This document shows positions 1 through 62,218 of a stretch of 62,218 bases of DNA, in pieces. Within the stretch, counting starts at the first letter, position 1, and the number at the start of each line of letters is the position of its first letter. The stretch spans positions 1-62,218 of the forward strand of contig JAKJGY010000002.1 in the NCBI GenBank assembly GCA_022704145.1, written 5' to 3'. Source of the DNA: Verrucomicrobiota bacterium. GTDB lineage: Bacteria; Verrucomicrobiota; Kiritimatiellia; RFP12; UBA1067. The position numbers were made by a program, and so were the translations under genes. The notes below the pieces were generated by a model. The model ran no database searches and was not told the origin of the DNA. It saw only the letters and a program-made list of their open reading frames with translations.

Positions 1-67
1 GAGGCTTGACCCCCTCTTTCCTCTCCCTTTTTCCCCGCCCCCCTTTTTTCCTCTGCCAATCACCCCC

Positions 68-89
68 GTTTTGCGGTATCCCGCAAAAC
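68..89. repeat. Perfect 9-bp-stem hairpin downstream of the LVIVD gene
   Basis: GTTTTGCGG-TATC-CCGCAAAAC. No U-tract follows it on either strand, so it is not a canonical intrinsic terminator. Confidence 0.6.
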
Positions 90-176
90 AAAAAAAGACA
101 GTTGCTCCAGATCGACATCGCAGTCGTGATCGTTCAGAACCTCGAAGACCACGCGGAAGGGCTCGTCGCAGTTAGC

Positions 177-2276
177 CTATTTTTGCAGCAGCACGCCCGC
201 GTAACCGCAGGGGATCACCACCTTGCCGGCATGGAAAGCGGCGATGTCGGGATTGCCGGAGAATTTCCAGGCGGCCAGCAGCGCGGGGCGCTCGACGTCC
301 GTGAAGTCGTAGAGCGCGGCGCGGCGCTCGATGCGGCTGGTGAAGACGACCCGCTTGCCGTCCGAGCGCGGAATGCCGCTGATCGCGTCGCTCCGTCCGT
401 CGCCAGGGAACGCCGCCGGTAGCTTGAGGATTTTCCATTTGCTTCCGTCCGCCGGATCGCCTTCACCGGGCCGGAGCAGCGCGTAGCCGCCGCTCGTGCT
501 GGCGATGGATAGCCCGTCGCGGAAGGTGCAAATCCCGTTCGAGAGGCTCAGCCGATTGACCGTCGTCTCAACGGTCTGACGCGGCGCGGGAAGGGCGGCG
601 AGGTCGAACCACTTGATCGAGGTGTTGGCGTTGTTGAACGCGAAATGACGCCCGTCGGGCGAGCTGTCCGCGAGGTACTTGTCCCACCCGGGGCAAGATC
701 CGCTGTGGAACGCGTGCTTGAATTTCGGCAACGCGCGGACGTCATACAGCTCGAACCCGCGGCGATCGGAACAGAACAGCCAGCCCGGCACGGCCGGCTG
801 GACATAGAGCGCCAGGTTCTTTTCGCCGGAGATTCTCGGCAGCCGCGCGACTTCCCTGAAACGCGCCGCGCCGTCCAGCTCGTATACGCCGAAGCCGTCA
901 TGTCCTTCGGCTGTGTAGAGGCGGCTTCCTTCCGCCTTCACATCGAACACTTTGTCATGCCCCGGCAACTTGGCAAGCTCCTTGAACCCGCCGCTATCCG
1001 GCAGGATTTGCAGGGCGTATAGGCCCGCGTCGCCGCAGGCGGCGTAGACGACGTCGCCCCGCACCGCGACGCCGCGCGCCTGGCCGACGTCGCGCGGTTT
1101 CCACACGTGCCAGGCGGACGCGTCCGCGGCATAAGGTTCGCGGAAGGAGGCGTTCTTGGGCGGCGCGCCGCGGTCGAAGGGTTCCGCTTTCGCTCGCGGA
1201 CACGGGATCGCGAAAACTCCCGCGCCGTTGACGGCCGCGTACACGGCGCCGTCGGCCACGGCCACGGACCCGACGCAGTCGCTCGGCCATTCTTGACGCT
1301 TCGGGTTCGGCGAAACCCAGCGGTCGAGCGTGCGGGGATTGGCTTTGTCCGAAATGTCCACGGCGAACACGCCGTTGTGCGTCTGGGCGGCGATCAGCAG
1401 GTTGCCGGACGTGCGGGGCGTCCACATGTCGAGCCCGCGCGCGTAGAACGGCGGATAGTCCACGCGGCCGACGCTCTTCGGATGCGCCGGATCCGCGACG
1501 TCGAAAATGTCGAGCCCGTGCCCCATGCCGCCGCCGTCGGCGGGGCCGCCGAAACGCTGCATCTCGGCGGTCATCACGCCGCCCGACACCTTGCGGTGCT
1601 TGGAATGGTGGCCCGTGGCGGCGTACAGGTACCGGCCCTGCAGCCACACGCCGTCACCGTAACCGTAGAGTTCAACATGGTCGGTCTGGCGGATGGCCTG
1701 CATGTCGTGTGCGTCGAAGACGGTGACGTGCCCCGTCCCCCAGTCGCCGGAATAGAGCCACCCGTCGCGGTAGACGACGCTCTGGGACTCGTCGGTCTTG
1801 CGCATCGCGATGTGGCGCGGCTGGTCCGGATCGGAGACGTCGATGAACTCCACGCCGTTCTGGCGCTGGCCGAGGAAGCAGACGTCGCCCGCGACGTCCA
1901 CGCCGGTCGCGAGTTCGCAGCAGTCGAAGCGGGAGCGGATGTGCGGCGCCTGCGGCTGCGTCGCGTCGACGATCCACAGGCCGTATTCGCGCGTGGAAAC
2001 ATACGCCATGCCCTTTTGCACGGCGATCTGGCGGACTCCGCCCAAGCCGTCCACCTCACCGAGCTTCCGCGGCGCGAGCGGTTTCGAGACGTCATAGACG
2101 TACAGCAGCGAACCCGCGCCCGCGTACAGCCTGTCGCCTTCGAGGCACAGCGCCATCGCCTTGTCGCCGATGCCCTCCACGCGGAACGCCTCGCCGAAGA
2201 CCCTGACGTCCTCGGCCTGTGCCGCAGCCAGCAACGCAAACGAAAACGCAAGCAACAGCGGCCCTTTAGCTTTCAT
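177..2276 (-). CDS. Secreted LVIVD-repeat (beta-propeller) protein
   Basis: Signal peptide MKAKGPLLLAFSFALLAAAQA and SD AGGAG. Repeated LVIVD-like units (LYVYDVSKP, LWIVDATQP, VEFIDVSDP, LDIFDVADP, VFAVDISDK). Start moved from 2348 to ATG 2276. Confidence 0.75.
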   Translation of the reverse strand: MKAKGPLLLAFSFALLAAAQAEDVRVFGEAFRVEGIGDKAMALCLEGDRLYAGAGSLLYVYDVSKPLAPRKLGEVDGLGGVRQIAVQKGMAYVSTREYGLWIVDATQPQAPHIRSRFDCCELATGVDVAGDVCFLGQRQNGVEFIDVSDPDQPRHIAMRKTDESQSVVYRDGWLYSGDWGTGHVTVFDAHDMQAIRQTDHVELYGYGDGVWLQGRYLYAATGHHSKHRKVSGGVMTAEMQRFGGPADGGGMGHGLDIFDVADPAHPKSVGRVDYPPFYARGLDMWTPRTSGNLLIAAQTHNGVFAVDISDKANPRTLDRWVSPNPKRQEWPSDCVGSVAVADGAVYAAVNGAGVFAIPCPRAKAEPFDRGAPPKNASFREPYAADASAWHVWKPRDVGQARGVAVRGDVVYAACGDAGLYALQILPDSGGFKELAKLPGHDKVFDVKAEGSRLYTAEGHDGFGVYELDGAARFREVARLPRISGEKNLALYVQPAVPGWLFCSDRRGFELYDVRALPKFKHAFHSGSCPGWDKYLADSSPDGRHFAFNNANTSIKWFDLAALPAPRQTVETTVNRLSLSNGICTFRDGLSIASTSGGYALLRPGEGDPADGSKWKILKLPAAFPGDGRSDAISGIPRSDGKRVVFTSRIERRAALYDFTDVERPALLAAWKFSGNPDIAAFHAGKVVIPCGYAGVLLQK

Positions 2277-2305
2277 CGTTCGTTCTCCTATCCCTCGGTT
2301 CTTTA

Positions 2306-3217
2306 TCATTCCTGGCCTTCCCATCGAGCGGCGATGGCCTGGGTCCAACGGTTGTTGAGAAGGCAGTTTTCACGGCGCGGCACGGACTCTTCAGTGTCGG
2401 GGAGACCGCTGAGCGCAAGCGTCAGGCCGGAGGCCAGCCGTTCTGCTGCGGCGCGGCCGTGCGGCTTGTAACGCGACAGCCCCCACGGGTGCAGGTAGAC
2501 CAGCCGGCAACGGGGTATCGCCGCCGCTTCGCGCGCCACCCGACGTTCGCCCGGCGAAATGAACCCGCCGATGAGCACCGCGCCCTCGCGGGCCAGCGCG
2601 AGTAACCGCGCGACCTCCGTCTCCAGTTCCACGCCTTCCAGCCGCCGGGAAATAACGACCGGTTCCAGCCAAGGATAGTCCAGCAGGGTACGGTCGCCGT
2701 AGGCGGTCCAACGTGTTTCAGGCGGCAGGCGCGGGTGGACCACATCTGTTTGCTTGGCGAACCATTGCGGGTTGTCGTGCCGGAGTTGCCAACGGCGCGG
2801 GTTGTCACGCACATAATCGGCAAAGGCGTTGAATGTCGCGGGGGTGAAGGCGACATAGTCGTGGAAGCCGTCCTCCCATACGTCCAGCGTCGGCGCGTTT
2901 TTCAGCCGCCGGATGGCCTGACGGGAGCGGGCCTTCATCCGTTCGACAATCTGGGGAAGCGAATAATGGGCGCTTCCTTTGCAGACCAAGATTCCGTGAA
3001 AGTGGTCGGGCATCACCACGTTCACCCGGAGGCTGTAGGCCGGATCGTCAGCAGGTATGCGCTGCCACGCCTCCACAACCGTTCTGCCCTCTGGGAATAG
3101 CCGGATCTGTCCAGCCCTGATCTCCGACAGAAGAGCACGGCGCGGCGCGGTGGCGAACGTGACGAAGTAATAGCCCTCGCCGCGGTAGTCATGGTTTTTC
3201 AGACGGGCAAAGTGCAT
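2306..3217 (-). mobile_element. HUH Y1 transposase-like nuclease (RAYT/TnpA-REP type) with C-terminal DprA/SLOG-like domain
   Basis: RAYT-like N-terminus (RLKNHDYRGEGYYFVTFAT), HUH motif VVMPDHFHGIL and catalytic-Tyr helix FADYVRDNP. About 130 aa extra C-terminal domain (YGDRTLLD..VVISRR..GGFISPGE). Start set at ATG 3217. Confidence 0.75.
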
Positions 3218-3356
3218 GGCATTAGCCCAGGCCGGACGTGAACGCCCAGTTTCCGCCACGCCAAGAAGACTTGCCGTAGCGGATCGCGGCGGTTCACCGA
3301 CGCACATCCCTGTGAGTGGTGCCGCTCGTTTGGAATCGTTATCAGTCGTCCGAGCC

Positions 3357-4583
3357 CTACTTGACGCGGCCGGTGTAGGCGTCGGCGCCGGAGTTGTCGA
3401 TCGCGGTCTTGAAGAACTTGTCCTCGGCCGCTGTACGCGCCTTGTCCCAAGGGCGAGGATTTCCGCAAAGCTGCACGGCCCAGAGCTTCAGCTCCTTGCG
3501 GTGCCAGTTGACCATGCAGTTCGTACCCCACGCGCCGCCATGTCCGAACCAGGCGTCCTCCGTGTCCTCTTCCGGCGCGGAGAGTCCGAGAGAGTAGCCG
3601 CCCAGACCTTTCGGACGCGTCGATTTCGCGAGGAGTTCCTTGACCGTTTCCTCCTTGAGAATCCGCACGCCGTTCTCGCCCACGCCCAGGTTCATGAGCA
3701 TCTTGTAGAACTTGAGCTGGTCGTTCGCGGTCGTCCAGAGCCCCGCGCCTGCCGACGCGAAGACATGCGCGTCGTTGTAGGGGCGCTGCTGCATCTCGTT
3801 CTGCAGGCGATATTTCGCGGGCGCGTCCTTCACGCAGTCGTACATCTCCACCTGTGTCTTGAGCTGCTTGTCGGTCGGCCAGAACGAGGTGGACACCATG
3901 CCGAGCGGAGCGAGGACGCGCTCTTTGAGGAAGTCCTCCCAGCGCTGGCCGGTCACCACCTCGACCACGGCCGCGCCGATGTCGATGCCAGTGTTGGAGT
4001 ACTGCGTCTTGGTGCCGGGCTCGAAGAGCAGCGGGCACGCGGCCGCGATCGCCGCGGTCTGCCGGAGCGGAGCGCCGCCTGACCAGCCGCCGCCCTTGAG
4101 GTTACCCTGCTTCGCGCAAATCTCGAACGGGAACCCGCCGGTGTGGTTCATGGCCATGCGGACGGTGAGCGCGTTCTTCGCCAGCACGAGCCGCTTCACC
4201 CCGTTCGAGGTGGACTCGTGAACCCAGAGGTCTTTGAACTCCGGCAAGTACTTCGACACGGGATCGTCGAGCGAGATCTTACCTTCCTCGACGAGGATTG
4301 CGATCGTCACGCCACAGAAGCCCTTGGTCTGCGAGCACTGCATGAAGACGTCGTCCATGGTGATCGGACGTTTTGCGGTAACATCTGCGTAACCGACGCA
4401 GGCGACCTCCTGCAGGCCGTCCTTGTAGAAGACGTTGACCGCGCCCGGAAGCTGTCCGTTCTCGACGAATGGCGCGAGCGCGTCCTTCGCGAACGTTGTT
4501 TTCGAGTTCTTCGGCCCGTTGCCGACTGTGCTGCATCCCGAGAGTATCGCCGCGACGGCGATAAGCATCATCTGTTTCTTCAT
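3357..4583 (-). CDS. Serine hydrolase, beta-lactamase/class C-like family lipoprotein (probable esterase)
   Basis: SxxK (SQTK), YSN and GHGG motifs; lipobox ILSGC. Confidence 0.85.
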   Translation of the reverse strand: MKKQMMLIAVAAILSGCSTVGNGPKNSKTTFAKDALAPFVENGQLPGAVNVFYKDGLQEVACVGYADVTAKRPITMDDVFMQCSQTKGFCGVTIAILVEEGKISLDDPVSKYLPEFKDLWVHESTSNGVKRLVLAKNALTVRMAMNHTGGFPFEICAKQGNLKGGGWSGGAPLRQTAAIAAACPLLFEPGTKTQYSNTGIDIGAAVVEVVTGQRWEDFLKERVLAPLGMVSTSFWPTDKQLKTQVEMYDCVKDAPAKYRLQNEMQQRPYNDAHVFASAGAGLWTTANDQLKFYKMLMNLGVGENGVRILKEETVKELLAKSTRPKGLGGYSLGLSAPEEDTEDAWFGHGGAWGTNCMVNWHRKELKLWAVQLCGNPRPWDKARTAAEDKFFKTAIDNSGADAYTGRVK

Positions 4584-4605
4584 CTGCTATTCCTTGCTTG
4601 CGTGT

Positions 4606-6372
4606 TTACTTGTTGAATCCCTTGTGATTCATGAATTCCCAGATGCGTCCCATCCAGGTATAGCTGCCCGTGCCCGGGGCGGCCTTGCGCTGGAAGCAGT
4701 GATTGCGTGTGGCCAGCGTGTGGAGGTCAGACTGGAGGCCCATGCGGCGGAGCTGCTCCCAGCACTTCACCGAATTCATCGCCGCCCAGCCGTCCGCATC
4801 GCCGTGTATGAAGAGGACGGGGCACGTCGCGAGGTCGAACGAGAACTCCGGGACGGGCCGCGCGTCGTCCTCGTTTCCACCGTTCTTGTTCCCGGAATCC
4901 GCGCCGTCCGTGAGCGCGTACGCCGGGTAGATCGCGACGGCCCATTGCACGCTGCAGGGGAGCTTGTCGAGGTCGTCGATCGGCGCGTAGGCGCGGCGCT
5001 TCGAGCTGGTTGCGCCCATGAGTGTCAGGTGTCCACCGGCCGAGGAGCCCATGATGCCGATACGGTCGGGATCGAGCCCCCTGGCCGCGGCCTGGCTGCG
5101 GACGATCCGGACGGCGCGCTGCAAATCCTGCCACGCCGTCGTGTGCTTGGCCAGTCCGCCCTGCGGACGCGGCGTGCGATATTTCATCGTCACGACCGTC
5201 ATGCCTTTCTCGTTCAGGTAGCGCCGCGTCGGCGCGACTTCGAAACCGTCCGGATTGTTGCCGTTATAACCGCCGCCTGAATAGATGATCTGTATGGCCT
5301 TCGTCTTGAGTTCCTTCGGCAGGTGCCACTCAAGATAGGGCAGGCACTGGTTCGTCTGCGCGTCCGGCATCTTGCCCTCAGGCCAGACCGGTTGCTTGAA
5401 GGTTTCGCCGCGAGCGTCGTCGTTCGGATACCGGGCCATCAGGTCGACCTCCTCGCCGAGGCGCCCGTCATAATTCATCTGGCGCAGGTACTCGGCGATA
5501 CGGTCGAGCCAATGGTCGTAGGCGGTCCCGTCCTCGCCTTTGCCCGGGTCGCCCATGAAACCGTGACCGCGGTCCGCGAAAAGGTGGAGTTCGGCCGGGA
5601 TCTTCATCCGGCGGAGCTGGCGGTAGATCTGCGTGGAGCCGTTCGGCGAATAGATGTCCGTCCCGCCGTGGAAAAGCGCCATCGGACAGGTCTTGGCGTC
5701 GAACTTGAACACGTCCGAGAGCTTCACGTCGATCGCGTCGCCGTCACGCGTGTTGGGGCCGGCGAGCCCGTCCGTGAGCGCGTAGGCGGTGTAGATCGGC
5801 ACCGCCCAGTTGATGTGGCACGGAAGCTGGTCGAGGGTGTCGACCGGCGCGTACGCCGGCGTGAGCGCGCTCGTCGCGAGCAGGACCGTCAGGTGCGAAC
5901 CGGCGGAGAAGCCGAACGCGCCGACCTTCTCCGGGTCGAAGCCGCGCTTCGCCGCCTCGCCGCGCACGAGGCGGACGGCGCGCTGCCCGTCCTGCCACGC
6001 GCTCTGGTAGATCGGCAGCCCCTGCGGGCGCGGCGTGCGGTAGGTGAGGCTCACGCAGACGAACCCGAGGTCGAGCATCCTCTTCGCGACCCGTTCGATC
6101 CATACCCCGTCGCAGCAGTTCTGATAGCCGCCGCCGGAGATGAGCAGCATGCAGGCGCCGTTCTTCTCCGCAGGCGCCTCATACCAGTCGAGATACGGCA
6201 TCACATGTTCCGCGGCCTGGAAGCCCGGCGCCTTCGCCTCCTGGGTGGTCGCCGCGAGCTGCTGGGGTTGGAAATCCGGGATCTTGCCTTCCGGCCACAG
6301 CGATACCCGCTCCCCGGCGAACGCCAGAACGGAGACGGCCAAATATGAAACGAGAACCAAACACTTATTCAT
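4606..6372 (-). CDS. Secreted tandem alpha/beta-hydrolase (two acetyl-esterase-like domains)
   Basis: Two homologous halves with GFSAG and GSSAG nucleophile elbows, HGGTD/HGDAD and HGF/HCF. Signal peptide from ATG 6372. Confidence 0.85.
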   Translation of the reverse strand: MNKCLVLVSYLAVSVLAFAGERVSLWPEGKIPDFQPQQLAATTQEAKAPGFQAAEHVMPYLDWYEAPAEKNGACMLLISGGGYQNCCDGVWIERVAKRMLDLGFVCVSLTYRTPRPQGLPIYQSAWQDGQRAVRLVRGEAAKRGFDPEKVGAFGFSAGSHLTVLLATSALTPAYAPVDTLDQLPCHINWAVPIYTAYALTDGLAGPNTRDGDAIDVKLSDVFKFDAKTCPMALFHGGTDIYSPNGSTQIYRQLRRMKIPAELHLFADRGHGFMGDPGKGEDGTAYDHWLDRIAEYLRQMNYDGRLGEEVDLMARYPNDDARGETFKQPVWPEGKMPDAQTNQCLPYLEWHLPKELKTKAIQIIYSGGGYNGNNPDGFEVAPTRRYLNEKGMTVVTMKYRTPRPQGGLAKHTTAWQDLQRAVRIVRSQAAARGLDPDRIGIMGSSAGGHLTLMGATSSKRRAYAPIDDLDKLPCSVQWAVAIYPAYALTDGADSGNKNGGNEDDARPVPEFSFDLATCPVLFIHGDADGWAAMNSVKCWEQLRRMGLQSDLHTLATRNHCFQRKAAPGTGSYTWMGRIWEFMNHKGFNK

Positions 6373-6384
6373 GACGGCATTGTA
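6373..6384 (-). promoter_or_regulatory. -10 box (TACAAT) 6 nt upstream of the esterase ATG; probable leaderless transcript
   Basis: TACAAT at 6384-6379, then GCCGTC, then ATG. No SD; -35 is weak. Confidence 0.45.
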
Positions 6385-6527
6385 GCGAATCCCGCTGGTG
6401 CCGACACTCAAAATGTCAGCTTCTGGGGCATCGGTCCGCGGCGGGAATTCTTGGGAAGTCAGCCCGTTACTGAAGCCGCTCTGCAACAGGCCGGATATAC
6501 ATGCGCGAAAAGATGAAAAATGATACG

Positions 6528-6566
6528 TATAACATCTATCGACAGGTTACTGGACTTGGTTATACT
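6528..6566 (+). promoter_or_regulatory. Promoter with conserved 19-bp motif overlapping -35 (copy 1)
   Basis: TATAACATCTATCGACAGG at 6528-6546; TCGACA-N16-TATACT. Confidence 0.6.
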
Positions 6567-6637
6567 GGATGGCACAGGCGTGCCTTGAACCACAGCGGTA
6601 CAGGCAGGTGTCCCGTTTATGACGAGGAGTGTTTGAG

Positions 6638-9600
6638 ATGCATTCAGCGCGGTGGAACTGGCTGGGGCTGCTGGCGGCGGCCGCCCTCTCGGCGGGCGGG
6701 GGGACGGCAAACTTTCAGGCCACATGGCCGACGGCGACCGGAAGTAAGACCGCTGACTATCGGATCTACACGCCGCCCGCAGCCGCTGTGCCCCGTATCC
6801 GCGGCGTGGTCTTCCTCTATCCCGGCAGCGGCGGCGACTGGCGCTTCCGCGCCGACGACACGGTCTGGCAGGAGGCGGCCCGGTCGCTGGGGTGCGCGCT
6901 GGTCGGCGCGGGTTCCAACGCGGGTTACACCAGTATCTCGGAAACCGAAGCGCGCGCCTCGGTCGAGGCGATTCTCGCGGCGGCCGCGGCCGCGGCCGCC
7001 CCGAGATCGTCAACGCGCCGCTGCTCTTCACCGGCTTCTCCCTCGGCGGCTTCGTCTCCACCGAGATGGCGAACGACGTCCGCGAGCGCGTCGTCGCCTG
7101 CGTGCCGCAGCGCGGCAGCAGCGCCTTCAGCTCGAGCCAGCCGGCGGCCACGCGGCAGGTGCCGGTGCTCTTTATTCCAGGCTCGCTCGACTCGAACGGG
7201 CTGACCAGCCCCGCCGTCACGGACGGGATCTTCGAGGTGTGGCGGGGCGAGGGGGGGCGCTCGGCCTACGCCATGGACTGGCTGACGGGCCACGACACCT
7301 TCGTGAATCAGGGCTGGTCCCTGGCCTGGGTCTGGCTGGCCGAGTGCCTGGCGCGGCGCTATCCGGCCGGCGTGCCGAGCGTGGAACCGGGGAACCCTGT
7401 CGCGCTGGCCGACATTCCGCTGGAGTCGGGATGGCTGGGCTACAGGCCGTACACGACCTCGTCGAGCGGGCAGGACACCCGCGCCCACGTCGACATCGCG
7501 CCGTACGCGTCTTACACGGGCGCCGTTGCCGCCGCTTCCTGGCTGCCCAGCGAAGCTGCGGCCCGCGCGTACCAGGCGCTTACTTCCTGTGACGGCGTGA
7601 CCACGCGCGGCGAGATCCCGCTGCAGGGGCCGGTGGCGATCGTCGGTGCCGCCCGGCCGGGCGACGAGATCCAGCCGGGGCAGACGAACCCGCCCCAGCT
7701 CGCCGTGCTGCCGGTCGGCGAAGCCTTCGACATCGAGGTCGACCCTCGCGGCTTCGGCCGTGAGGAGGTCACCCTCGCGCCGCTGAACCTGCTGGCCAAC
7801 GGCGACTTCTCGCAGTGGTCCTCCGGCCAGCCGTCCGGCTGGATCTGCGGCAATGCGGCGAACATCAGCCAGGGGCCCGACCTCGGCGCCTCCGGCGGCT
7901 CCGTTGTGCTCCGTGACAAGGCGAGCCTCAGCCAGTCCTTCGCGCCCGTGGCGACGAACTTTCAGCTCCGCTTCGCCTTTACCGTCAATCTGACCCCCGG
8001 CAGCAACACGTGGAACCAGCCGCTGATCGTTAACCTCTTCCAGGCCAATCAGGCCACGAACGCCTCCTCGCCCTGGCTCACCTTCCGCTTCACGGCGCCC
8101 GACGTGGCGACCGGGCCCTTCACGGCCAGTGTCTTCACCGACAACTCGAGCGCGGCCGCCCTCTCCAGCGCGGCTGTCGCCGGCTCGACCTACGACTTCG
8201 TCGCTGGCGCCTTCACCAGTGGGCCCTTCAAGTATGAGTTTGTCCTGAACTACACGGCGGCCAGCGACAGCTACTCCGTGAGCTACGGGCCGGCCGGCGG
8301 CGCACTGTTCAGCACGGGCGCGCTGCGCCTCTTCCGCAATCCGACCAACCGGGCTTTCGGCGGGCTCCAGAGCTTGCAGTACTACGCCTACGTCAACGGC
8401 GCCGCGCTCGACGACGTGCGCCTCTCGGTGATCGAGACGCAGACGCCGCCGATCGCCTCCGTCTCCTACTACGACGGCGACCAGTTGCTGGGCGTGCAGA
8501 CCGAGCCCGGCCCCGGCGGCTGGAAGCTCTCCCACACGCTCGCCTCGCGCGGCATCCACGGGCTGACCGTCGTGGCTGCGGATCCGTTCGGCACCCGCAC
8601 CTCGGCCTTCCGCACCGTGGTCGCGGCGGAGACGCTCCCGCCGGGCGTCACCCATTACCGCTTTGAGCGCTCGCCCGGCTTCAAGACCGACCAGTACGAT
8701 CTCCTGAACCTCTCCTCCAACGCGACGACCGGCACCGGCCCGAAGCAGACCGCGCTCGCCGCCACCGGCGCGGGCGCGAGCTTCCCGCGTCTCTTCGGTT
8801 TCGGCGGCGGCACGAACGAGCACGCCGCGCGTTTCGCCGCCGCCAGCGGCGACGTCTTCACCTGCGCTGACAGCCCGCTGCTGCCGTCCGACACCACGCC
8901 CTTCACGGTCGAGGCGTTCGTGAACCTCGCTTCCGGCGGCGCGGGCGGCACCTTCCGCACGCTCGCCGCGCACGGCACCGGCTCTACCGGCAGCACGCTG
9001 GCCTGGCAGCTCGTGGTCACCGGCGAAGGCTCGGGGCAAGGGCCGCGCCGCCTGGTCCTGCAGTTCTGCGGCGCCGCCGGCGGCATGCTCGACACCGTCA
9101 ACTCCGGCTTCGAGCTGCAGACGAACACCGACTACTACGTCGCCGCCGTCCTCACGCCGACGAACACCAGCGCCTCGGGCATCACCTTCTACTTCAAAAA
9201 CCTCACCGTCGGTGGCGCGCTGCAAGCCTCCAGCCGCACGCACACACAGACGGCGGTCACGAATATCGCGGCCGCCTTCGCCGTCGGCAACCGCTACGAC
9301 CGCGGCACGGGCTGGGACGGCCTGATCGACGAGTTCCGCCTCACCGCCCGCGCGCTCACGGCCGACGAGCTGCTCATCAGCGCGTTACCCGCTCCGGCCG
9401 TGCCCGGCTGGGTCGCGGCGGACGATCCGCGTATCGCCTACTCCGACTACGTCCGCAAGAGTGTCGTGGCCGCGCCCTTCGACGCGTCCGTCGCATTGGC
9501 GCGCTTCGACCGCCTGCTGCCGGTCGCCGGTAAGGGTTATGAGTGGGACAATCCCGGTGCGCGCGTCCGTTTCCGCACGGACGCCACGAACGCGCAGGCC

Positions 9601-11952
9601 GTGCTCTACTACAACGAGCTGCACGTCTCCACCAGCGCCCGCAACAGCCTCGGCCTCTACCGGGTCGACGGCCAGACCAACGCGCTCTGGAGCTTCCAGA
9701 CCGCCGCCGTCGCCACGGTCCGCACGCAGGAGCACGTCACGGTCACGCTGGCCGTGCCGCCCGGCGGCGGCTTCCACGACTACGAACTGGTGCTGCCGTA
9801 CGGCGACGCGGTCGACTTCCAGGGCCTGCAGGTCAACCTGGACGCCCAGTTCCAGACGCCCGCCGCGCGCCCCGCGACGCGCTACCTCGCCTATGGGGAC
9901 TCGGTCACGCACGGCTTCACGGCCAGCGACGTCGGCCGGAGCTACGCCTACCGGGTGGCCGAGCTGCGAAACTGGCAACTGGTCAATATGGGTTACGGCG
10001 GACGCGCCGCCACAGCCTCCGACGGCGCCACCGTGGGCGCGCAGGGCGCGCACGTGATCAGCGTGCTGATCGGCGTCAACGACTGGCAGGGCGGCACTTC
10101 ACTGGCGACGTACAGCAACCGGCTGGACGGCTTCCTCGCGAACCTGCGCGTGCAGCAGCCGACGGCGCCGGTCTACCTGCTGACCCCGCTCTGGGTGGAC
10201 CCGGCCTGGGATCCCGCCGGCGACGTCGAGCCGCTGGAGGCGTACCGGCAGGTTGTGCGCGACGTGGCCGCCGCCCGCGGCGACCCCAACCTCGCGGTCA
10301 TCGAAGGCCCGGCGCTGATCGATCCCGACACCGCCCTTTTCGACGCCGTGCGCGTACATCCGAACGACGCCGGCTTCGCGCAGATGGCGGCCCGGCTGGC
10401 CGCGCTGATGGAGATGGCGGCACCGGCCATGACCAAGACATGGCTCGGCGGCGCGGCGGCCGACTGGGCCGACGCGGCCACATGGACGCCCGTGGGCGCG
10501 CCCCGCGCGATCGACGCGGCGTCGCTCAGCAATTCGGCGACCGCGACGCTTACGGTACGAAGCGGCACCTCCGCAGTCGCCGCCTCGCTGTCGTTCGACA
10601 ACGCGGCCGGCACCGACGCCACGCTCGCGATCGCCGCAGGCGGCAGCCTCGCGGTGAGCGGCGGGATCGGCAAGACCGGCGCGGGCCGGGCGACGGTCAG
10701 CAACCTCACGCTCACGGCCTCCGCCACGGCCGTCGCCGTGACCTCGGTCGGGGACGACGCACGGCTGACGTTCGACGGTGTGAGCGGGCCCGGCGGCCTG
10801 GCCAAGTCCGGTCCCGGCACACTGCGCCTCGCCGGCGCGCTCGCCTACGGCGGCCCGACCGCGGTCGCGGCAGGCACGCTCGACGTCGCGGGCGCGGGCG
10901 TGTCGCTGCTGACCAACGCGGTGACCGGCAGCGGCGTCTTCCGCCACTCCGGCTGCACCACCGTGGTGGACGCGGCGACGGCCAACCTCAACAGTTTCGA
11001 CGGCCCCGTGACTGTGGACGGCGGCACGCTGCAGCACGGCACGCCCAACAACAACCAGCGCCGCGGGCTCTCCCGCGCCTCCTCCTACACTGTCAACTCT
11101 GGCGCCACAATGGTCGCCACGCGCGACGCCATGCGCGACGGCGTGCCCACGGTCCTGAACGGCGGCACCTTCAAGATGCTCAAGGGCTTCCAGTACCTGG
11201 GGCCGCTCACGCTCAACGGCGGGGCGCTCGTGACCGGCCCGGGGCAGGGCGCGCCGTACCAGGCCTTCGCGCTAGGCGGAAACGTCACGGTGACGGGCGG
11301 CCCGCCCTCCGAGATCCGCGCCGAGCCGGGACTCTACAACGGCGTGCACCTGGCCTTCAACGCGGCGGCGGGCTCGCTGCGCACCTTCCGCGTCGAGGAC
11401 GTCACGGCCGACGCGGCGGCGGACCTGACGGTCACGGCGAACCTGCTTGAAAGCTCTCACACGGGTAATCGTGCGGGACTGGTGAAGACCGGTGCGGGCA
11501 TGATGCTGCTGCTGGGCGGCACCAACGCATACGGCGGCGCGACGGTGGTGAGCAACGGCGCGCTGCTGGTCAGCGGCAGCCTGAGCAACTCGGCGGTCAC
11601 GGTCGTCTCGGGCGCGGCCTTCGGCGCGGCGGCGGCGACAGCCTCACGCGTCGCGGCGCTGACGGTGCAGGAGGGCGCCACGGCCGTGTGGCGTTACGAC
11701 GGCGCGGCCGGCGCGTCGGGCCGCATCGACGTGACGGGCGCGCTGGACTTGCCGGCCTCCGCCACGCTCGAGGTGGCCGGCGACGGGTTCCTGCGCTCCG
11801 GGCAGGCGGTGTTCCGGGCGGGCGCGCTGACCGGCGCGACCGACTTGAGCGGCTGGACGCTCACGGGCGTGCCGGACGGCGCGTATCTGGCGGTGGCCGG
11901 CAACGAGGTTTTGCTCTGGATCCGCCGCGGCACGCGGCTTATCCTTCGGTGA
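6638..11952 (+). CDS. Giant secreted multidomain protein (alpha/beta-hydrolase, CBM-like, Ig-like, LamG, SGNH hydrolase, autotransporter-associated PATR repeats), interrupted by a 1-nt frameshift near 6995
   Basis: SD GAGGAG and signal peptide in the ORF annotated 6629-7204; protein-like sequence continues in the 6892-11952 frame. Motifs: GFSLGG; FTVEAFVN..GLIDEFRL; GDSVTHG..GVND..HPND; GGLAKSGPGTLRL and GLVKTGAGMMLL. Ends RRGTRLILR. Confidence 0.75.
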
Positions 11953-12006
11953 GGCCGCTCATGCGCTCAACTGCGGTTAAAGCGGAATTGATTGCATAAT
12001 GTTACA

Positions 12007-12046
12007 TATAGCATCTATCGACAGGCAGGGGCTGAACCGGTAAGAT
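12007..12046 (+). promoter_or_regulatory. Promoter with conserved 19-bp motif overlapping -35 (copy 2)
   Basis: TATAGCATCTATCGACAGG at 12007-12025 (18/19 identical to copy 1); TCGACA-N17-TAAGAT. Confidence 0.6.
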
Positions 12047-12132
12047 GCTGGTGTTTCAGCGGGTTCTCAGGATTGTTCGGGTCGGCCACGTGTCGAAGAA
12101 ACGCGTTGACCGCTGGATAGAAAGTGGGGGCA

Positions 12133-13632
12133 ATGGCGGCAATCGGAAATGCGGATTGGATCGTGATGGGGGTTTATGCGGCGCTGACCGCCGTGCTCGC
12201 CTGGCTGGCGGCACGTCGGCAGAAGAAGGGCGCCGACGACTACTTCACCGGCGGCCATGCGATGAACGGCTTCGCGGTGGGGCTCTCGATCTTCGCGGCG
12301 GCCTTCAGCGCGGCCGCGTTCGTGATGCTGCCGCGCGAGGGCGCCTACCGCAACTGGGGCCTGCTGTCGGTCCTGCTCCTGATCCCGCTCTTGATCACGC
12401 CGCTGCTCTGGCACGTTTTCGTGCCGCTCTACACGCGGCTCGGCATCCGCAGCGTCTACGAGTATCTGGCGATCCGCTTCCACCCGCGCCTGCGGCGACT
12501 GGGAGCCGTGCTCTTCTTCGGCTACGCCTTCGGCTGGCTGGGCAGCATGCTCTACACGCTGGTGCTGATCCTCGATGCTGTGATGGGACTGAGCCAGCCC
12601 CAATTCCTGGCCGCGCTGGTCGGCATCGGCGCGGTGGCGATCCTCTACGCCTGCATCGGCGGGCTCAAGGGCATCATCTGGCTCGACGTGCTCCAGGCCG
12701 TCACGCTGGGCGGCTGCGTGATCGTCATCCTGCTGCTGGCCATCGGCCGCGTGGACGGCGGCCTCACGGCGGTCATCGAGACCGGGCGCGCCCACGGCAA
12801 GTTCGCCCTCGCGGATGTCGCGGCGGGCATCAAAGGCCAGACCAGCGTCTGGTGGGTGCTCGCTCTGGCCCTCTTTGTCTATCTGCCCGGCTACACCACC
12901 TCGCAGGTGACGGTGCAGCGTTACCTCAGCATGTCCGGCCCGAAGGAGCTGCACCGCGCGCTGACGCTCAACGCGCTCGTCGCGACGGCCGTCTACTTCC
13001 TCTTCATGCTGGTCGGCACGGTGATCTTCGTCTACTACCGGCAGACGTCCGGCGCGCTGCCCGCGCTCGCCAGCCAGGATCAGATCCTGCCGCACTTCAT
13101 CGTGCGCGACCTGCGCGTGCCGGGTATTGCGGGCCTGACCTGTGTCGGTCTGCTCGCCGCGGCCCTGAGCACTTTGGAGGGCGGCTTTAACAGCATCGCC
13201 TCGGTCATCACCTTCGACCTGCTCGACCGCCGCCAGACCTCCGTGAGGGCGAACCGCGTGATGACCGCCCTGATCGGTGCGGGTGTGGTCGGCTGCGCGC
13301 TGCTCGCCCCGTATATCGGCAAGAACTTCATCGACCAGATCACCGCCGTTGCCAGCACCTTCCTCGGGTTGCTGCTGGGCGTTTACGTTCTGGGCATGTT
13401 CTCGGCTCGCGCTAACGCGGGCGGCGCGGCTTTCGGGCTGGCGGCCGGAGCCGCAGGCGTGGCCTTCTGCTGGCTCTATCCCGGTATTCCCGCGTGGTGG
13501 TGCGGGGCTTTCGCTTTCACGCCCACGCTTCTGGTCGGCCGTCTCGCGAGCGGGCTCTTCCCGCCGCCGACGGCGGAGCAGCGACGCGGGATCTTTTTCA
13601 CGCAGATCGAGTCTGTAAAGCAACCGGAATAG
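12133..13632 (+). CDS. Sodium:solute symporter (SSS family), probable sugar transporter
   Basis: About 13 hydrophobic helices; DYFTGG, GLSIFAAAFS, SVYEYLAIRF, GGLKGIIWLD, QVTVQRYL, AALSTLEGGFNS. Start 12133 or GTG 12124. Confidence 0.9.
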   Translation: MAAIGNADWIVMGVYAALTAVLAWLAARRQKKGADDYFTGGHAMNGFAVGLSIFAAAFSAAAFVMLPREGAYRNWGLLSVLLLIPLLITPLLWHVFVPLYTRLGIRSVYEYLAIRFHPRLRRLGAVLFFGYAFGWLGSMLYTLVLILDAVMGLSQPQFLAALVGIGAVAILYACIGGLKGIIWLDVLQAVTLGGCVIVILLLAIGRVDGGLTAVIETGRAHGKFALADVAAGIKGQTSVWWVLALALFVYLPGYTTSQVTVQRYLSMSGPKELHRALTLNALVATAVYFLFMLVGTVIFVYYRQTSGALPALASQDQILPHFIVRDLRVPGIAGLTCVGLLAAALSTLEGGFNSIASVITFDLLDRRQTSVRANRVMTALIGAGVVGCALLAPYIGKNFIDQITAVASTFLGLLLGVYVLGMFSARANAGGAAFGLAAGAAGVAFCWLYPGIPAWWCGAFAFTPTLLVGRLASGLFPPPTAEQRRGIFFTQIESVKQPE

Positions 13633-13755
13633 TGGAATGTTGGAATGATGGAATCATGGAATGCTGGCGCGAGAACATGCGGAACAGAGTGTTCCTTGAA
13701 TCGCCCCGTATTCCAATCTTCCACCATTCCAGCAAGCCACTGTTCCATCATTCCA
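13626..13755. repeat. 8-nt-period GGAATnnT tandem/inverted hairpin element, copy A
   Basis: Left arm GGAATAGT GGAATGTT GGAATGAT GGAATCAT GGAATGCT; right arm TATTCCAATCTTCCACCATTCCAGC..TTCCATCATTCCA. Confidence 0.85.
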
Positions 13756-13760
13756 AAGGA

Positions 13761-15227
13761 ATGACAATCGTGCGCATAGAAAGAAGGAAACCGCTGGCCG
13801 CGAAGGTCGGCATCGTGGGTGTCGGGCACCACACCTACTGGGCGCAGTTCGACGGCCTGCTGGACGAGCTGAAGGGCAAGCTGGTCCAGTTCGAGGCGAA
13901 GGTCAGGGCTTGCGGCGTCGAGACCGCGTCCTTCGGTATCCTTGACAAAGCCCAGGACGCCTACGACGCGCTGCCGGAGATGAAGGCCGCCGACCTCGAC
14001 GTGCTCTTCATCGACATGGTCACGTACGCGACCTCGTCCACTTTCGGTGTTCTGGCGCGTGACCTCAACGTGCCGATCGTGCTGGTGGCGTTGCAGCCGC
14101 TCAGGGCGATGCCGTACGCGACGGCCAAGACCTACACGCAGCTCTGCAACGACGACTTCTGCTCGGTGCCGGAGTTTACGGGCGTGGCGATCCGCATGGG
14201 GCGGCCGGTGGCGGATGTGATCCTCGGTGTGCGCGAGGGCGACCCGGCCGCGGACGCCGAGATTGCGCAGTGGTGCCAGCTCGCCAAAGTCCTGCACGAC
14301 CTGCGGCGCGCGCGCATCGGGCTGATGGGCCACGTGCTGGAGTCGATGTACGACATGCACGTCGACCCGACGGCGGTCACGTCCGCCTTCGGCTGCCATG
14401 TGGCGCTCTGCGAGCCGGACGAGATCCTGAAGCATTACCTCGTCGAAGACCGACCGGCCGTCGAGGTGATGAAGGCGCGCATCCTGGCGTTCTTCGACAC
14501 GCCCGACCCGGTCTCCGACCCGATCACCACCAAGCTCACCGAACGTGATCTGGAGGTCGCGGCGAAATCGGCGGTGGCGCTGGAGAGGTTCGTGGCGGAG
14601 CGTAATCTGGACGGGCTGGCCTACTACTACGAGGCGCTGCCCGACACGCCCCTGCGCGAACTCGTGACCAACCTGATCGTAGGCAACTCGCTGCTGACGG
14701 GCGCGGGTTTCCCGATGTGCGGCGAGTACGACCTGAAGAACTGTATCGCCATGATGATCCTGGACCGGCTCGATATCGGCGGCAGCTTCGCGGAGTTCCA
14801 TCCGGTCGATTTCGAGCGCGACACCGTGCTGGTCGGCCACGACGGGCCGCATCATCTGAACATCGCCTCGCGCAAGCCTGTCCTGCGCTCGCTCAAGACT
14901 TACCACGGCAAGCCGGGCAGGGGGGCGGGCGTGGAGTTCAGTATCCAGGAGGGGCCGATCACGATGCTCTCGATCGGCGTGAAGGCCGACGGCAAGCTGA
15001 AGTTCGTGATCGCCGAAGGCGAGTCCCTGGCCGGTCCGATCCCTCCGACCGGCAACACCAACACGCACGGGAAGTTCCTGCCGGACGTGCGCACTTTCCT
15101 CAAGCGCTGGGTCTTGGAGGGGCCGACGCACCATTTCGCGCTGGGTGTGGGGCATCATGCCGACGCGCTGGTCAAGCTCGCGCAGGTGCTGAATATCGAG
15201 TCGGCGGTCGTGACGCCGCAGCGGTAG
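13761..15227 (+). CDS. L-fucose/L-arabinose isomerase-family sugar isomerase
   Basis: N-terminal KVGIVGVG; CGEYDLKNC, SFAEFHP, GHDGP and GPTHHFALG metal-site motifs. Start 13761 or GTG 13770. Confidence 0.8.
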   Translation: MTIVRIERRKPLAAKVGIVGVGHHTYWAQFDGLLDELKGKLVQFEAKVRACGVETASFGILDKAQDAYDALPEMKAADLDVLFIDMVTYATSSTFGVLARDLNVPIVLVALQPLRAMPYATAKTYTQLCNDDFCSVPEFTGVAIRMGRPVADVILGVREGDPAADAEIAQWCQLAKVLHDLRRARIGLMGHVLESMYDMHVDPTAVTSAFGCHVALCEPDEILKHYLVEDRPAVEVMKARILAFFDTPDPVSDPITTKLTERDLEVAAKSAVALERFVAERNLDGLAYYYEALPDTPLRELVTNLIVGNSLLTGAGFPMCGEYDLKNCIAMMILDRLDIGGSFAEFHPVDFERDTVLVGHDGPHHLNIASRKPVLRSLKTYHGKPGRGAGVEFSIQEGPITMLSIGVKADGKLKFVIAEGESLAGPIPPTGNTNTHGKFLPDVRTFLKRWVLEGPTHHFALGVGHHADALVKLAQVLNIESAVVTPQR

Positions 15228-15257
15228 GGGGAGGGTGATGCCGGCCGGCGCCGTGCC

Positions 15258-15292
15258 TTGACCGGTACGGGGCCGTGCGTTAACATGGGCGC
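15258..15292 (+). promoter_or_regulatory. Sigma70-like promoter, probable leaderless transcript
   Basis: TTGACC-N17-TAACAT, then 6 nt, then ATG 15293; no SD. Confidence 0.55.
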
Positions 15293-17671
15293 ATGAAATG
15301 GATAATCGGTGCCCTGGCCTGTGTGTTCGCCGCGTCTTGGGCGCGCTGCGCTTCGCTGGAGATTGACAACCGTCCTGCTCAGGCGGACGAGTGGGGGTAT
15401 CGGCCGGCCGACGGTTCGGCCGCCGTGATGAACCCGCCCTCCCTGACGTGGATCCACGATAAGCGCGCCTCCTCGTACGACGTGCAATGGGCGCGCACGC
15501 CGGATTTCGCCGAGGCGCAGACCGCGCGGAACGTGCCGTGGTGCGTCTATACCCACTCTGAAGTCTGGCCTGCGGGCAAATGGCACTGGCGTTACCGGCT
15601 CAAGACCGCCAAGGGCGAGGTGTCCGGCTGGAGTGCCGCGCGTTCCGTGACGGTGCCGGCGGAGGCGATCGCCTTCCCGATGCCCACGCGCGCCCAGCAG
15701 CGCGAGCGTCTGCCTGCCGGGCGGCCGCGCCTGTTCCTGCGGCCGGAGGACTTGCCGCGTCTGCGTGCGGCGGCCGCTGCGCCCGGTAAGGCGGGCGACC
15801 TCTTTAAGGAGCTGAGGAGGCAGGCGGACAAGCTGATCGCGGCCGGCCCGACGGCCGAGCCCAAGGTGCGCGGTTCGGCGCGTAACAAGGAAGACGATGT
15901 GGCGGTCGAGCATTGGTGGCCGAACCGCGAGACCTCGGATCGTGCCGGCCAGGAGGCCGAGACCCTCGCGTTCGTCTGGCTCATCACGCGGGAGCCCAAA
16001 TACGGCGAGGCTGCCCGGGCCTTCATCATGGCCCTTGCGCGCTGGGATCCTGACGGGCCGAGCAATTTCGCGCTCAACTGTGAGGCGGGCAAGGCGTTGC
16101 TCTACCATCCGGTGCGCGCCTATGACTGGGCCTATGACACGCTGAGCGAGGAGGACCGCGCCTTCTTCCGCGCGCGTTGGCAGCGCCGGGCGGGCGACGC
16201 CTGGAAGAGCGGCGAGGTAGGGCTGGGCAACGGTCATCTGACGCGCCCGTACAATAGCCACGGCAACCGGATCTGGCATAAGCTTGCGGAGGTCGGCATC
16301 GCGCTGTACGGCGAGGTGCCCGAGGCCGAGACGTGGCTGGACTATGCGGTCAACAAGTTTTACGCCGCCTATCCCGTCTGGTCGGACGATGACGGAGGCT
16401 GGCATGAGGGCGCGAGTTACCTGACCGGATATATGACGAAAGTCACCACCTGGATGCAGGTCGCGCATAGCGCGCTCGGGATCGACGGCCTGAAAAAGCC
16501 GTTCTTTTCCGAGATCGGAAATATCCCGCTCTACGTCGTGCCGCCGAACACACCCTCCTCCGGCTTCGGCGACCTCTCCCACCGTCCTGTCAGTTGCGGG
16601 TTCCTGCATTATTTCGCGCGGATGAAGGGGGCCGAACCGGCCGGGGCGGCGGCCGCCTCGCATTGGGCGTGGTGGCTGGAGCAGACCCGCACGGGCGCGC
16701 CGGGAGGCTGGACCGGCTTCCTATATGCGGCTAACCTGCCGCCGTTGCCTGCCGCCGTGCCGCCGACCGCCTGGCCGCAGTCCAAGATCTTCCGCGGCAC
16801 GGGTGTCGCGAGTCTGCACGCCACGCTCGCGGACAGCCGTCAGGACGTGCATCTGCTGTTCAAGGCTGACCCTTTCGGGACGCAGAGCCATGGCCATAAC
16901 GCGCAGCTCGGGCTCCAGCTTAACGCCTATGGCGAATGCCTGCTGCCTGCCTGCACCTACCGCGACCTGCACGGCAGCAAGTTTCACTATCAGTGGTGCC
17001 ACGCCACCCGGTCCCAGAACGCCGTGCTGGTCAACGGGGCGGGGCAGCGCACGCACTCCTCGCTCTCGTCCGGGCGTATCCTGGACGCGCGGCTCACGCC
17101 GGAATGGGACTATGTGCGCGGCGAGGCCACGGCGGCCTACACGGGGCTGGTCACGCGGGCTGAACGCGCGATCCTTTTCGTGAAGCCGGACGTCATCGTG
17201 CTGTTTGACGATTTCGAGGCCCCCCGGCCCGCGACCTTCCAGTTCCTGTTTCACGCGAACAGCCCGTTTACGCTGGACGAGGGCGCCCAGACGCTGCGCC
17301 TTGACCAGAAGAGCGCGGGTCTGGCCATGAAGGTGCTTGCGCCGCAGCCTGTGGCGCTGGCACAGACGGACGGTTATGCGCCGCCTCCCAAGATGCGTAA
17401 CGGCCGTTCGCCTTTCCCGAACATGTGGCACGCTGAGGCGGCCCTGAGGCGTCCGGCATTGACGAGCGACACCCTGACCGTTCTCGTGCCTTACCGTGCG
17501 GGTCAGGCCGAGGTGTGGACGGCCGAGCGCGTCGACACCGCCACCGCCTGCGGCGTGCGCCTGACGCGCGGGGGCAAGAGCCTCGGCGTGGCGTTCCGCA
17601 AGTATGGCGTTACGGCGGCGGAGTGGGGCGGTAAGGCCTTTGACGGCCCCGTCGCGGTCTCAGGCCTGTGA
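15293..17671 (+). CDS. Secreted DUF4962 + heparinase II/III-like polysaccharide lyase (PL15-like architecture)
   Basis: Signal peptide; N-terminal RPADG..NPPSLTW..YTHSE..GKWHWRY; NSHGN; WHEGASY; FGD; SHGHNAQ; HATRSQNAVLVNG. Confidence 0.75.
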   Translation: MKWIIGALACVFAASWARCASLEIDNRPAQADEWGYRPADGSAAVMNPPSLTWIHDKRASSYDVQWARTPDFAEAQTARNVPWCVYTHSEVWPAGKWHWRYRLKTAKGEVSGWSAARSVTVPAEAIAFPMPTRAQQRERLPAGRPRLFLRPEDLPRLRAAAAAPGKAGDLFKELRRQADKLIAAGPTAEPKVRGSARNKEDDVAVEHWWPNRETSDRAGQEAETLAFVWLITREPKYGEAARAFIMALARWDPDGPSNFALNCEAGKALLYHPVRAYDWAYDTLSEEDRAFFRARWQRRAGDAWKSGEVGLGNGHLTRPYNSHGNRIWHKLAEVGIALYGEVPEAETWLDYAVNKFYAAYPVWSDDDGGWHEGASYLTGYMTKVTTWMQVAHSALGIDGLKKPFFSEIGNIPLYVVPPNTPSSGFGDLSHRPVSCGFLHYFARMKGAEPAGAAAASHWAWWLEQTRTGAPGGWTGFLYAANLPPLPAAVPPTAWPQSKIFRGTGVASLHATLADSRQDVHLLFKADPFGTQSHGHNAQLGLQLNAYGECLLPACTYRDLHGSKFHYQWCHATRSQNAVLVNGAGQRTHSSLSSGRILDARLTPEWDYVRGEATAAYTGLVTRAERAILFVKPDVIVLFDDFEAPRPATFQFLFHANSPFTLDEGAQTLRLDQKSAGLAMKVLAPQPVALAQTDGYAPPPKMRNGRSPFPNMWHAEAALRRPALTSDTLTVLVPYRAGQAEVWTAERVDTATACGVRLTRGGKSLGVAFRKYGVTAAEWGGKAFDGPVAVSGL

Positions 17672-17798
17672 GTGGCGGGCGCGCGCGCCGCTGTCTCGGC
17701 GCCGAGAAATGGGTCTTTGTGGGAGCGGTGGGGCGTGCTATACTTCTCCCGTTTCGTGCCCTGCGGGGCACGTCGTGAGGCGGAGCGGGACGAGGGGT

Positions 17799-19394
17799 AT
17801 GCGGACTGAGACCTGTGATTATTTTGTGATCGGCAGCGGAATCGCCGGCCTGATGAGCGCGCTGTATCTGGCGCCGCACGGGCGGGTGCTGCTGGTGACC
17901 AAGAAACGGCTGGACGATTGTAACACCAATCGTGCGCAGGGCGGGATCGCCTGCGTGATGGGCGAAGGCGACACGTTCGAGCAGCACGTGTCCGACACCC
18001 TGGTGGCGGGTGCGGGCCTGTGCGACGAGGAGGTCGTGCGGGCGGTGATCGCGGGCGGCCCGGCGCGGATTGAGGATCTGGTGCGGATGGGGGTCTCGTT
18101 TAACCCGCGCACCGATGGCGCGCCGGGGTTCGACCTCGGGCGTGAGGGCGGCCACTCGCAGCGCCGCGTGCTGCACGCTGGCGACATCACCGGGCAGCGT
18201 GTGGAGTCGGTGCTGGTGGAGCGGGTGCTGGCGCATCCCAACATCCAGGCGGTCGAGCACACGATGGTGATCGACCTCATCACGACCGGCTGGCTCAAGC
18301 GCCCCGGCGTGAACCGCTGTGTCGGCGCCTATGTGCTCAGCCCGCTCACCGGTGAGATTTCCGCAGTGCGGGCGCCGTGTACGATCCTGGCTACGGGAGG
18401 CTGCGGCAAGGCGTACCTGTACACGTGCAATCCGGATATCGCGACCGGCGACGGCGTGGCGCTGGCCTGGCGGGCGGGCGCGGAGATCGCGAACATGGAG
18501 TTTATCCAGTTCCATCCCACCTGCCTGTACCACCCGCAGGCCAAGCGCTTCCTGATCAGCGAGGCGGTGCGCGGGGAGGGGGCGGAGCTGGTCGACGCCG
18601 AGGGCCGGCCGTTTATGCGCAAGTATGATCCGCGCGGCGCGTTGGCGCCTCGCGACGTGGTGGCGCGGGCGATCGACTCCGAGATGAAGCGTACCGGCGC
18701 GCCCTACTGCTGCCTGGATATCCGGCACAAGCCGGCCTCGTTCCTCAAGGAGCGTTTCCCCACGATTTATGAGACCTGCTTCAAGTTCGGGCTGGATCTG
18801 GCGCGCGACCTGATCCCGATCGTGCCCTCGGCGCACTACTGCTGCGGCGGGGTGCGCGCGCGCCTCGACGGGGTGACCTCGCTGCCCGGGCTTTACGCGG
18901 TGGGCGAGACCGCCTGCACCGGGCTTCACGGCGCCAACCGGCTGGCGAGCAACTCGCTGCTGGAGGCGCTGGTCTGCGCGTATGAGACGGCGGGCCGGCT
19001 GGTGAACGAGCCGCAGTCGCTGCCGGACGGGCTGCGGATCCCGGACTGGGAGTACGGCACGGCGGTGGCGAGCGACGAGGCGGTGATGGTGGCGCATAAC
19101 TGGATGGAGGTGCGCACCTGCATGTGGGACTACGTGGGGATCGTGCGGACCGACAAGCGGCTGGCGCGCGCGCGGCGGCGCATCCGTAACCTGCGGCGCG
19201 AGATCCGCGAGTATTACTTCGACTATCTGGTGACGGCCGACACGCTGGAGCTGCGCAATCTGGCGCTGGTGGCGGAGCTGATCGTCCGCAGCGCCATGCG
19301 GCGCAAGGAGAGCCGCGGGCTGCACTACACGCTGGATCATCCCGAGACACGCCGGCGCGCGCTGGACACGCGGCTGCCGGGGCGTGCGCGCTGA
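17799..19394 (+). CDS. nadB: L-aspartate oxidase
   Basis: FAD motif IGSGIAG, NTNRAQGGIA, REGGHSQRRVLH, EFIQFHPT, AHYCCGG, GLHGANRLASNSLLE, ESRGLHY. Confidence 0.95.
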   Translation: MRTETCDYFVIGSGIAGLMSALYLAPHGRVLLVTKKRLDDCNTNRAQGGIACVMGEGDTFEQHVSDTLVAGAGLCDEEVVRAVIAGGPARIEDLVRMGVSFNPRTDGAPGFDLGREGGHSQRRVLHAGDITGQRVESVLVERVLAHPNIQAVEHTMVIDLITTGWLKRPGVNRCVGAYVLSPLTGEISAVRAPCTILATGGCGKAYLYTCNPDIATGDGVALAWRAGAEIANMEFIQFHPTCLYHPQAKRFLISEAVRGEGAELVDAEGRPFMRKYDPRGALAPRDVVARAIDSEMKRTGAPYCCLDIRHKPASFLKERFPTIYETCFKFGLDLARDLIPIVPSAHYCCGGVRARLDGVTSLPGLYAVGETACTGLHGANRLASNSLLEALVCAYETAGRLVNEPQSLPDGLRIPDWEYGTAVASDEAVMVAHNWMEVRTCMWDYVGIVRTDKRLARARRRIRNLRREIREYYFDYLVTADTLELRNLALVAELIVRSAMRRKESRGLHYTLDHPETRRRALDTRLPGRAR

Positions 19395-19405
19395 GGGGAC
19401 GTGCG

Positions 19406-20482
19406 ATGCTGACGAGCGATTTCCATTACGAGCTGCCGCCGGAGCTGATCGCGCAGGAGCCGCCCGCCGAGCGCGGGACGTCGCGGATGCTGGTGCTGCG
19501 GCTCGGCGACGGGCGGCTGGAGCACCGTCACGTGTCCGACCTGCCCGAGTACCTCGCCCCGGGCGACCTGATGGTCTTCAATGACACGCGGGTGTTTCCG
19601 GCGCGCGTGCGCGGCCAGTGGGCGGATACGGGCGGCGCTCTGGAGCTGCTGCTGGTCGAGCCGCTGGCGGTTCCGGCGGGCGTGGCGGAGGACGGCCGCG
19701 AGACCGTGTGCTGGTCGTGTATCACGGGTTCCGGACGGCCGGTGCGGGCCGGCCAGGCGGCCCGCTTTGCGGCGGGCCAGCTTGACGCCGAGATGCTGGG
19801 GCGGCGCGAGGGCGGCACGTGGACGGTGCTGTTCCGTTCAAGGCGGCCGCTGATGGCGCTGCTCGACGAGCACGGGCTGACGCCGGTGCCGCCCTATATC
19901 CGGCGCGCGGACGACCGCCTGGAGCGGTCGGACCGCGAGCGGTATCAGACGGTCTATGCGCGTGAGACAGGGGCGGTGGCGGCGCCGACGGCCGGCCTGC
20001 ACTTCAGCGACGGCCTGCTGAACGAGCTGGCGGGCCGCGGGGTCGCGCGGGCGTTCGTGACGCTGCACGTCGGGCCGGGCACGTTCAAGCCGGTCAAGGC
20101 GCAGACAGTCGAGGCGCACCGCATGGATCCTGAGCGGTACCGTATCGCGCCGGAGACGGCTGCGGCCGTGACGGCCTGCCGCGCGCGCGGCGGGCGTGTG
20201 GTGGCGGTGGGCAGCACCAGCGTGCGGACGCTGGAGACCGTTGCGTCCGCCCAGGGGGGGCAGGTGGTGGCGGCCGAGGGCGCCAGCGCGATGTTCATCT
20301 ATCCGCCGTACCGGTTCCTGGCCGTGGATGCGCTGCTGACGAATTTCCATCTGCCGCAGTCGACGCTGCTGATGATGGTGAGCGCGCTGGCCGGTCGCGA
20401 GCGCGTGCTGGCGGCTTATCGCGAGGCGGTCCGAGAGCGCTACCGGTTTTTCAGCTATGGCGACTGCATGCTCCTGATCTAG
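19406..20482 (+). CDS. queA: S-adenosylmethionine:tRNA ribosyltransferase-isomerase
   Basis: FHYELPPELIAQEP, NDTRVFPAR, YQTVYA, AVAAPTAGLHF, TLHVGPGTF, TNFHLPQSTL, YRFFSYGDCM. Confidence 0.97.
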   Translation: MLTSDFHYELPPELIAQEPPAERGTSRMLVLRLGDGRLEHRHVSDLPEYLAPGDLMVFNDTRVFPARVRGQWADTGGALELLLVEPLAVPAGVAEDGRETVCWSCITGSGRPVRAGQAARFAAGQLDAEMLGRREGGTWTVLFRSRRPLMALLDEHGLTPVPPYIRRADDRLERSDRERYQTVYARETGAVAAPTAGLHFSDGLLNELAGRGVARAFVTLHVGPGTFKPVKAQTVEAHRMDPERYRIAPETAAAVTACRARGGRVVAVGSTSVRTLETVASAQGGQVVAAEGASAMFIYPPYRFLAVDALLTNFHLPQSTLLMMVSALAGRERVLAAYREAVRERYRFFSYGDCMLLI

Positions 20483-20531
20483 GGCGTGCGGCGCCAGTGT
20501 GAATGGGTGAACAATAAGGGAGGGACGGACG

Positions 20532-21383
20532 ATGAGGACTAGGCGAGAGTTCGTGCGGGATCTGGGTGTGACGTGCGCGGGGCTGGCGGCGGGGGGCTGC
20601 GCCACTTCGGGGGCCGGGGCCAAGGTGGGCAGGAAGCGCATCCCGGTCGGGATCCAGCTCTACTCGTTCCGCGAGCAGGGCAAGGAGGATTTCGCGGCGA
20701 TTATCCGGCAGTCGGCGGCGCTCGGGTTCGCGGGCGTGGAGTTCGCCGGATACGGCCCTTACGGCGACAAGCCCGCTGAGTTGCGCAAGCTGCTGGACGA
20801 GGCTGGCCTGCGGGCGTTCGGCACGCACACCGGCTACAGTCTGGTGATGCCCGACCAGATCCGGAAGACCCTGGATTTCCATCTGACGATCGGGGCGCCC
20901 TATGTGATCGTGCCGTGGATCGACCCCAAGCAGCTTGAGAGCCTTGACGGCTGCCTGCGGGTGGCCGAGGCGCTGACGCGCGCGAGCGAGACGGCACAGG
21001 CCGCGGGCCTGCACGTGGGGTATCACGCGCATGGCGGCGACTTCAAGAAGATCGACGGCCAGCGCACGGCCTGGGAGGTGCTGTTCGATCAGACGCCCAA
21101 GGCGTTCGTGCATCAGATCGACCTGGGCAACTGCCTGGGCGGCGGGGGCGACCCGTACGCGATGATCGAGCGTTATCCGGGCCGTTCGCTCAGCGTCCAC
21201 CTGAAGGAGCACGGCGGGCCCGGCGGTGCGGTGTTCGGCGAGGGCGTGGTCGATTTCCGGCGCGCGCTGACGCTCTGCGAGCGGGTGGGCGGCACGACGT
21301 GCTACGTCATCGAGCACGAGAGCGACCCGAAGAACGCGTATGCGTCGGCGGGCCGCTGCCTGGCCTACATCAAGTCGCTGTAG
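20532..21383 (+). CDS. Tat-exported sugar phosphate isomerase/epimerase-like TIM barrel (AP_endonuc_2)
   Basis: Twin-arginine TRREF; GIQLYS, GVEFAG, YHAH, QIDLG, HLKE, IEHE metal ligands. Confidence 0.85.
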   Translation: MRTRREFVRDLGVTCAGLAAGGCATSGAGAKVGRKRIPVGIQLYSFREQGKEDFAAIIRQSAALGFAGVEFAGYGPYGDKPAELRKLLDEAGLRAFGTHTGYSLVMPDQIRKTLDFHLTIGAPYVIVPWIDPKQLESLDGCLRVAEALTRASETAQAAGLHVGYHAHGGDFKKIDGQRTAWEVLFDQTPKAFVHQIDLGNCLGGGGDPYAMIERYPGRSLSVHLKEHGGPGGAVFGEGVVDFRRALTLCERVGGTTCYVIEHESDPKNAYASAGRCLAYIKSL

Positions 21384-21999
21384 CGGCGGCCTGCGCGGCG
21401 ATATAGCCGGAGACGCCGTCCAGGATCATCTGGGCGGCCAGCGCGGCCAGCACGATGCCGGTGACTTTGCTCAGGATGTTGAGTCCGCGCTGTCCGATGC
21501 CGCGCTCGATCGCGGTGCCCAGCAGGAGCATGACGCCGACGCACGCCACGGCGAGCAGCAGCGCCAGGCTGGCCACGAACCGCTCCGAGACCTGGTCGAG
21601 GCCCGCGCCCATCACCAGCAGCGTGCCGGTGGTGGCGGGGCCTACGATCACCGGCATGGCGAGCGGGACGACCGCGATATCGGCCTCCTCCTGCTGCGTC
21701 TCGGGCGCGGTTTTACGGCCATGGACCAGGCTGACGGAAGAGAGGAACAGCAGGGCGCCGACGCCGACGCGGAAGGCGTTGAGGGTGATCCCGAAGAGGT
21801 CGAAGATCTGGCGTCCGAGGAACAGCAGGGCCAGGCAGAGCACGGCCACGGACAGGCTGATCATCAGCGCGAGGCGGCGGCGGCGACGCTCGGTGTAGTC
21901 GCCCGTGAGGCTCAGGAACATTGAGAGCGCAAAAAACGGGGTGAAGATGAAGAAGAACTTAAGCCAGACGGCGATAAAGAACTGGATCTGAGTCTGCAT
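21370..21999 (-). CDS. MarC family membrane protein
   Basis: FFIFTPF, FGITLNAFRVGVG, IAVVPLAMPVIVGPAT, LSKVTGIVLAALAAQMI; SD GGAGG before ATG 21999. Confidence 0.9.
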   Translation of the reverse strand: MQTQIQFFIAVWLKFFFIFTPFFALSMFLSLTGDYTERRRRRLALMISLSVAVLCLALLFLGRQIFDLFGITLNAFRVGVGALLFLSSVSLVHGRKTAPETQQEEADIAVVPLAMPVIVGPATTGTLLVMGAGLDQVSERFVASLALLLAVACVGVMLLLGTAIERGIGQRGLNILSKVTGIVLAALAAQMILDGVSGYIAAQAAATAT

Positions 22000-22190
22000 T
22001 TTGGGGACACCTCCGCTGGAGAGCGCGCCGGTGGGGCTGCCCCCACCTGCTCCAGCCGCCTCATACTGTACCGTGCGGCCGTACACGCTGTCAACGTGCC
22101 GCTCGCGCCCGAACATGCCGTCCTCGGCGAGTGAGGCTTGGCAAGGGCCGCGCCGATAAGGTATGCTTCAGGGGTCAGGGTAAGGAGCGG

Positions 22191-23423
22191 ATGAGGCATT
22201 ACGTCATCAGGCGGATACTGGAGATGCTGCCGACCACTTTCGGAGTGGTGGCGCTGACCTTTCTGCTATTCCACGTGGTGGGCGGGTCGCCGGCCGAGGT
22301 GGTCCTGGGAAAGAACGCCACGGCCGAGGCGCTGGCGGCTTTTGACGCGCGCTACGGGTATGACAGGCCGCTGCTGGCGGGGCGCTGGTCGGCGGTGCGC
22401 GCCTTGGGCGAGACGCCCGCCGCGCGTCTGGAGGAGGGGGGGGCGCCGGGCCTGCGCCGCGTGCCCCTGGCGTACGCGCTGCCGCCCGGCGTGTACCGCG
22501 TCAACGCGGGGCTGGCGGTGGCGGTGCTGCGTGCGGTGGCGGACGGCGCGGAGCGCGAGGTGCGGGCCGAAGGCCGGGCGCCGGTGAGCGTGGAGGTGCC
22601 TGAGGGCTGGCGCGCGGCGCGGCTAGAGGTGGGCGGGGCGTTGCCGGACGTGCTGCGGCTGGGGCGCCGTAACGCGGGGCTGTGGGACACGCAGTTCTTC
22701 CACTACTGCCGCGCGCTGGCGTGCGGTGACCTCGGGGTGTCGAGCGAGCTGCACCAGCCCGTGGCGCGCGTGCTCGCGGAGGGGGTGGGGCCGTCGCTGG
22801 CGCTGACCGTGCCGATCCTGCTGGGGGGCACGCTGGTGGGGGTGATGCTGGGGCTGGTGTGCGCCGCGTGGCGCGGCTGCGTGGCGGACCGGCTGATCCT
22901 GGCGGGCTCGACCGTCCTGATGAGCGTGAACTACGTGATCTGGGTGCTGGCGGGCCAGTACCTGCTGGCGTTCCGGCTGCGGCTGTTTCCGATCTGGGGG
23001 TTTGAGTCCGCGGCGTTCCTGACCCTGCCGGTGCTGATCGGGATTGTGAGCGGGCTGGGGCGTGACGTGCGCTTCTACCGGGCGGCGATCCTGGACGAGA
23101 TCTACCGGCCGTATGTGCGGACGGCGCGGGCCAAGGGGCTGTCCGGGGCGCGCGTGATGGTGCGGCATGTGCTGCGCAACAGCCTGATCCAGGTGGTGAC
23201 GTACGTGAGCCTGTCGGTGCCGTTCCTGTTCACGGGCAGCCTGATGCTGGAGAGCTTTTTCGGTATCCCCGGCTTGGGCAGCGTGAGCCTGAACGCCGTG
23301 CACTCGTCTGACATGGCGGTGGTGCGCGCGGTGGTGGTGCTCGGCGCATTGCTCTATCAGTCGGTGAACCTGCTGACGGATCTGTGTTACGCCTGGCTTG
23401 ACCCGCGCGTGCGGCTGGGGTAG
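22191..23423 (+). CDS. Peptide/nickel ABC transporter permease (OppB/DppB-like) with about 100-aa insertion
   Basis: YVIRRIL, GDLGVS, YVRTARAKGLS..RHVLRNSL, ESFFGIPGLG, DLCYAWLDPRVR; SD AAGGAG. Confidence 0.85.
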   Translation: MRHYVIRRILEMLPTTFGVVALTFLLFHVVGGSPAEVVLGKNATAEALAAFDARYGYDRPLLAGRWSAVRALGETPAARLEEGGAPGLRRVPLAYALPPGVYRVNAGLAVAVLRAVADGAEREVRAEGRAPVSVEVPEGWRAARLEVGGALPDVLRLGRRNAGLWDTQFFHYCRALACGDLGVSSELHQPVARVLAEGVGPSLALTVPILLGGTLVGVMLGLVCAAWRGCVADRLILAGSTVLMSVNYVIWVLAGQYLLAFRLRLFPIWGFESAAFLTLPVLIGIVSGLGRDVRFYRAAILDEIYRPYVRTARAKGLSGARVMVRHVLRNSLIQVVTYVSLSVPFLFTGSLMLESFFGIPGLGSVSLNAVHSSDMAVVRAVVVLGALLYQSVNLLTDLCYAWLDPRVRLG

Positions 23424-23426
23424 GGG

Positions 23427-24371
23427 TTGGGCTGGCTGAGGAAGAGGGCGACGGCAGTGGCGGAACAGAGTAACATACTGAGGCGGCTGTGGCGGCGGTG
23501 GGACACGCGGCTGTGTCTGGCGGTGATCGTCGCCTACTGCTGTGCGGCGCTGTATGGCGAGGCGATGTACCACTCGGCCCGGCTCGCCGACCGGACGGCC
23601 GCGTATAACCAGGTGCGCGAGGGGTGCCGGTATGTCCCGCCAGCCTTCGCGCGGGCGGGCGGCTGGAGGGCGCGTCCGGAGGGGTGTCCGCTGTACCTGT
23701 TCGGTAGCGACAACCTGGGGCGCGATGTGGGGCTGCGGCTGGTGCAGGGCGCGCGGATCGCGTTCCATGTGGGGATCATGACGTCGCTGATCGCGATTCC
23801 GCTGGGCGTCCTGCTGGGCTGCCTCGGCGGGTATTTCGGCGGCCGTACGGACAGCCTGGTGGTGTGGCTCTGCGCGACGGTGGCCTCGATGCCCGGGCTG
23901 CTGTTCATCCTGGCGATCGCGATGGTGGTGGGGCAGGGGCTGCTGGGCGTCTATCTCGGGATCGGCCTGACGACCTGGGTGGGGGTGTGCCGGAACGTGC
24001 GGGCGGAGGTGCTGAAGCATCGCGGGCGCGCGTATGTGCAGGCGGCGCGCGTGCTCGGCTATGGCCATGGGCGCATCCTGTTCCGGCACATCCTGCCGAA
24101 CGTGGGGCATATCGTGCTGATCGCCTTCTCCGTACGTTTTCCCGCGTCGGTCGCGACGGAGGTGTTCATCAGCTTCCTGGGGATCGGGGTGCAGGGCGAG
24201 CCTTCGTGGGGCGTGATGATCAATAACGCGCGGCTGCGGCTGTGGCAGGGGGTCTGGTGGGAGATGACGTTCGTGACGGCGGCGATCTTCGCGCTGGTGC
24301 TGGCGTTCAACCATCTGGCGGATGTGCTGCGCGACCTGCTCGACCCCGCGCTGCGCACGGAGGCCGAGTAG
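23427..24371 (+). CDS. Peptide/nickel ABC transporter permease (OppC/DppC-like)
   Basis: FGSDNLGRD, YVQAARVLG, RHILPN, SFLGIG..PSWG, DVLRDLLDP. Start uncertain (23427 or 23457). Confidence 0.85.
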   Translation: MGWLRKRATAVAEQSNILRRLWRRWDTRLCLAVIVAYCCAALYGEAMYHSARLADRTAAYNQVREGCRYVPPAFARAGGWRARPEGCPLYLFGSDNLGRDVGLRLVQGARIAFHVGIMTSLIAIPLGVLLGCLGGYFGGRTDSLVVWLCATVASMPGLLFILAIAMVVGQGLLGVYLGIGLTTWVGVCRNVRAEVLKHRGRAYVQAARVLGYGHGRILFRHILPNVGHIVLIAFSVRFPASVATEVFISFLGIGVQGEPSWGVMINNARLRLWQGVWWEMTFVTAAIFALVLAFNHLADVLRDLLDPALRTEAE

Positions 24372-24400
24372 TCGGGGGCGGCGAGCGAGGGCCTGCCCGA

Positions 24401-27400
24401 CTAGCGCAGGTCGACCCGCACGCGCAGGAAGAGCGAGGTGTGCGCGGGCGGCTCGTAGCGGATGGCCTGGCCTGTGCCTTCGAGGTCGGTATAGCCCGGC
24501 ACGGGTGTCCAGCCGCCGGTGAGCAGGCTGGGACGGCTCTCGACCGTGTAGTAGCGTCTGAGTCCGCCGTGCTCGGGGCCGGTCGGGATGGTCTGGCAGA
24601 GGAGGGCGGGCGAGCGCGAGGGGGCTTCGAGGCCTGCGGCCAGGAAGCTGGCCGGGTCGGCCGGGTCGGTGCCGGCCTGGAATTCGGCCCAGTTGGGCAG
24701 GCCGTCGGCGTCGGTGTCGGCGAGGGCGGCGGCCTCGATGCCTGAGGCGCTGAAGCCGGGTACGGTGACGGCGAGCCACCACAGGGGGGTGCCGAAGGCG
24801 GCGGTCTCCTCGGCGCCGGGCGTACCGCCTGAGACGGCGCTGGCGACCCAGTTGGAGGGCTGGGCGTTATCCCAGCGGGGATGGAGCAGCGTGAGGGAGG
24901 GCCCGAGGCCGTCGGCCGCCGTTGGCCAAGGCGAGTTCGGGGCGTAGACGACGCGGTCGATCTCGTTGGTCTGGGCGTCCACCAGTTCGATCGCCTCGCC
25001 TGCGTTGTCGAGCGTGCCGGAGGACCAGACGCGGGCGTCGGCAATTCCGGAGGCGGAGGCGAGGGTCATACGGGCGCCGGGGGCGAGCAGCGTGCCGTAG
25101 GGGAAGCTGTAGGAGAAGCCGCTTGAGAAGCGGTAGCCGGTGAGGTCGAGCGTGGCGCCGCCGGGGTTGGTCAGCTCGACGAACTCGGGCGTGGCGCCGG
25201 CCGGATGGTAGTGGATCTCCGAAATGACGGCGTGGCCCTCGCGCCAGTCGAAGGGCACGGCGCCGAGGTCGGCGCGCGAGCCGTCGGGGTCGGCGGGCGC
25301 GGCGGGGTGTCCGGAGTCGACGGCGGCCGAGCCGGTCTGGAGGCGGAAGTTCCCTAGGCTGGGGCGTTCGAACTGGGGCTCGGCGAACAGGTTGCCGGTG
25401 CCGGGATAGGCTTCGGTGTCGCAGAGGGTGTAGGAGACGTCGAGCGTGGAGAGGGCGTCGCAGGTGAAGGGCGTGCCGGAGGCGTGCGAGACGATACAGT
25501 TGCGCACCTCGGCGCTGCCGCCGCCAGACCCCAGGTTCTTCTCATAGACCGCCACGGCGTGGGAGACGTCGCGGAAGGTGTTGTGCTCGATCAGGCCGTA
25601 GGAGCCGGCGTCCTTGATGCCGAGGCCCATGTCGACATTGCGGATGACGTTGCGGCGCACGACCGCTGTGGAGCCCTGGCCGATGGAGACGGCCTTGTCG
25701 AAGCAGCGCTCGATGAGGTTATGCTCGACCAGCAGGTCGAGCGTGCCTTCGCCGATGTCGATGGCGTCGTTGTTGTCGCCCAGGAAGTCGTGGAGGTAGT
25801 TGTTGCGGATGATACCGCCCTGGATGCCGTCGTAATCGATGGCGTCCGTGTCCACGGTGAGGTTGGCGGAGGAGAACTCGCAGCCCTCGACACGCGCGTA
25901 GGCGGCGCGTTTGATGTTGATGCCGTCGCCGATCACGCTGATGAAGATACGGCTGTTCTCGAGCACGGTCGAGGCGCCCTCCTGAACGAAAATCGGGAAA
26001 TCGGAGGCGTCGATATCAAGGCCGCGCATCAGGAGGTCTGAGCCGAAGGCTGAGACAGCGGCCTTCATGTTGATACAGTCCTTGGCCGCGAGCGTCGCAC
26101 CGCGCAGCACGACGTTTGACAGGAGGCCCATATGGTCGGCGCGGTCGAAGGCGATGCCGCCCCAGCGGTAGGGCCGGTCGGTCGCGTCGGAAAGCGCGGG
26201 GTCGGTGAAGAGGCGTGCGAGGGCGCTCGGTGTGGGGTTTGGGCCGACGCTGACGGGGGCCTCGGGGGTGCCGAGCAGAGCGAGGCGGCCTTGCACGTAG
26301 ATGCTGGCGCGCTCGGGCATCAGGATCGCGACGCCCGGTTCGGCGGTGAGGACGGTGTTGGACGGGACGGTGATGTCGCCGGTGGCGAGCCAGGGCGAGC
26401 CGGCGGCGGTGAGCGTGAGGCTGCCGTTCACGGTCGCGGGCAGCAGGCTCGCGCCGGTCGGGGCGAACACGGCGGTGACGCTCAGTGGCGTGGTGCTGTC
26501 GGGGACGAGCGTCAGCACGGGGGCGGTGTTAGTCGAGACGCTGGCGAAGGTCTGCGTGAGGTCGGCGGAGAGGTCGAAGCCGAGGTCGGTGAAGTTCGCG
26601 GAGGACTGGTGGATCTCGACGGCCAGCACATTGGTGCCCGCGACAAAAGGCGCGGAGGTCACGGCGTAGGTGTTGTAGGCGTTCTCGTGCGGCGTGGAGG
26701 AGCTGGTGATATTGGTCAGGGCGAAGGTGGTGAACGCGACGGGGCCTGCGGGCATGTTGGCGCGTACGATTTCGGTGCCGTTCAGGTAGACGATCACACC
26801 GTCGTCGTGGAGGATCTGGAGTTTGAGGGCGCTGACCGGAGCGGCGTCGCTGAGCACGACGGTGCGGCGGAAGTAGGCGGACGTGATCAGGTTTGAGGCT
26901 GCGCCGATGACGGTCGCCTCGTCGTCGTCGCCATAACCGAACTGTGCCGGGCCGGAGGGCCAGGCGGCGTCGTTGAAGGCGGCCTGGTTCCAGCCGGGGA
27001 TCTCGTTAGTCGCGACGGTATAGCGCCAGACGGAGCCGGTGGCGACCACGCTCTGTTGCCGGTTGCTGGTGACGACCCAGTGGGTGAAGGTCTGGCCGAT
27101 CTCCGGTACGGCGGTGAAGGTTACGGGAAGGCCGGCGAGGAGGGTGTTGGTGGAGCTGCTCAGGAGGGGCACGTGGTTCGCCAGGACGCGGCCGGGGCCG
27201 CCCTGGCTGAGCTGCACCTGCGCGGTCTGTCCGCCTGAGAAAGTGGCGGCCGCGTGCTGCATGGCGATGGCGGGACGCTGGCGCACGAAGGAGCGGATCG
27301 CCTCGATCCGGGAGTCCCAGGTGGTCACGGAGGGGATACCTCCTTGCGAGGCGTAGAGCGCCGAGTGAGCGATGATCTCCGAGCGGATGCGGCCGGCCTC

Positions 27401-30400
27401 TGCGTCGATGATGGGGAGTATGCGGTTGGTGCTGAAGGAGCTGTTAAGGTGGGCCATCAGGCGCTGTGCGCTGTAGGCCCGGAACTCCGCGTTGCTGAGG
27501 AGTTCGCGGAACACCTCCATGCTGGAAACCATGCTCGTCAGGCGGTTGTCGGTGACGGTGCCGAAGGCGCGGTCGAGGTCGACGAAGCACCAGCGCCAGC
27601 GGCCGCCGGGGTTGCGGTCGCGCCACCACTTGCGGTTGTGGGCCCAGGCGGTGTCGTTGACGAACACTTGGCCGGAGACGTAGTCGACAAGATCCTCGAT
27701 GTCGACCTGGCCCTTGACGTACGCATAGTGCACGGGATCGGCCATGCTGTTCGCTCCAAGGTAGGCGAGCAACGCATTCCAGGCGTCGGCGGTGCCGTGG
27801 TTAAGCAGATCGTCACTGGAGGTGCCGGCGTTCTCGAAGAAGTCGATATCGTCCAGGTTGACGCCGAAGTTCTTCACGCAGTAGACCTCGTCCATCTTCT
27901 CCTGGATATTGATCAGGCCGTAGTAGGTGCCGTTGAGGTAGCTGGCGCAGGGGCGGAAGCCCTGTACGGAGTTGTTGATCGCGCCCATGAGCATCCGCTG
28001 ACCCAAGGTGTCGCGGAGGAACGCGGAGGCCCAGTCGTCGTTACCGTTGCGCAGCACGAAACGGTCGAAGGGGCCGACCGGCTTTTCGGGGAAGAGCTGG
28101 TAGGCGATCTGGTCGGTGCCGTACTTGCCGCTGAACTTGACCGTGAAGGGCTTCTGCGGTTTCAGGAAGGTGTTGAGGCTGTAGAGGCGGAAGGCCGCAC
28201 CGGCGTGGAAGGCGGTGTTGGACGGTGTGGTGCAGAACTGGATCGTGCCCGGCACGTCGCGCTCCTTGAGGACGTTGGCGTAGATACCGGTGATCGGATC
28301 GAAGAGCAGCAGCGGGTCGATGACGAGCGAGACGACCGGCAGGTCGGGTTTGCGCTGGTTCATGAGGAAGGTGCGTGTGGCGACGGGGCCGGGATGGAGT
28401 CCGTCGGCAAAGGCACGGGCGCGCACGACGGTGGTGGTCGCGAGGGTGAAGGCGTTGGTGTAGAGCAGCGAGGCGGAGGTCGGCTGGCTGCTGTCGAGCG
28501 TATAGCGGATGGCTGAGGCGCCAGCGGAGGTGAGCGTCACGGTCGCGGGGCCTTCGAGGAAGAGCGGCTCGGCGGGGGAGATCGTGACGGCCGGGGCGCG
28601 GTGGAGGTTCTGGGCGAGCTGCGGGCCGCGGTTGGCGGCGCCTGCGGTGGCCTCGCCGAAGTGGCCCCAGGTCGCGTTTCCGTCGGGTAGGCGTCCGAGG
28701 GAGATGTCGTCTTGCTGGGGGCCGAAGGTCACACCGTCCACGAGGCTGCCGCTGGGGGTGAAGAGACCGAGCTGCTCGCCGTCGGCGGAGAGCTTGAAGT
28801 TCGCGTGATACGCACGGGTGACGAAGGTGTAGTTGGGCCAGAAGTCGCGCGTCAGGGTGAGGCCGGGCTGCGAGTCGTAGCCGTCGGCCCAGACGATCAG
28901 GTGGCCGTTGGCGGGGATGGTCGCGCCGTCGGGGAAGCGCCAGCGGAAGGGGGACTCCAGATTGTCGGAGAGGTGGTAGCCGCTGAGGTCGACGGCGTTG
29001 GTGCCTGCGTTGTAAAGCTCGACCCAGTCGCCGAAGTCGGTGAAGTCGGCGATCTCGGGGGTGGAGGTCGCGTTGCTGGCCATGAACTCGTTGATGCCGA
29101 GGAAGGCGCGGCGGAAGACGGCTGAGACCAGCGGGCTGGGCGCGAGGCCGGGCGCGAAGGCGCGCACGATCAGCTCGGCCTCGTCAGTGAGGCTGAGGGG
29201 GCCTTCGTAAAGTGCCGAGGCGGCGGTCGGCTCGGTGCCGTCGAGCGTGTAGCGCAGTACGGCTTCGGCGAGCGGACAGGTGACGGTGACGTTGAGCGTG
29301 CCGGAGAAGACGCCTCCCGGGTGGGAGAGCGCGGGCGGCGGCACGACGGCCGGATAGGCGGCGGCGTTCAGCGAGTCGGGTGAGGGGGCGGCGAGGAAGC
29401 CTGCGACGAGATCCAGCGTGCCTGTGGGGGGGCGAGAGGAGAACGCCAGCTCCGTCTGGAGCAGCAGGTCGGAACTGGTGGAGGAGTTGTTGAGGATCTG
29501 GAGGGCGAGGACATTGGTGCCGTCGTTGAGCAGGGGGAGGAAGGCGGAGAGGTTATGGTCGAGGTAAACGACGGCGGACGAGTCGCTGCGGCTGGAGGGC
29601 GCGCGCGAATTCCAGAGGGTGGGTACGGGGACGTTATTGGAAGCCACGAGCGTGCCGTTGAGCCAGGCCACGAAGCCGTCGTCAAAGCGTACGCGCAGGG
29701 TGGCCTCGAAGAGGTCGGCGCGGTCTGAAAGGAGGAAGGGGTAGCGCACGAACGCCGAGCCCTGTTTGCCGTACATGTCCGCATAGAGATCGGTCTGGAT
29801 GTAGGGCAGGTAGTCGGGATCGGTGTCGAAGCCGACGCCGTTACCGGCCGGGGTCCAGGTGCGGTCGTCAAAGCCGGGTGCGGCCCAGTCCGCGGCGAGG
29901 GCGGCGGAGGTGGCGGGCACGAGGTAGCGGCCGACCGAACCAGCGGTGACGGGGGTGTGCGTTACGACGGCCGGCGCCCAGGAGAGACGCAGCTCGGTGT
30001 TCAGGAGCAGGTCTGAGCTGGTGGTGGAACTGTTGAGCGCCTGAAGCGCGAGCACGTTGGTGCCGTCGGTCAGCAAGTGGGTGTAGGCGTCGAGCGTGAA
30101 GTCGGTGTAGGCGACGGCCAGGGTCTCGCTTCTGGAGGAGGTGGCGGCGGAGTTCCAGACGGGTGAGGACGGGGCTGCTCCGGAGGCCACTTTGACGCCG
30201 TTCAGCCAGGCCACGAAGCCGTCCTCGTACTTGAGGCGCAGCAGCACGCGGGTGATCTCGGCCGCATCGTCGAGGACAAACGTATAGCGCACAAAGGCGG
30301 AGGCCTGCTTGTTATACATCTCGGCGTAGAGGTCGGTCTGGAAGAGCGGACGGTAGAGGGGGTCGGTGTCGAAACCGATGCCGTTTCCGGCGGGCTTCCA

Positions 30401-32473
30401 GGCGCGGTCGTCAAAGGAGGCAGAAGCCCAGCCGGCGGCGAGCGAGGCGGCGTTGGTGGGAACGAGGTAACGGCCCGATGATCCGGGGCGCACGGGGGTC
30501 AGGGTTCGCGTACCGACGGCGTCGAAGCCGTAGCTCACGTCGGCCGGCAGCGCGGGGAAGGCGGGGTCGAAGCCGGACTCGAGGGTGAGGTCGGCGCGGA
30601 AGAGTGCGAGATATTCGCCAGCGGCGTCGAGCGAGAAGCTGGTGTGGAGTTCGGCGTTAGGGTCAGCCCTGTTTTTGGAGGAGGCGAAGACGAGGAGGTG
30701 GCCGTAGGGGGCGATCGAGACATCCGGAAAAGTCCAGAGCGTGGGGGTGTCAGACTGGTCGGTGAGGTGCCAGCCTTTGAGGGAGACGGTCTGGAAGGTG
30801 GTGTTATACAGCTCGATCCAGTCGGAGAAGTCGCCGTCCGCGTCGCGCAGCGTGCTGCGGTTGAGGGCCATCACCTCGCTGATCAGGATCGAGCCTGGCG
30901 GAAGGTAGAGCGAGTTGGTGGCGCCGGGTGTGGCGGTGTCGGGCGACGCGTGCCAGTTGTCAGGCGTGTCGCCGTAGGCGTTGGGGTCGGTGCGTTCCAG
31001 CGCGCCGCCCAGGCCGTCGGCGGCCAGAGGCCAGGGGAGCCGGTCGCTATAGGTGACGGCGTCGAGCACGTAGCGGCCGAGAGTGCCGTCATCCTCGACG
31101 GTGTTGGGCGCGCGCAGGCGTACCGTGTCGCCCGCGTTCCCAAGACTCCTGTCCCACGGCCCGAACACGGGGACGTTGGCCGGCACGCCGTAACTGGCGC
31201 GGAAGCCCGCAAGGTCGTTGGTGGCGGTGACCAGCAGGAACGCGCCGGGCGCGAGCGTGAGGTTGGTCGGGAAGGAGTAGCTGATGCCGCCGGTCAGGCT
31301 CCAGGTGTTGGTGGGCTCTTGGGCGTTGAAGAGCGCGACCGGCGCGCCGCTGATGTTAAGCAGCTCGACGTACTCGCAGGGCATGCGGCCGAGGGTGTTG
31401 GAGGCTGGCGGATGGTACATGATCTCGTTGATGACGACCGGGCCGACCTTAGGGCCGCTGTTGCGGGCGCCTGCACCTGCGCGGAACTCCTCCAGCGAGG
31501 CGGGCAGGCTGGCGCCGAAGGTCGGCGTGTCCAGCGTGACGAACTCGCCCGTGCCGTCGGGCCAGCGGCCGAAGGAGACGCCGTTCTTCGAGGCGTCGAA
31601 GACATACTGGTCGACATAGCGCACGAGCGAGTCCGAGGCGTCGGCTTCGGCGAGATAGAGGCCCTCTCCCTTGGCGCTTAAGGAAAACGGGACGGTTGCG
31701 GCGTTGAGCTGGTATTGGTACACGACGAGGTAGCCGAGAGGCGCAAGCGTCGTTCCGGCAGGGAACTGGTACTTCTTGCGCTGTAAGGCGTCGTCACTCA
31801 GGTACCAGCCCGCGATGCTGACGGGGTTGGTGGTGAGGTTGCGCAGCTCCACGGCATCCTCCTGCGGCGGGTCGGTGTGGGCGAGCACCTCGTTGATGAC
31901 CACATCGCGGACGAGCGGGGTGTCGGGGCCGCCTGGCGAACCGTTGAGGCGGGCGCTCGCGGCCCAGCTCGAGGGGTCGTTCGGGGAGGCGGACGGAGCG
32001 AGCAGGACGAGTGAGCTGCCGAGGCCGTCGGCGGCGAGGGGCCACGGCGCGATATCGTCGTAGGTCACGCTAAAGACGGCCTGTCCGAGCGCGTCGGCGA
32101 GGGTCACGGTCTCGCCCTCGTTACTAAGCTGGCCGCTATAGGCGCCGGGGACCAGGTTAGTGACGCCGGGGTAGAGGGCCGTGAAGGCGGCGCGGTTGAC
32201 GCACACGGCGAGATAGGAGCCTGGCCCGAGCGTGGTCGGGGTTGGGAAAGTGTAGGTGATTCCGGCGTTAAAGCGCCAGCCGCTGAGGTCGGCCGCCTGG
32301 GTCCCGGCGTTATAGACCTCGATGAACTCGTTGGTGTTGCCGCCTGGGGGATTATACATCAGCTCGCTGACCACGACCTGCGCCTGAGCAAGGCGGGTGA
32401 GGCAGAGCAACAATGCCGAGAGGGCGTGTGCTCGGAGACCGACCGATATAGAATTAGTTCTCAATTTTTCCAT
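24401..32473 (-). CDS. Giant secreted lamin-tail-domain / CotH kinase / beta-helix protein
   Basis: Signal peptide; at least five LTD starts (VVSELMY, VINEVLA, VINEIMY, LISEVMA, GINEFMA, VISEIHY); chitobiase-like FN3 (LRYTLDGTEP, IRYTLDSSQP); CotH-like core (FDRFVLRNGNDD, YLNGTYYGL..EK, WRWCFVDLD); right-handed beta-helix; DTDADG TSP3-like repeat. Start ATG 32473. Confidence 0.8.
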   Translation of the reverse strand: MEKLRTNSISVGLRAHALSALLLCLTRLAQAQVVVSELMYNPPGGNTNEFIEVYNAGTQAADLSGWRFNAGITYTFPTPTTLGPGSYLAVCVNRAAFTALYPGVTNLVPGAYSGQLSNEGETVTLADALGQAVFSVTYDDIAPWPLAADGLGSSLVLLAPSASPNDPSSWAASARLNGSPGGPDTPLVRDVVINEVLAHTDPPQEDAVELRNLTTNPVSIAGWYLSDDALQRKKYQFPAGTTLAPLGYLVVYQYQLNAATVPFSLSAKGEGLYLAEADASDSLVRYVDQYVFDASKNGVSFGRWPDGTGEFVTLDTPTFGASLPASLEEFRAGAGARNSGPKVGPVVINEIMYHPPASNTLGRMPCEYVELLNISGAPVALFNAQEPTNTWSLTGGISYSFPTNLTLAPGAFLLVTATNDLAGFRASYGVPANVPVFGPWDRSLGNAGDTVRLRAPNTVEDDGTLGRYVLDAVTYSDRLPWPLAADGLGGALERTDPNAYGDTPDNWHASPDTATPGATNSLYLPPGSILISEVMALNRSTLRDADGDFSDWIELYNTTFQTVSLKGWHLTDQSDTPTLWTFPDVSIAPYGHLLVFASSKNRADPNAELHTSFSLDAAGEYLALFRADLTLESGFDPAFPALPADVSYGFDAVGTRTLTPVRPGSSGRYLVPTNAASLAAGWASASFDDRAWKPAGNGIGFDTDPLYRPLFQTDLYAEMYNKQASAFVRYTFVLDDAAEITRVLLRLKYEDGFVAWLNGVKVASGAAPSSPVWNSAATSSRSETLAVAYTDFTLDAYTHLLTDGTNVLALQALNSSTTSSDLLLNTELRLSWAPAVVTHTPVTAGSVGRYLVPATSAALAADWAAPGFDDRTWTPAGNGVGFDTDPDYLPYIQTDLYADMYGKQGSAFVRYPFLLSDRADLFEATLRVRFDDGFVAWLNGTLVASNNVPVPTLWNSRAPSSRSDSSAVVYLDHNLSAFLPLLNDGTNVLALQILNNSSTSSDLLLQTELAFSSRPPTGTLDLVAGFLAAPSPDSLNAAAYPAVVPPPALSHPGGVFSGTLNVTVTCPLAEAVLRYTLDGTEPTAASALYEGPLSLTDEAELIVRAFAPGLAPSPLVSAVFRRAFLGINEFMASNATSTPEIADFTDFGDWVELYNAGTNAVDLSGYHLSDNLESPFRWRFPDGATIPANGHLIVWADGYDSQPGLTLTRDFWPNYTFVTRAYHANFKLSADGEQLGLFTPSGSLVDGVTFGPQQDDISLGRLPDGNATWGHFGEATAGAANRGPQLAQNLHRAPAVTISPAEPLFLEGPATVTLTSAGASAIRYTLDSSQPTSASLLYTNAFTLATTTVVRARAFADGLHPGPVATRTFLMNQRKPDLPVVSLVIDPLLLFDPITGIYANVLKERDVPGTIQFCTTPSNTAFHAGAAFRLYSLNTFLKPQKPFTVKFSGKYGTDQIAYQLFPEKPVGPFDRFVLRNGNDDWASAFLRDTLGQRMLMGAINNSVQGFRPCASYLNGTYYGLINIQEKMDEVYCVKNFGVNLDDIDFFENAGTSSDDLLNHGTADAWNALLAYLGANSMADPVHYAYVKGQVDIEDLVDYVSGQVFVNDTAWAHNRKWWRDRNPGGRWRWCFVDLDRAFGTVTDNRLTSMVSSMEVFRELLSNAEFRAYSAQRLMAHLNSSFSTNRILPIIDAEAGRIRSEIIAHSALYASQGGIPSVTTWDSRIEAIRSFVRQRPAIAMQHAAATFSGGQTAQVQLSQGGPGRVLANHVPLLSSSTNTLLAGLPVTFTAVPEIGQTFTHWVVTSNRQQSVVATGSVWRYTVATNEIPGWNQAAFNDAAWPSGPAQFGYGDDDEATVIGAASNLITSAYFRRTVVLSDAAPVSALKLQILHDDGVIVYLNGTEIVRANMPAGPVAFTTFALTNITSSSTPHENAYNTYAVTSAPFVAGTNVLAVEIHQSSANFTDLGFDLSADLTQTFASVSTNTAPVLTLVPDSTTPLSVTAVFAPTGASLLPATVNGSLTLTAAGSPWLATGDITVPSNTVLTAEPGVAILMPERASIYVQGRLALLGTPEAPVSVGPNPTPSALARLFTDPALSDATDRPYRWGGIAFDRADHMGLLSNVVLRGATLAAKDCINMKAAVSAFGSDLLMRGLDIDASDFPIFVQEGASTVLENSRIFISVIGDGINIKRAAYARVEGCEFSSANLTVDTDAIDYDGIQGGIIRNNYLHDFLGDNNDAIDIGEGTLDLLVEHNLIERCFDKAVSIGQGSTAVVRRNVIRNVDMGLGIKDAGSYGLIEHNTFRDVSHAVAVYEKNLGSGGGSAEVRNCIVSHASGTPFTCDALSTLDVSYTLCDTEAYPGTGNLFAEPQFERPSLGNFRLQTGSAAVDSGHPAAPADPDGSRADLGAVPFDWREGHAVISEIHYHPAGATPEFVELTNPGGATLDLTGYRFSSGFSYSFPYGTLLAPGARMTLASASGIADARVWSSGTLDNAGEAIELVDAQTNEIDRVVYAPNSPWPTAADGLGPSLTLLHPRWDNAQPSNWVASAVSGGTPGAEETAAFGTPLWWLAVTVPGFSASGIEAAALADTDADGLPNWAEFQAGTDPADPASFLAAGLEAPSRSPALLCQTIPTGPEHGGLRRYYTVESRPSLLTGGWTPVPGYTDLEGTGQAIRYEPPAHTSLFLRVRVDLR

Positions 32474-32679
32474 AAACTCTCCTCGTACGAAGTCGAAAGT
32501 CATGCACCGCAGAAATAAGCCTTTTGTCGTAAAGCGATCCGATGGTATATATGTGCCTCTAGTTTGTCAAGTGACTAAGTTGTAATTAATGGACGGACTC
32601 ATGGGTTGTGTGCGTAATCGGTTTTCGCAGCGAGGCTTGTCTGTTATAATGCGGCGCATTTTACCAAGAAAGGTGTGCC

Positions 32680-35600
32680 ATGTTCCAGCCAGTTTCAAAC
32701 AAGATCGACTTCCCCGTCATGGAGCGTGAGACGCTCGCCTTCTGGGATGCGCATGACACCTTCAGGAAGAGTGTCGCGCGCAATAGGGAGAAGCGGGATT
32801 ATGTCTTTTACGACGGGCCGCCCTTTGCGACAGGGCTGCCGCACTACGGCCATCTGCTGGCCGGCACGATCAAGGACATCGTGCCGCGTTACCAGACCAT
32901 GCGCGGGCATCACGTCGAGCGGCGTTTCGGCTGGGACTGCCACGGCCTGCCGATCGAGGCGTTGGCGCAGGAGGCGCTGAACGTCAGCGGCGCGCATGAG
33001 ATCCGGCAGCTCGGGATCGACACGTTCAACGAGCAGTGCCGCTCCATGGTGCTCAAGTATGTGGGCGAGTGGCGCAAGACCGTCACGCGTATGGGACGCT
33101 GGGTCGATTTCGACAATGACTACAAGACCATGGACCCCGGCTTCATGGAGAGCATCTGGTGGGTCTTCAAGCAGCTCTGGGAGCAGGGGCGTGTCTACAA
33201 GTCGTACCGCATCATGCCCTACAGTTGGAAGCTCAGCACGCCGCTCAGCAACTTTGAGGCGGGCAGCAACTACAAGGACGTGCAGGATCCTGCGGTGACG
33301 GTGCGCGCGAAGGTGCTCTCGGGCGCCGATCCCGCCTGGGGCGAGACCAGCCTGCTGGTCTGGACGACCACGCCGTGGACGCTGCCGGAGAACTTGGCGA
33401 TTTGCGCCGGTCCGGACATCGACTATGTGGTCGTGCGCGACACCGCCGGTCAGACGTGTTATGTGATGGCTGAGGCGCGTCTGTCGGCCTATTACAAAAA
33501 GCCGGAAGAGTATCAGCGTGTCGCCACGCTGAAGGGCGCCGCGCTGCGAGGCTGGACCTACGAGCCGATATTCCCTTACTTTGCAGGGCATGCCGCCGTT
33601 GGCGCGTTCCGCGTACTCAACGACGCCTTCGTGACCACCGGCGACGGCACCGGCCTCGTGCATATGGCGCCCGCCTATGGCGAGGACGATTTCCGGGTCT
33701 GCAAGGAGGCCGGGCTGACGGTCTTGGCTGACCCGCTCGACGCCGCCTGTCATTTCACCGACGCGTTGCCCGAGTACGCGGGCCGTTTCTGCAAGGAGTG
33801 CGACAAGGATCTGATCAAGCGGCTGAAGCAGGAGGGCAAGCTGGTTCACCAGACCACGATCGTGCACAGCTATCCCTTCTGCGACCGGACCGATACGCCG
33901 CTCGTCTATCGCGCGATCGAGGCCTGGTACGTGCGTGTTGAGGATCTGCACGAGCGACTGGCACGCAACAACGGGAGTGTCCACTGGATGCCGGACTACG
34001 TCGGCGACAAGCGCTTCGGCAACTGGCTCAAGGAGGCGCGCGACTGGAATATCAGCCGCAACCGCTTCTGGGGCTCCTGCATCCCCGTTTGGGTGAACGA
34101 GCGGGACGCTTCAGATACGATCTGCGTCGGCTCGGTGGCTGAGCTGGAGGCGCTTTCAGGCGTCAAGGTGACGGATCTCCATAAGCACTTTGTGGACAAG
34201 GTTGTCATTCAGCGCGACGGCAAGACCTACCGCCGCACGCCGGAGGTGCTCGACTGCTGGTTCGAGTCCGGCGCGATGCCTTACGCGCAGCACCACTACC
34301 CCTTTGAGGGGTCGGGCGTCGGGAGTGCTGACGTTTCCACGTTCTTCCCGGCAGACTTTATTGCCGAGGGGCTCGACCAGACACGCGGATGGTTCTACAC
34401 GCTGATGGTGCTGGGCACCTGCCTCTTCGACAGATCGCCGTTCAAGAACGTGGTGGTGAACGGCCTGGTGCTGGCTGAGGACGGCAAGAAGATGTCGAAG
34501 CGGCTGAAGAACTATCCTGATCCGACTCACATCCTTGACGCCTATGGCGCCGACGCGTTGCGGCTGTACCTGATCTATTCGCCGGTGGTGCGCGCCGAGA
34601 ACCTGCGCTTCTCGGAGAGCGGCGTGAAGCAGATCCTGCGCGACCTGCTGATCCCCTGGTGGAACGCCTACAGCTTCTTTGTGACCTATGCCAACGTGGA
34701 CGGCTTCCATGATCGCGCGCTGGCCCGGCCGTCGAGCCCGAATGTGCTCGACCGCTGGATCGTCAGCTCGCTCGAGACGCTGGTCAGCGACGTGACGCAG
34801 GCGATGGACACCTATGACCTGCAGCGTTCGGTGAAGCCGTTCGTGTCGTTCGTGGAGGATCTCACCAACTGGTATATCCGGCGCAGCAGGCGGCGTTTCT
34901 GGAAGTCGCAGAACGACGACGATAAGACGCACGCGTACCGTACGCTGCGCTACGTGCTGGTGCAGCTCTGCAAGGTCGCGGCGCCGTTCACGCCCTTTAT
35001 CAGCGAGGCCATCTACCGCAACCTGAAGGGCGACGGGATGCCCGATTCGGTGCATCTCTGTGACTTCCCGACAGCGGACGCGGCCGCGCGCGACGAGGCG
35101 CTGGAGGCGCGCATGGCGCTGGTGCAGACCGTAGTGCGGCTTGGGCGGCAGCTCCGTACGGAGAACGATCTTAAGGTGCGGCAGCCGCTCTCCGTGCTGC
35201 ACGTGGTCTCGTCGAAGCCTGAAGTCTTGCAGCGGCTGGAGGGCTTTGAGGAGCTGGTCACGGACGAGCTGAACGTCAAGGCGATGGCCTTCGGCTGCGA
35301 CGAGACGGCCATGGCGGACGTCTCGGTCAAGGCGGATTTCCGCAAGCTCGGCCCGAAGTTCGGCCCTCGGATGAAGGCCGTGGCGTCCGCCATCGCGGGG
35401 CTCGGCACCGCGCAGGCCGCGGCGCTGGCCGCGAGCCGGCCGGTGACGCTCGACCTGGCGGGCGAGGCGGTCGTCCTGACGGCTGAGGACGTGGTGGTGC
35501 AGCGTGCGCCGAAGGCCGGCATGGTGGTGGCCTCGGAAGGCGACGTGCTGGTCGGCATCGAGACGGCCCTGACGCCGGAGCTGATGCGGGAAGGCCTCGC

Positions 35601-35832
35601 GCGCGAGTTCGTCAGCCGCGTGCAGAACCTGCGCAAGGAGGCGGATTTCGAGGTCACGCAGCGCATCGCGGTGACGGTCGAGGCCGACGCCGAAGCGCGC
35701 GCCGCGATCGAGGCGCACGCCGACTACGTGAAGGCCGAGACCCTGTGCGAGGCGCTCGCCTTCGGCCCCTTGGCGGACGGGCTCTGCGAACTCAACGGCC
35801 ATGCCGTCAAGATCGCCGTGGCGAAGGTGTAG
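32680..35832 (+). CDS. ileS: Isoleucine--tRNA ligase (type 2)
   Basis: FYDGPPFATGLPHYGH, GWDCHGLP, WTTTPWTLP, DWNISRNRFWG, EGLDQTRGWFY, KMSKR. Long C-terminus typical of IleRS2. Confidence 0.97.
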   Translation: MFQPVSNKIDFPVMERETLAFWDAHDTFRKSVARNREKRDYVFYDGPPFATGLPHYGHLLAGTIKDIVPRYQTMRGHHVERRFGWDCHGLPIEALAQEALNVSGAHEIRQLGIDTFNEQCRSMVLKYVGEWRKTVTRMGRWVDFDNDYKTMDPGFMESIWWVFKQLWEQGRVYKSYRIMPYSWKLSTPLSNFEAGSNYKDVQDPAVTVRAKVLSGADPAWGETSLLVWTTTPWTLPENLAICAGPDIDYVVVRDTAGQTCYVMAEARLSAYYKKPEEYQRVATLKGAALRGWTYEPIFPYFAGHAAVGAFRVLNDAFVTTGDGTGLVHMAPAYGEDDFRVCKEAGLTVLADPLDAACHFTDALPEYAGRFCKECDKDLIKRLKQEGKLVHQTTIVHSYPFCDRTDTPLVYRAIEAWYVRVEDLHERLARNNGSVHWMPDYVGDKRFGNWLKEARDWNISRNRFWGSCIPVWVNERDASDTICVGSVAELEALSGVKVTDLHKHFVDKVVIQRDGKTYRRTPEVLDCWFESGAMPYAQHHYPFEGSGVGSADVSTFFPADFIAEGLDQTRGWFYTLMVLGTCLFDRSPFKNVVVNGLVLAEDGKKMSKRLKNYPDPTHILDAYGADALRLYLIYSPVVRAENLRFSESGVKQILRDLLIPWWNAYSFFVTYANVDGFHDRALARPSSPNVLDRWIVSSLETLVSDVTQAMDTYDLQRSVKPFVSFVEDLTNWYIRRSRRRFWKSQNDDDKTHAYRTLRYVLVQLCKVAAPFTPFISEAIYRNLKGDGMPDSVHLCDFPTADAAARDEALEARMALVQTVVRLGRQLRTENDLKVRQPLSVLHVVSSKPEVLQRLEGFEELVTDELNVKAMAFGCDETAMADVSVKADFRKLGPKFGPRMKAVASAIAGLGTAQAAALAASRPVTLDLAGEAVVLTAEDVVVQRAPKAGMVVASEGDVLVGIETALTPELMREGLAREFVSRVQNLRKEADFEVTQRIAVTVEADAEARAAIEAHADYVKAETLCEALAFGPLADGLCELNGHAVKIAVAKV

Positions 35833-35845
35833 AAAGGTACTCCAA

Positions 35846-36454
35846 ATGCCAGTCACAAAGAACACGCTTGTTCAAGGGGAATTCAATGCGCAAGCCGAGT
35901 TGCCTTTTGAGTTGCGACTCGATGATTTCCGTATGGCTGTACAGGATGTCTACGATTTCTTTTATGACGTGAACTCGGTTCTGTTGGCGAAGGGCCTTCG
36001 GAGACTGGATGACATGTTGCGACCAGCCATTATGTCGGGGTTATTGTCTGATATGTTGACTTCGAGTATGGCAAAACACGCTAGAGTTTTGTGCGAGAAC
36101 GCCTACTTCAATGGGCATCCGGATCTGATAGTGCGTGGTGTGTATCCGAGGAATGAGGTGAAGGCAGGAGACCATGGAATCGAAGTCAAGACCACCCGTA
36201 AATCGGGTGGTGCAGTAGACACTCACGGTGCGCGTAATCAGTGGATGTGTGTCTTTGTCTACGACGTTGACAATGATACGGAACCTGCTACAAATCGTTG
36301 TCCGATGGCGTTCACGGAAATTTATTTAGGACATGTGACGGTTGATGACTTCCGAAAGAATGCGCGAGGTGAGTTGGGTACACGGACTGCGACTTTACAT
36401 CGAGAAGGTATCGCAAAACTCAGAGGGAACTGGATATATCGTCTTCTGGCGTGA
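35846..36454 (+). CDS. Putative type II restriction endonuclease (PD-(D/E)xK)
   Basis: About 200 aa; HPDLIV...GIEVKTT; AT-richer than the flanks; convergent with a DNA methyltransferase. Confidence 0.65.
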   Translation: MPVTKNTLVQGEFNAQAELPFELRLDDFRMAVQDVYDFFYDVNSVLLAKGLRRLDDMLRPAIMSGLLSDMLTSSMAKHARVLCENAYFNGHPDLIVRGVYPRNEVKAGDHGIEVKTTRKSGGAVDTHGARNQWMCVFVYDVDNDTEPATNRCPMAFTEIYLGHVTVDDFRKNARGELGTRTATLHREGIAKLRGNWIYRLLA

Positions 36455-37621
36455 TGGTGGTACCGTCACGCTGACGGCAGGTTCGTACGCTGCAAGATTC
36501 GGGATGGCTTCGCAGGCCAACTTGAAATAGGTCTCGTCCTTCTCGACGCCCATGCTCTCGTAGCCGACCGCTTCGGCGGCGGCGAGGGTGGAGCCGGAAC
36601 CGGCGAAAGTGTCCACCACAACGCCCTTGCCGAGGGGCAGGACGGCGCGGACAATCTGCCGCAGGAAGGCCTGGGGTTTGAGACTGGGGTGAGGGGCGAG
36701 GTCGCGTTCCGCTTTGCGGGTCGGCGCGGAGGCGATCACGTCGCCGAAGGGCTTGTCCTTCTCCGGGCGGCGGAACCCGCCGGTGCCCCACTTGCGCAGG
36801 TTGTCCTGCACGCGGCCTTCGATGGGCTTGCGGTAGACCAGCCACGGCTCCCACATTGAGCGAGGCATGACGCTGATCTCGGAGAACTCCTCGTGCGCGG
36901 CCTTGGGGCGGTCGCCGCCGCGCATGGTCATGGTCAGCCGGATGATCTCACCCCGGCGCTCAAGACCCGCGCTGGCCAGCGCATCCGACACGAGGTAGGA
37001 GAGCAGCGGATTGGACGCAACGACCACGTTCGCACCCGGGACGAGTTTGGGCAACAGCAAACGGCCCCATTCCGTGAAGAACGTGCGCAGGTCGTGGAGT
37101 TGGCTGGGCGAGAGGACGGTGAAACGGGGAAGCGGGGAACGAACGTGACCGTCGAAGGAGGGCGGTATACGCCAAACGCCGCCACGCCCGCCGCGTAGTT
37201 TAGCGACCTGTTCCTCTGTGTATTCGAAGAGCCCGTAGGGCGGATCTGTGACTACCGCATGCAGGCTGTTGGCAGCTTGCAAGGCCAGCCAGTTGAAGCA
37301 GTCCATGTTGAACAAAGAAGCGCCGCTACCGACTTTATTTGAGGCAAACCGCCCGGCTTTTGGGGGCTCAGGCTCAACCGGTTCAATGAGTTCCGCTTGA
37401 ATATACGCGCAGGCGTAGAAACCGCGCGCCTCTCGCACAAAGAATTCAGGCGTGTTCAGTCTTAGATAGGACCGGATAGAAGACGTTGGAACCTCGCCGA
37501 GACGCTGTTTAACGTATGCGGCGATTTCCTTTACAGAAAGCGGGCGATGTGCGTGTTTGACGACATCCATAATGGCATCTCTGACTCGCCCCGGCGGCCT
37601 TCTGTTCTGTGCATATGACAT
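36395..37621 (-). CDS. Beta-class amino (N6/N4) DNA methyltransferase with N-terminal HTH-like domain
   Basis: Motif IV DPPY precedes HPSLKP and motif I DTFAGSGST. N-terminus VRDAIMDVVKHAHRPLSVKEIAAYV..SSIRSYL resembles a winged HTH. Confidence 0.9.
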   Translation of the reverse strand: MSYAQNRRPPGRVRDAIMDVVKHAHRPLSVKEIAAYVKQRLGEVPTSSIRSYLRLNTPEFFVREARGFYACAYIQAELIEPVEPEPPKAGRFASNKVGSGASLFNMDCFNWLALQAANSLHAVVTDPPYGLFEYTEEQVAKLRGGRGGVWRIPPSFDGHVRSPLPRFTVLSPSQLHDLRTFFTEWGRLLLPKLVPGANVVVASNPLLSYLVSDALASAGLERRGEIIRLTMTMRGGDRPKAAHEEFSEISVMPRSMWEPWLVYRKPIEGRVQDNLRKWGTGGFRRPEKDKPFGDVIASAPTRKAERDLAPHPSLKPQAFLRQIVRAVLPLGKGVVVDTFAGSGSTLAAAEAVGYESMGVEKDETYFKLACEAIPNLAAYEPAVSVTVPPSRQKTIYPVPSEFCDTFSM

Positions 37622-37656
37622 GTTCCGATAATAGACGTCTGGACGTCTTTTGTCAA
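37622..37656 (-). promoter_or_regulatory. Leaderless MTase promoter with tandem GACGTC sites in the spacer
   Basis: TTGACA (37656-37651)-N17-TATTAT (37633-37628)-6 nt-ATG; AGACGTCT/GGACGTCT at 37633-37648. Confidence 0.75.
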
Positions 37657-37717
37657 TGTGCATTTAAATTTCTTAGGGGAGATGCGCAAGAATGATGTTA
37701 CGGATTAGCGCGCAAGG

Positions 37718-39730
37718 TTACGGCGTGGTGGCGGCGAAAAGTTTCAGCTCCTGGACGTGCACGGCGGGGTTGGCGCTGTTCTTGAGGACGGTCAGGCGGG
37801 CTTGGCGCGTCGGGGTCGGCGGGAAGTCGATCCTGAGCCCGTCGGCTGTAGCGGGCTTGGGGCTGTCGGTGTTGCCGGCGACCTGCTTCCAGGATTTGCC
37901 ATCCTCGGACAGTTCCAGCGTGAAGGTGTAGGTGCGGCCGTCGGCGTGGTAGAAGGTCACATGCAGGGCGTTGAGGGTCTGCACGGCGCCCAGGTCGATG
38001 GTGGCGCGGGCGGGCGAGCGGGCGCCGTACCAGGCCTTTTCCAGCGTGCCGTCGGTGAGGTGCGCGGGGACGTTACTGCCTTCGGCGGGGACGTCGGCGG
38101 TGACGGGGCGGCCGAGGGCCACGTTCGTCTCGGCCTTAAAGAGGTCGTCGAGCGCTTTGCGGCGGGCCTCGTCGGTCACCCCGGGCCTGAGAGTCTGCCA
38201 CAGCTTGAAGACGGCCTTCTTGTCGGCGTCCGGCTCACCCAGCTTCTTGGCGAGGCCGCGCAGGGCGAGGGCCTGGTGCTTGGCTTGGCCGGAGGTGGCG
38301 GCCAGGCGCAGGAGGGCAGGGGTGGAGCTTGCGTCGGGCCAGGTGGAGAGGGCGCGGAGGGCGGCCGTGACGATGTCGGCGTTGGCGGAGGCACAGGCCG
38401 CGTCGACGGCCTTGAGCAGCGCTTCGCCGCCGAGGCGGCCTGCGGTTTCAAGCGCGACCGCCTTCTGGGTGTCGGGGGCGTTCTGTAGGGCCTTGAGCAG
38501 GGCGGCCGCATAGGCGCCGGAGGTGTCGCGCCGGGCTGCGGCGGCGAGGGTGGTCTGGGCTTCGGGCGTCACGCGGCCTGCGGTGGCCAGCAGCTTTGCG
38601 GTCAGGCGTTCGGCGTGGCTGCTGTCGGCGATCTCGCGCAGCAGGCGGTAGCCGGCGATGACGGCCTCCTCGTCGGACGCGTCGAGCGCGGCCAGGCCGA
38701 GCGGCGCGGCTTCGGCGATGCGCCGCTCCTTAATCAGCTCGAGGGCGACCTTTTTGCCGGTCTCGCTGAAGGTCTCGTACGTCTGGGTGAGGGCTTTCCG
38801 GATGAGGGGGGTCTTGAGCTGGCGGAGGCTATCGCGCGCGAGCGTCTGACGGTTAGCGGGCAAACCGCTGAGCAGGGCGGGGATACGTGCCGCGAACGCG
38901 TCGGGATCGAGGCGGAGCAGCGCGAGATGGGCGGCGGCCGCGACGGTGTCGTCGGCGTCCGCGAGGCAGGCGGCGACGGCGGCGCAGGCGGAGGCGTCGC
39001 CGCGGCTGGCGAGCATGTCGAGCAGCATGGTCTTGCGCACGGGGTCGGCGACGGCCGGCAGCTTGGCGGCCCACAGGGCGGTCTCCGCTTGGCCGCCAGC
39101 GGTACGGGCGTGGGCGAGTGCCACGCCGGCGAGGGCGGTGTCCGGGCCGTCGAAGACTTGGACGAGGCGGGGGGTGAGGGCTTTGGGAGCGAGGGCGGCC
39201 AGCTCGCGGTTAAGGGCTGAGCAGGTCGTGCCTTTAGCGGGGGCGGCTTTCGAGGAACGGTCGTCGGTGACGGCCAGGACGGTCAGGGTAGCGAGGGCGG
39301 CGACGCCCGGTTTGTCGGACTTCTCGAACGCGCGCAGGGCGGTTGCCTGCTCGGGCAGTCCGCACCAGCGGAGCTGGTCGAGGAAGAAACAGGTGACGTC
39401 GCCTGCGGTTGCGCGCTGTGCGGCCGAGAGCAGCGCGGCGGCATAGGCCTTGCGGGCATGGGCGTTCGCCGTCAGCATCACGGCCTGGGAGAGTGCGGCG
39501 ATCCGCGTGCTGGCCACAGGGTCGGACTCGCCGTCAGTTCGGATCTCGGCGAAAAGCTTCTCGAAGGCGGGCGCGCCTTGCTTGAGCGTGTCGGCGAGCG
39601 TGGCGGCCGTAAGGGTCGCGAGGGCCTCCTTATTCTTTTCGGCCCATTGCGCGGCGGTCTCCTGCGCGGTGGCGCAGGAGGCGAGCAGGAGGGGCAGGAG
39701 CAAGGCGAGGCGGGTCAGGGTAAGTCGCAT
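37718..39730 (-). CDS. HEAT-repeat lipoprotein with C-terminal F5/8 type C (discoidin/CBM32-like) domain
   Basis: Lipobox LLASC; Ala/Leu-rich helical repeats; NVALGRPVTA..LTDG..IDLG..LELSEDGKSW..ARLTVL..ELKLF. Confidence 0.75.
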   Translation of the reverse strand: MRLTLTRLALLLPLLLASCATAQETAAQWAEKNKEALATLTAATLADTLKQGAPAFEKLFAEIRTDGESDPVASTRIAALSQAVMLTANAHARKAYAAALLSAAQRATAGDVTCFFLDQLRWCGLPEQATALRAFEKSDKPGVAALATLTVLAVTDDRSSKAAPAKGTTCSALNRELAALAPKALTPRLVQVFDGPDTALAGVALAHARTAGGQAETALWAAKLPAVADPVRKTMLLDMLASRGDASACAAVAACLADADDTVAAAAHLALLRLDPDAFAARIPALLSGLPANRQTLARDSLRQLKTPLIRKALTQTYETFSETGKKVALELIKERRIAEAAPLGLAALDASDEEAVIAGYRLLREIADSSHAERLTAKLLATAGRVTPEAQTTLAAAARRDTSGAYAAALLKALQNAPDTQKAVALETAGRLGGEALLKAVDAACASANADIVTAALRALSTWPDASSTPALLRLAATSGQAKHQALALRGLAKKLGEPDADKKAVFKLWQTLRPGVTDEARRKALDDLFKAETNVALGRPVTADVPAEGSNVPAHLTDGTLEKAWYGARSPARATIDLGAVQTLNALHVTFYHADGRTYTFTLELSEDGKSWKQVAGNTDSPKPATADGLRIDFPPTPTRQARLTVLKNSANPAVHVQELKLFAATTP

Positions 39731-39787
39731 GGTTTTGTCCTCAATAGGGTTTGTGAGTCGCGGTTCGGTTGTCGCGGGCCGGGGCTT

Positions 39788-41062
39788 TCAGATCACCCAT
39801 GGGGCGCGCATCTGCTGGTAGATGAAGCGGTCGGCGGCCGGGTCGTTGACGGCGCAGAGCTTCACAGGGTCGAAGCTGAAGCCGCGGCCGAGTCGCATGG
39901 CGACAAGGCCGAGGTTCACGATGGTGGCGGAGCGGAAGCCGTTGCGCTCGTTCAGGGCGAACGTGCGGCGCAGCTTGATGGATTCCACGAAGTCGGTCTG
40001 CTGCGGGGCGGGCTCAGGCAGTTCCTGAAGGAGCGCCTCGAGGTTGGGGACATCCGACTTGAGTTTGGGCCAGACCTTGCCTTTGGGGCCTTCGAGGAAG
40101 GGCGAGCCCTGGAGCGAGTCGTTCCCGTCGAGGACGATCTGGCACCCGTCGGCATAGGTGTAGGTGATCCGGTGGAACGAGCCGACCGCGTCCGGGTGCT
40201 GCGGCGGGCCGCTGACCTCGATCTTGATCGGGCTGGTGTCGTCCTTCTCCAGCAGGTACTGCACGGGGTCGAGATAGTGCTGCCCCATGTCGCCCAGACC
40301 GCCGCCGTCATAGTCCCAGTAGCCGCGGAAGGTGCCGTGCGTACGGTGCCGGTGGTACGGTTTGAAGGGGGCCGGCCCGAGCCAGAGGTCATAGTCGAAA
40401 TCCGACGGCACCGGCTCTGGCTTCAGGTTGGTCAGGCCGCTCCAGCCGAACTTGAGCGAGAAGCCGGTCACGCTGCCGACCACCGCCTTGACGGGCCAGC
40501 CGAGCAAACGGTTTTCCATGATCTTCTTGAGCGGCTTGACCTCGGTGCCGAAGCCATAGAAGCCGCTTTGGAAGCGGAACCACGTGTTGAGGCGGAAGAT
40601 TCGGCCGTTCGCCTTGACGGCCTCCATGACGCGACGGCCCTCGCCGATCGTACGGGTCATAGGCTTCTCGCACCAGATGTCCTTCCCGGCCTCGGCGGCC
40701 ATAACGGACATGATCCCGTGCCAGTGGGGTGGGGTGCAGATATGGATGATATCGACCTCCGGGCGGGCGAGGATCTCGCGGAAATCACGGCAGGTGAAGA
40801 TCTTCCCGTAGCCATTCTTCTCGGCCTGCACGATGCCGTCCTGGACACGCTTGGCGTCCGGGTCGCACAGCGCCACGAGGCGCGTGGCCTTGTAGCCGAG
40901 GTGGTTGCCGGAGTGGGCGATCCCGCCGAAGCCGATCAGGGCGCGGGTGAGCTGATTGCTGGGGGCCGTCTCCGAACGCAACAGACGGGCCGGGATAATG
41001 GTGAAGGCGGTGAGGGCGCTCGCGCGCTTGAGAAAGGCGCGACGGGGAATAGGTACAGGCAT
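39788..41062 (-). CDS. Tat-exported Gfo/Idh/MocA NAD-dependent oxidoreductase
   Basis: PRRAFLK; ALIGFGG; ICTPPHWH; CEKPMT; DYDLWLGPAP; GDMGQHYLD. Confidence 0.9.
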   Translation of the reverse strand: MPVPIPRRAFLKRASALTAFTIIPARLLRSETAPSNQLTRALIGFGGIAHSGNHLGYKATRLVALCDPDAKRVQDGIVQAEKNGYGKIFTCRDFREILARPEVDIIHICTPPHWHGIMSVMAAEAGKDIWCEKPMTRTIGEGRRVMEAVKANGRIFRLNTWFRFQSGFYGFGTEVKPLKKIMENRLLGWPVKAVVGSVTGFSLKFGWSGLTNLKPEPVPSDFDYDLWLGPAPFKPYHRHRTHGTFRGYWDYDGGGLGDMGQHYLDPVQYLLEKDDTSPIKIEVSGPPQHPDAVGSFHRITYTYADGCQIVLDGNDSLQGSPFLEGPKGKVWPKLKSDVPNLEALLQELPEPAPQQTDFVESIKLRRTFALNERNGFRSATIVNLGLVAMRLGRGFSFDPVKLCAVNDPAADRFIYQQMRAPWVI

Positions 41063-41194
41063 GTTTGTTCTCCGTTGGCGGTTCTGCGGGCGCCCGGCCG
41101 ACTCCAGTAACCGGAAACCCGCGAACCGGCATCTGTCGGATAACGTACCGCTTTCTGGAGGTTACGGCAAGCCGGTTATTACCGGTTTTGTCGG

Positions 41195-41224
41195 TTGACA
41201 CTTTTGATCGGGCTAGGGTATTAT
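41195..41224 (+). promoter_or_regulatory. nusA operon promoter
   Basis: TTGACA-N18-TATTAT. Confidence 0.55.
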
Positions 41225-41247
41225 TCAATCGCTTTTTTATTCGAGAT

Positions 41248-41276
41248 AAAAGGGTGGGGCCTCCCCGCTCTTTTTT
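41248..41276 (+). terminator. Leader terminator/attenuator upstream of nusA (rimP-leader-like)
   Basis: AAAAGGGTGGGG-CCT-CCCCGCTCTTTTTT, located between the promoter and the nusA start. Confidence 0.65.
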
Positions 41277-41313
41277 GTTGGTGCGAACTTTGAAGCAGTA
41301 AGGCGGTGCGGCG

Positions 41314-42582
41314 ATGAACAACGAGTTGCTTTCGATTATCAGTTACCTGGAGCGCGACCGGGGCGTCAACCGGGAGATCATCATCCAGGCGATCGAGTCA
41401 GCGATTCAGCAGGCCGCCCGCAAGAGCTTGGAGGTGACCAACGACCTGCGTGTTGAGATTGACCGTAAGAGTCTGGCGATCAAGGCGTTCGACACGTTCG
41501 TCGTTTCTGATGACGACACGGGCCTTGGCTTTATCAGTGTCAAGCGTGCCCGGTCTGTCAAGCCTGACGTCAAGGCGGGCGAGACGTTGGAGGTGGAGGT
41601 TCCTCCGGCTAAGCTGGGACGTATCGCCGCTCAGACTGCACGCCAGATGATCCTGCAGAAGATCCGCGAGGCCGAGCGCAAGAACGTTTACGACGAGTAT
41701 AAGGATCGCATCGGCGACATCGTCAGCGGCACGATCCGGCAGATCGCACATCGCGACCTGATCGTGGATTTGGGTAAGACCGAGGCGATCCTGCCGTCGA
41801 AGGAGCGCATCCCTACCGAGGAGTATAATGTCGGCGACCGCATTCGTGCCTATGTGTACCGCGTGCAAGCCGGGGCCAACGGGCCGGCCGTCGTCCTGTC
41901 GCGAGCGTGCCCGGAGTTCGTTAAGACGCTGTTCCGCCTTGAGGTTTCGGAGATCGCCGACGGGATCGTGGAGGTGATGGGAGTCGCACGCGACCCGGGC
42001 TACCGCTCCAAGATCGCGGTCAAGACGCTGGACGAGAAAGTCGACCCTGTGGGCGCATGCGTCGGGCTGCGCGGGGTGCGTGTGCGCAACATCGTGCGTG
42101 AGCTGAATGGCGAGAAGATCGACATCGTGCGGTGGAGCGACGATATCAAGCAGTATGTGACGCAGGCTTTGGCGCCGGCCCGGCTGGAAGGCGTGACGGT
42201 GGATGCCAGCGACGCGCGCACGGTGTTCGTGACCGTGGCGCCGGATCAGCTTTCGCTGGCGATCGGCAAGCGCGGTCAGAACGTGCGGCTGACGTCGAAG
42301 CTCACCGGTTGGCGCGTGGATATCCAGAAGAGCGGCGAGGAGGCCTCGTTTGAGGAGCAGCGCGAGTCGGCGATCGCGGAGTTGGCGGAGGTTCTGGACA
42401 TCAGCGAGCAGACTGCCTCGACCCTGGTTGCGAACGGGTTCCTGACGACGGAAGGTATTGTCGAGGTTGAGGTCGCATACCTGCAAGAGGTCACCGGTTT
42501 GGATGAGACGACGGTGCTTAAGATCTGGGCTGCGGCGCAGGCGGCGAGCGGCGTGGTCGAAGCGGCGGGAGAAGAGCAGTGA
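41314..42582 (+). CDS. nusA: Transcription termination/antitermination factor NusA
   Basis: LGRIAAQTARQ, S1 domain, ARDPGYRSKIAV, DPVGACVG, GEKIDIV, LAIGKRGQNVRL. Confidence 0.97.
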   Translation: MNNELLSIISYLERDRGVNREIIIQAIESAIQQAARKSLEVTNDLRVEIDRKSLAIKAFDTFVVSDDDTGLGFISVKRARSVKPDVKAGETLEVEVPPAKLGRIAAQTARQMILQKIREAERKNVYDEYKDRIGDIVSGTIRQIAHRDLIVDLGKTEAILPSKERIPTEEYNVGDRIRAYVYRVQAGANGPAVVLSRACPEFVKTLFRLEVSEIADGIVEVMGVARDPGYRSKIAVKTLDEKVDPVGACVGLRGVRVRNIVRELNGEKIDIVRWSDDIKQYVTQALAPARLEGVTVDASDARTVFVTVAPDQLSLAIGKRGQNVRLTSKLTGWRVDIQKSGEEASFEEQRESAIAELAEVLDISEQTASTLVANGFLTTEGIVEVEVAYLQEVTGLDETTVLKIWAAAQAASGVVEAAGEEQ

Positions 42583-45224
42583 GTATGATGAGAGTATATG
42601 AGTTGGCAGGACATGTGAGGGTCTCCGTCGGTGCGATCCTCAAGCAGGCCGATGCCTTAGGCATTGAGGTCTACTCCCCCCTGACACGGTTGGAGTCGGA
42701 GGACGCCGCCCGGCTGCGTGCCCATTTCGAGTCCCTTCCCGCCTCCGAGCAGGAGTGTGCGAGCGCCGCTCGCGCTGCGCTCCAGGCGGAGAAGCATGCT
42801 CTGGCGCTCTCGCGGCGCGAGGCGCATGATAAGGCGGAGAGGGCCTTGCTGGAGGCCAACCGGCTGCGCGCCCTCGAGCTGGATGCCCGGATCAAGGGTA
42901 AGCCTTTGCCGGCTGCTGCGGCCCCCGCCGCTGTGGCGAGCGAAGGGGCGTCCGTTGCGGCGCCGGAGACCGTTCAGGCTGTGCCTGCCCCGGTCGCCGT
43001 TGTGGAGCCTGCGCCTGCCCCGGCGCCTACGGTTGAGGCCCCGTCGACGAAGGAGGCGGCGTCTGCCGCCGAGACAGCCCCGTCCGTTTCATCCGCCGCC
43101 GCGAGCCCTGCTGCGGAAGGCGAGCAGCAGGCCACCGCACACAAAGCAGGCGTGAAGCCAAAGTCGGCGCGTTTTGTGGTGGAGGATGAGCTTGAGCCGG
43201 AGGAGATGCTGGCCGCTCCCTTTATCGGGCGGATTGCCAAAGAGCCGCCGCGCGAAGCCGCTAAGGCGCCGCGCCCCGCGGCCGTGAAGAGCACGCGCGA
43301 GCGTGAGGGCGCTGGCCCTCGTCCGCCCTTACGCAGCCCGCTCCCTCCGGCTGCGGCGGCGCGTCCGGGCATGCCGCCTGCCGCCCGCCCGGGCGCAGCG
43401 TGGCAGCGCCCGCAGCCTCAGCAGGAGGCGTCGGTCGCGCCTGACCGCGTGATCCAGTTGCGGGGTGCGGTGGTTGTCAAGGACCTGGCTGAGCGACTGG
43501 GTCTGCGGCCCAACCGCCTGATTGCGGATCTGATGCAACTGAACATCCTCGCGTCGATCAACCAGCGCGTGGAGATGGATGTCGCGCAGAAGATCGCCGA
43601 GAAATATGGCTACAAGATCGAGCTGGAGCGCCAGAAACGTTCGACCGAGCGCAAGCCTGTTCTCCGGAGCGAGGACGCCGATGACGCGATCCCGGAGGAC
43701 AAGTCCGAAGACCTGGTTCCGCGCCCGCCGGTCGTCACCTTCCTCGGCCATGTCGACCATGGCAAGACCTCGCTGATGGACCGTATCCGCAATACCCGTG
43801 TCGCCTCGGGCGAGGCGGGAGGGATCACGCAGCATATCGGCGCCTATACGGTTGAGATCAACGGTCGGAAGATCACCTTCCTTGACACGCCCGGCCATGC
43901 GGCCTTTTCAGCCATGCGGGCGCGCGGCGCCAGCCTCACCGATATCGCGGTGATTATCATTGCCGCGGACGATGGCATCATGCCGCAGACGCGCGAGGCG
44001 ATCAAGCACGCGCAGCAGGCGGGTGTGCAGATTATGGTGGCGATCAACAAGTGCGACCTTCCGACGGCTAAGCCTGACCGCGTGCGGCAGATGTTGCAGG
44101 GAGAAGGCCTGACGCCTGAGGAGTGGGGCGGCGATGTCATCTGCGCGGAAGTCTCGGCGGTCACAGGCAAGGGCGTGGACCATCTTTTGGAGATGATCCT
44201 GCTGCAGGCCGACATGCTGGAGCTGATGGCGAACACCAACCGTCGCGCCAACGGGTATGTGGTTGAGGCCCAGCTCGAGCAGGGCCTGGGCCCGACAGCC
44301 ACGTTGCTGGTTTCCGGCGGCACGCTGAATGTCGGCGACATCTTGCTCTGCGGCGAGTATTTCGGCCGCGTTCGCGGTCTGATCGACGACCGCGGCAGAC
44401 GGGTCAAGTCGGCCGGGCCGGCCACTGCGGTCAAGTGTATGGGGCTTTCGGGCGTGCCTGAGGCGGGCGCGGACTTCCGCGTGATGCTTAACGACAAGCG
44501 CGCGCGCGACCTGGCCGAGAAGGCTGCTGAAGAGCGTAAGCAGGTGGAGCTGGTCAGCTCCAAAGCGACCTCCCTCGACGCGCTGTTGAATCAGATCAAG
44601 GATAACCAGCGCCGCGAGCTGGCGGTGATCATCAAGGCCGACACCCAGGGGTCTTCGGAGGCGATCGTCGAGTCGCTCAAGGAGATCAAGAGCGAGAAGG
44701 TCACGCTCAATATCATCTCTGAGGCGATCGGCAACGTCTCCGCGACCGACGTCAACAAGGCGGCTGCAGGCGGCGCGGTGATCGTCGGCTTCAGCGTCGG
44801 CTGCGAGACCGGCGTCCAGCAGCTCGCCCGTCACGACGGGGTCAGGATCAGTACCTTCAGGATCATTTACGAGCTGATCGACTTTGTGAAGCAGCGCATG
44901 CTGGACTTGCTGTCGCCTGAGTACAAAGAGGTGGTCAAAGGTCATGCTGAGATCCGTGCGATCTTCGATATCGGCAAGACCGGACGTGTGGCGGGCTGCC
45001 AGATGCTGGACGGAAACATCCGCGCCGACGGGAGGTACCGTATCTTCCGCAAGAAGGAGAAGGTCTGGGAAGGTAAGCTCTCGTCCCTCAAACATTTCCA
45101 GAACGAGGTCACCGAGATCGTCGGGTCGCAGGAGTGCGGCATCTTGTTTAATGGGTTCGAGGCGTTCCAGGTGGGTGACACGGTCGAGTGTTACATCCTT
45201 GAGGAGCTGCCGCGCAGCCTGTAA
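42579..45224 (+). CDS. infB: Translation initiation factor IF-2
   Basis: [49 protein letters not shown]. Confidence 0.97.
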
Positions 45225-45237
45225 GGGGAGAGCGACG

Positions 45238-45624
45238 ATGTCCATCGACCGACTCGAGCGTGTCAACGCGTTACTGCGCCGTGAGATCGGTGAGGCGCTC
45301 TTCAAGGTTTTCGTGGGCGACTCTCTCGACCTCGCGTGCGTGACGGTCACGCGGGTCGAGACGGCGCGTAACCTGCGTAACGCGACGGTCGCGATCTCTA
45401 TTTTCGGGCACGAGCTGGAGCGCGGGCGGATTTTGCGGAAGATCGCGGGCAAGGCGGGTGAGCTTCAGTCGCTCATCAATCGTGATCTCGCGCTCAAGTA
45501 CACGCCGCGCCTGAGGTTCGTCCTGGATGGCTCTTTGGAGAAGGGCGACCATGTGCTCGGGGTGCTCAGCAAGCTTGAGACGGCCGACGGCGGCGGCGCG
45601 GACGATCTGCCGGTTGCGCCTTGA
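45238..45624 (+). CDS. rbfA: Ribosome-binding factor A
   Basis: RLERVNALLRREI, VTVTRVET, KYTPRLRFVLDGSLEKG; directly after infB. Confidence 0.93.
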   Translation: MSIDRLERVNALLRREIGEALFKVFVGDSLDLACVTVTRVETARNLRNATVAISIFGHELERGRILRKIAGKAGELQSLINRDLALKYTPRLRFVLDGSLEKGDHVLGVLSKLETADGGGADDLPVAP

Positions 45625-45647
45625 GCGTACTTACAAGGAATCGCACG

Positions 45648-46397
45648 ATGCCTGTCTTCACACAAGCGCCCTCAACCTGGGGGTTATTTGACGGGGTCGT
45701 GCTGGTGGATAAGCCTGCCGGGCCGACCTCACATGATATCGTGCACCGGATCCGCCGCACCTTCCGCATTGAGAAGGTCGGTCACGGCGGCACGCTCGAC
45801 CCGAATGCGACGGGTCTCCTGCTGATCCTCCTGGGAAAGGGCACCAAGCTTTCTGATTCGCTCATGGGTGGGGATAAAACCTATTCCGGCGTGATGCGCC
45901 TGGGTCGTGTGACAAAGACTCAGGACTGTGACGGCGAGACGGTTTCGGAAGCGCCTTTCGAACGGGTCGTGCGCGAGCAGGTGGAGACCCAGTTTCAGGC
46001 ACTTACCGGCGATATCTTCCAGACACCGCCCATGGTTTCCGCGATTAAGGTGGAGGGCGTGCCCCTGTATAAGCTGGCGCGTAAGGGGCAGGAGGTTGAG
46101 CGTACGCCGCGTCTGGTCCATGTCTACCGTTTCGCGCTTACTGACTGGGCGCCGCCGCTGGTGTCCTTTGAGGTGCTCTGCACCAAGGGGACGTATGTGC
46201 GAACCTTAGTGCATGATGTCGGCCAGTCGCTCGGGTGCGGGGCCTGCCTGGATGCGTTACGGCGAACACGTTCCGGGACTTTCGATGTGCGTGACGCGTT
46301 GCCGTTTGAGGAGGTGTTGAGGCTCTCTTCCGACCAGCTCGCGTCGCGCGTCATACCCTTCTCCAGACTCGTATCAAAGACAGTGTCTTCAAACTGA
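45648..46397 (+). CDS. truB: tRNA pseudouridine(55) synthase
   Basis: VDKPAGPTSHD, KVGHGGTLDP, QTPPMVSAIKVEG, CTKGTYVRTL, LRRTRSG. Confidence 0.95.
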   Translation: MPVFTQAPSTWGLFDGVVLVDKPAGPTSHDIVHRIRRTFRIEKVGHGGTLDPNATGLLLILLGKGTKLSDSLMGGDKTYSGVMRLGRVTKTQDCDGETVSEAPFERVVREQVETQFQALTGDIFQTPPMVSAIKVEGVPLYKLARKGQEVERTPRLVHVYRFALTDWAPPLVSFEVLCTKGTYVRTLVHDVGQSLGCGACLDALRRTRSGTFDVRDALPFEEVLRLSSDQLASRVIPFSRLVSKTVSSN

Positions 46398-46426
46398 AGA
46401 CTTCACTCTCGTGCCGGTCGGCCGCC

Positions 46427-47380
46427 ATGCAGATTCTCGCACAGCCTGCCCATTTTCGTAAGCTTCCCGGGCCGATCGTGCTCGCGGCCGGTTTCTTCGA
46501 CGGCGTTCACGAGGGGCACCGGCAGGTGCTGGCCAGCGCTATGGAACGTGCGCGCGAGGTCGGCGGTCAGGCGTGGGTCATGACGTTTGACCGTCATCCT
46601 ATGGCTGTTCTGGCCCCTTCCAAATGTCCGCCGCTCTTGAGTACCCTGGAGGAGCGGCTCTATCGTCTGGAGCGGTGCGGAGTGGACGGTGTCTTGCTGT
46701 TGCCCTTCACCAAGAGGCTCGCGATGCAGGAGCCGGCGGCCTTTGTAAGAGGGCTGTGCGGTCGGCCGGCCGGCCGTGAGGCGGCCAAGCTGGTTGAGAT
46801 CCGCTGTGGCGCGAACTGGCGGTTCGGGCGTCTGGCCTCTGGAACGCCGGAGAGTCTGGCGCAGTACGGGCGGCATTATGGTTTCCGGGTGGTGGTGGTG
46901 CCGTATGCGGATTATCACGGGGTTGAGATCTCCAGCACGCGCATCAGGATCGCGGTGCGCGAGGGGCGTCTGGACGATGCGGCGGCTATGTTAGGACGGC
47001 CCTTCTCGGTGAGGGAACGGGTTGTTCGGGGACGTGGCGTCGGACGTTCGCTGGGTTTCGCTACGGCCAATTTACGCCCTCAAGCGGACGTCCTGCCCCC
47101 GAACGGCGTCTACGCCGTCCGGGTGTTGGTGGAGGGCGTCTCCTATGCTGGGGTGGCCAATCTGGGCGTCCGTCCGACCTTTGCGGACTCCGTGCCTGAT
47201 CGGGTGGTTCTGGAGACCCATCTGATCGGGTATTCAGGAGACCTCTACGATGACTGGATCGAGGTCTGCTTTGTCGGCCGCTTGCGTGATGAGCACGCCT
47301 TTGCTTCCCCGGATGCGCTCAGGCAACAGATCGCGTGCGATATTCGACAGTCTGAGCGGCTTTTTGAAACGCATACGTGA
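46427..47380 (+). CDS. ribF: Bifunctional riboflavin kinase / FAD synthetase
   Basis: GFFDGVHEGH, ISSTRIR, GRSLGFATAN, NLGVRPTF, ETHLI..DLY. Confidence 0.95.
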   Translation: MQILAQPAHFRKLPGPIVLAAGFFDGVHEGHRQVLASAMERAREVGGQAWVMTFDRHPMAVLAPSKCPPLLSTLEERLYRLERCGVDGVLLLPFTKRLAMQEPAAFVRGLCGRPAGREAAKLVEIRCGANWRFGRLASGTPESLAQYGRHYGFRVVVVPYADYHGVEISSTRIRIAVREGRLDDAAAMLGRPFSVRERVVRGRGVGRSLGFATANLRPQADVLPPNGVYAVRVLVEGVSYAGVANLGVRPTFADSVPDRVVLETHLIGYSGDLYDDWIEVCFVGRLRDEHAFASPDALRQQIACDIRQSERLFETHT

Positions 47381-47412
47381 TCGACCGCAACGCTGTCCTA
47401 CGCCCGCTTGCG

Positions 47413-47442
47413 TCTATTCACTTCTCATGAGAAGTGAATAGA
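47413..47442. repeat. Perfect 30-bp palindrome between convergent ribF and secG
   Basis: TCTATTCACTTCTCA|TGAGAAGTGAATAGA, no spacer. Confidence 0.95.
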
Positions 47443-47507
47443 GCCTGCTGCAGCACAGACCCCATCAGGCTCTCGTTGGAACACGAAACGATCGGTGTGG
47501 CGTCACT

Positions 47508-47858
47508 TCAGGGCGCTACCGGAGCGGAGGGAGACTGGGAGGGTTGAGGGAACGAGGGCATCCCTTGCGGGATAGCGGGAGCGGGGGCTGTCGTGGTGAC
47601 ACCCTCCATTTTGGACTCCACGGCACGTGAGGTCAGGCTGGAGAGCACGATCGTGTTGAGCAGGAATGCCGCGCCGAGAATGATCGTAGCCTTGGTGAGA
47701 ACGTTGCCCATCTGCGCGCCGAACAGCGCCTCGCCCATGCCGCCGCCGAAACTGATCCCGAGGCCGCCCTCTTTGGGTTTCTGAAGCAACACGAGGCCGG
47801 CCAACAGGAGGCAAATCAGCACTTCAAGAGCATAGAGGAAATAGATGAGAATCTGCAT
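47508..47858 (-). CDS. secG: Preprotein translocase subunit SecG
   Basis: Two TM helices, LLQKPKEGGLGISFGG..LFG..GNVLTKATI, Pro-rich tail. Confidence 0.92.
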   Translation of the reverse strand: MQILIYFLYALEVLICLLLAGLVLLQKPKEGGLGISFGGGMGEALFGAQMGNVLTKATIILGAAFLLNTIVLSSLTSRAVESKMEGVTTTAPAPAIPQGMPSFPQPSQSPSAPVAP

Positions 47859-48054
47859 AGCCTTTACTCCGTTCAAACCGCTTTGAAAGCAGCAATTTGA
47901 TATTTATAGCAAACCTGGGCCGTGGGCTGCAATTGAAAATGCCACTTGACGACGATTCGCCCGCTCTTTCGCATGAATGTCGGTTGATCGGCGGCACCCA
48001 CAGCCGGAATGCTGAAATGTACCGGTTACGGCCGCTGTTCCGTCCCTGGGACGC

Positions 48055-49452
48055 TCACCGTTGTGACGGCAGGTGAAGGCAACGGCCGAGCGCCTGGGCG
48101 GCGGATTCCATCAAAGTCTCGGAAAGGGTGGGGTGGGCGTGGATCAGGTCGGCCAGCTCCTCGGCCGTGACCTCCATGTTCCGCAGCGCGGCGGCCTCGT
48201 TGATCAGCTCGGAGGCGTGCGGCCCGATGATATGGACGCCCAGCAGCTCATGATGACGCGCGCCTGCGACCACCTTGACAAAACCCTCCGTGTGCCCCGC
48301 GCTGCGCGCGCGACCGTTGGCGGCGAAGGGGAAGCGCCCGACCGTGACCTCGCCCTCGGCGCGCGCCTGCGCTTCCGTGAGGCCGACCCAGGCGACCTCG
48401 GGCGCGCCGTAGATGCAGCCGGGCACCTGCCGCGCGTCGAACGCGGCGCGGCCTCCCAGAGCATGCCGCGCCGCTACCGCGCCCATCGCCGCGGCGGCGT
48501 GCGCCAGCATCGCGCGTCCGTTGGCGTCGCCGGGCGCGTACACCCCAGGCAGGCTGGCGCGCAGGGCGTCGTCGACCGCCACGAAGCCACGCCGCGTCTC
48601 GACCGGCAGCGCGCCGAAGGCCGCGAGGTCGGGCACGCGCCCGGTGGCGAGCAGCACGTGGCTGGCGGGCAGGTCGGAGGCGCCCTCGACGCTGACACGC
48701 AGCCCGGAGCCCGCGTCGCGGATGGCGCTGACACGTACGCCGGTACGGATGGCGATGCCACGCCGCGCGAGGCTCTGGCGCAGCGCCTCGGAAAGTTCGG
48801 CGTCAAGGAAGGGCGCGACGCGCTCCTCGGCCTCGAGCAGCGTGACCGCCGCGCCGTACGCGCGGAAGACCTGCGCCAACTCGATGCCGACGACGCCCGC
48901 GCCGATCACGACCAGCGAGGTCGGCAACTCGGTCAGGTCGAGAAGCGTGTCGGAGGTCAGCACGCGCGGATCATCCGAGCCGGGGATCGGCGGCACGGCC
49001 GGCCGCGAGCCGCAGGCGACGATCACGGCCTTGGCTGCGGCGAGGCGGCGCGCGCCGTCCACGACGGCCTCGCGCGGAGACCGCAGTGCGGCGTCGCCAC
49101 GGACGACCTCGACACCGCGGCTGGCGAGGAGCTGGCCGATGCCCGCAACCAGCGGCGCGACCACGGCGTTCTTGGCGGCGACCGCCTGCGGCAGGTCGAC
49201 GGTGAAGGAGGGGTCGGCGATACGGATGCCGCGCGACGCGGCCTGGCCGAGGGCCTCGATGATCTCGGCGTTGCGCAGGAAGGTCTTGGAAGGGATACAG
49301 CCGCGGTTGAGGCAGGTGCCGCCGAGCGGACCGCGCTCGACCAGCGTCACGCTCGCGCCGAGGCGCGCGGCCTCGAGCGCGGCGACGTAACCGGCCGGCC
49401 CCCCGCCGATGACGATGATGTCGGGGGGGATTTCAGATAGAGGTGCATTCAT
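48055..49452 (-). CDS. lpdA: Dihydrolipoamide dehydrogenase (E3)
   Basis: IGGGPAGY, GGTCLNRGCIPSK, IGAGVVGIE, HPTLSE. Confidence 0.93.
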   Translation of the reverse strand: MNAPLSEIPPDIIVIGGGPAGYVAALEAARLGASVTLVERGPLGGTCLNRGCIPSKTFLRNAEIIEALGQAASRGIRIADPSFTVDLPQAVAAKNAVVAPLVAGIGQLLASRGVEVVRGDAALRSPREAVVDGARRLAAAKAVIVACGSRPAVPPIPGSDDPRVLTSDTLLDLTELPTSLVVIGAGVVGIELAQVFRAYGAAVTLLEAEERVAPFLDAELSEALRQSLARRGIAIRTGVRVSAIRDAGSGLRVSVEGASDLPASHVLLATGRVPDLAAFGALPVETRRGFVAVDDALRASLPGVYAPGDANGRAMLAHAAAAMGAVAARHALGGRAAFDARQVPGCIYGAPEVAWVGLTEAQARAEGEVTVGRFPFAANGRARSAGHTEGFVKVVAGARHHELLGVHIIGPHASELINEAAALRNMEVTAEELADLIHAHPTLSETLMESAAQALGRCLHLPSQR

Positions 49453-49469
49453 AAACGGCTCCTGGTTTT

Positions 49470-49555
49470 ATCCGCGAATGGACGCGAATCAACGCGAAAG
49501 GTGATGGGTGCGCAGCGGCACGACGATTCGTGTGCATGGGCGTTCATTCGCGGAT
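49470..49555. repeat. 10-nt-period (CGCGAAT) tandem/inverted hairpin element
   Basis: ATCCGCGAATGGACGCGAATCAACGCGAA ... ATTCGTGTGCATGGGCGTTCATTCGCGGAT. Confidence 0.85.
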
Positions 49556-49567
49556 TCCTATCTGCCC

Positions 49568-50728
49568 TCAGCGGAGCGCGCGCTCCTCGGCGATGGTCTG
49601 CAGCAGAGCGGTGATATTCGCGAGGGGCACATCGGCCATGATCTCCTGCGAGGGGGCGATCATATAGCGTCCGCCGCGGCCGAGCGTGCGGATCACGCGG
49701 CGCGCCTCGGCGCGGACCTCGTCAGGCGTGCCGTAGGGTAGGAGCTGCTGCGTGTCGATGCCGCCCCAGAGCGAGAGGCGGTCGCCAAAGTCACGCTTGA
49801 GCGCGTCGAGATCCATACAGGGCTGAACAGGCTCGAGCATATCGAGCCCGACGTCGAGCAGGTCAGGGATGAAGGGCGTGATGTCGCCGCAGGAGTGCAT
49901 GATCATCGGCAGGCCGGCCTCCTTGAAGACCTTGAAGAGCCGGGCGATGCGCGGCAGAATCAGGCCGTGGAACTGGGCGGGCGAGACCAGCGTGCCGCTC
50001 TGGCAGCCGAGATCGTCGCCGTGGTGGCCGACCTTGAAACCCAGCTCGATCTTCTTGCGCGCCACGGTGAGCTTATAGTCGGTGATCTTGTCCATCAGGA
50101 TCGCGACCGACTCGGGGTCGGTCAGGGACTCGACCATGAACTCCTCGAAGCCCATCAGGCAGTAGGTGCGTTCATAGATGCCGAGGTAGCCCGAGGGCAC
50201 GACGAGCAGGTCGCCGGAGGCGTGGGCCGCGAGGTCGCGCCGCATGTCGTCGAAGTTGTCGGGTCGCAGCGGGTCGGGCGGCTGGTAGGCGCGCACGGCA
50301 TCGGCCACCGGCATATCGAGGAGCGCGCGGTCGAAGCGGTCGGGCAGGAACGGCTCGGCGCGCTCGTTGGCGGCGCGGTCGCCCTGCAGCGGGTGGTAGC
50401 AGGCGAAGAAGCCGTCCTCGCCGATCTTGATGCCCATGCCCCAACTGTCGTAGACCACGCCGTTGGCGCGGTCGACCTTGACGTAGCCCTTGGCCTCCAG
50501 CTCCGCCATCTTGGCGGCGTCGTTGCGGTAGAAGAGCGGCGTGTCGCAGAGGGTGAGGGAGAAGCAGATGTGGTTGTCGAGGAAGCCGTCCAGCTCGGCA
50601 GCGCCCGCGAGGCCCAGCGCGCGGGCGAGGGCCTCGTCCTTGGTGCGGTCGGCGATCGTGATCTGGCTGGGGAGGTAGTCGACAGGCCGGCCGGTGATGA
50701 CGTTGAGGGCGCGTTCTTCGCGGGTCAT
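49568..50728 (-). CDS. UroD/MtaA-fold (uroporphyrinogen decarboxylase family) protein, copy 1
   Basis: GDDLGCQSGTLVSP, MHSCGD, EPVQP, WGGIDTQ..L..GTPDEV. Confidence 0.85.
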   Translation of the reverse strand: MTREERALNVITGRPVDYLPSQITIADRTKDEALARALGLAGAAELDGFLDNHICFSLTLCDTPLFYRNDAAKMAELEAKGYVKVDRANGVVYDSWGMGIKIGEDGFFACYHPLQGDRAANERAEPFLPDRFDRALLDMPVADAVRAYQPPDPLRPDNFDDMRRDLAAHASGDLLVVPSGYLGIYERTYCLMGFEEFMVESLTDPESVAILMDKITDYKLTVARKKIELGFKVGHHGDDLGCQSGTLVSPAQFHGLILPRIARLFKVFKEAGLPMIMHSCGDITPFIPDLLDVGLDMLEPVQPCMDLDALKRDFGDRLSLWGGIDTQQLLPYGTPDEVRAEARRVIRTLGRGGRYMIAPSQEIMADVPLANITALLQTIAEERALR

Positions 50729-52035
50729 GGGGACCTCCAGTTTTCGAGGCTCTTTTTGACGCGGTTGAGGAAGGCGGCGCCGAGGGCGCCGTCGATGACG
50801 CGGTGGTCGTGGGTGAGGCAGAGAGGCAGGGACGTGCGCCAGACGGTGCGGCCGCCGCGCCGCACGGGGCGCTCCTCCGCCGCGCAGACGCCTAGGATGG
50901 CGGTCTGCGGCGGGTTGATGATGGGGGTGAAGTGCGCGATGCCGAGCATGCCGAGATTGGTGACCGTGAAGGTGCCGCCGAGGTAGGCGTCAGGCGGGAG
51001 TTTGCCGGCGCGCGCCTGGGCGACCGTGTCGCGCGCGAGGTCGGAGAGTGCATCGAGCGTCAGCCGCTGCGCGCCGCGCAGGACCGGCACCACGAGGCCG
51101 TTGTCGACCGCGACCGCCACGCCGAGGTTGACGTCCGGCCAACAGAGGATCTCACCCTGCTCGAAGGTGGCGTTAAGAAAGGGGAACTCGGCGAGGGCCG
51201 CTGCGACGGCATAGAGCACGGCGTCGTTGACGGAGGGGACGCTGCCGCCCGCGCGCTTGCGGCGCTCGCGCCAGGCGAAGAGGTCGGTGACGTCGGCGGA
51301 GAGCGCGAGGGTGGCGTCGGGGATCTCGCGGCGGCTTAGCGCCATACGCTCGGCGATGAGGCGGCGCATGCCGGAAAGCGGCACGCGGCGTGGCCGGCCG
51401 GCCACGGCACGCGTGATGTCGGCGGCGGTGACCTTGCCGCCGCAGCCGGAGCCGTCGAGCGCGAGCGGGTCGAGGCCGGCCTCGGCGGCGAGGGCGCGCG
51501 CCAGCGGGGTGACGCGGCGCGCAGCCAGCGGCGCGACGTCGCGCAGGCGCAGGGCGCCGTCGGGGTGGGAGGGCGTGACGCGGGCGAGGTCGAGACCGCG
51601 CTCGCGCGCCAGTCGGCGGGCCGCGGGCGTGGCGGGCACGCGTCCGTCGGGGGCGCGCGCGGGAGCAGGCGAGGACGATAACGAGGACGAAGGACGAGTG
51701 GCTGCTTGATCGTCCTCGTCCGCGTTCTCGTCCTCGATTCTGACGGCCGGCGAGGGTGAGGACGAAGGACGAGTGGTTACGGCCGGGGGCGTCTCGCCGG
51801 GCTGGCCGAGCCAGGCCACGGTCTCGGTGACCGGCACGGTGGCGCCTTCTGGGTGGAGGGCGGCGAGCAGGGTGCCGGAGGCCTCGGCCTCGACCTCCAT
51901 GGTGACCTTGTCGGTCTCGATCTCGAGCAGCGGCTCGCCGACGGCCACGGTATCGCCGGGGCGTTTGAGCCAGCGTCGGATGACGCCGGTCTCCATGGCC
52001 ATTCCGGCCTTCGGCATGATGACGGGTGTCGGCAT
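50725..52035 (-). CDS. Dihydrolipoamide acyltransferase (E2), single lipoyl domain
   Basis: EIETDKVTME, ATPAARRLA (two PSBD-like units), GGTFTVTNLG, PIINPPQ, DHRVIDG. Confidence 0.92.
   Translation of the reverse strand: MPTPVIMPKAGMAMETGVIRRWLKRPGDTVAVGEPLLEIETDKVTMEVEAEASGTLLAALHPEGATVPVTETVAWLGQPGETPPAVTTRPSSSPSPAVRIEDENADEDDQAATRPSSSLSSSPAPARAPDGRVPATPAARRLARERGLDLARVTPSHPDGALRLRDVAPLAARRVTPLARALAAEAGLDPLALDGSGCGGKVTAADITRAVAGRPRRVPLSGMRRLIAERMALSRREIPDATLALSADVTDLFAWRERRKRAGGSVPSVNDAVLYAVAAALAEFPFLNATFEQGEILCWPDVNLGVAVAVDNGLVVPVLRGAQRLTLDALSDLARDTVAQARAGKLPPDAYLGGTFTVTNLGMLGIAHFTPIINPPQTAILGVCAAEERPVRRGGRTVWRTSLPLCLTHDHRVIDGALGAAFLNRVKKSLENWRSP
51670..51776. repeat. GAGGAC-period tandem/inverted repeat element in-frame within the E2 linker
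   Basis: Arms 51670-51698, 51710-51736 (inverted) and 51751-51776; 19-bp direct repeat GAGGACGAAGGACGAGTGG at 51683 and 51758. Confidence 0.85.
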
Positions 52036-52042
52036 GGTGCGT

Positions 52043-53023
52043 TTAGCGTAACAGGTCGCGCAGGGCCGCGGCAATCGAATCTGTCGTGGGGACGACGCTG
52101 GCTTCGAGGGTCGGGTTGTAGGGGATGGGCGTGTCCGCGCCGCAGAGGCGGCGAACAGGCGCGTCGAGATAGAAGAAGGCGTCGGAACCGGCGACCACAG
52201 CGGCGAGTTCGCCGCCGAAACCGCCGGTCTGGCAGGCCTCGTGGACGATCAGTACGCGGCCGGTCTTGCGGGCGGAGGCGATCACGGCCTCGCGGTCGAG
52301 CGGCACGAGGGTGCGCAGGTCGAGCACCTCGGCCTCGGCGCCGTCTTCGGCGGCGAGGCGCTCGGCGGCCTCCAGGCAGCGGGCGACCATGCGGCCGTAG
52401 GTCAGGACTGTGAGGTGGCGGCCGTCGCGGCGGCAGGCGGCCTGGCCGAGCGGCACGGTGTAGTCGGCCTCGGGCACTTCGCCCTTGGTACGGTAGAGGA
52501 GCTTCTGTTCGAGGAAGACCACAGGGTTATCGTCGCGGATGGCGGCCTTGAGCAGCCCTTTGGCGTCATGCGGGGTGGAGGGCGCGACGACCTTAAGGCC
52601 GGGCACGTTGCAGATCCAGGCCTCGGGGCTCTGCGAGTGCTGGCCGGCGGCGCCGGTGCCGGAGCCGGCGGGCGCGCGCACGACGAGGGGCATGGCGGTC
52701 TGGCCGCCGAACATGTAGCGGGTCTTGGCGGCCTGGTTGCAGAGGCCGTCGAAGCAGCAGGAGACGAAGTCCGAGAACATGATCTCGACCACCGGGCGCA
52801 GGCCGGTCATGGCGGCGCCGACCGCAGCGCCCATGATGGCGGCCTCGGAGATCGGGGTGTCGCGGATGCGTTCGGGGCCGAACTCGGCGAGCAGGCCGGC
52901 GGAGACGCCGAAGGCGCCGCCGTAAGCCGCGACGTCCTCGCCCATGAAGAAGACGGCGGGGTCGCGGCGCAGCTCTTCGGCGAGCGCCTCGCGGATGGCT
53001 TGAGCGTAGGTGATTTCGCGCAT
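52043..53023 (-). CDS. TPP-dependent dehydrogenase E1 beta subunit (AcoB/PdhB-like)
   Basis: [38 protein letters not shown]-like [10 protein letters not shown]. Confidence 0.92.
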
Positions 53024-53030
53024 AGAAAGA

Positions 53031-53145
53031 TGTGGAATGATGGAGTGCTGGAAGGATGGATGGTTGGATCAGGTTCTGCAGAGAGGTTTAGGAATGATAG
53101 ACGGTGTCTTCCCATCTTTCCAATAATCCATCATTCCATTATTCC
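53031..53145. repeat. 8-nt-period GGAATnnT hairpin element, copy B
   Basis: TGTGGAATGATGGAGTGCTGGAAGGATGG ... TTTCCAATAATCCATCATTCCATTATTCC. Confidence 0.8.
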
Positions 53146-53150
53146 TTTCT

Positions 53151-54146
53151 TCAGGCGTAAACGTCGGTGAAGGCGGCGGCGGGTTCGGGGTCGGGGCTGG
53201 CCTCGGCGAAGGCGAGCGCGTCGTCGATGTCATGCCGGGCGCGGGCGGAGAGGGCGTCCAGCTCCTGCTCGGAGGCGAGGCCGCGCTCGAGCAGCCAGGC
53301 ACGCAGGCGCTTGATCGGGCAGCGGGCTTTCCACTGCTCGATCACGGCCTTGTCGCGGTAGGCGTTGTTGTCGCTCTTGGAGTGGCCCATGATGCGGTAG
53401 GTGTTGGCCACGAGCAGGCAGGGCCCCTGGGTGCGGGCGATCTCCCGCGCGCGGCGGGCGGCCTGCCAGACCGCGACGGCGTCGTTGCCGTCCGCGGACC
53501 AGCCGGGGATGCCGTAGGCGGCAGCGCGCACGGAAAGGTCGGGGACGTTGACATGGTCGCCGACGTGCATCGACATACCGTACTGGTTGTTGACGCAGAG
53601 GAAGACCACCGGGAGCTTCCAGATGGAGGCTAGGTTGAGAGCCTCGTGGAAGGTGCCCTCGTTGGAGGCGCCGTCGCCGAAAAAGCAGATCACCACGCGG
53701 TCAAGCTTCTGGAGCCGGGTGGAGAGGGCCGCGCCGACGGCGATGGGGAGCTGCGCGCCGACGATGCCGTTGGCGCCGAGGTTGCCGGCCGAGAGGTCGG
53801 CGATGTGCATACAGCCGCCCTTACCCTTGCAGACGCCGGTGGCCTTGCCGAGGAACTCGGCCATCATGCGGCGGATCTCCATGCCCTTGCCGATGCTCTG
53901 GCCGTGGCCGCGGTGCGTGGCGTAGATCAGATCCTGCGGTTCGAGCGCGGCCGTGACGCCGATGCCGGCTGCCTCCTCGCCGATGCAGAAGTGGGCGGTG
54001 CCGTGAACCTTGCCCTGCGTGAAGAGGCGCGCGGCGGTCTCCTCGAAGCAGCGCGTCTGCGACATCTGGAGGAACATGCGCAGCAGCGTGTCGCGCGGGG
54101 GCAGCGGCGCGTCAGTTGTGGTCGTGTGGGGTGGTTGGGTGGACAT
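53151..54146 (-). CDS. TPP-dependent dehydrogenase E1 alpha subunit (AcoA/PdhA-like)
   Basis: HFCIGEEA, THRGHG, GKGGCMH, GDGASNEG..NN TPP motif, YRIMGHS. Confidence 0.92.
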   Translation of the reverse strand: MSTQPPHTTTTDAPLPPRDTLLRMFLQMSQTRCFEETAARLFTQGKVHGTAHFCIGEEAAGIGVTAALEPQDLIYATHRGHGQSIGKGMEIRRMMAEFLGKATGVCKGKGGCMHIADLSAGNLGANGIVGAQLPIAVGAALSTRLQKLDRVVICFFGDGASNEGTFHEALNLASIWKLPVVFLCVNNQYGMSMHVGDHVNVPDLSVRAAAYGIPGWSADGNDAVAVWQAARRAREIARTQGPCLLVANTYRIMGHSKSDNNAYRDKAVIEQWKARCPIKRLRAWLLERGLASEQELDALSARARHDIDDALAFAEASPDPEPAAAFTDVYA

Positions 54147-54211
54147 GGAAGGGTGGAGAGGTGGAATGGTGGAAGGTTGGAATGATGGAATGGTGGAAGA
54201 ATGGGGGGGGG
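54147..54211. repeat. 8-nt-period GGAAnnnT element, copy C (single arm, 7 units, plus G9 run)
   Basis: GGAAGGGT GGAGAGGT GGAATGGT GGAAGGTT GGAATGAT GGAATGGT GGAAGAAT GGGGGGGGG. Confidence 0.85.
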
Positions 54212-54217
54212 ATGGAG

Positions 54218-55333
54218 TTAGCGGTAGGTGCGGGCGACCTCATAGACGGCGTAGAAGTTCGCGAGCGGGATGTCCTGCATGAAGTGGTTGGAGGGGGCGA
54301 AGACGTAGCCGCCGTCAGCGGCCAGGGCGTCGAGGCAGCGGCGCGCCTCCTCGGCCGCCTGGGCCGGGGTGCCGCTGAGCGCGCCCTGCATGTCGAGCCC
54401 GCCGTGCAGCACGAGGTCGCGGCCGAAGTCGCGCTTGAGCGCGGTGTGGTCCATGCCGGCGGCGCGCGGCTGGAGGGAGTTGAGGACGTCGACGCCCATG
54501 TCGATGAAGTCCGGGATCAGGTCGCGCACCGCGCCGCAGGAGTGCAGCCAGATCTTAGCGTGCGGGGCGACCTTGCGAATCTCGGCGAAGAGGCGGGCGT
54601 AGGGTCGCTTAAAGAACTCGCGGTAGATCTCGGGGCTGACGAGCAGGCGGTCCTGCATGCCGTGGTCGCTGGAGAACTCGACCCAGCCGACATAGGGCGC
54701 GATAGGCGCGAGCGCGGTACGGTGTAGCTCGATGAGCACGTCCGTGATCTTCTCGATCAGGGCATGGGCAAACTCGGGATTGATATAGAGATCCGTAAAG
54801 AAGTCCTCGAAGCCGCGCAGGTAGGGGCCGATGTCGAGCATCAGGCCGGAAACGAGCGAGGAGGTGGCGACGTAGCAGTCGCCGTGCTCGTGCCAGCGCC
54901 GCGCCTGTTCGACCACGCCCGCGAGACGTCCTGGGTCGCGCGGGTCGGGCCAGACGTGGCGCTCGAGGGCGGCGATATCCGGTTCAGGGAAGGGCACGCG
55001 TGCGACGGCGGGCTCTCCGGCGACCTTGGCGAACCCGACGCCCCACTCGTTGGTCTCGATGCCGTCGGGATCGAGGCGCGGGGCGAAGTGGCGAGGCTTG
55101 CCGAAGACCAGGTGGCGGATGTCGGCGCCGATGAGTTCGGCCACGCGCGAATCGACATAGTCGCCCGAGCGGCTGGCGCTGACGCGCGGGCCGAGGTCAG
55201 TCCAGCCCTGGTCGTCGGCGAGGTCGAAGTAGAGGCGGTTGCAGAGGCGGCTGGCCGAGCCCCAGACGTCGATGGGCACGCGGTCGGGCGCGCGATGGGC
55301 GAGGGCGGTCTGGACCCGTTCGCGCGAGGTCAT
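54218..55333 (-). CDS. UroD/MtaA-fold protein, copy 2
   Basis: RERVQTALAH..PDRVP, NEWG, SDHGMQDRLLVSP, WLHSCGA, HGGLDMQ, FAPSNHF. Confidence 0.85.
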   Translation of the reverse strand: MTSRERVQTALAHRAPDRVPIDVWGSASRLCNRLYFDLADDQGWTDLGPRVSASRSGDYVDSRVAELIGADIRHLVFGKPRHFAPRLDPDGIETNEWGVGFAKVAGEPAVARVPFPEPDIAALERHVWPDPRDPGRLAGVVEQARRWHEHGDCYVATSSLVSGLMLDIGPYLRGFEDFFTDLYINPEFAHALIEKITDVLIELHRTALAPIAPYVGWVEFSSDHGMQDRLLVSPEIYREFFKRPYARLFAEIRKVAPHAKIWLHSCGAVRDLIPDFIDMGVDVLNSLQPRAAGMDHTALKRDFGRDLVLHGGLDMQGALSGTPAQAAEEARRCLDALAADGGYVFAPSNHFMQDIPLANFYAVYEVARTYR

Positions 55334-56904
55334 ACGGGGTCTCCTTTGCGGACGGAGACCGCCTGCTGGAACTCCGCGAAGTGCGCGTAGAAGCCGCTGT
55401 CGGTCAGGGCGGTGTAGAGCGACTGGTAGAGGTCGTAGAGGCGCGTGTAGAGGGCGTGACGTTCCGGGTCGGGGCGGTAGGTGTCGCGGATCTGGACCAG
55501 GCTGGCGACGCCTGCTGCGGGATCCGAATAGAGCCCGACGCCGACGCCCGCGAGGATCGCCGCGCCGGTCACGGCTGCGTCGGTGGTGCGCAGGGTGCAG
55601 ACGGTGTGGCCGTAGATGTCGGACTGAATCTGGTTCCAGACGGCGGATTTGGTGGGGCCGCCGAGCAGGTGCACGGTCTCAAAAGGCACACCGGCGCGCG
55701 TGAGGGCCTGCATCATGTCGTAGACCTCAAGCGTGATCCCTTCGACAAAGGCGCGGGTGAGGCAGTCGCGGTTGTGCGCGAAGGTCATGCCGACGAGGGT
55801 GCCGCGGGCCGCGGTGTTCCAGCGCGGGGTGGCGGCGCTGGCGAAGTAGGGCAGCAGCAGCAGGCCGTTGGCGCCGGCTGGCGCGCGGGCGATGCGCTCG
55901 CTGAGCAGATCGTAAGTGTCATGGCCGGCGCTGCGGGCGAAGGCGGATTCGAGGGAGGCGATCTCGTCGCGGAACCATCGCAGCACGCTGGCCGCGCCCG
56001 CCTGGTAGCCTTCGACCAGCCAGTGGCCGGGCGCGACGTGGTTGGTGACCATAGTCTTGCGGGCCGGATCGTGGAAGGGCTCGCGCACGCAGACGCAGAC
56101 CGCGCCTCCGGTGCCGAGCGAGACGGAGAGCAGTCCGGGTGCGATGACGCCCGCGCCGAGGGCGGCGACGTTCTGGTCGCCGCCGCCGACGCAGAGCGGG
56201 GTGCCTGCGAGGAGTCCGGTCTTGGCTGCCGCGTCCGCGCTCACGGCGCCGGCGCGGCTGCCGGAGGGGAGCGGCTCGGAGAGGCGGGAGGGGGTGAGGC
56301 CGGCGAGGCGCAGCAGGCGCTCGTCCCAGCGCAGGCGGCTGGTGTCCCAGCAGCCGAAGAAGGCGGCGTCGCAGTGGTCGCTCACGTAGCTGTCCGCGCC
56401 CCAGCCGTGCAACAGGTAGTCCTGGAGCTGGACCACCTTGGCGGTTCGCGCCCAGGCTTCGGGCTCGTGACGCTGGAGCCAGAGGATCTTACCCAGCATC
56501 CAGGTGGTGCTCAGCGGCAGGCGCACGACATCGTAGAATTCATCATCGGGAACCTCGGCGCGGACTTTCTCGACCTCCTCGGTCGGTCGGTTGTCCTGCC
56601 AGGAGATCATGGGGCGCACGAGATCGCCGGCGCTGTCGAGGAAAAGGGTGCAGCAGCGCTGGCTGGAGAAGGCTACGCCTGCCACTTGACACGGGTCAAT
56701 GGCGGCCTTTGCGAGCGCCTCGGCGGCGGTGGCGTAGGTCTGTGCCAGCAGGTGGCGGACGTCCTGCTCGACCCAGCCGGGCCGCGGGTAGACGCAGCCG
56801 TACTCACGGTAGGCTTGGGCTATGGCTGTGCCGTCGGCGCGCAGCAGCGCGGCCTTGGTGCCGGTGGTGCCTACGTCGATACCCAGCAGGTAGGTCTGTT
56901 CCAT
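55330..56904 (-). CDS. FGGY-family carbohydrate kinase (xylulokinase-like)
   Basis: LGIDVGTTGTKA, ISWQDNR, GGGDQ, SLGTGG, LPYF, FVEGI, GGPTKSAVWNQI. Confidence 0.92.
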   Translation of the reverse strand: MEQTYLLGIDVGTTGTKAALLRADGTAIAQAYREYGCVYPRPGWVEQDVRHLLAQTYATAAEALAKAAIDPCQVAGVAFSSQRCCTLFLDSAGDLVRPMISWQDNRPTEEVEKVRAEVPDDEFYDVVRLPLSTTWMLGKILWLQRHEPEAWARTAKVVQLQDYLLHGWGADSYVSDHCDAAFFGCWDTSRLRWDERLLRLAGLTPSRLSEPLPSGSRAGAVSADAAAKTGLLAGTPLCVGGGDQNVAALGAGVIAPGLLSVSLGTGGAVCVCVREPFHDPARKTMVTNHVAPGHWLVEGYQAGAASVLRWFRDEIASLESAFARSAGHDTYDLLSERIARAPAGANGLLLLPYFASAATPRWNTAARGTLVGMTFAHNRDCLTRAFVEGITLEVYDMMQALTRAGVPFETVHLLGGPTKSAVWNQIQSDIYGHTVCTLRTTDAAVTGAAILAGVGVGLYSDPAAGVASLVQIRDTYRPDPERHALYTRLYDLYQSLYTALTDSGFYAHFAEFQQAVSVRKGDPV

Positions 56905-56953
56905 GTGCCTTCATCCCCCGCGCCCGTTCGGGCCGTTCCATCTGCATAACAGC

Positions 56954-56990
56954 GTGCCGTCATTGGAACATAGCGTGTGCGTGGTGTCAA
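56954..56990 (-). promoter_or_regulatory. Kinase-operon promoter with IclR-like operator over -10
   Basis: TTGACA (56990-56985)-N17-TCCAAT; site GTGCCGTCATTGGAACA at 56954-56970. Confidence 0.65.
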
Positions 56991-57024
56991 GTCTGCACGC
57001 GAGTGAACCATGAAGTTACTGCGA

Positions 57025-57080
57025 TTGACAGACGACACGCGTTGTGTTCTAATGGCGGTACGTTGGTTCACATTAAGAAC
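57025..57080 (+). promoter_or_regulatory. iclR promoter with operator over -10 and a second downstream site
   Basis: TTGACA (57025-57030)-N17-TCTAAT; site TGTTCTAATGGCGGTAC at 57045-57061; GGTTCACATTAAGAAC at 57065-57080. Confidence 0.65.
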
Positions 57081-57124
57081 GGTGATGGGATTCTCGTGAC
57101 AGGCGGGTACGGGAGGGTGCAAGA

Positions 57125-62218: not shown

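Follow-up and report, generated by a model that had tools for sequence, protein, structure and literature searches.

A RAYT-like HUH-Y1 nuclease with a C-terminal DprA-like domain and an upstream hairpin doublet in a Verrucomicrobiota bacterium

Among the domesticated transposases of bacteria, the RAYTs are the best known. The RAYT/TnpA_REP enzymes, represented structurally by Escherichia coli YafM (PDB 4er8), in which the E161 tail occupies the HUH active site, make up class 2 of the TnpA_Y1 nucleases (Quentin et al. 2018) and are defined by a Y-x3-N-P signature (PMC6006769). E. coli TnpA_REP binds a GTAG-plus-REP element and its C-terminal tail, 25 residues long, is autoinhibitory (PMC3479197), whereas HTH or DnaA_C domains are found at this end in other subclasses. 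The TnpA transposases of the IS200/IS605 elements (IS608, ISDra2) share the catalytic fold and carry a Y-x3-Q motif.

DprA/Smf proteins (PF02481) comprise a Rossmann domain, accompanied by SAM or winged-helix domains, and have been determined for Helicobacter pylori (4ljk, 4ljr) and Streptococcus pneumoniae (3uqz). Single-stranded DNA is contacted through the motifs G-S/T/A-R and F/L/Y-x-x-R-N/D, and the H. pylori dimer interface is built by P183, L196 and F205 (PMC3950713). RecA is contacted by S. pneumoniae DprA through E235, M238, D243, E265 and residues 249–275 (PMC4066776), a region spanning positions 235–281. A DprA-like Rossmann domain also occurs outside transformation, in ShosA (PDB 8zva), a protein of the Shosta defence system, where it is joined to another enzymatic module and works with a partner toxin.

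A RAYT-like nuclease domain joined to a DprA-like domain

The gene described here lies in a window of 62,218 nucleotides from a Verrucomicrobiota bacterium (GCA_022704145.1, contig JAKJGY010000002.1) and encodes a fusion of an HUH nuclease with a DprA-like domain. The coding sequence occupies positions 2306–3217 of the minus strand as a single intact open reading frame of 303 residues, with the stop codon at 2306–2308. An earlier, sequence-only reading of this DNA had proposed this single frame and quoted the motifs PDHFH, YVRDNP, YGDRTLLD, PVVISRR, GGFISPGE, LVYLHP and LTLALS, every one of which is found in the translation. A longer frame opening at an ATG at 3307 receives no support from the N-termini of homologues and was rejected. 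The same reading had placed the gene in a co-directional run, with more A/T at third codon positions than its neighbours and with no tnpB partner. We observe the same: four successive genes lie on the minus strand, GC3 is 0.743 against 0.857–0.920 in four neighbours, and the adjacent genes encode an LVIVD-repeat protein, a beta-lactamase-family protein and an esterase.

DNA homology with orthologous units (2292–3311, minus strand) covers the gene, a hairpin doublet upstream of it and about 14 nt past the stop codon. Using blastn, positions 2292–3308 align with locus L014 at 91.6% identity and positions 2331–3311 with locus L020 at 82.8% identity, and the flanks outside these spans differ. Each of the two protein domains is under purifying selection, with dN/dS of 0.10–0.15 relative to these two orthologues (dS 0.23–0.71).

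Residues 1–150 (2768–3217, minus strand) form a RAYT/TnpA_REP-like HUH-Y1 nuclease domain that is recognized by NCBIfam, PDB profile and Foldseek searches. The NCBIfam model NF047646 (REP_Tyr_transpos) matches residues 12–148 with E 2.5e-15 and 56.6 bits, under its curated cut-off of 80, and Pfam Y1_Tnp reaches 15.1 bits, under a cut-off of 23; judged from these scores, the protein is a relative and not an equivalog. A family profile compared with the PDB returned IS200/ISDra2 TnpA and 4er8 as its N-terminal matches, and the best Foldseek match is TnpA_REP 4er8 (E 7.6e-7, TMt 0.62), so that the fold is TnpA_REP-like. The HUH motif, H72-F-H74 within MPDHFHG, maps to 2996–3004 (minus strand), and all of 36 aligned sequences share M69, P70, D71, H72 and H74. 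The catalytic tyrosine helix Y135-V-R-D-N139-P140 maps to 2798–2815 (minus strand); in the same 36 sequences Y135 and N139 do not vary, and conservation of P140 is 90% or higher. The protein unites the HUH and Y-x3-N-P motifs that mark class 2 TnpA_Y1.

The remainder of the chain, from about residue 150 to residue 303 (2309–2770, minus strand), folds as a shortened DprA-clade Rossmann (SLOG) domain, according to profile and Foldseek matches. H. pylori DprA is the sole C-terminal match of the family profiles in the PDB (E 7e-6 and 5e-5, the latter with the A3 profile). A domain-only AlphaFold model (pLDDT 93.9, pTM 0.90) was compared with known structures using Foldseek, and 14 of 14 matches at E <= 1e-3 are DprA or the DprA-like ShosA (TMq 0.63–0.69). 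The next match has E 0.1, other SLOG folds (LOG, 3sbx, and TRPM) appear at just E 0.6–0.7 and ThsA is absent from the matches. Both domain calls of the sequence-only reading, an N-terminal HUH/RAYT nuclease and a C-terminal DprA/SLOG domain, are thus supported, and the structural match whose absence it had named as grounds for abandoning the second call was found.

The homology of the C-terminal domain to DprA is remote. No Pfam, NCBIfam or PADLOC model matches this domain, and Pfam DNA_processg_A (PF02481) matches neither the window protein nor any of 34 family C-terminal domains. A canonical DprA encoded elsewhere in the same genome scores 262.8 bits against PF02481, and an hhalign comparison of the C-terminal domain with it was not significant.

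The fusion retains the N-terminal G-D/N-x-x-L-L strand of DprA and, at the site of the first ssDNA motif, the sequence x-S190-R191, in which the arginine is at least 90% conserved. The second motif site, placed by spacing and not by residue-level superposition, reads C285-x-x-x-N289; the cysteine and asparagine are invariant, whereas the arginine of DprA is not kept. A further signature of the family is the loop S221-P-G-E224 that follows the second strand (2546–2557, minus strand), with S221 and E224 invariant and P222 and G223 almost invariant. In the alignment to H. pylori DprA, this loop occupies the SG.A.G.D position, where SLOG folds have their glycine-rich ligand loop. The last part of the domain corresponds to H. 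pylori DprA at around residue 155, and the protein ends about 12 residues past N289, the Foldseek alignment spanning about 150 of 213–220 H. pylori residues (TMt about 0.5). The fusion therefore has approximately the first two thirds of the DprA Rossmann domain, and its final third, with the dimer interface and the RecA-contact region, is missing, as are the SAM and winged-helix domains. In the architecture of the enzyme, this truncated DprA-type domain of about 150 residues takes the place of the tail, short and regulatory or HTH, that other RAYT subclasses carry.

Family size and genomic context

At E <= 1e-3, a profile of the C-terminal domain retrieves 1,765 representatives, and at the stricter E <= 1e-10 it retrieves 1,242. 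Clustering at 50% identity divides the family into over 1,200 clusters, chiefly from Lentisphaerota, Kiritimatiellota and Verrucomicrobiota; its concentration is highest in the PVC superphylum and among gut Bacteroidales. The domain is C-terminal in nearly all full-length profile matches, a RAYT-like N-terminus was present in all eight long matches sampled, and at least 140 full-length homologues of about 300 residues can be aligned end to end with the window protein. HUH, Y-x3-NP and S-P-G-E occur together in 76 of 78 family genes. With a family this large, the fusion is not a one-off.

The genome studied here holds one copy and one divergent paralogue. Family matches were detected in 34 of 41 related genomes, with a maximum of 13 per genome, and paralogues within a genome are 28–50% identical, so that copies are few and mutually divergent, as in RAYTs. 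No neighbour or partner gene is conserved across 80 family loci. The 13 neighbours that could be identified among 20 sampled relatives are housekeeping genes, for instance those for SecA, UvrA, transketolase, CPSase and a sulfatase, and RAYT genes have neighbours of the same kind. The sequence-only reading knew of no characterised fusion of this type, and we found no published description in the literature covered, which lies outside the SLOG survey of Burroughs et al. 2015; within that coverage, we read the fusion family as an undescribed RAYT subclass.

Hairpin modules beside the gene

Immediately upstream of the gene lie hairpin modules of its own, a feature absent from the sequence-only reading. 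They form an inverted doublet at 3232–3303, in which a tail (TTGGCGTRGCGGA) leads into a stem closed by a TTCA loop. The proximal module (3232–3265, minus strand, that is, the coding strand) consists of the 5' tail CTTGGCGTGGCGGAAA and the hairpin CTGGGCG-TTCA-CGTCCGG, whose loop is 25 nt upstream of the ATG. The distal module is inverted (3270–3303, plus strand) and consists of the tail CTTGCCGTAGCGGATC and the hairpin GCGGCGG-TTCA-CCGACGC, with one stem mismatch. Together, the two modules form a REPIN-like doublet; its arms (inverted repeat I1, 3238–3265 with 3270–3297) are 71% complementary, and the z-score of its predicted DNA fold is -3.75. Together, the gene and the inverted module pair span only about 1 kb, as a compact unit in which the hairpins are one-sided. 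A conserved 5' tail adjoining a stem-loop, arranged in inverted doublets, mirrors the GTAG-plus-REP layout and resembles BIMEs and REPINs.

The same doublet is present at loci L014, L015 and L020. Of 71 family loci, 14 have a hairpin of matching type and position, where the background rate is 0.28% per 70 nt (P ~3e-22). Between loci, the loop is kept and the stems vary; the covariation count is biased because the hairpins had been selected for pairing. Across the family, subgroup-specific modules occupy a fixed place before the ATG and are often directly repeated past the stop codon, a placement that differs from that of RAYT-associated REPs. In 18 of 64 loci, an exact direct repeat of at least 12 nt occurs on both sides of the gene, upstream and downstream, compared with 1.75% of mismatched controls, and direct hairpin-bearing repeats of about 80 nt and 42 nt flank the genes at L023 and L017, respectively. 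No downstream module exists at the window copy, where the modules are on the upstream side only.

In contrast to the REPs of described RAYTs, the cognate hairpins of the fusion are barely dispersed or not dispersed at all. One related genome (G021) shows weak dispersal, with 26 hairpin sites against 3 in the control, and five of its six GCCATTATTGGC sites flank one family gene. A replichore bias of the hairpins in that genome was considered and discarded, as the strand of the sites switches near 1.95 Mb, whereas dnaA is at 3.2 Mb. In the present genome (G000), TTCA-loop and TGAA-loop hairpins are not enriched (2 and 5, respectively), the tail motif is no commoner than its reversed control, the hairpin is borne by the window copy alone and the gene flanks have no further copy. 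With no dispersed modules, this genome lacks the REP population that is the defining partner of a RAYT.

Other candidate substrates were rejected. The abundant hairpin families A and B of the genome occur neither in the window nor beside any Y1 gene. A target-like hairpin within the coding sequence, TCGGCGGG-TTCAT-TTCGCCGG over GGFISPG, requires three G-T pairs, and across 67 genes the mean pairing at this site was 1.5 bp, no better than the 1.65 bp of synonymous-codon controls; the coding sequence contains no tail motif. Alternatively, the hairpins beside the gene could act as structures in RNA or as operator sites for a protein.

Possible activities of the unit and alternative explanations

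On balance, we judge it somewhat probable that the gene belongs to a large, unnamed RAYT/TnpA_REP (class 2 TnpA_Y1) subclass and that, with its upstream doublet, it makes up a REPtron-like unit encoding a putative hairpin-cutting ssDNA enzyme. From the domain architecture and the hairpins, we infer how such an enzyme could work. On single-stranded DNA, the N-terminal domain would bind the folded module, comprising the 5' tail and the stem with its GTTCAC loop, and H72, H74 and N139 would hold a metal ion. Y135 would cleave nearby and become linked to the strand through a 5'-phosphotyrosine bond, and strand rejoining may follow. The DprA-like domain appears to retain a pocket for a base or ssDNA, formed by S190-R191, the S-P-G-E loop (221–224), C285 and N289; it would most likely grip neighbouring ssDNA and may gate the active site, and RecA loading by this domain is not to be expected. 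In this genome, the unit probably acts in cis, in the control of its own expression or in its own maintenance, and spreading of REPs by the enzyme is unlikely. A more elaborate version, which we regard as an outside possibility, is a new kind of self-contained hairpin-guided enzyme in which the DprA-like domain, at the position of the autoinhibitory RAYT tail, acts as an ssDNA sensor, unlocking the HUH site only when the unit's own hairpin is extruded beside exposed ssDNA, for example at a replication fork or in a transcription bubble; the module would then be both substrate and expression switch.

The gene might instead encode the transposase of a still-mobile element of the IS200/IS605 type, with the hairpins as left and right ends and excision as a single-stranded circle. 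In many relatives, similar same-strand hairpins do flank the gene as such ends would, including the direct repeats counted above in 18 of 64 loci (about 80 nt at L023, about 42 nt at L017); the homology of the orthologous units stops at one upstream point, 3308–3311, in two separate comparisons, and GC3 is below that of the neighbouring genes. We nevertheless hold this to be unlikely. Copies within a genome are just 28–50% identical, so that there was no recent transposition, near-identical copies are lacking and this genome has a single copy; moreover, the protein has Y-x3-NP and not the Y-x3-Q of IS200 transposases, is twice as long, has no tnpB gene nearby and, at the window, no downstream end. 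An empty site was not found, and for the L020 context both flanks lie on separate contigs of G000. Breaks of synteny at both unit edges were set aside as evidence of mobility: the 23.6 kb between the HUH and LVIVD genes of genome G010 map to six G000 contigs, so the two genomes are rearranged generally. Decay into a relic without present function would account for the one-sided modules and for the lack of dispersed target hairpins in this genome; the intact reading frame, the complete set of catalytic residues and the dN/dS of 0.10–0.15 on both domains at dS 0.23–0.71 make it extremely unlikely.

Two further explanations turn on the C-terminal domain. A nuclease linked to defence or restriction, in which the SLOG/DprA-like domain senses foreign ssDNA or a nucleotide signal and activates the HUH nuclease, is suggested by ShosA among the structural matches and by nucleotide sensing by SLOG domains in Thoeris; since the tail of E. 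coli TnpA_REP is autoinhibitory, a sensor domain at the equivalent position is plausible. We consider this quite unlikely, however, because PADLOC gave no match, the local neighbours encode the LVIVD-repeat, beta-lactamase-family and esterase proteins, those identified in the sampled relatives have housekeeping functions, the 80 loci share no conserved neighbour, and the structural matches are DprA-clade, with ThsA absent and LOG (3sbx) and TRPM SLOG at E 0.6–0.7; unlike ShosA, the fusion was found with no partner gene. The sequence-only reading had proposed a single-chain enzyme that cuts the hairpin and then passes the single strand to RecA via the DprA domain. The DprA-clade fold agrees with this proposal, as does the partly kept ssDNA pocket (R191 at least 90% conserved, N289 invariant), but the missing C-terminal third includes the dimer interface P183/L196/F205 and the positions equivalent to the RecA-contact region 235–281 of S. 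pneumoniae DprA, leaving the hand-off unsupported, and a canonical DprA is present elsewhere in the genome. We regard this part of the earlier proposal as very unlikely.

Returning to the REPtron-like reading, the enzyme is under selection in a genome without dispersed REPs, so that the cellular role of a RAYT-like enzyme can be studied here separately from REP spreading. The fusion is also the second documented case, after ShosA, of a DprA fold recruited outside transformation. HUH enzymes are already in use as sequence-specific ssDNA tags, and the family offers natural protein–hairpin pairs for the study of how HUH enzymes read ssDNA structures; if the DprA-like domain were indeed a sensor, each of many paralogues would have a private protein–hairpin pair. 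With its regulatory tail swapped for a DprA-derived ssDNA module and with its private hairpins, the subclass gives new handles on RAYT function.

The fusion protein and its two domains

The 303-residue fusion protein is encoded in one open frame on the minus strand (window 2306-3217). The motifs reported by the sequence-only reading are all present in this frame: the HUH motif PDHFH corresponds to H72-F-H74, the tyrosine helix YVRDNP spans Y135 to P140, and the C-terminal strings YGDRTLLD, PVVISRR, GGFISPGE, LVYLHP and LTLALS follow. An alternative longer frame opens at 3307; we placed the start at 3217 because homologues start at M1 of the 303-residue form and orthologues differ by indels further upstream. 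The gene indeed lies in a co-directional run of four genes (177 to about 6400) lacking tnpB, its neighbours encoding an LVIVD-repeat protein, a beta-lactamase-family protein and an alpha/beta-hydrolase esterase, and its third positions are A/T-richer, as had been noted by eye (GC3 of 0.743 versus 0.857-0.920 in the neighbours).

Residues 12-148 match the NCBIfam model 'REP-associated tyrosine transposase' (RAYT) with an E-value of 2.5e-15 and a score of 56.6 bits, short of the curated threshold of 80, and Pfam Y1_Tnp weakly matches the N-terminal half. In the PDB, a profile built from 36 family members matches IS200/ISDra2 transposases and Escherichia coli TnpA_REP (4er8), which is also the top Foldseek match of the AlphaFold2 model of the whole protein (pLDDT 92.6, pTM 0.82).

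The same profile matches Helicobacter pylori DprA over residues 169-275 (E 7e-6), the sole PDB match of an alignment restricted to the C-terminal domain (34 sequences, E 5e-5). Modelled alone (pLDDT 93.9, pTM 0.90), this domain yields 14 Foldseek matches at E <= 1e-3 (query-normalised TM 0.63-0.69), all of them DprA (H. pylori, S. pneumoniae and R. palustris) or the DprA-like ShosA, in agreement with the earlier by-eye call. The next match has an E-value of 0.1, the LOG (3sbx) and TRPM SLOG folds come only at 0.6-0.7 and ThsA is absent from the matches. Since significance is confined to DprA and ShosA, the domain is, as judged from profiles and predicted structures, specifically of the DprA clade.

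Wang et al. described two ssDNA motifs of DprA, G-S/T/A-R (Arg52) and F/L/Y-x-x-R-N/D (Phe140-Asn144) (PMC3950713). The fusion protein carries x-S190-R191 at the first, the arginine being at least 90% conserved in the family, and, as placed by spacing, C285-x-x-x-N289 at the second, with the cysteine and asparagine invariant and the arginine lost; the glycine-rich loop that follows strand two is replaced by an invariant S-P-G-E. The chain ends ~12 residues past N289 and Foldseek covers about 150 of the 213-220 H. pylori DprA residues (TMt about 0.5), so that the final third of the DprA domain is missing, to judge by alignment and model. This third comprises the H. pylori dimer interface (P183/L196/F205; PMC3950713) and the S. 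pneumoniae RecA contacts (E235, M238, D243, E265 and 249-275; PMC4066776), and the genome (G000) encodes a normal DprA elsewhere. It is thus plausible that the domain retains a pocket for a base or ssDNA, but not that it loads RecA.

Quentin et al. (2018) sorted TnpA_Y1 proteins into 12 subclasses (PMC6006769). The C-terminal additions in their scheme are DnaA_C/HTH domains in subclass 2.1, a domain left unassigned in 2.3, and short serine motifs; none of these is DprA-like, and PVC genomes are scarce in that set. The sequence-only reading was not aware of a characterised fusion of this kind, and full-text searches likewise gave no description of a RAYT-type HUH nuclease joined to a DprA-like domain, although the SLOG survey of Burroughs et al. 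(2015) might mention one. By their motifs (SNHFH and YIDLNP), three other Y1 genes in G000 (C282:20365-21420, C415:755-1828 and C63:10142-11179), each about 345 aa long and with a long C-terminal domain, resemble subclass 2.1.

Family members and their surroundings

A word-indexed search returned 140 relatives, nearly all full length at about 300 aa, and a full HMMER scan with the C-terminal domain profile found 1,765 cluster representatives at 50% identity, of which 1,242 had E <= 1e-10. The domain is C-terminal in nearly all full-length HMMER matches, all eight long matches sampled have a RAYT-like N-terminus, and HUH, Y-x3-NP and S-P-G-E occur together in 76 of 78 genes from the fetched loci. 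Hosts are mostly Lentisphaerae, Kiritimatiellia and Verrucomicrobia metagenome-assembled genomes (MAGs), with some Prevotella and Muribaculaceae. Matches occur in 34 of 41 related genomes, at most 13 per genome, and same-genome paralogues are merely 28-50% identical. Each domain shows a dN/dS of 0.10-0.15 against orthologues at dS 0.23-0.71.

G000 holds one copy of the fusion gene and one divergent paralogue (C260:3904-5124, minus strand; PNHFH, YIRDNPARW and TSPEE), the latter with proline-rich, low-complexity inserts containing APGVYPQYR and PGFIPGVPVA repeats and with a CACCGGGG-TTCAT-CCCCGGTG hairpin directly 3' of its stop codon. Two other loci (L053, about 6910-7100; L054, about 6880-7050) have two family genes in tandem, the second directly after the first and preceded by the same module.

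Across 80 loci, no family of neighbouring genes is found repeatedly. Where neighbours could be identified, in a set of 20 relatives, they are housekeeping genes (SecA, UvrA, transketolase, carbamoyl-phosphate synthase, sulfatase, GH38 and oxidoreductases), and for the window gene a location in a restriction or defence operon is not supported. In the closest relative, G010 (93% amino-acid identity), the same esterase lies upstream, its stop codon 12 bp from the unit of gene and modules; window 3309-4607, which contains the beta-lactamase-family gene (PF00144, 3357-4583), is missing there as an indel. The G010 unit and LVIVD gene are 23.6 kb apart, and pieces of this interval map onto six other G000 contigs; we thus interpret the difference as general rearrangement and rejected it as evidence of mobility. 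G010:C13 also has, on the plus strand at about 41.0-41.3 kb (L102, about 11100-11400), a remnant similar to the C-terminal 35 aa of a family member, RALWLSPYPADMLAATRETCLACNGWA. It is convergent to the orthologous gene and adjoins a frame with a topoisomerase-type zinc-finger-like string.

Hairpin modules beside the family genes

Directly upstream of the ATG, window 3232-3303 contains an inverted doublet of modules, each a 5' tail and a stem-loop. The proximal module, on the coding (minus) strand, consists of tail CTTGGCGTGGCGGAAA and stem-loop CTGGGCG-TTCA-CGTCCGG; the distal one, on the opposite strand and separated by a 4-nt spacer, of tail CTTGCCGTAGCGGATC and stem-loop GCGGCGG-TTCA-CCGACGC. 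The doublet folds as DNA with a z-score of -3.75, and the orthologous units in two relatives cease to match the window just outside it, at 3308-3311. The window copy has no downstream module, target hairpins inside its coding sequence are not supported, and neither the doublet module nor TTCA-loop hairpins occur elsewhere in G000. As this MAG is 88% complete and split into 415 contigs, its repeat copy numbers are lower bounds.

The same module type accompanies paralogues merely 28-35% identical to the window protein. In 14 of 71 non-redundant loci, a stem-closed TTCA or TTTA loop is found 23-29 nt 5' of the ATG; the background rate is 0.28% per 70 nt (P about 3e-22). In most cases an inverted partner accompanies the module 75-125 nt upstream, and the 5' tail is conserved as TTGGCGTRGCGGA in the window gene's group and ATCCAGTnnCAG in the distant group. 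The loop is invariant and stems vary between loci, a descriptive count only, as the hairpins were preselected for pairing. Other subgroups carry other, often arrayed modules, with stems around CATTATTG or CAATAATG, GGGGCACGAGTGCCCC and CCGCCGCTTGCGGCGG. Modules are also repeated on the downstream side: in 18 of 64 loci an exact direct repeat of at least 12 nt is common to both flanks of the gene, compared with 1.75% of mismatched controls. Of the six GCCATTATTGGC sites in the complete genome G021, five lie beside a single family gene, and a looser pattern gives 26 sites versus 3 in the control. Hairpin cores of the SCCATTNTTGGS form on its 6.1-Mb chromosome (C1) lie on the plus strand at 8 of 10 sites between 0.16 and 1.92 Mb and on the minus strand at 14 of 16 between 1.98 and 4.97 Mb; a simple replichore bias does not fit, dnaA being at 3.20 Mb.

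Outside the window, G000 has two clustered REP/BIME-like hairpin families, A (GGCAGGCTCGTAGCGCCTGCCGTACTGG, about 42 copies) and B (CGTCGCACGGGCATCC(C)TGCCCGTGC, about 40-77 copies), on C45, C47, C61, C112, C126, C283, C300, C306, C345, C381 and other contigs. They often alternate at about 42-nt spacing, many at contig ends, and none lies next to a Y1 gene in G000. Arrays of a CCGATACCGA(C/T)CCCGA unit (C47, C114, C167, C259, C284, C401 and others; top 16-mer 26 times) form hairpins just 5' of genes starting ATGACCGCCAACAAC; the sequence-only reading listed related copies at window 13626-58075.

Proposed activity and its alternatives

A low-copy HUH-Y1 gene with Y-x3-NP, accompanied by hairpins with a conserved 5' tail and by inverted doublets, constitutes the RAYT/REPtron pattern. 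In E. coli, TnpA_REP recognises the REP hairpin together with a 5' GTAG, the latter base-specifically, and its C-terminal tail inhibits cleavage by plugging the active site (PMC3479197). The fusion family differs in that its modules stay beside the gene and do not populate the genome, and in that a DprA-derived domain takes the place of the tail. Based on this layout and replacement, we read the fusion protein as a RAYT-like hairpin nuclease.

Other readings have weaker support. The divergence between copies, the NP motif and the lack of one end contradict an active IS200-like element. A defence nuclease is at odds with the genomic context in this branch and with PADLOC, whose models do not match the protein. 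The cut-and-hand-off to RecA that had been proposed for a single chain is contradicted by the absence of the DprA third bearing the dimer interface and RecA contacts, and the dN/dS values contradict a decaying relic.

As a RAYT-like hairpin nuclease, the window protein would act on its own upstream doublet, with the DprA-like domain supplying extra grip on ssDNA and possibly gating the HUH active site. Such action may control the gene's own expression or maintain the unit. The fixed distance between module and ATG would also fit an RNA-level role of the proximal hairpin, and both roles can coexist.

Follow-up and report, generated by a model that had tools for sequence, protein, structure and literature searches.

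A conserved pair of GACGTC hexamers as the putative operator of a winged-helix DNA methyltransferase in a Type II restriction-modification island

The 62,218-nt stretch of DNA from a member of the Verrucomicrobiota that was analysed here (the window) contains a restriction-modification island in which the promoter of the methyltransferase gene (M) is filled by two GACGTC hexamers. The methyltransferase itself starts with a winged-helix domain. This winged helix probably binds both hexamers and represses the M promoter, by which means M would set its own level. The hexamer pair is retained in related loci of many phyla and accompanies the winged helix rather than the catalytic core of the enzyme.

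Genes and layout of the island

The island comprises a methyltransferase gene and the gene of a nuclease candidate (R) located downstream of ileS:

35830..35848, plus strand: left edge of the island, with the ileS stop codon at 35830-35832, 13 nt and the R start at 35846
35846..36454, plus strand: R, restriction endonuclease candidate of the PD-(D/E)XK type, 202 aa (ORF, motif, model)
36395..36454, unstranded: tail-to-tail overlap of R and M, 60 nt (convergent genes, no intervening terminator)
36395..37621, minus strand: M, predicted beta-class amino-methyltransferase, 408 aa (Pfam, PDB, motif order)

The M protein matched the Pfam family N6_N4_Mtase with 55.1 bits (cut-off 26.7) as well as PDB sequences including CcrM, RsrI, DpnA and MboIIA. 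Its DPPY motif at residue 126 (37235-37246) precedes FAGSGST at residue 339 (36587-36607), and this order, with motif IV before motif I, assigns M to the beta-class N6A/N4C DNA methyltransferases. The 119 database clusters closest to M, its own call excluded, are 68-86% identical and originate from many phyla.

The catalytic motif of R was located at P92-D93 (36119-36124) and E113-V-K115 (36182-36190), with P92, D93, E113 and K115 being invariant across 30 homologues. Searches of the R sequence against Pfam, NCBIfam and the PDB returned zero matches. The AlphaFold model of R (pLDDT 89.5) had EcoRV, BglI, SfiI and HincII as its best PDB folds, all of them weak matches (E 0.01-1, TM 0.3-0.43). 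At least 8000 database clusters match R, the best 120 of which are 73-93% identical. None of the 240 listed homologues of R and M bears an informative name, and a homology search found nothing in phages.

In most of the related loci R and M are convergent and overlap by 4-90 nt. A near-full-length R was found beside M in 52 loci, invariably in convergent orientation. The same ileS junction as in the window occurs in the loci L001, L002, L003 and L075, and the island lies behind ileS across several genera. At its left edge the GC content drops from about 0.71 to about 0.49. No recognisable promoter was detected upstream of R in the window and no conserved upstream element in the related loci; in the window the expression of R probably relies on read-through from ileS.

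Judged from sequence, M and the candidate nuclease R make up an orthodox Type II restriction-modification cassette of two genes, which moves between phyla. The earlier note on this DNA had described a restriction-modification island devoid of a separate C protein. Both statements are borne out by the N6_N4_Mtase methylase with its adjoining PD...ExK nuclease candidate and by the ORF list for 35846-37700, which includes no small HTH or Xre-type C ORF.

Promoter and start of the methyltransferase gene

The following elements were assigned upstream of M, the counts referring to the 70 related loci whose contig includes the 5' end of the methylase gene:

37651..37656, minus strand: -35 hexamer TTGACA of the M promoter (TTGAC(A) in 58-66 of 70 loci)
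37642..37647, minus strand: GACGTC box 1, 3 nt 3' of the -35 hexamer (identity in 69-70 of 70 loci per position)
37634..37639, minus strand: GACGTC box 2, touching the -10 hexamer (identity in 66-70 of 70 loci per position)
37628..37633, minus strand: -10 hexamer TATTAT (TAnnnT in 56-64 of 70 loci)
37619..37621, minus strand: ATG of M, 6 nt past the -10 hexamer, implying a leaderless or nearly leaderless mRNA

Read on the minus strand, the order is TTGACA (37656-37651), AAA, GACGTC, CA, GACGTC, TATTAT (37633-37628), CGGAAC and ATG (37621). The spacer between TTGACA and TATTAT is 17 nt long (AAAGACGTCCAGACGTC), and the two boxes are 8 bp apart from start to start. With 11 of 12 positions matching the consensus, this is the sole sigma-70-like promoter detected in 35500-37900, and no terminator-like sites were found in the same interval.

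A leaderless M mRNA is well supported since the first in-frame start codon follows the -10 hexamer at a distance of 5-10 nt in 63 of the 70 loci. L063 is the only locus with a 24-nt leader, which bears AAGGAG. Furthermore, the N-termini of 28 homologues align from the methionine at 37621. An alternative ORF of 422 aa from the ATG at 37663 starts within the M promoter, and the assembly's own call of M (P0122) comprises 391 aa, a length that fits a start at Met18.

Conservation of the GACGTC pair

GACGTC occurs 42 times in the window (32 copies expected) and 1850 times in the GC-rich genome of 4.57 Mb. The arrangement GACGTC-NN-GACGTC was detected once in the whole genome; the single pair alone is not significant, because about 0.75 such pairs are expected from the density of the sites. 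However, both hexamers are located in identical register between the -35 and -10 boxes in all 70 related loci, and it is this conservation, not their rarity, which argues that the pair is real. The inner ACGT of the boxes is invariant, the outer G and C are present in 66-69 of the 70 loci, and the 2-nt gap between the boxes is variable, mostly Y-R. The boxes are thus better conserved than the -35 (58-66/70) and -10 (56-64/70) positions. The loci belong to Kiritimatiellia, Lentisphaerae, Verrucomicrobia, Planctomycetota, Chloroflexota, Acidobacteriota, Proteobacteria, Nitrospirae and others.

The pair is also present in distant plasmid relatives, namely on a ColE1-type plasmid of Klebsiella pneumoniae and in Gordonia, Rhizobium, Iamia and Mycobacterium avium; the R proteins of the two last-mentioned share 45% (Iamia) and 34% (M. 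avium) identity with R of the window. Since nine loci without a detectable R retain the boxes, these appear to serve the expression of M. As far as its conservation indicates, the GACGTC pair is a genuine conserved regulatory element. The proposals of the earlier note that the pair occupies the spacer of a TTGACA/TATTAT promoter as a regulatory element, and that this promoter drives a leaderless methylase, are therefore supported by the minus-strand sequence and by the register and start distance kept among the loci.

A second GACGTC pair was observed in a Chloroflexota chromosome. It is situated within a long ORF and lacks a promoter-like context; this occurrence is probably due to chance.

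The winged-helix domain and its linkage to the boxes

37397..37594, minus strand: N-terminal winged helix of M (HARE-HTH-like), residues ~10-75 (model, Foldseek, alignment)

The HTH-like N-terminus that had been suspected in the methyltransferase turned out to be a winged helix. Its model has the topology H-b-H-H-b-b (pLDDT 78.5), and Foldseek matched it to the DNA-binding winged helices of Rv1846c (BlaI-like), Fur, Rok and IclR with a probability of 1.0 and TM values of ~0.65. According to the Pfam search, 17 of 28 family members show matches below the cut-off to HARE-HTH (PF05066; best E 8.5e-5), while the winged helix of the window itself has no HARE-HTH match and only weak matches to HTH_12 and DUF4777. 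The best-conserved stretch is SSIRSYLRLNTP (residues 47-58, 37448-37483), in which S47, S48 and R50-P58 are invariant in alignment A4; it likely represents the putative recognition helix and wing.

A search of 1.8 billion representative proteins showed the domain to be nearly confined to the methylase family of M. Fusions of the winged helix to other enzymes, which were sought for partner-dependent boxes, were almost absent from the same set.

In the M. avium relative the winged helix is encoded by a separate ORF of 74 aa whose stop codon overlaps the start of M (GTGA). The boxes precede this separate ORF, which indicates that they are tied to the winged helix rather than to the catalytic core. 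For a tail of the M. avium nuclease that looked like a winged helix, hhalign gave no confirmation (probability 0.2). Three orphan methylase cores with 72-81% identity (L062, L066 and L070) lack both the winged helix and the boxes, although this joint loss could be the result of a single 5' deletion and is therefore weak evidence. The boxes are likewise absent upstream of the ~50% identical methylase cores G042 and G029. These are devoid of this winged helix and use a different HTH together with a GACTATAGTC box; in them a related methylase core is part of a true C-box-like system.

Proposed control of methyltransferase and nuclease expression

M is presumably transcribed from its near-consensus sigma-70 promoter as a leaderless mRNA, with the two spacer-filling hexamers as the operator. 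Accumulated M would occupy the hexamers by means of its winged helix, probably with one domain per hexamer and the enzyme as a dimer. This occupancy would block RNA polymerase, rendering M autoregulated. The position between the -35 and -10 hexamers is a repressor site. Early in establishment, unrepressed transcription from the M promoter should impede R expression, because the promoter faces the convergent R gene without a terminator in between; later repression would free R, and the delay would let methylation get ahead once the island has entered a new cell. We infer that repression of the M promoter may in this way also time the expression of the nuclease.

There are precedents both for methyltransferases whose N-terminal HTH represses their own promoter and for promoters ruled by their own methylated sites (PMC3874152). 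For a winged-helix dimer, two hexamers at a distance of 8 bp, each of them palindromic, would be an atypical operator. The repression could also be exerted by the catalytic domain when bound to its own target, or by methylation alone.

GACGTC as a possible target of the system

The chances are about even that GACGTC is the sequence methylated and cut by the system, which would make methylation an input of the switch. The observed/expected ratio of GACGTC is 0.89 in the host genome and 0.74-1.00 in five other hosts, and its counts are ordinary in three Chloroflexota chromosomes. A comparison of palindrome depletion inside 121 cassette genes with codon-shuffled controls revealed nothing prominent. 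GACGTC (z = -3.0) was depleted to an extent similar to many palindromes, and ATGCAT was absent where a Markov model predicted 12 copies, yet reached only z = -2.2 against the codon-shuffled controls. In the literature no paper was found on this restriction-modification family, and the reports of GACGTC methylomes concern other enzymes.

The double-site methylation switch suggested in the earlier note holds up in part: the boxes are a conserved regulatory element, while repression by the fused domain appears more likely than the pure form of the switch as in CfrBI, because the hosts do not avoid GACGTC and the boxes are missing from the 72-81% identical cores without a winged helix. In a pure switch GACGTC would be the target, four N6-methyladenines in the spacer would weaken the promoter and the winged helix would be left to target search or dimerisation. 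Since base-specific contacts of RNA polymerase with the promoter spacer are few, methylation alone should act weakly on the promoter. The boxes furthermore co-occur with the winged helix even where the latter is a separate ORF. Taken as the whole explanation, such a switch seems highly improbable, although several features speak for it. Both boxes are perfect 6-bp palindromes with all six positions conserved, as needed by a Type II enzyme but not by an HTH monomer, and a third, isolated GACGTC is located 22 bp upstream in the AT-rich promoter of the Klebsiella plasmid. The DPPY motif suggests an adenine methylase, for which GACGTC offers an adenine, M.AatII forming G(m6A)CGTC (PMC3287169). CfrBI and LlaDII provide precedents for this type of control (PMC3874152).

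It is plausible, at somewhat less than even chances, that the boxes are only the binding site of the winged helix and that the real target is another sequence. To our knowledge, the operators of the studied HTH-bearing methyltransferases SsoII, Ecl18kI, EcoRII, MspI and ScrFI are not their recognition sites, whereas the putative operator described here consists of two short perfect palindromes. GACGTC is not avoided despite the long residence of the island behind ileS, and in a set of 41 relatives the carriers did not differ from the non-carriers (p = 0.53). The boxes also follow the winged helix. Moreover, R is probably no homologue of AatII, because R shows a plain PD...ExK motif whereas the AatII nuclease family had no fold assigned as of 2008 (PMC2441816). 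Against the separation of operator and target it can be argued that a perfect palindrome in an arbitrary 6-bp half-site has a chance of 1 in 64, with both halves being fully conserved here, and that avoidance is not universal for the hosts of restriction-modification systems, so that little weight attaches to its absence. An alternative target did not emerge either, as CAGCTG could not be tied to the system and no palindrome was prominent in the cassette genes. It is unlikely, if less so than the pure methylation switch, that the winged helix binds and shuts the promoter only once both GACGTC targets carry N6-methyladenine.

CAGCTG, which would make the system an isoschizomer of PvuII, was considered as a target on account of its observed/expected ratio of 0.03 in the host genome. 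All seven carriers among the 41 relatives had a CAGCTG/GTCGAC ratio of at most 0.5 (Mann-Whitney p = 0.007), a strong depletion was seen in roughly one third of 50 hosts, which belong to many phyla, and CAGCTG was the sole hexamer palindrome depleted in all six sampled hosts, which had, however, been picked for low CAGCTG counts. A Pfam search did not detect a PvuII-family nuclease in 26 hosts; this negative result is weak because the search was also empty in control genomes. CAGCTG was dropped as a candidate since the G085 clade contains seven strongly depleted genomes without the system and three undepleted carriers (p = 0.38). In addition, CAGCTG counts are normal in at least 10 hosts whose R and M are intact, and the most depleted hosts include some in which no R was detected near M. 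The probability that CAGCTG is the target is thus considered very small.

Comparison with known restriction-modification systems

SsoII, Ecl18kI, EcoRII, MspI and ScrFI resemble M in the N-terminal DNA-binding domain of the methyltransferase and in the lack of a separate C protein (PMC3874152). They are considered to repress their own promoter via an overlapping operator, which is coupled to the release of R (PMC3874152), as is proposed here. In contrast to M, a predicted beta-class amino-methyltransferase with a HARE-HTH-like winged helix, they belong to the C5-cytosine methyltransferases and bear a classical HTH. In their case R and M diverge from a shared intergenic region, whereas the two genes of the island converge and overlap at their 3' ends; furthermore, the putative operator of the island fills the promoter spacer and the mRNA is predicted to be leaderless.

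In CfrBI and LlaDII a short palindrome in the methyltransferase promoter is the enzyme's own target, as may be the case here (PMC3874152). Methylation feedback on methyltransferase promoters is also addressed in a recent preprint (bioRxiv 10.64898/2025.12.04.692298). CfrBI differs by having one site common to divergent promoters and an enzyme without a DNA-binding domain, compared to two spacer sites and a fused winged helix in M. In LlaJI, M1.LlaJI reportedly represses via two target sites in its promoter, and methylation of the sites is said to affect binding. The two short-site copies in the promoter and a methyltransferase as repressor are thus shared with the mechanism proposed here. LlaJI is said to be an operon of two methyltransferases and two R subunits with the asymmetric site GACGC; it belongs to a different enzyme class and has no sequence relation to the island.

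In the C-protein systems PvuII, AhdI, Esp1396I and Kpn2I a small HTH regulator acts on palindromic promoter boxes, with the effect that R is delayed with respect to M. Among the relatives, that of M. avium resembles these systems in that its winged helix is a separate small ORF. However, C proteins are Xre-type activator-repressors that are co-transcribed with R and bind C-boxes of the GACT...AGTC type, whereas the regulator proposed here is a winged helix that is either part of M or coupled to it and is associated with the M promoter.

The model of R resembles, by weak matches, the EcoRV-like branch, which speaks for GACGTC. Members of this branch leave blunt ends or 3' overhangs, and the same types of ends are generated by AatII and ZraI. 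AatII and ZraI recognise GACGTC, possibly the sequence recognised here, and M.AatII is likewise an amino-methyltransferase (PMC3287169). M.AatII probably has no winged helix due to its size of ~331 aa, as estimated from plasmid sizes in PMC3287169.

The winged helices of DpnI, HhiV4I and their relatives are, like that of M, fused to a restriction-modification enzyme, and some such domains read N6-methyladenine in double-stranded DNA without base flipping (PMC11037411). Their partners are the nucleases of modification-dependent systems, and the sequence read is G(m6A)TC in its fully methylated form (PMC11037411), whereas the winged helix described here is part of a methyltransferase, and GACGTC would set the two adenines 3 bp apart.

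Implications for the family

Self-repressing methyltransferases and methylation-sensitive promoters of restriction-modification systems are both already known. All self-repressing methyltransferases we know to have been studied are C5-methyltransferases with divergent genes. The family described here unites a beta-class adenine-type enzyme, a HARE-HTH-like winged helix, a putative spacer operator in a leaderless consensus promoter and convergent, overlapping genes without a terminator.

The family is very common, with at least 8000 protein clusters in many phyla (the best 120 at 68% identity or more), and is also found on small ColE1-type plasmids of Klebsiella, Citrobacter and Raoultella; the characterisation of one member would therefore annotate thousands of genes. 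GACGTC constitutes a falsifiable prediction of specificity, which the present genome statistics do not back. The family also offers a sharp test of whether the winged helix of a methyltransferase reads the DNA sequence, its methylation or both. If the winged helix reads methylation, the promoter would report completed self-methylation and license restriction only after the chromosome is protected, because transcription from the M promoter runs antisense through R. This would amount to a methyl-reading repressor domain within an amino-methyltransferase, and the Type II family concerned is among the most widespread of those that are uncharacterised.

The island behind ileS and its two genes

The islet, 1.85 kb in length (35846-37700), shows a GC content of 0.47-0.55 at both ends compared to approximately 0.68 in the genome and comprises two convergent genes whose 3' ends share 60 nt:

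32680-35832, ileS, directly preceding the islet
35846-36454, plus strand, nuclease ORF (R), 202 aa
37621-36395, minus strand, methyltransferase ORF (M), 408 aa

The GC content varies along the island. The nuclease gene and the 5' third of M (35850-36450, 37250-37700) range from 0.47 to 0.55, and the middle and 3' part of M (36500-37200) show a host-like value of 0.65-0.70, which could be due to partial amelioration or a recombinant origin. Furthermore, the ORF list places a 2700-aa ORF rich in repeated modules (24401-32503, minus strand) immediately upstream of ileS.

M belongs to the beta-class amino-methyltransferases (Pfam N6_N4_Mtase, 55.1 bits, cut-off 26.7) with the DPPY motif (residue 126) ahead of FAGSGST (residue 339); its relatives in the PDB are CcrM, RsrI, DpnA and MboIIA. 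The start at ATG 37621 (408 aa) is the one backed by homologues. Two other starts were noted: the longest ORF (422 aa) opens at ATG 37663 within the promoter, and the assembly's own call has a length (391 aa) that would fit a start at Met18.

No sequence match for the 202-aa protein was found in Pfam, NCBIfam or PDB. It carries an invariant P92-D93...E113-x-K115 motif, and its confident structural model (pLDDT 89.5) weakly resembles EcoRV, BglI, SfiI and HincII (E 0.01-1, TM 0.3-0.43). The protein is read as a candidate restriction endonuclease.

The nuclease gene starts just past the ileS stop codon in the window (35830-35848) and in four related loci (L001, L002, L003 and L075). Since no promoter is visible at this junction, the nuclease is probably expressed by read-through from ileS in these five loci. 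A conserved element upstream of the nuclease gene was not found across the related loci. The same insertion behind ileS occurs in several genera of the family, with ileS genes 79-85% identical, and the promoter-side flank of the island differs among the ileS-linked loci. The shared position suggests either a long vertical residence or an insertion hot spot.

A conserved pair of GACGTC boxes in the methylase promoter

The minus strand upstream of M reads TTGACA-AAA-GACGTC-CA-GACGTC-TATTAT-CGGAAC-ATG, exactly the layout described in the earlier note. It is the sole sigma-70-like promoter within 35500-37900 (11 of 12 positions match), and no terminator-like site was found in the same interval. 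GACGTC is frequent in the GC-rich host genome (1850 copies), so that roughly 0.75 pairs of the form GACGTC-NN-GACGTC are expected from the site density; with one observed, the pair in the window is by itself not significant.

With one genome scanned per species, 77 loci from many phyla were obtained, all in metagenome-assembled genomes, and the promoters were compared in the 70 loci (window counted) whose contig reaches the 5' end of M. In all 70, both hexamers occupy an identical register, 3 nt past the -35 element and abutting the -10 element. The inner ACGT is invariant and the outer G/C are kept in 66-69 loci, compared to 58-66 for the -35 and 56-64 for the -10 positions; the 2-nt gap between the boxes is variable, mostly Y-R. 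The variant boxes AACGTC, GACGTT and AACGTT (L030, L033, L035, L036, L071) all represent transitions of the outer base pair. The leaderless start previously claimed for M is supported family-wide, as the first in-frame start codon lies 5-10 nt from the -10 element in 63 of the 70 loci. In one copy from Phycisphaeraceae, a 24-nt leader containing AAGGAG has been gained.

The GACGTC pair was also detected on plasmids of cultured strains of Klebsiella pneumoniae, Gordonia, Rhizobium, Iamia and Mycobacterium avium, two of which are:

L079, 2602-4400, Klebsiella pneumoniae pCol4401-L117, a 4.9-kb ColE1-type plasmid
L082, 1130-3364, Mycobacterium avium plasmid pP4-4a, a distant relative

In the Klebsiella locus the -35 element (TTGACG) shares bases with box 1, GACGTC occurs a third time 22 bp upstream, and the mRNA leader measures about 30 nt. 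The family is carried by mobilisable 4.9-kb plasmids of the ColE1 type in clinical Enterobacteriaceae, Citrobacter and Raoultella among them, and also occurs in a Pseudomonas record; on these plasmids R is annotated merely as hypothetical protein. In the M. avium locus, where M and R have the same orientation, the winged helix is encoded by a 74-aa ORF of its own (1209-1430), with a stop codon that overlaps the GTG of the methylase (GTGA). The GACGTC pair is located about 65 nt upstream of this ORF, and a leader with GAAGGAG is present. The nuclease of this plasmid is 34% identical and has a 100-aa C-terminal extension.

The winged-helix domain of the methylase

The N-terminal HTH-like domain suspected from the sequence could be specified as a winged helix: residues 10-75 (approximately) of M are modelled as its canonical fold (pLDDT 78.5), and Foldseek matched it to the DNA-binding domains of a BlaI-like regulator, Fur, Rok and IclR (probability 1.0, TM about 0.65). 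The best-conserved stretch, SS(I/V)RSYLRLNTP, covers the third helix and runs into the first part of the wing. Pfam HARE-HTH matched 17 of 28 family members below the cut-off and did not match the window copy, and a domain search against 1.8 billion representative proteins found almost nothing beyond this methylase family.

Three orphan methylase cores (72-81% identity) without the winged helix lack the boxes, too, which is weak evidence since a single 5' deletion could explain both losses. In two relatives (G042, L091 1519-3459; G029, L092 2421-4337) a core of about 50% identity without the winged helix is paired, in divergent gene orientation, with a 300-307-aa protein in which an Xre-type HTH is fused to a PD...ExK nuclease; here the 24-60-bp intergenic region contains the C-box-like palindrome GACTATAGTC in place of the GACGTC boxes. 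The boxes are kept in nine loci in which the nuclease gene went undetected.

Is GACGTC the recognition target?

The assumption of the earlier note that the system recognises GACGTC has about even odds. Each box is a perfect palindrome with both halves fully conserved, as required by a Type II enzyme but not by a single winged helix (1 in 64 by chance). The nuclease model weakly resembles the EcoRV-like branch, which comprises blunt and 3'-overhang cutters; these are also the cleavage modes of ZraI and AatII. Moreover, the motif contains an adenine and M is a DPPY enzyme, and the product of M.AatII is G(m6A)CGTC (PMC3287169). Against GACGTC as target, the motif is not avoided (observed/expected 0.89 in the window's genome, 0.74-1.00 in five other hosts) although the island stayed behind ileS while ileS diverged to 80-85% identity, and its frequency does not differ between carriers and non-carriers among 41 relatives (p = 0.53). 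Also on the opposing side, homology of the nuclease to AatII itself is unlikely since the AatII family was without an assigned fold in 2008 (PMC2441816). Codon-shuffle controls run on 121 cassette genes pointed to no particular palindrome.

CAGCTG was considered as another candidate, being scarce in the window's genome (70 copies versus 2349 expected, observed/expected 0.03), in five other hosts (G045, G057, G080, G085, G092; 0.02-0.16) and, among the relatives, in each of the seven carriers (p = 0.007). It is scarce in roughly one third of 50 hosts and nearly absent from about 30% of the genomes of two unrelated clades. Around G085, however, the system is missing from seven genomes with equal depletion, and three carriers are undepleted (p = 0.38). 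CAGCTG was thus rejected as target, its depletion being a widespread lineage trait with another cause. No PvuII-family nuclease was detected by a search that was blank in control genomes as well. Near-absence of CAGCTG was also noted for the relatives G097, G099, G106, G112 and G118, and GAGCTC is nearly absent in the window's genome only (0.065).

Proposed control of the system

The best-supported reading is an autorepression of M via its winged helix on the predicted operator boxes. The winged helix would bind the two boxes, in the simplest case with a single domain on each, and bound M would keep RNA polymerase off its own strong promoter. Because this promoter faces the nuclease gene and no terminator separates the two, early transcription of M should hamper the nuclease: at a high level it may collide with, or pair against, the nuclease transcripts, and repression of the M promoter would relieve this interference. 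We infer this effect on nuclease expression from the gene arrangement.

The logic matches the methyltransferase repressors of the SsoII/Ecl18kI type and the antisense control in EcoRI (review PMC3874152), from which the system differs by its amino-methyltransferase, winged helix, operator inside the spacer, leaderless mRNA and convergent genes. As proposed here it would work like an SsoII-type self-repressing methyltransferase, although it has neither the C5 core nor the divergent genes that define this type, and it is not a C-protein system. If GACGTC is the target, it may also work in the manner of CfrBI, LlaDII and LlaJI.

Follow-up and report, generated by a model that had tools for sequence, protein, structure and literature searches.

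A dispersed hairpin repeat in frame within the inter-domain linker of a bacterial E2 acyltransferase

The stretch of DNA analysed here, called the window throughout, is 62,218 nucleotides long and belongs to a MAG of 4.57 Mb in 415 contigs, 88% complete, which we refer to as G000. On its minus strand, at 50725-52035, lies the gene for a dihydrolipoamide acyltransferase (E2), recognized from its ORF, from Pfam matches to Biotin_lipoyl, E3_binding and 2-oxoacid_dh, and from the N-termini of its orthologues. The ORF itself covers 50725-52074 (449 aa) and is open up to 52074. Because the orthologues begin with MPTPVIMPK, we placed the start, probably correctly, at the ATG at 52035. Directly upstream in the same operon, and on the same strand, are the genes for E1 beta (52043-53023) and E1 alpha (53151-54146), assigned from Pfam and from synteny with a relative's contig.

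All the features expected of the E2 class are present: PF00364, PF02817 and PF00198 all score above their cut-offs, and the ETDK and DHRxxDG motifs are intact. The lipoyl domain (51814-52023, minus strand, residues 18-87 of the 449-aa ORF; PF00364, 1.1e-16) contains the ETDK lipoyl-lysine motif. The catalytic acyltransferase domain (50737-51393, minus strand, residues 228-446; PF00198, 1.5e-69) contains the other motif as DHRVIDG. Between them lies the peripheral-subunit-binding (E3_binding) domain (51535-51639, minus strand, residues 146-180), which PF02817 matches in two stretches and which AlphaFold models as helices. The second Pfam stretch is the weaker one, and the AlphaFold model has two helix pairs; two consecutive PSBD-like helical domains follow the linker at 51400-51640 (E2 residues ~146-225). 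The linker is of the classical Ala/Pro type in a second, paralogous E2, encoded on contig C33.

The linker that joins the lipoyl domain to the subunit-binding domain is where the repeat lies. Residues 100-136 of the ORF are encoded by a segment of 37 codons, TTRPSSSPSPAVRIEDENADEDDQAATRPSSSLSSSP (51667-51777, minus strand), that falls between the Pfam matches to Biotin_lipoyl (18-87) and E3_binding (146-180). A first-pass annotation made from the letters of the window had described three GAGGAC-based arms here, in frame between the two domains, together with a perfect direct repeat of 19 bp at a spacing of 75 bp, and both the arms and their placement are borne out. Read in the sense of the mRNA, the 5' arm (arm 1, 51758-51776) is one copy of the direct repeat GAGGACGAAGGACGAGTGG. 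It is followed by a loop of 21 nt (51737-51757) that contains CGGCCGGCG, by the central inverted arm (51710-51736), by a short spacer (51702-51709) and by the 3' arm (arm 3, 51670-51701), which holds the second copy of the repeat at 51683-51701, 75 bp from the first, start to start. The central arm is (TCGTCC)x4.5 on the plus strand and encodes IEDENADED. In shuffled windows the 19-mer found a mean of 0.02 matches with up to three mismatches, and none of 100 shuffles reached two. TRF reports the same region as period-6 arrays, CGAGGA at 51670-51698 and TCGTCC at 51710-51736.

One hexamer, in its two orientations, gives both the serine run (TCG TCC) of the peptide and its acidic run (GAG GAC). 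The earlier reading of the two runs as sense and antisense of a single repeat is therefore right, with the addition that the codon phase is shifted between them. The inverted arms are complementary over 21 nt at 90%, and for the sense RNA of 51660-51790 a fold of -52 kcal/mol is predicted (z = -4.35), a stability that none of 200 shuffles equalled. As had been proposed, the central arm has two possible partners, pairing at -41.0 kcal/mol with the 3' arm and at -27.5 kcal/mol with the 5' arm. In the closest orthologue, P0002, the two pairings are nearly equal (-38.4 and -36.6 kcal/mol). At the level of the protein, the linker is predicted to be disordered: AlphaFold gives a pLDDT below 50 and no secondary structure for residues 74-114 of the 423-aa protein, which correspond to 100-140 of the ORF. 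The tryptic fragments predicted for the peptide, if it is made, are IEDENADEDDQAATR and PSSSLSSSPAPAR.

How widely is this segment shared? We collected 2046 E2 homologues at E<=1e-60 and measured the linkers of 56 orthologues in addition to those of G000 and P0002. Among the homologues the element is common only to the E2 of G000 and to P0002, which is 81% identical and comes from the assembly GCA_964399405.1; it is absent from all 56 others. In P0002 the same three arms stand in the same place, within a collinear operon of 85-90% identity. Since an orthologue at 81% identity also has the element, the insertion must be old, and G000 is not its only carrier. In a maximum-likelihood tree P0001 and P0002, the two sequences with the element, are sisters (100/100), and the surrounding P0004, P0003, P0005 and P0007 have Ala/Pro or Ala/Pro/Ser-rich linkers that lack it.

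The comparison of linker lengths alters one part of the initial description. An indel of ~35 aa relative to the orthologues had been predicted, and the segment is indeed missing from all but the closest of them; there is, however, no clean addition of 35 aa. The 56 linkers have a median length of 44 aa and a range of 41-65 (one, mis-anchored, measures 81), as against 57 aa in G000 and 67 aa in P0002. The conserved flanks QPGE..PAV and APDGRVP are kept around the element, so its 37 aa replaced ~30 aa of Ala/Pro and were not simply added. The linker of G000 is only ~13 aa longer than the median because the 37 aa took the place of the ancestral Ala/Pro core. The nearest orthologue that lacks the insert is ~68% identical, a distance at which the linkers cannot be aligned. 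Among the other orthologues, the longest correctly anchored linker, of 65 aa, is that of P0015, and P0010 (ENA sample ERZ1426815) has an odd linker, VAQVHQTDRTDRSDPTEIRGQI, that includes QTDRTDRSD and looks repeat-encoded.

Codon composition marks the segment as foreign within the gene. GC3 is 0.65 in the 37-codon insert and 0.91 in the rest of the gene, where the lowest window of 37 codons reaches 0.84. The insert uses TTA, AGA, TCA, CAA and ACT, codons found nowhere else in the E2 gene. Between G000 and P0002 the insert differs by indels of 12, 6, 6 and 6 nt, and the frame is continuous in both genomes. Its nucleotide identity (0.8-0.93) exceeds its amino-acid identity (0.5-0.7), which is not the pattern of a segment constrained as protein. 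In arm 3 a stretch of 29 nt is identical (29/29) in the two genomes, whose E2 genes differ at 17% of positions (a background of 83%). No compensatory changes were found between the arms of the two; the central arm is changed on one side only.

If the segment is a repeat, related copies should lie elsewhere in the genome. A search of G000 with the exact 19-mer, allowing up to three mismatches, was uninformative, with 9 matches against 9 for the reversed control. BLAST of the E2 region against G000 revealed intergenic look-alikes on contig C127, and a census was then made with nhmmer. The profile was built from five intergenic hairpins (the four copies of subfamily B described below and one from a metagenome), leaving the E2 sequence out. 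It matches the E2 segment (C391:51706-51774) at E=6.6e-7, and its significant matches in G000 are exactly 14 loci, the next having E=0.078. This jump means that the ordinary Ser-rich and acidic coding regions of G000 do not match. A profile of subfamily A also matches the E2 segment (E=2.2e-5). The unit that the family profiles match is arm 1 together with the central arm. The 13 loci other than E2 that carry the (TCGTCC)n..(GGACGA)n hairpin core are all intergenic; two copies of the family that appear to overlap ORFs lie in upstream ORF extensions, where the likely starts are downstream of the element. Among ~20 hexamer-type copies that we inspected, the E2 copy is the sole intragenic one. 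These intergenic relatives, with further copies in other genomes, are what the first-pass annotation had suggested looking for. Its central proposal, that a member of a hairpin family inserted in frame and was tolerated, is supported by the profile match and by the orthologues that lack the segment.

The copies in G000 fall into two subfamilies. Subfamily A has nine full-length copies of ~115-150 nt with the consensus GGTTGCGCTGAAAAAGTCGGCTCTGCCCCC-(TCGTYC)n-TCGAAAACCCCGGCGAAATCGAG-(RACGAR)n-CACGATCACAGCCCAGGAACGGCCTTTTTCAGCAGAATC. Subfamily B consists of four copies (C127:10742-10826, C253:752-841, C352:19810-19883 and C306:110-177) that are hairpin only, with the loop CGATCCGGCCGCGTTTTCG. 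Loop 1 of the E2 copy resembles this subfamily-B loop in length and in its CGGCCG core, and the arm end CCACTCGTCCTT is common to the E2 copy and to a solo copy on C127 (C127b). Rfam gave nothing at the gathering threshold in the window and nothing at E<=1 in four element loci.

Subfamily A, unlike the E2 copy, fits the definition of a MITE. The termini of subfamily A are inverted 16-bp ends, GGTTGCGCTGAAAAAG, and five of the nine copies are flanked by direct duplications of 7 bp, three of which (GACATTA, ATATGTT, CGAAGTC) are perfect and the other two of which agree at 6/7 positions. Both copies inspected in G031, another genome of the order, likewise have 7-bp duplications (ATATCTT and CAGATTC). 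Perfect inverted GGTTGCGCTGAAAAAG ends, identical to those of subfamily A, also bound an element of 2.1 kb at C88:196-2309 that encodes a protein of 531 aa with DUF772 and DDE_Tnp_1_6 transposase domains. From these domains we read the element as IS1182-like, and the MITEs of subfamily A are likely to have it as their autonomous partner. A further GGTTGCGCTGAAAAAG end was noted at C112:8655-8670. The hexamer hairpin is absent from the ends of the C88 IS; it is a separate module, found inside the MITE and also solo. Terminal inverted repeats are missing from the E2 copy. A candidate target-site duplication, the flanking 8-mers CGCCCCCG, was rejected: the two are 136 nt apart, a distance that is not a multiple of 3, and they are lost in P0002.

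The hexamer family extends beyond G000 to further genomes of its order. When public genomes were scanned with the loop of subfamily A, a match came from a MAG labelled uncultured Lentisphaerales bacterium, which indicates the likely lineage of G000. The whole E2 insert, compared with 200 genomes of the same family, gave a single partial match, in G062, ahead of the start of a gene. Metagenomes scanned with 26 nt of the E2 arm yielded one exact match, in which identity runs to 29 nt. This 29-nt arm, CTCGTCCTTCGTCCTCGTTATCGTCCTCG, complete with its TTATCG irregularity, is identical at L058:2290-2385 on the JGI contig Ga0335078_10000828. There it is part of a solo hexamer hairpin in the intergenic space flanked by sufS and a sufT-like gene, on a contig of 60% GC that is otherwise unrelated to G000. 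Horizontal spread and a sequence-specific partner are both possibilities for the conservation of the arm across such distant hosts.

A parallel case occurs in a sister lineage. The next closest genomic orthologue, at 67% identity, is that of G022, and the same position in its linker holds SEFGVRSSAFGVRVTPSF. This repeat is a copy of another dispersed element, ~95 nt long and based on GTTCGGC heptamers, for which G022 gave at least 45 matches. In translation it often appears as ..TRTPNAERRTPNAEVTD.. or, read the other way, as ..SEFGVRSSAFGVRVTPSF.. The nearest E2 relatives of the G022 protein, P0008 and P0013, lack it. One E2 linker has thus been colonised twice, independently, by unrelated repeats. 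We inspected copies of the heptamer family in G022 (loci L050-L078; examples are L060:1499-1586, L066:1495-1598, L051:1509-1589 and L054:1501-1591), and ~9 of 26 lie in frame inside genes. Four in-frame copies were placed against Pfam domain matches: one lies between HZS_alpha and FGE-sulfatase, one between cytochrome c and Laminin_G_3, one between TPR and LysM, and one in the C-terminal tail of RNase R. Behaviour like that of the Rickettsia palindromic elements (RPEs) is therefore frequent in one or more genomes of this bacterial family.

How did a palindromic repeat come to lie within the coding sequence of E2? The account that we favour, and that we think probable, is that a selfish hairpin repeat entered the linker DNA in an ancestor that G000 and P0002 share, that it is translated, that it persists in a near-neutral state and that it changes by hexamer slippage. 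A dispersed (TCGTCC)n / (GGACGA)n hairpin, of the kind whose core is found both solo between genes and as the interior of a MITE with IS1182-like ends, would have become part of the linker-coding DNA in that common ancestor. The peptide it encodes would have replaced the ancestral Ala/Pro run of the swinging arm. By inspection, the pure hexamer (GAGGAC/GTCCTC) is stop-free in all six frames and reads as Ser/Pro/Arg-rich or as Asp/Glu/Asn-rich. Since it is stop-free, and since the peptide is predicted to be disordered, the segment would simply be translated within the swinging-arm linker. Later change would have consisted mainly of the gain and loss of units of 6 and 12 nt, by which the reading frame is kept automatically. 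For this reason the preservation of the frame is not independent evidence of translation. Some observations count against an insertion: the E2 copy has neither terminal repeats nor a target duplication, it is the sole intragenic copy, and the nearest insert-free orthologue is only ~68% identical. Because terminal repeats and duplication are lacking, we can only infer the route by which the element arrived.

The same repeat origin would also fit a hairpin that is kept for a function of the nucleic acid, as an mRNA structure that slows the ribosome after the lipoyl domain and ahead of the binding domain, a site for RNase or attenuation within the operon, or a site on the DNA for a protein. We consider this unlikely. 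The three-arm layout and the strong fold have been conserved between two genomes with differences at 17% of gene positions, one arm is identical in both and recurs in an unrelated organism, and the insert is better conserved as nucleotides than as amino acids. Yet the identity of 29/29 against a background of 83% is not significant given the number of possible windows, the arms show no compensatory changes and the central arm has been altered on one side only. Most orthologues do well without the element, and it has no match in Rfam.

Might the segment have no connection with the dispersed family at all? It could have arisen in situ, by hexamer slippage and template switching at a quasi-palindrome, in which case its likeness to the intergenic hairpins would be convergence. 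TRF sees plain period-6 arrays, the indels between G000 and P0002 are whole hexamers, the exact 19-mer is no commoner in the genome than its reversed control, and no terminal repeats or target duplication mark an arrival. What makes this origin very unlikely is the irregular, non-periodic detail that the E2 copy shares with others: CCACTCGTCCTT recurs in C127b, and L058 has the 29-nt arm, TTATCG included. Moreover, the genome-wide profile search picks up no other coding low-complexity region, the codons for Ala and Pro (GCN/CCN) are an implausible seed, and the codons of the segment are unlike those of the gene around it. Least credible of all is an error of assembly, in which the contig was mis-joined or collapsed at a repeat and the element is not truly inside the gene. 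G000 is a fragmented MAG and repeats are prone to mis-assembly, but GCA_964399405.1, an independent assembly, has the same element in the same place in its collinear operon. The frame is also continuous, and both flanks belong to the same gene.

The insertion of a selfish repeat, the reading we prefer, invites comparison with known systems. RPE-1 to RPE-10 (Ogata et al. 2000, 2002, summarised in PMC10969869) are palindromic repeats of which nearly half of the copies are intragenic (PMC10969869). The E2 element is like an RPE in that a dispersed palindromic repeat of ~70-150 nt stands in frame in an intact metabolic gene, with its peptide in a tolerant part of the protein, and in that it predates the split between related genomes. 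It is likewise one of a dispersed palindromic family in a single genome (14 loci, with nine full-length copies of ~115-150 nt). It is unlike an RPE in that only one of the 14 copies in G000 is intragenic, against nearly half of the RPE copies (PMC10969869). The host also differs, being free-living, with 68% GC, and Lentisphaerales-like, and the sequence, built of hexamers, is probably unrelated. The heptamer family of G022, with its larger share of in-frame copies, is closer to RPE behaviour than the hexamer family is. The E2 element shows behaviour like that of RPEs and of other intragenic MITE-like repeats (PMC10969869). It is probably not a member of those families, and in a Lentisphaerales-like host an RPE is not expected.

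The resemblance to MITEs derived from an IS is strongest for subfamily A, which has 16-bp IS ends, 7-bp duplications, no coding capacity and a length of ~115-150 nt. The E2 copy and the four hairpins of subfamily B, in contrast, consist of the internal hexamer hairpin only, with neither terminal repeats nor duplications. REPs are normally extragenic. With REP/BIME sequences the family shares short imperfect palindromes in alternating orientation (forward, inverted, forward) and a mostly extragenic location near gene ends. RAYT-like genes, the partners in such systems, are present in G000, but none of the four inspected is flanked by hexamer hairpins. These four are full-length ORFs with PF01797 on C282, C415 and C63, together with the RAYT-like gene of the window; a further, weak PF01797 match on C232, the fourth outside the window, lies in a frame of 63 aa. 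No hexamer hairpin was found within 400 nt of the four, and no inverted repeats were found around the RAYT-like gene of the window. Three of the RAYT-like genes are preceded by repeated motifs of the GGGACAGGTAAT / GGGACAGAC type (C282:20265-20330, C415:~700-720 and C63:~10010-10125), which may be their cognate repeats.

The E2 element clearly shows, for a bacterium other than Rickettsia, that selfish hairpin DNA can become part of the gene for a working enzyme. If its peptide is made, the swinging-arm linker of E2 tolerates full replacement of Ala/Pro by a repeat-encoded sequence of Ser/Pro and acidic residues. The occurrence of two repeat families in one linker of sister lineages points to inter-domain linkers as the place where such insertions survive. 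It is also a warning for annotation: a low-complexity linker that looks odd and departs from the codon usage of its gene can derive from a repeat. In addition, the analysis documents an undescribed pair of MITE and putative partner IS, and a solo-hairpin module that is shared with the MITE.

A broader proposal would be that unrelated hairpin families of short-period tandem repeats (hexamer, heptamer and octamer) are a regular source of inter-domain linkers in this Lentisphaerales-like family, perhaps a favoured one. We regard this as conceivable though doubtful. Insertions that were favoured could act through a charge-patterned disordered peptide, or through an mRNA hairpin that pauses translation between domains. 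If they were indeed favoured and not merely tolerated, selfish repeats would systematically drive the evolution of linkers in bacteria that are free-living and of high GC content.

Hairpins are also seen elsewhere in the operon. The spacer between the E1 alpha and E1 beta genes in G000 (53024-53150 of the window) contains an octamer-type hairpin, GGAATGATGG.. / ..CCATCATTCC, of -39 kcal/mol. In the 81% relative this spacer (L037:1722-1979) is twice as long and carries a hexamer-type hairpin with a loop of ~110 nt, and the octamer element is represented by its right half only. Since the contents of the spacer differ between G000 and this relative, hairpin elements turn over within the operon.
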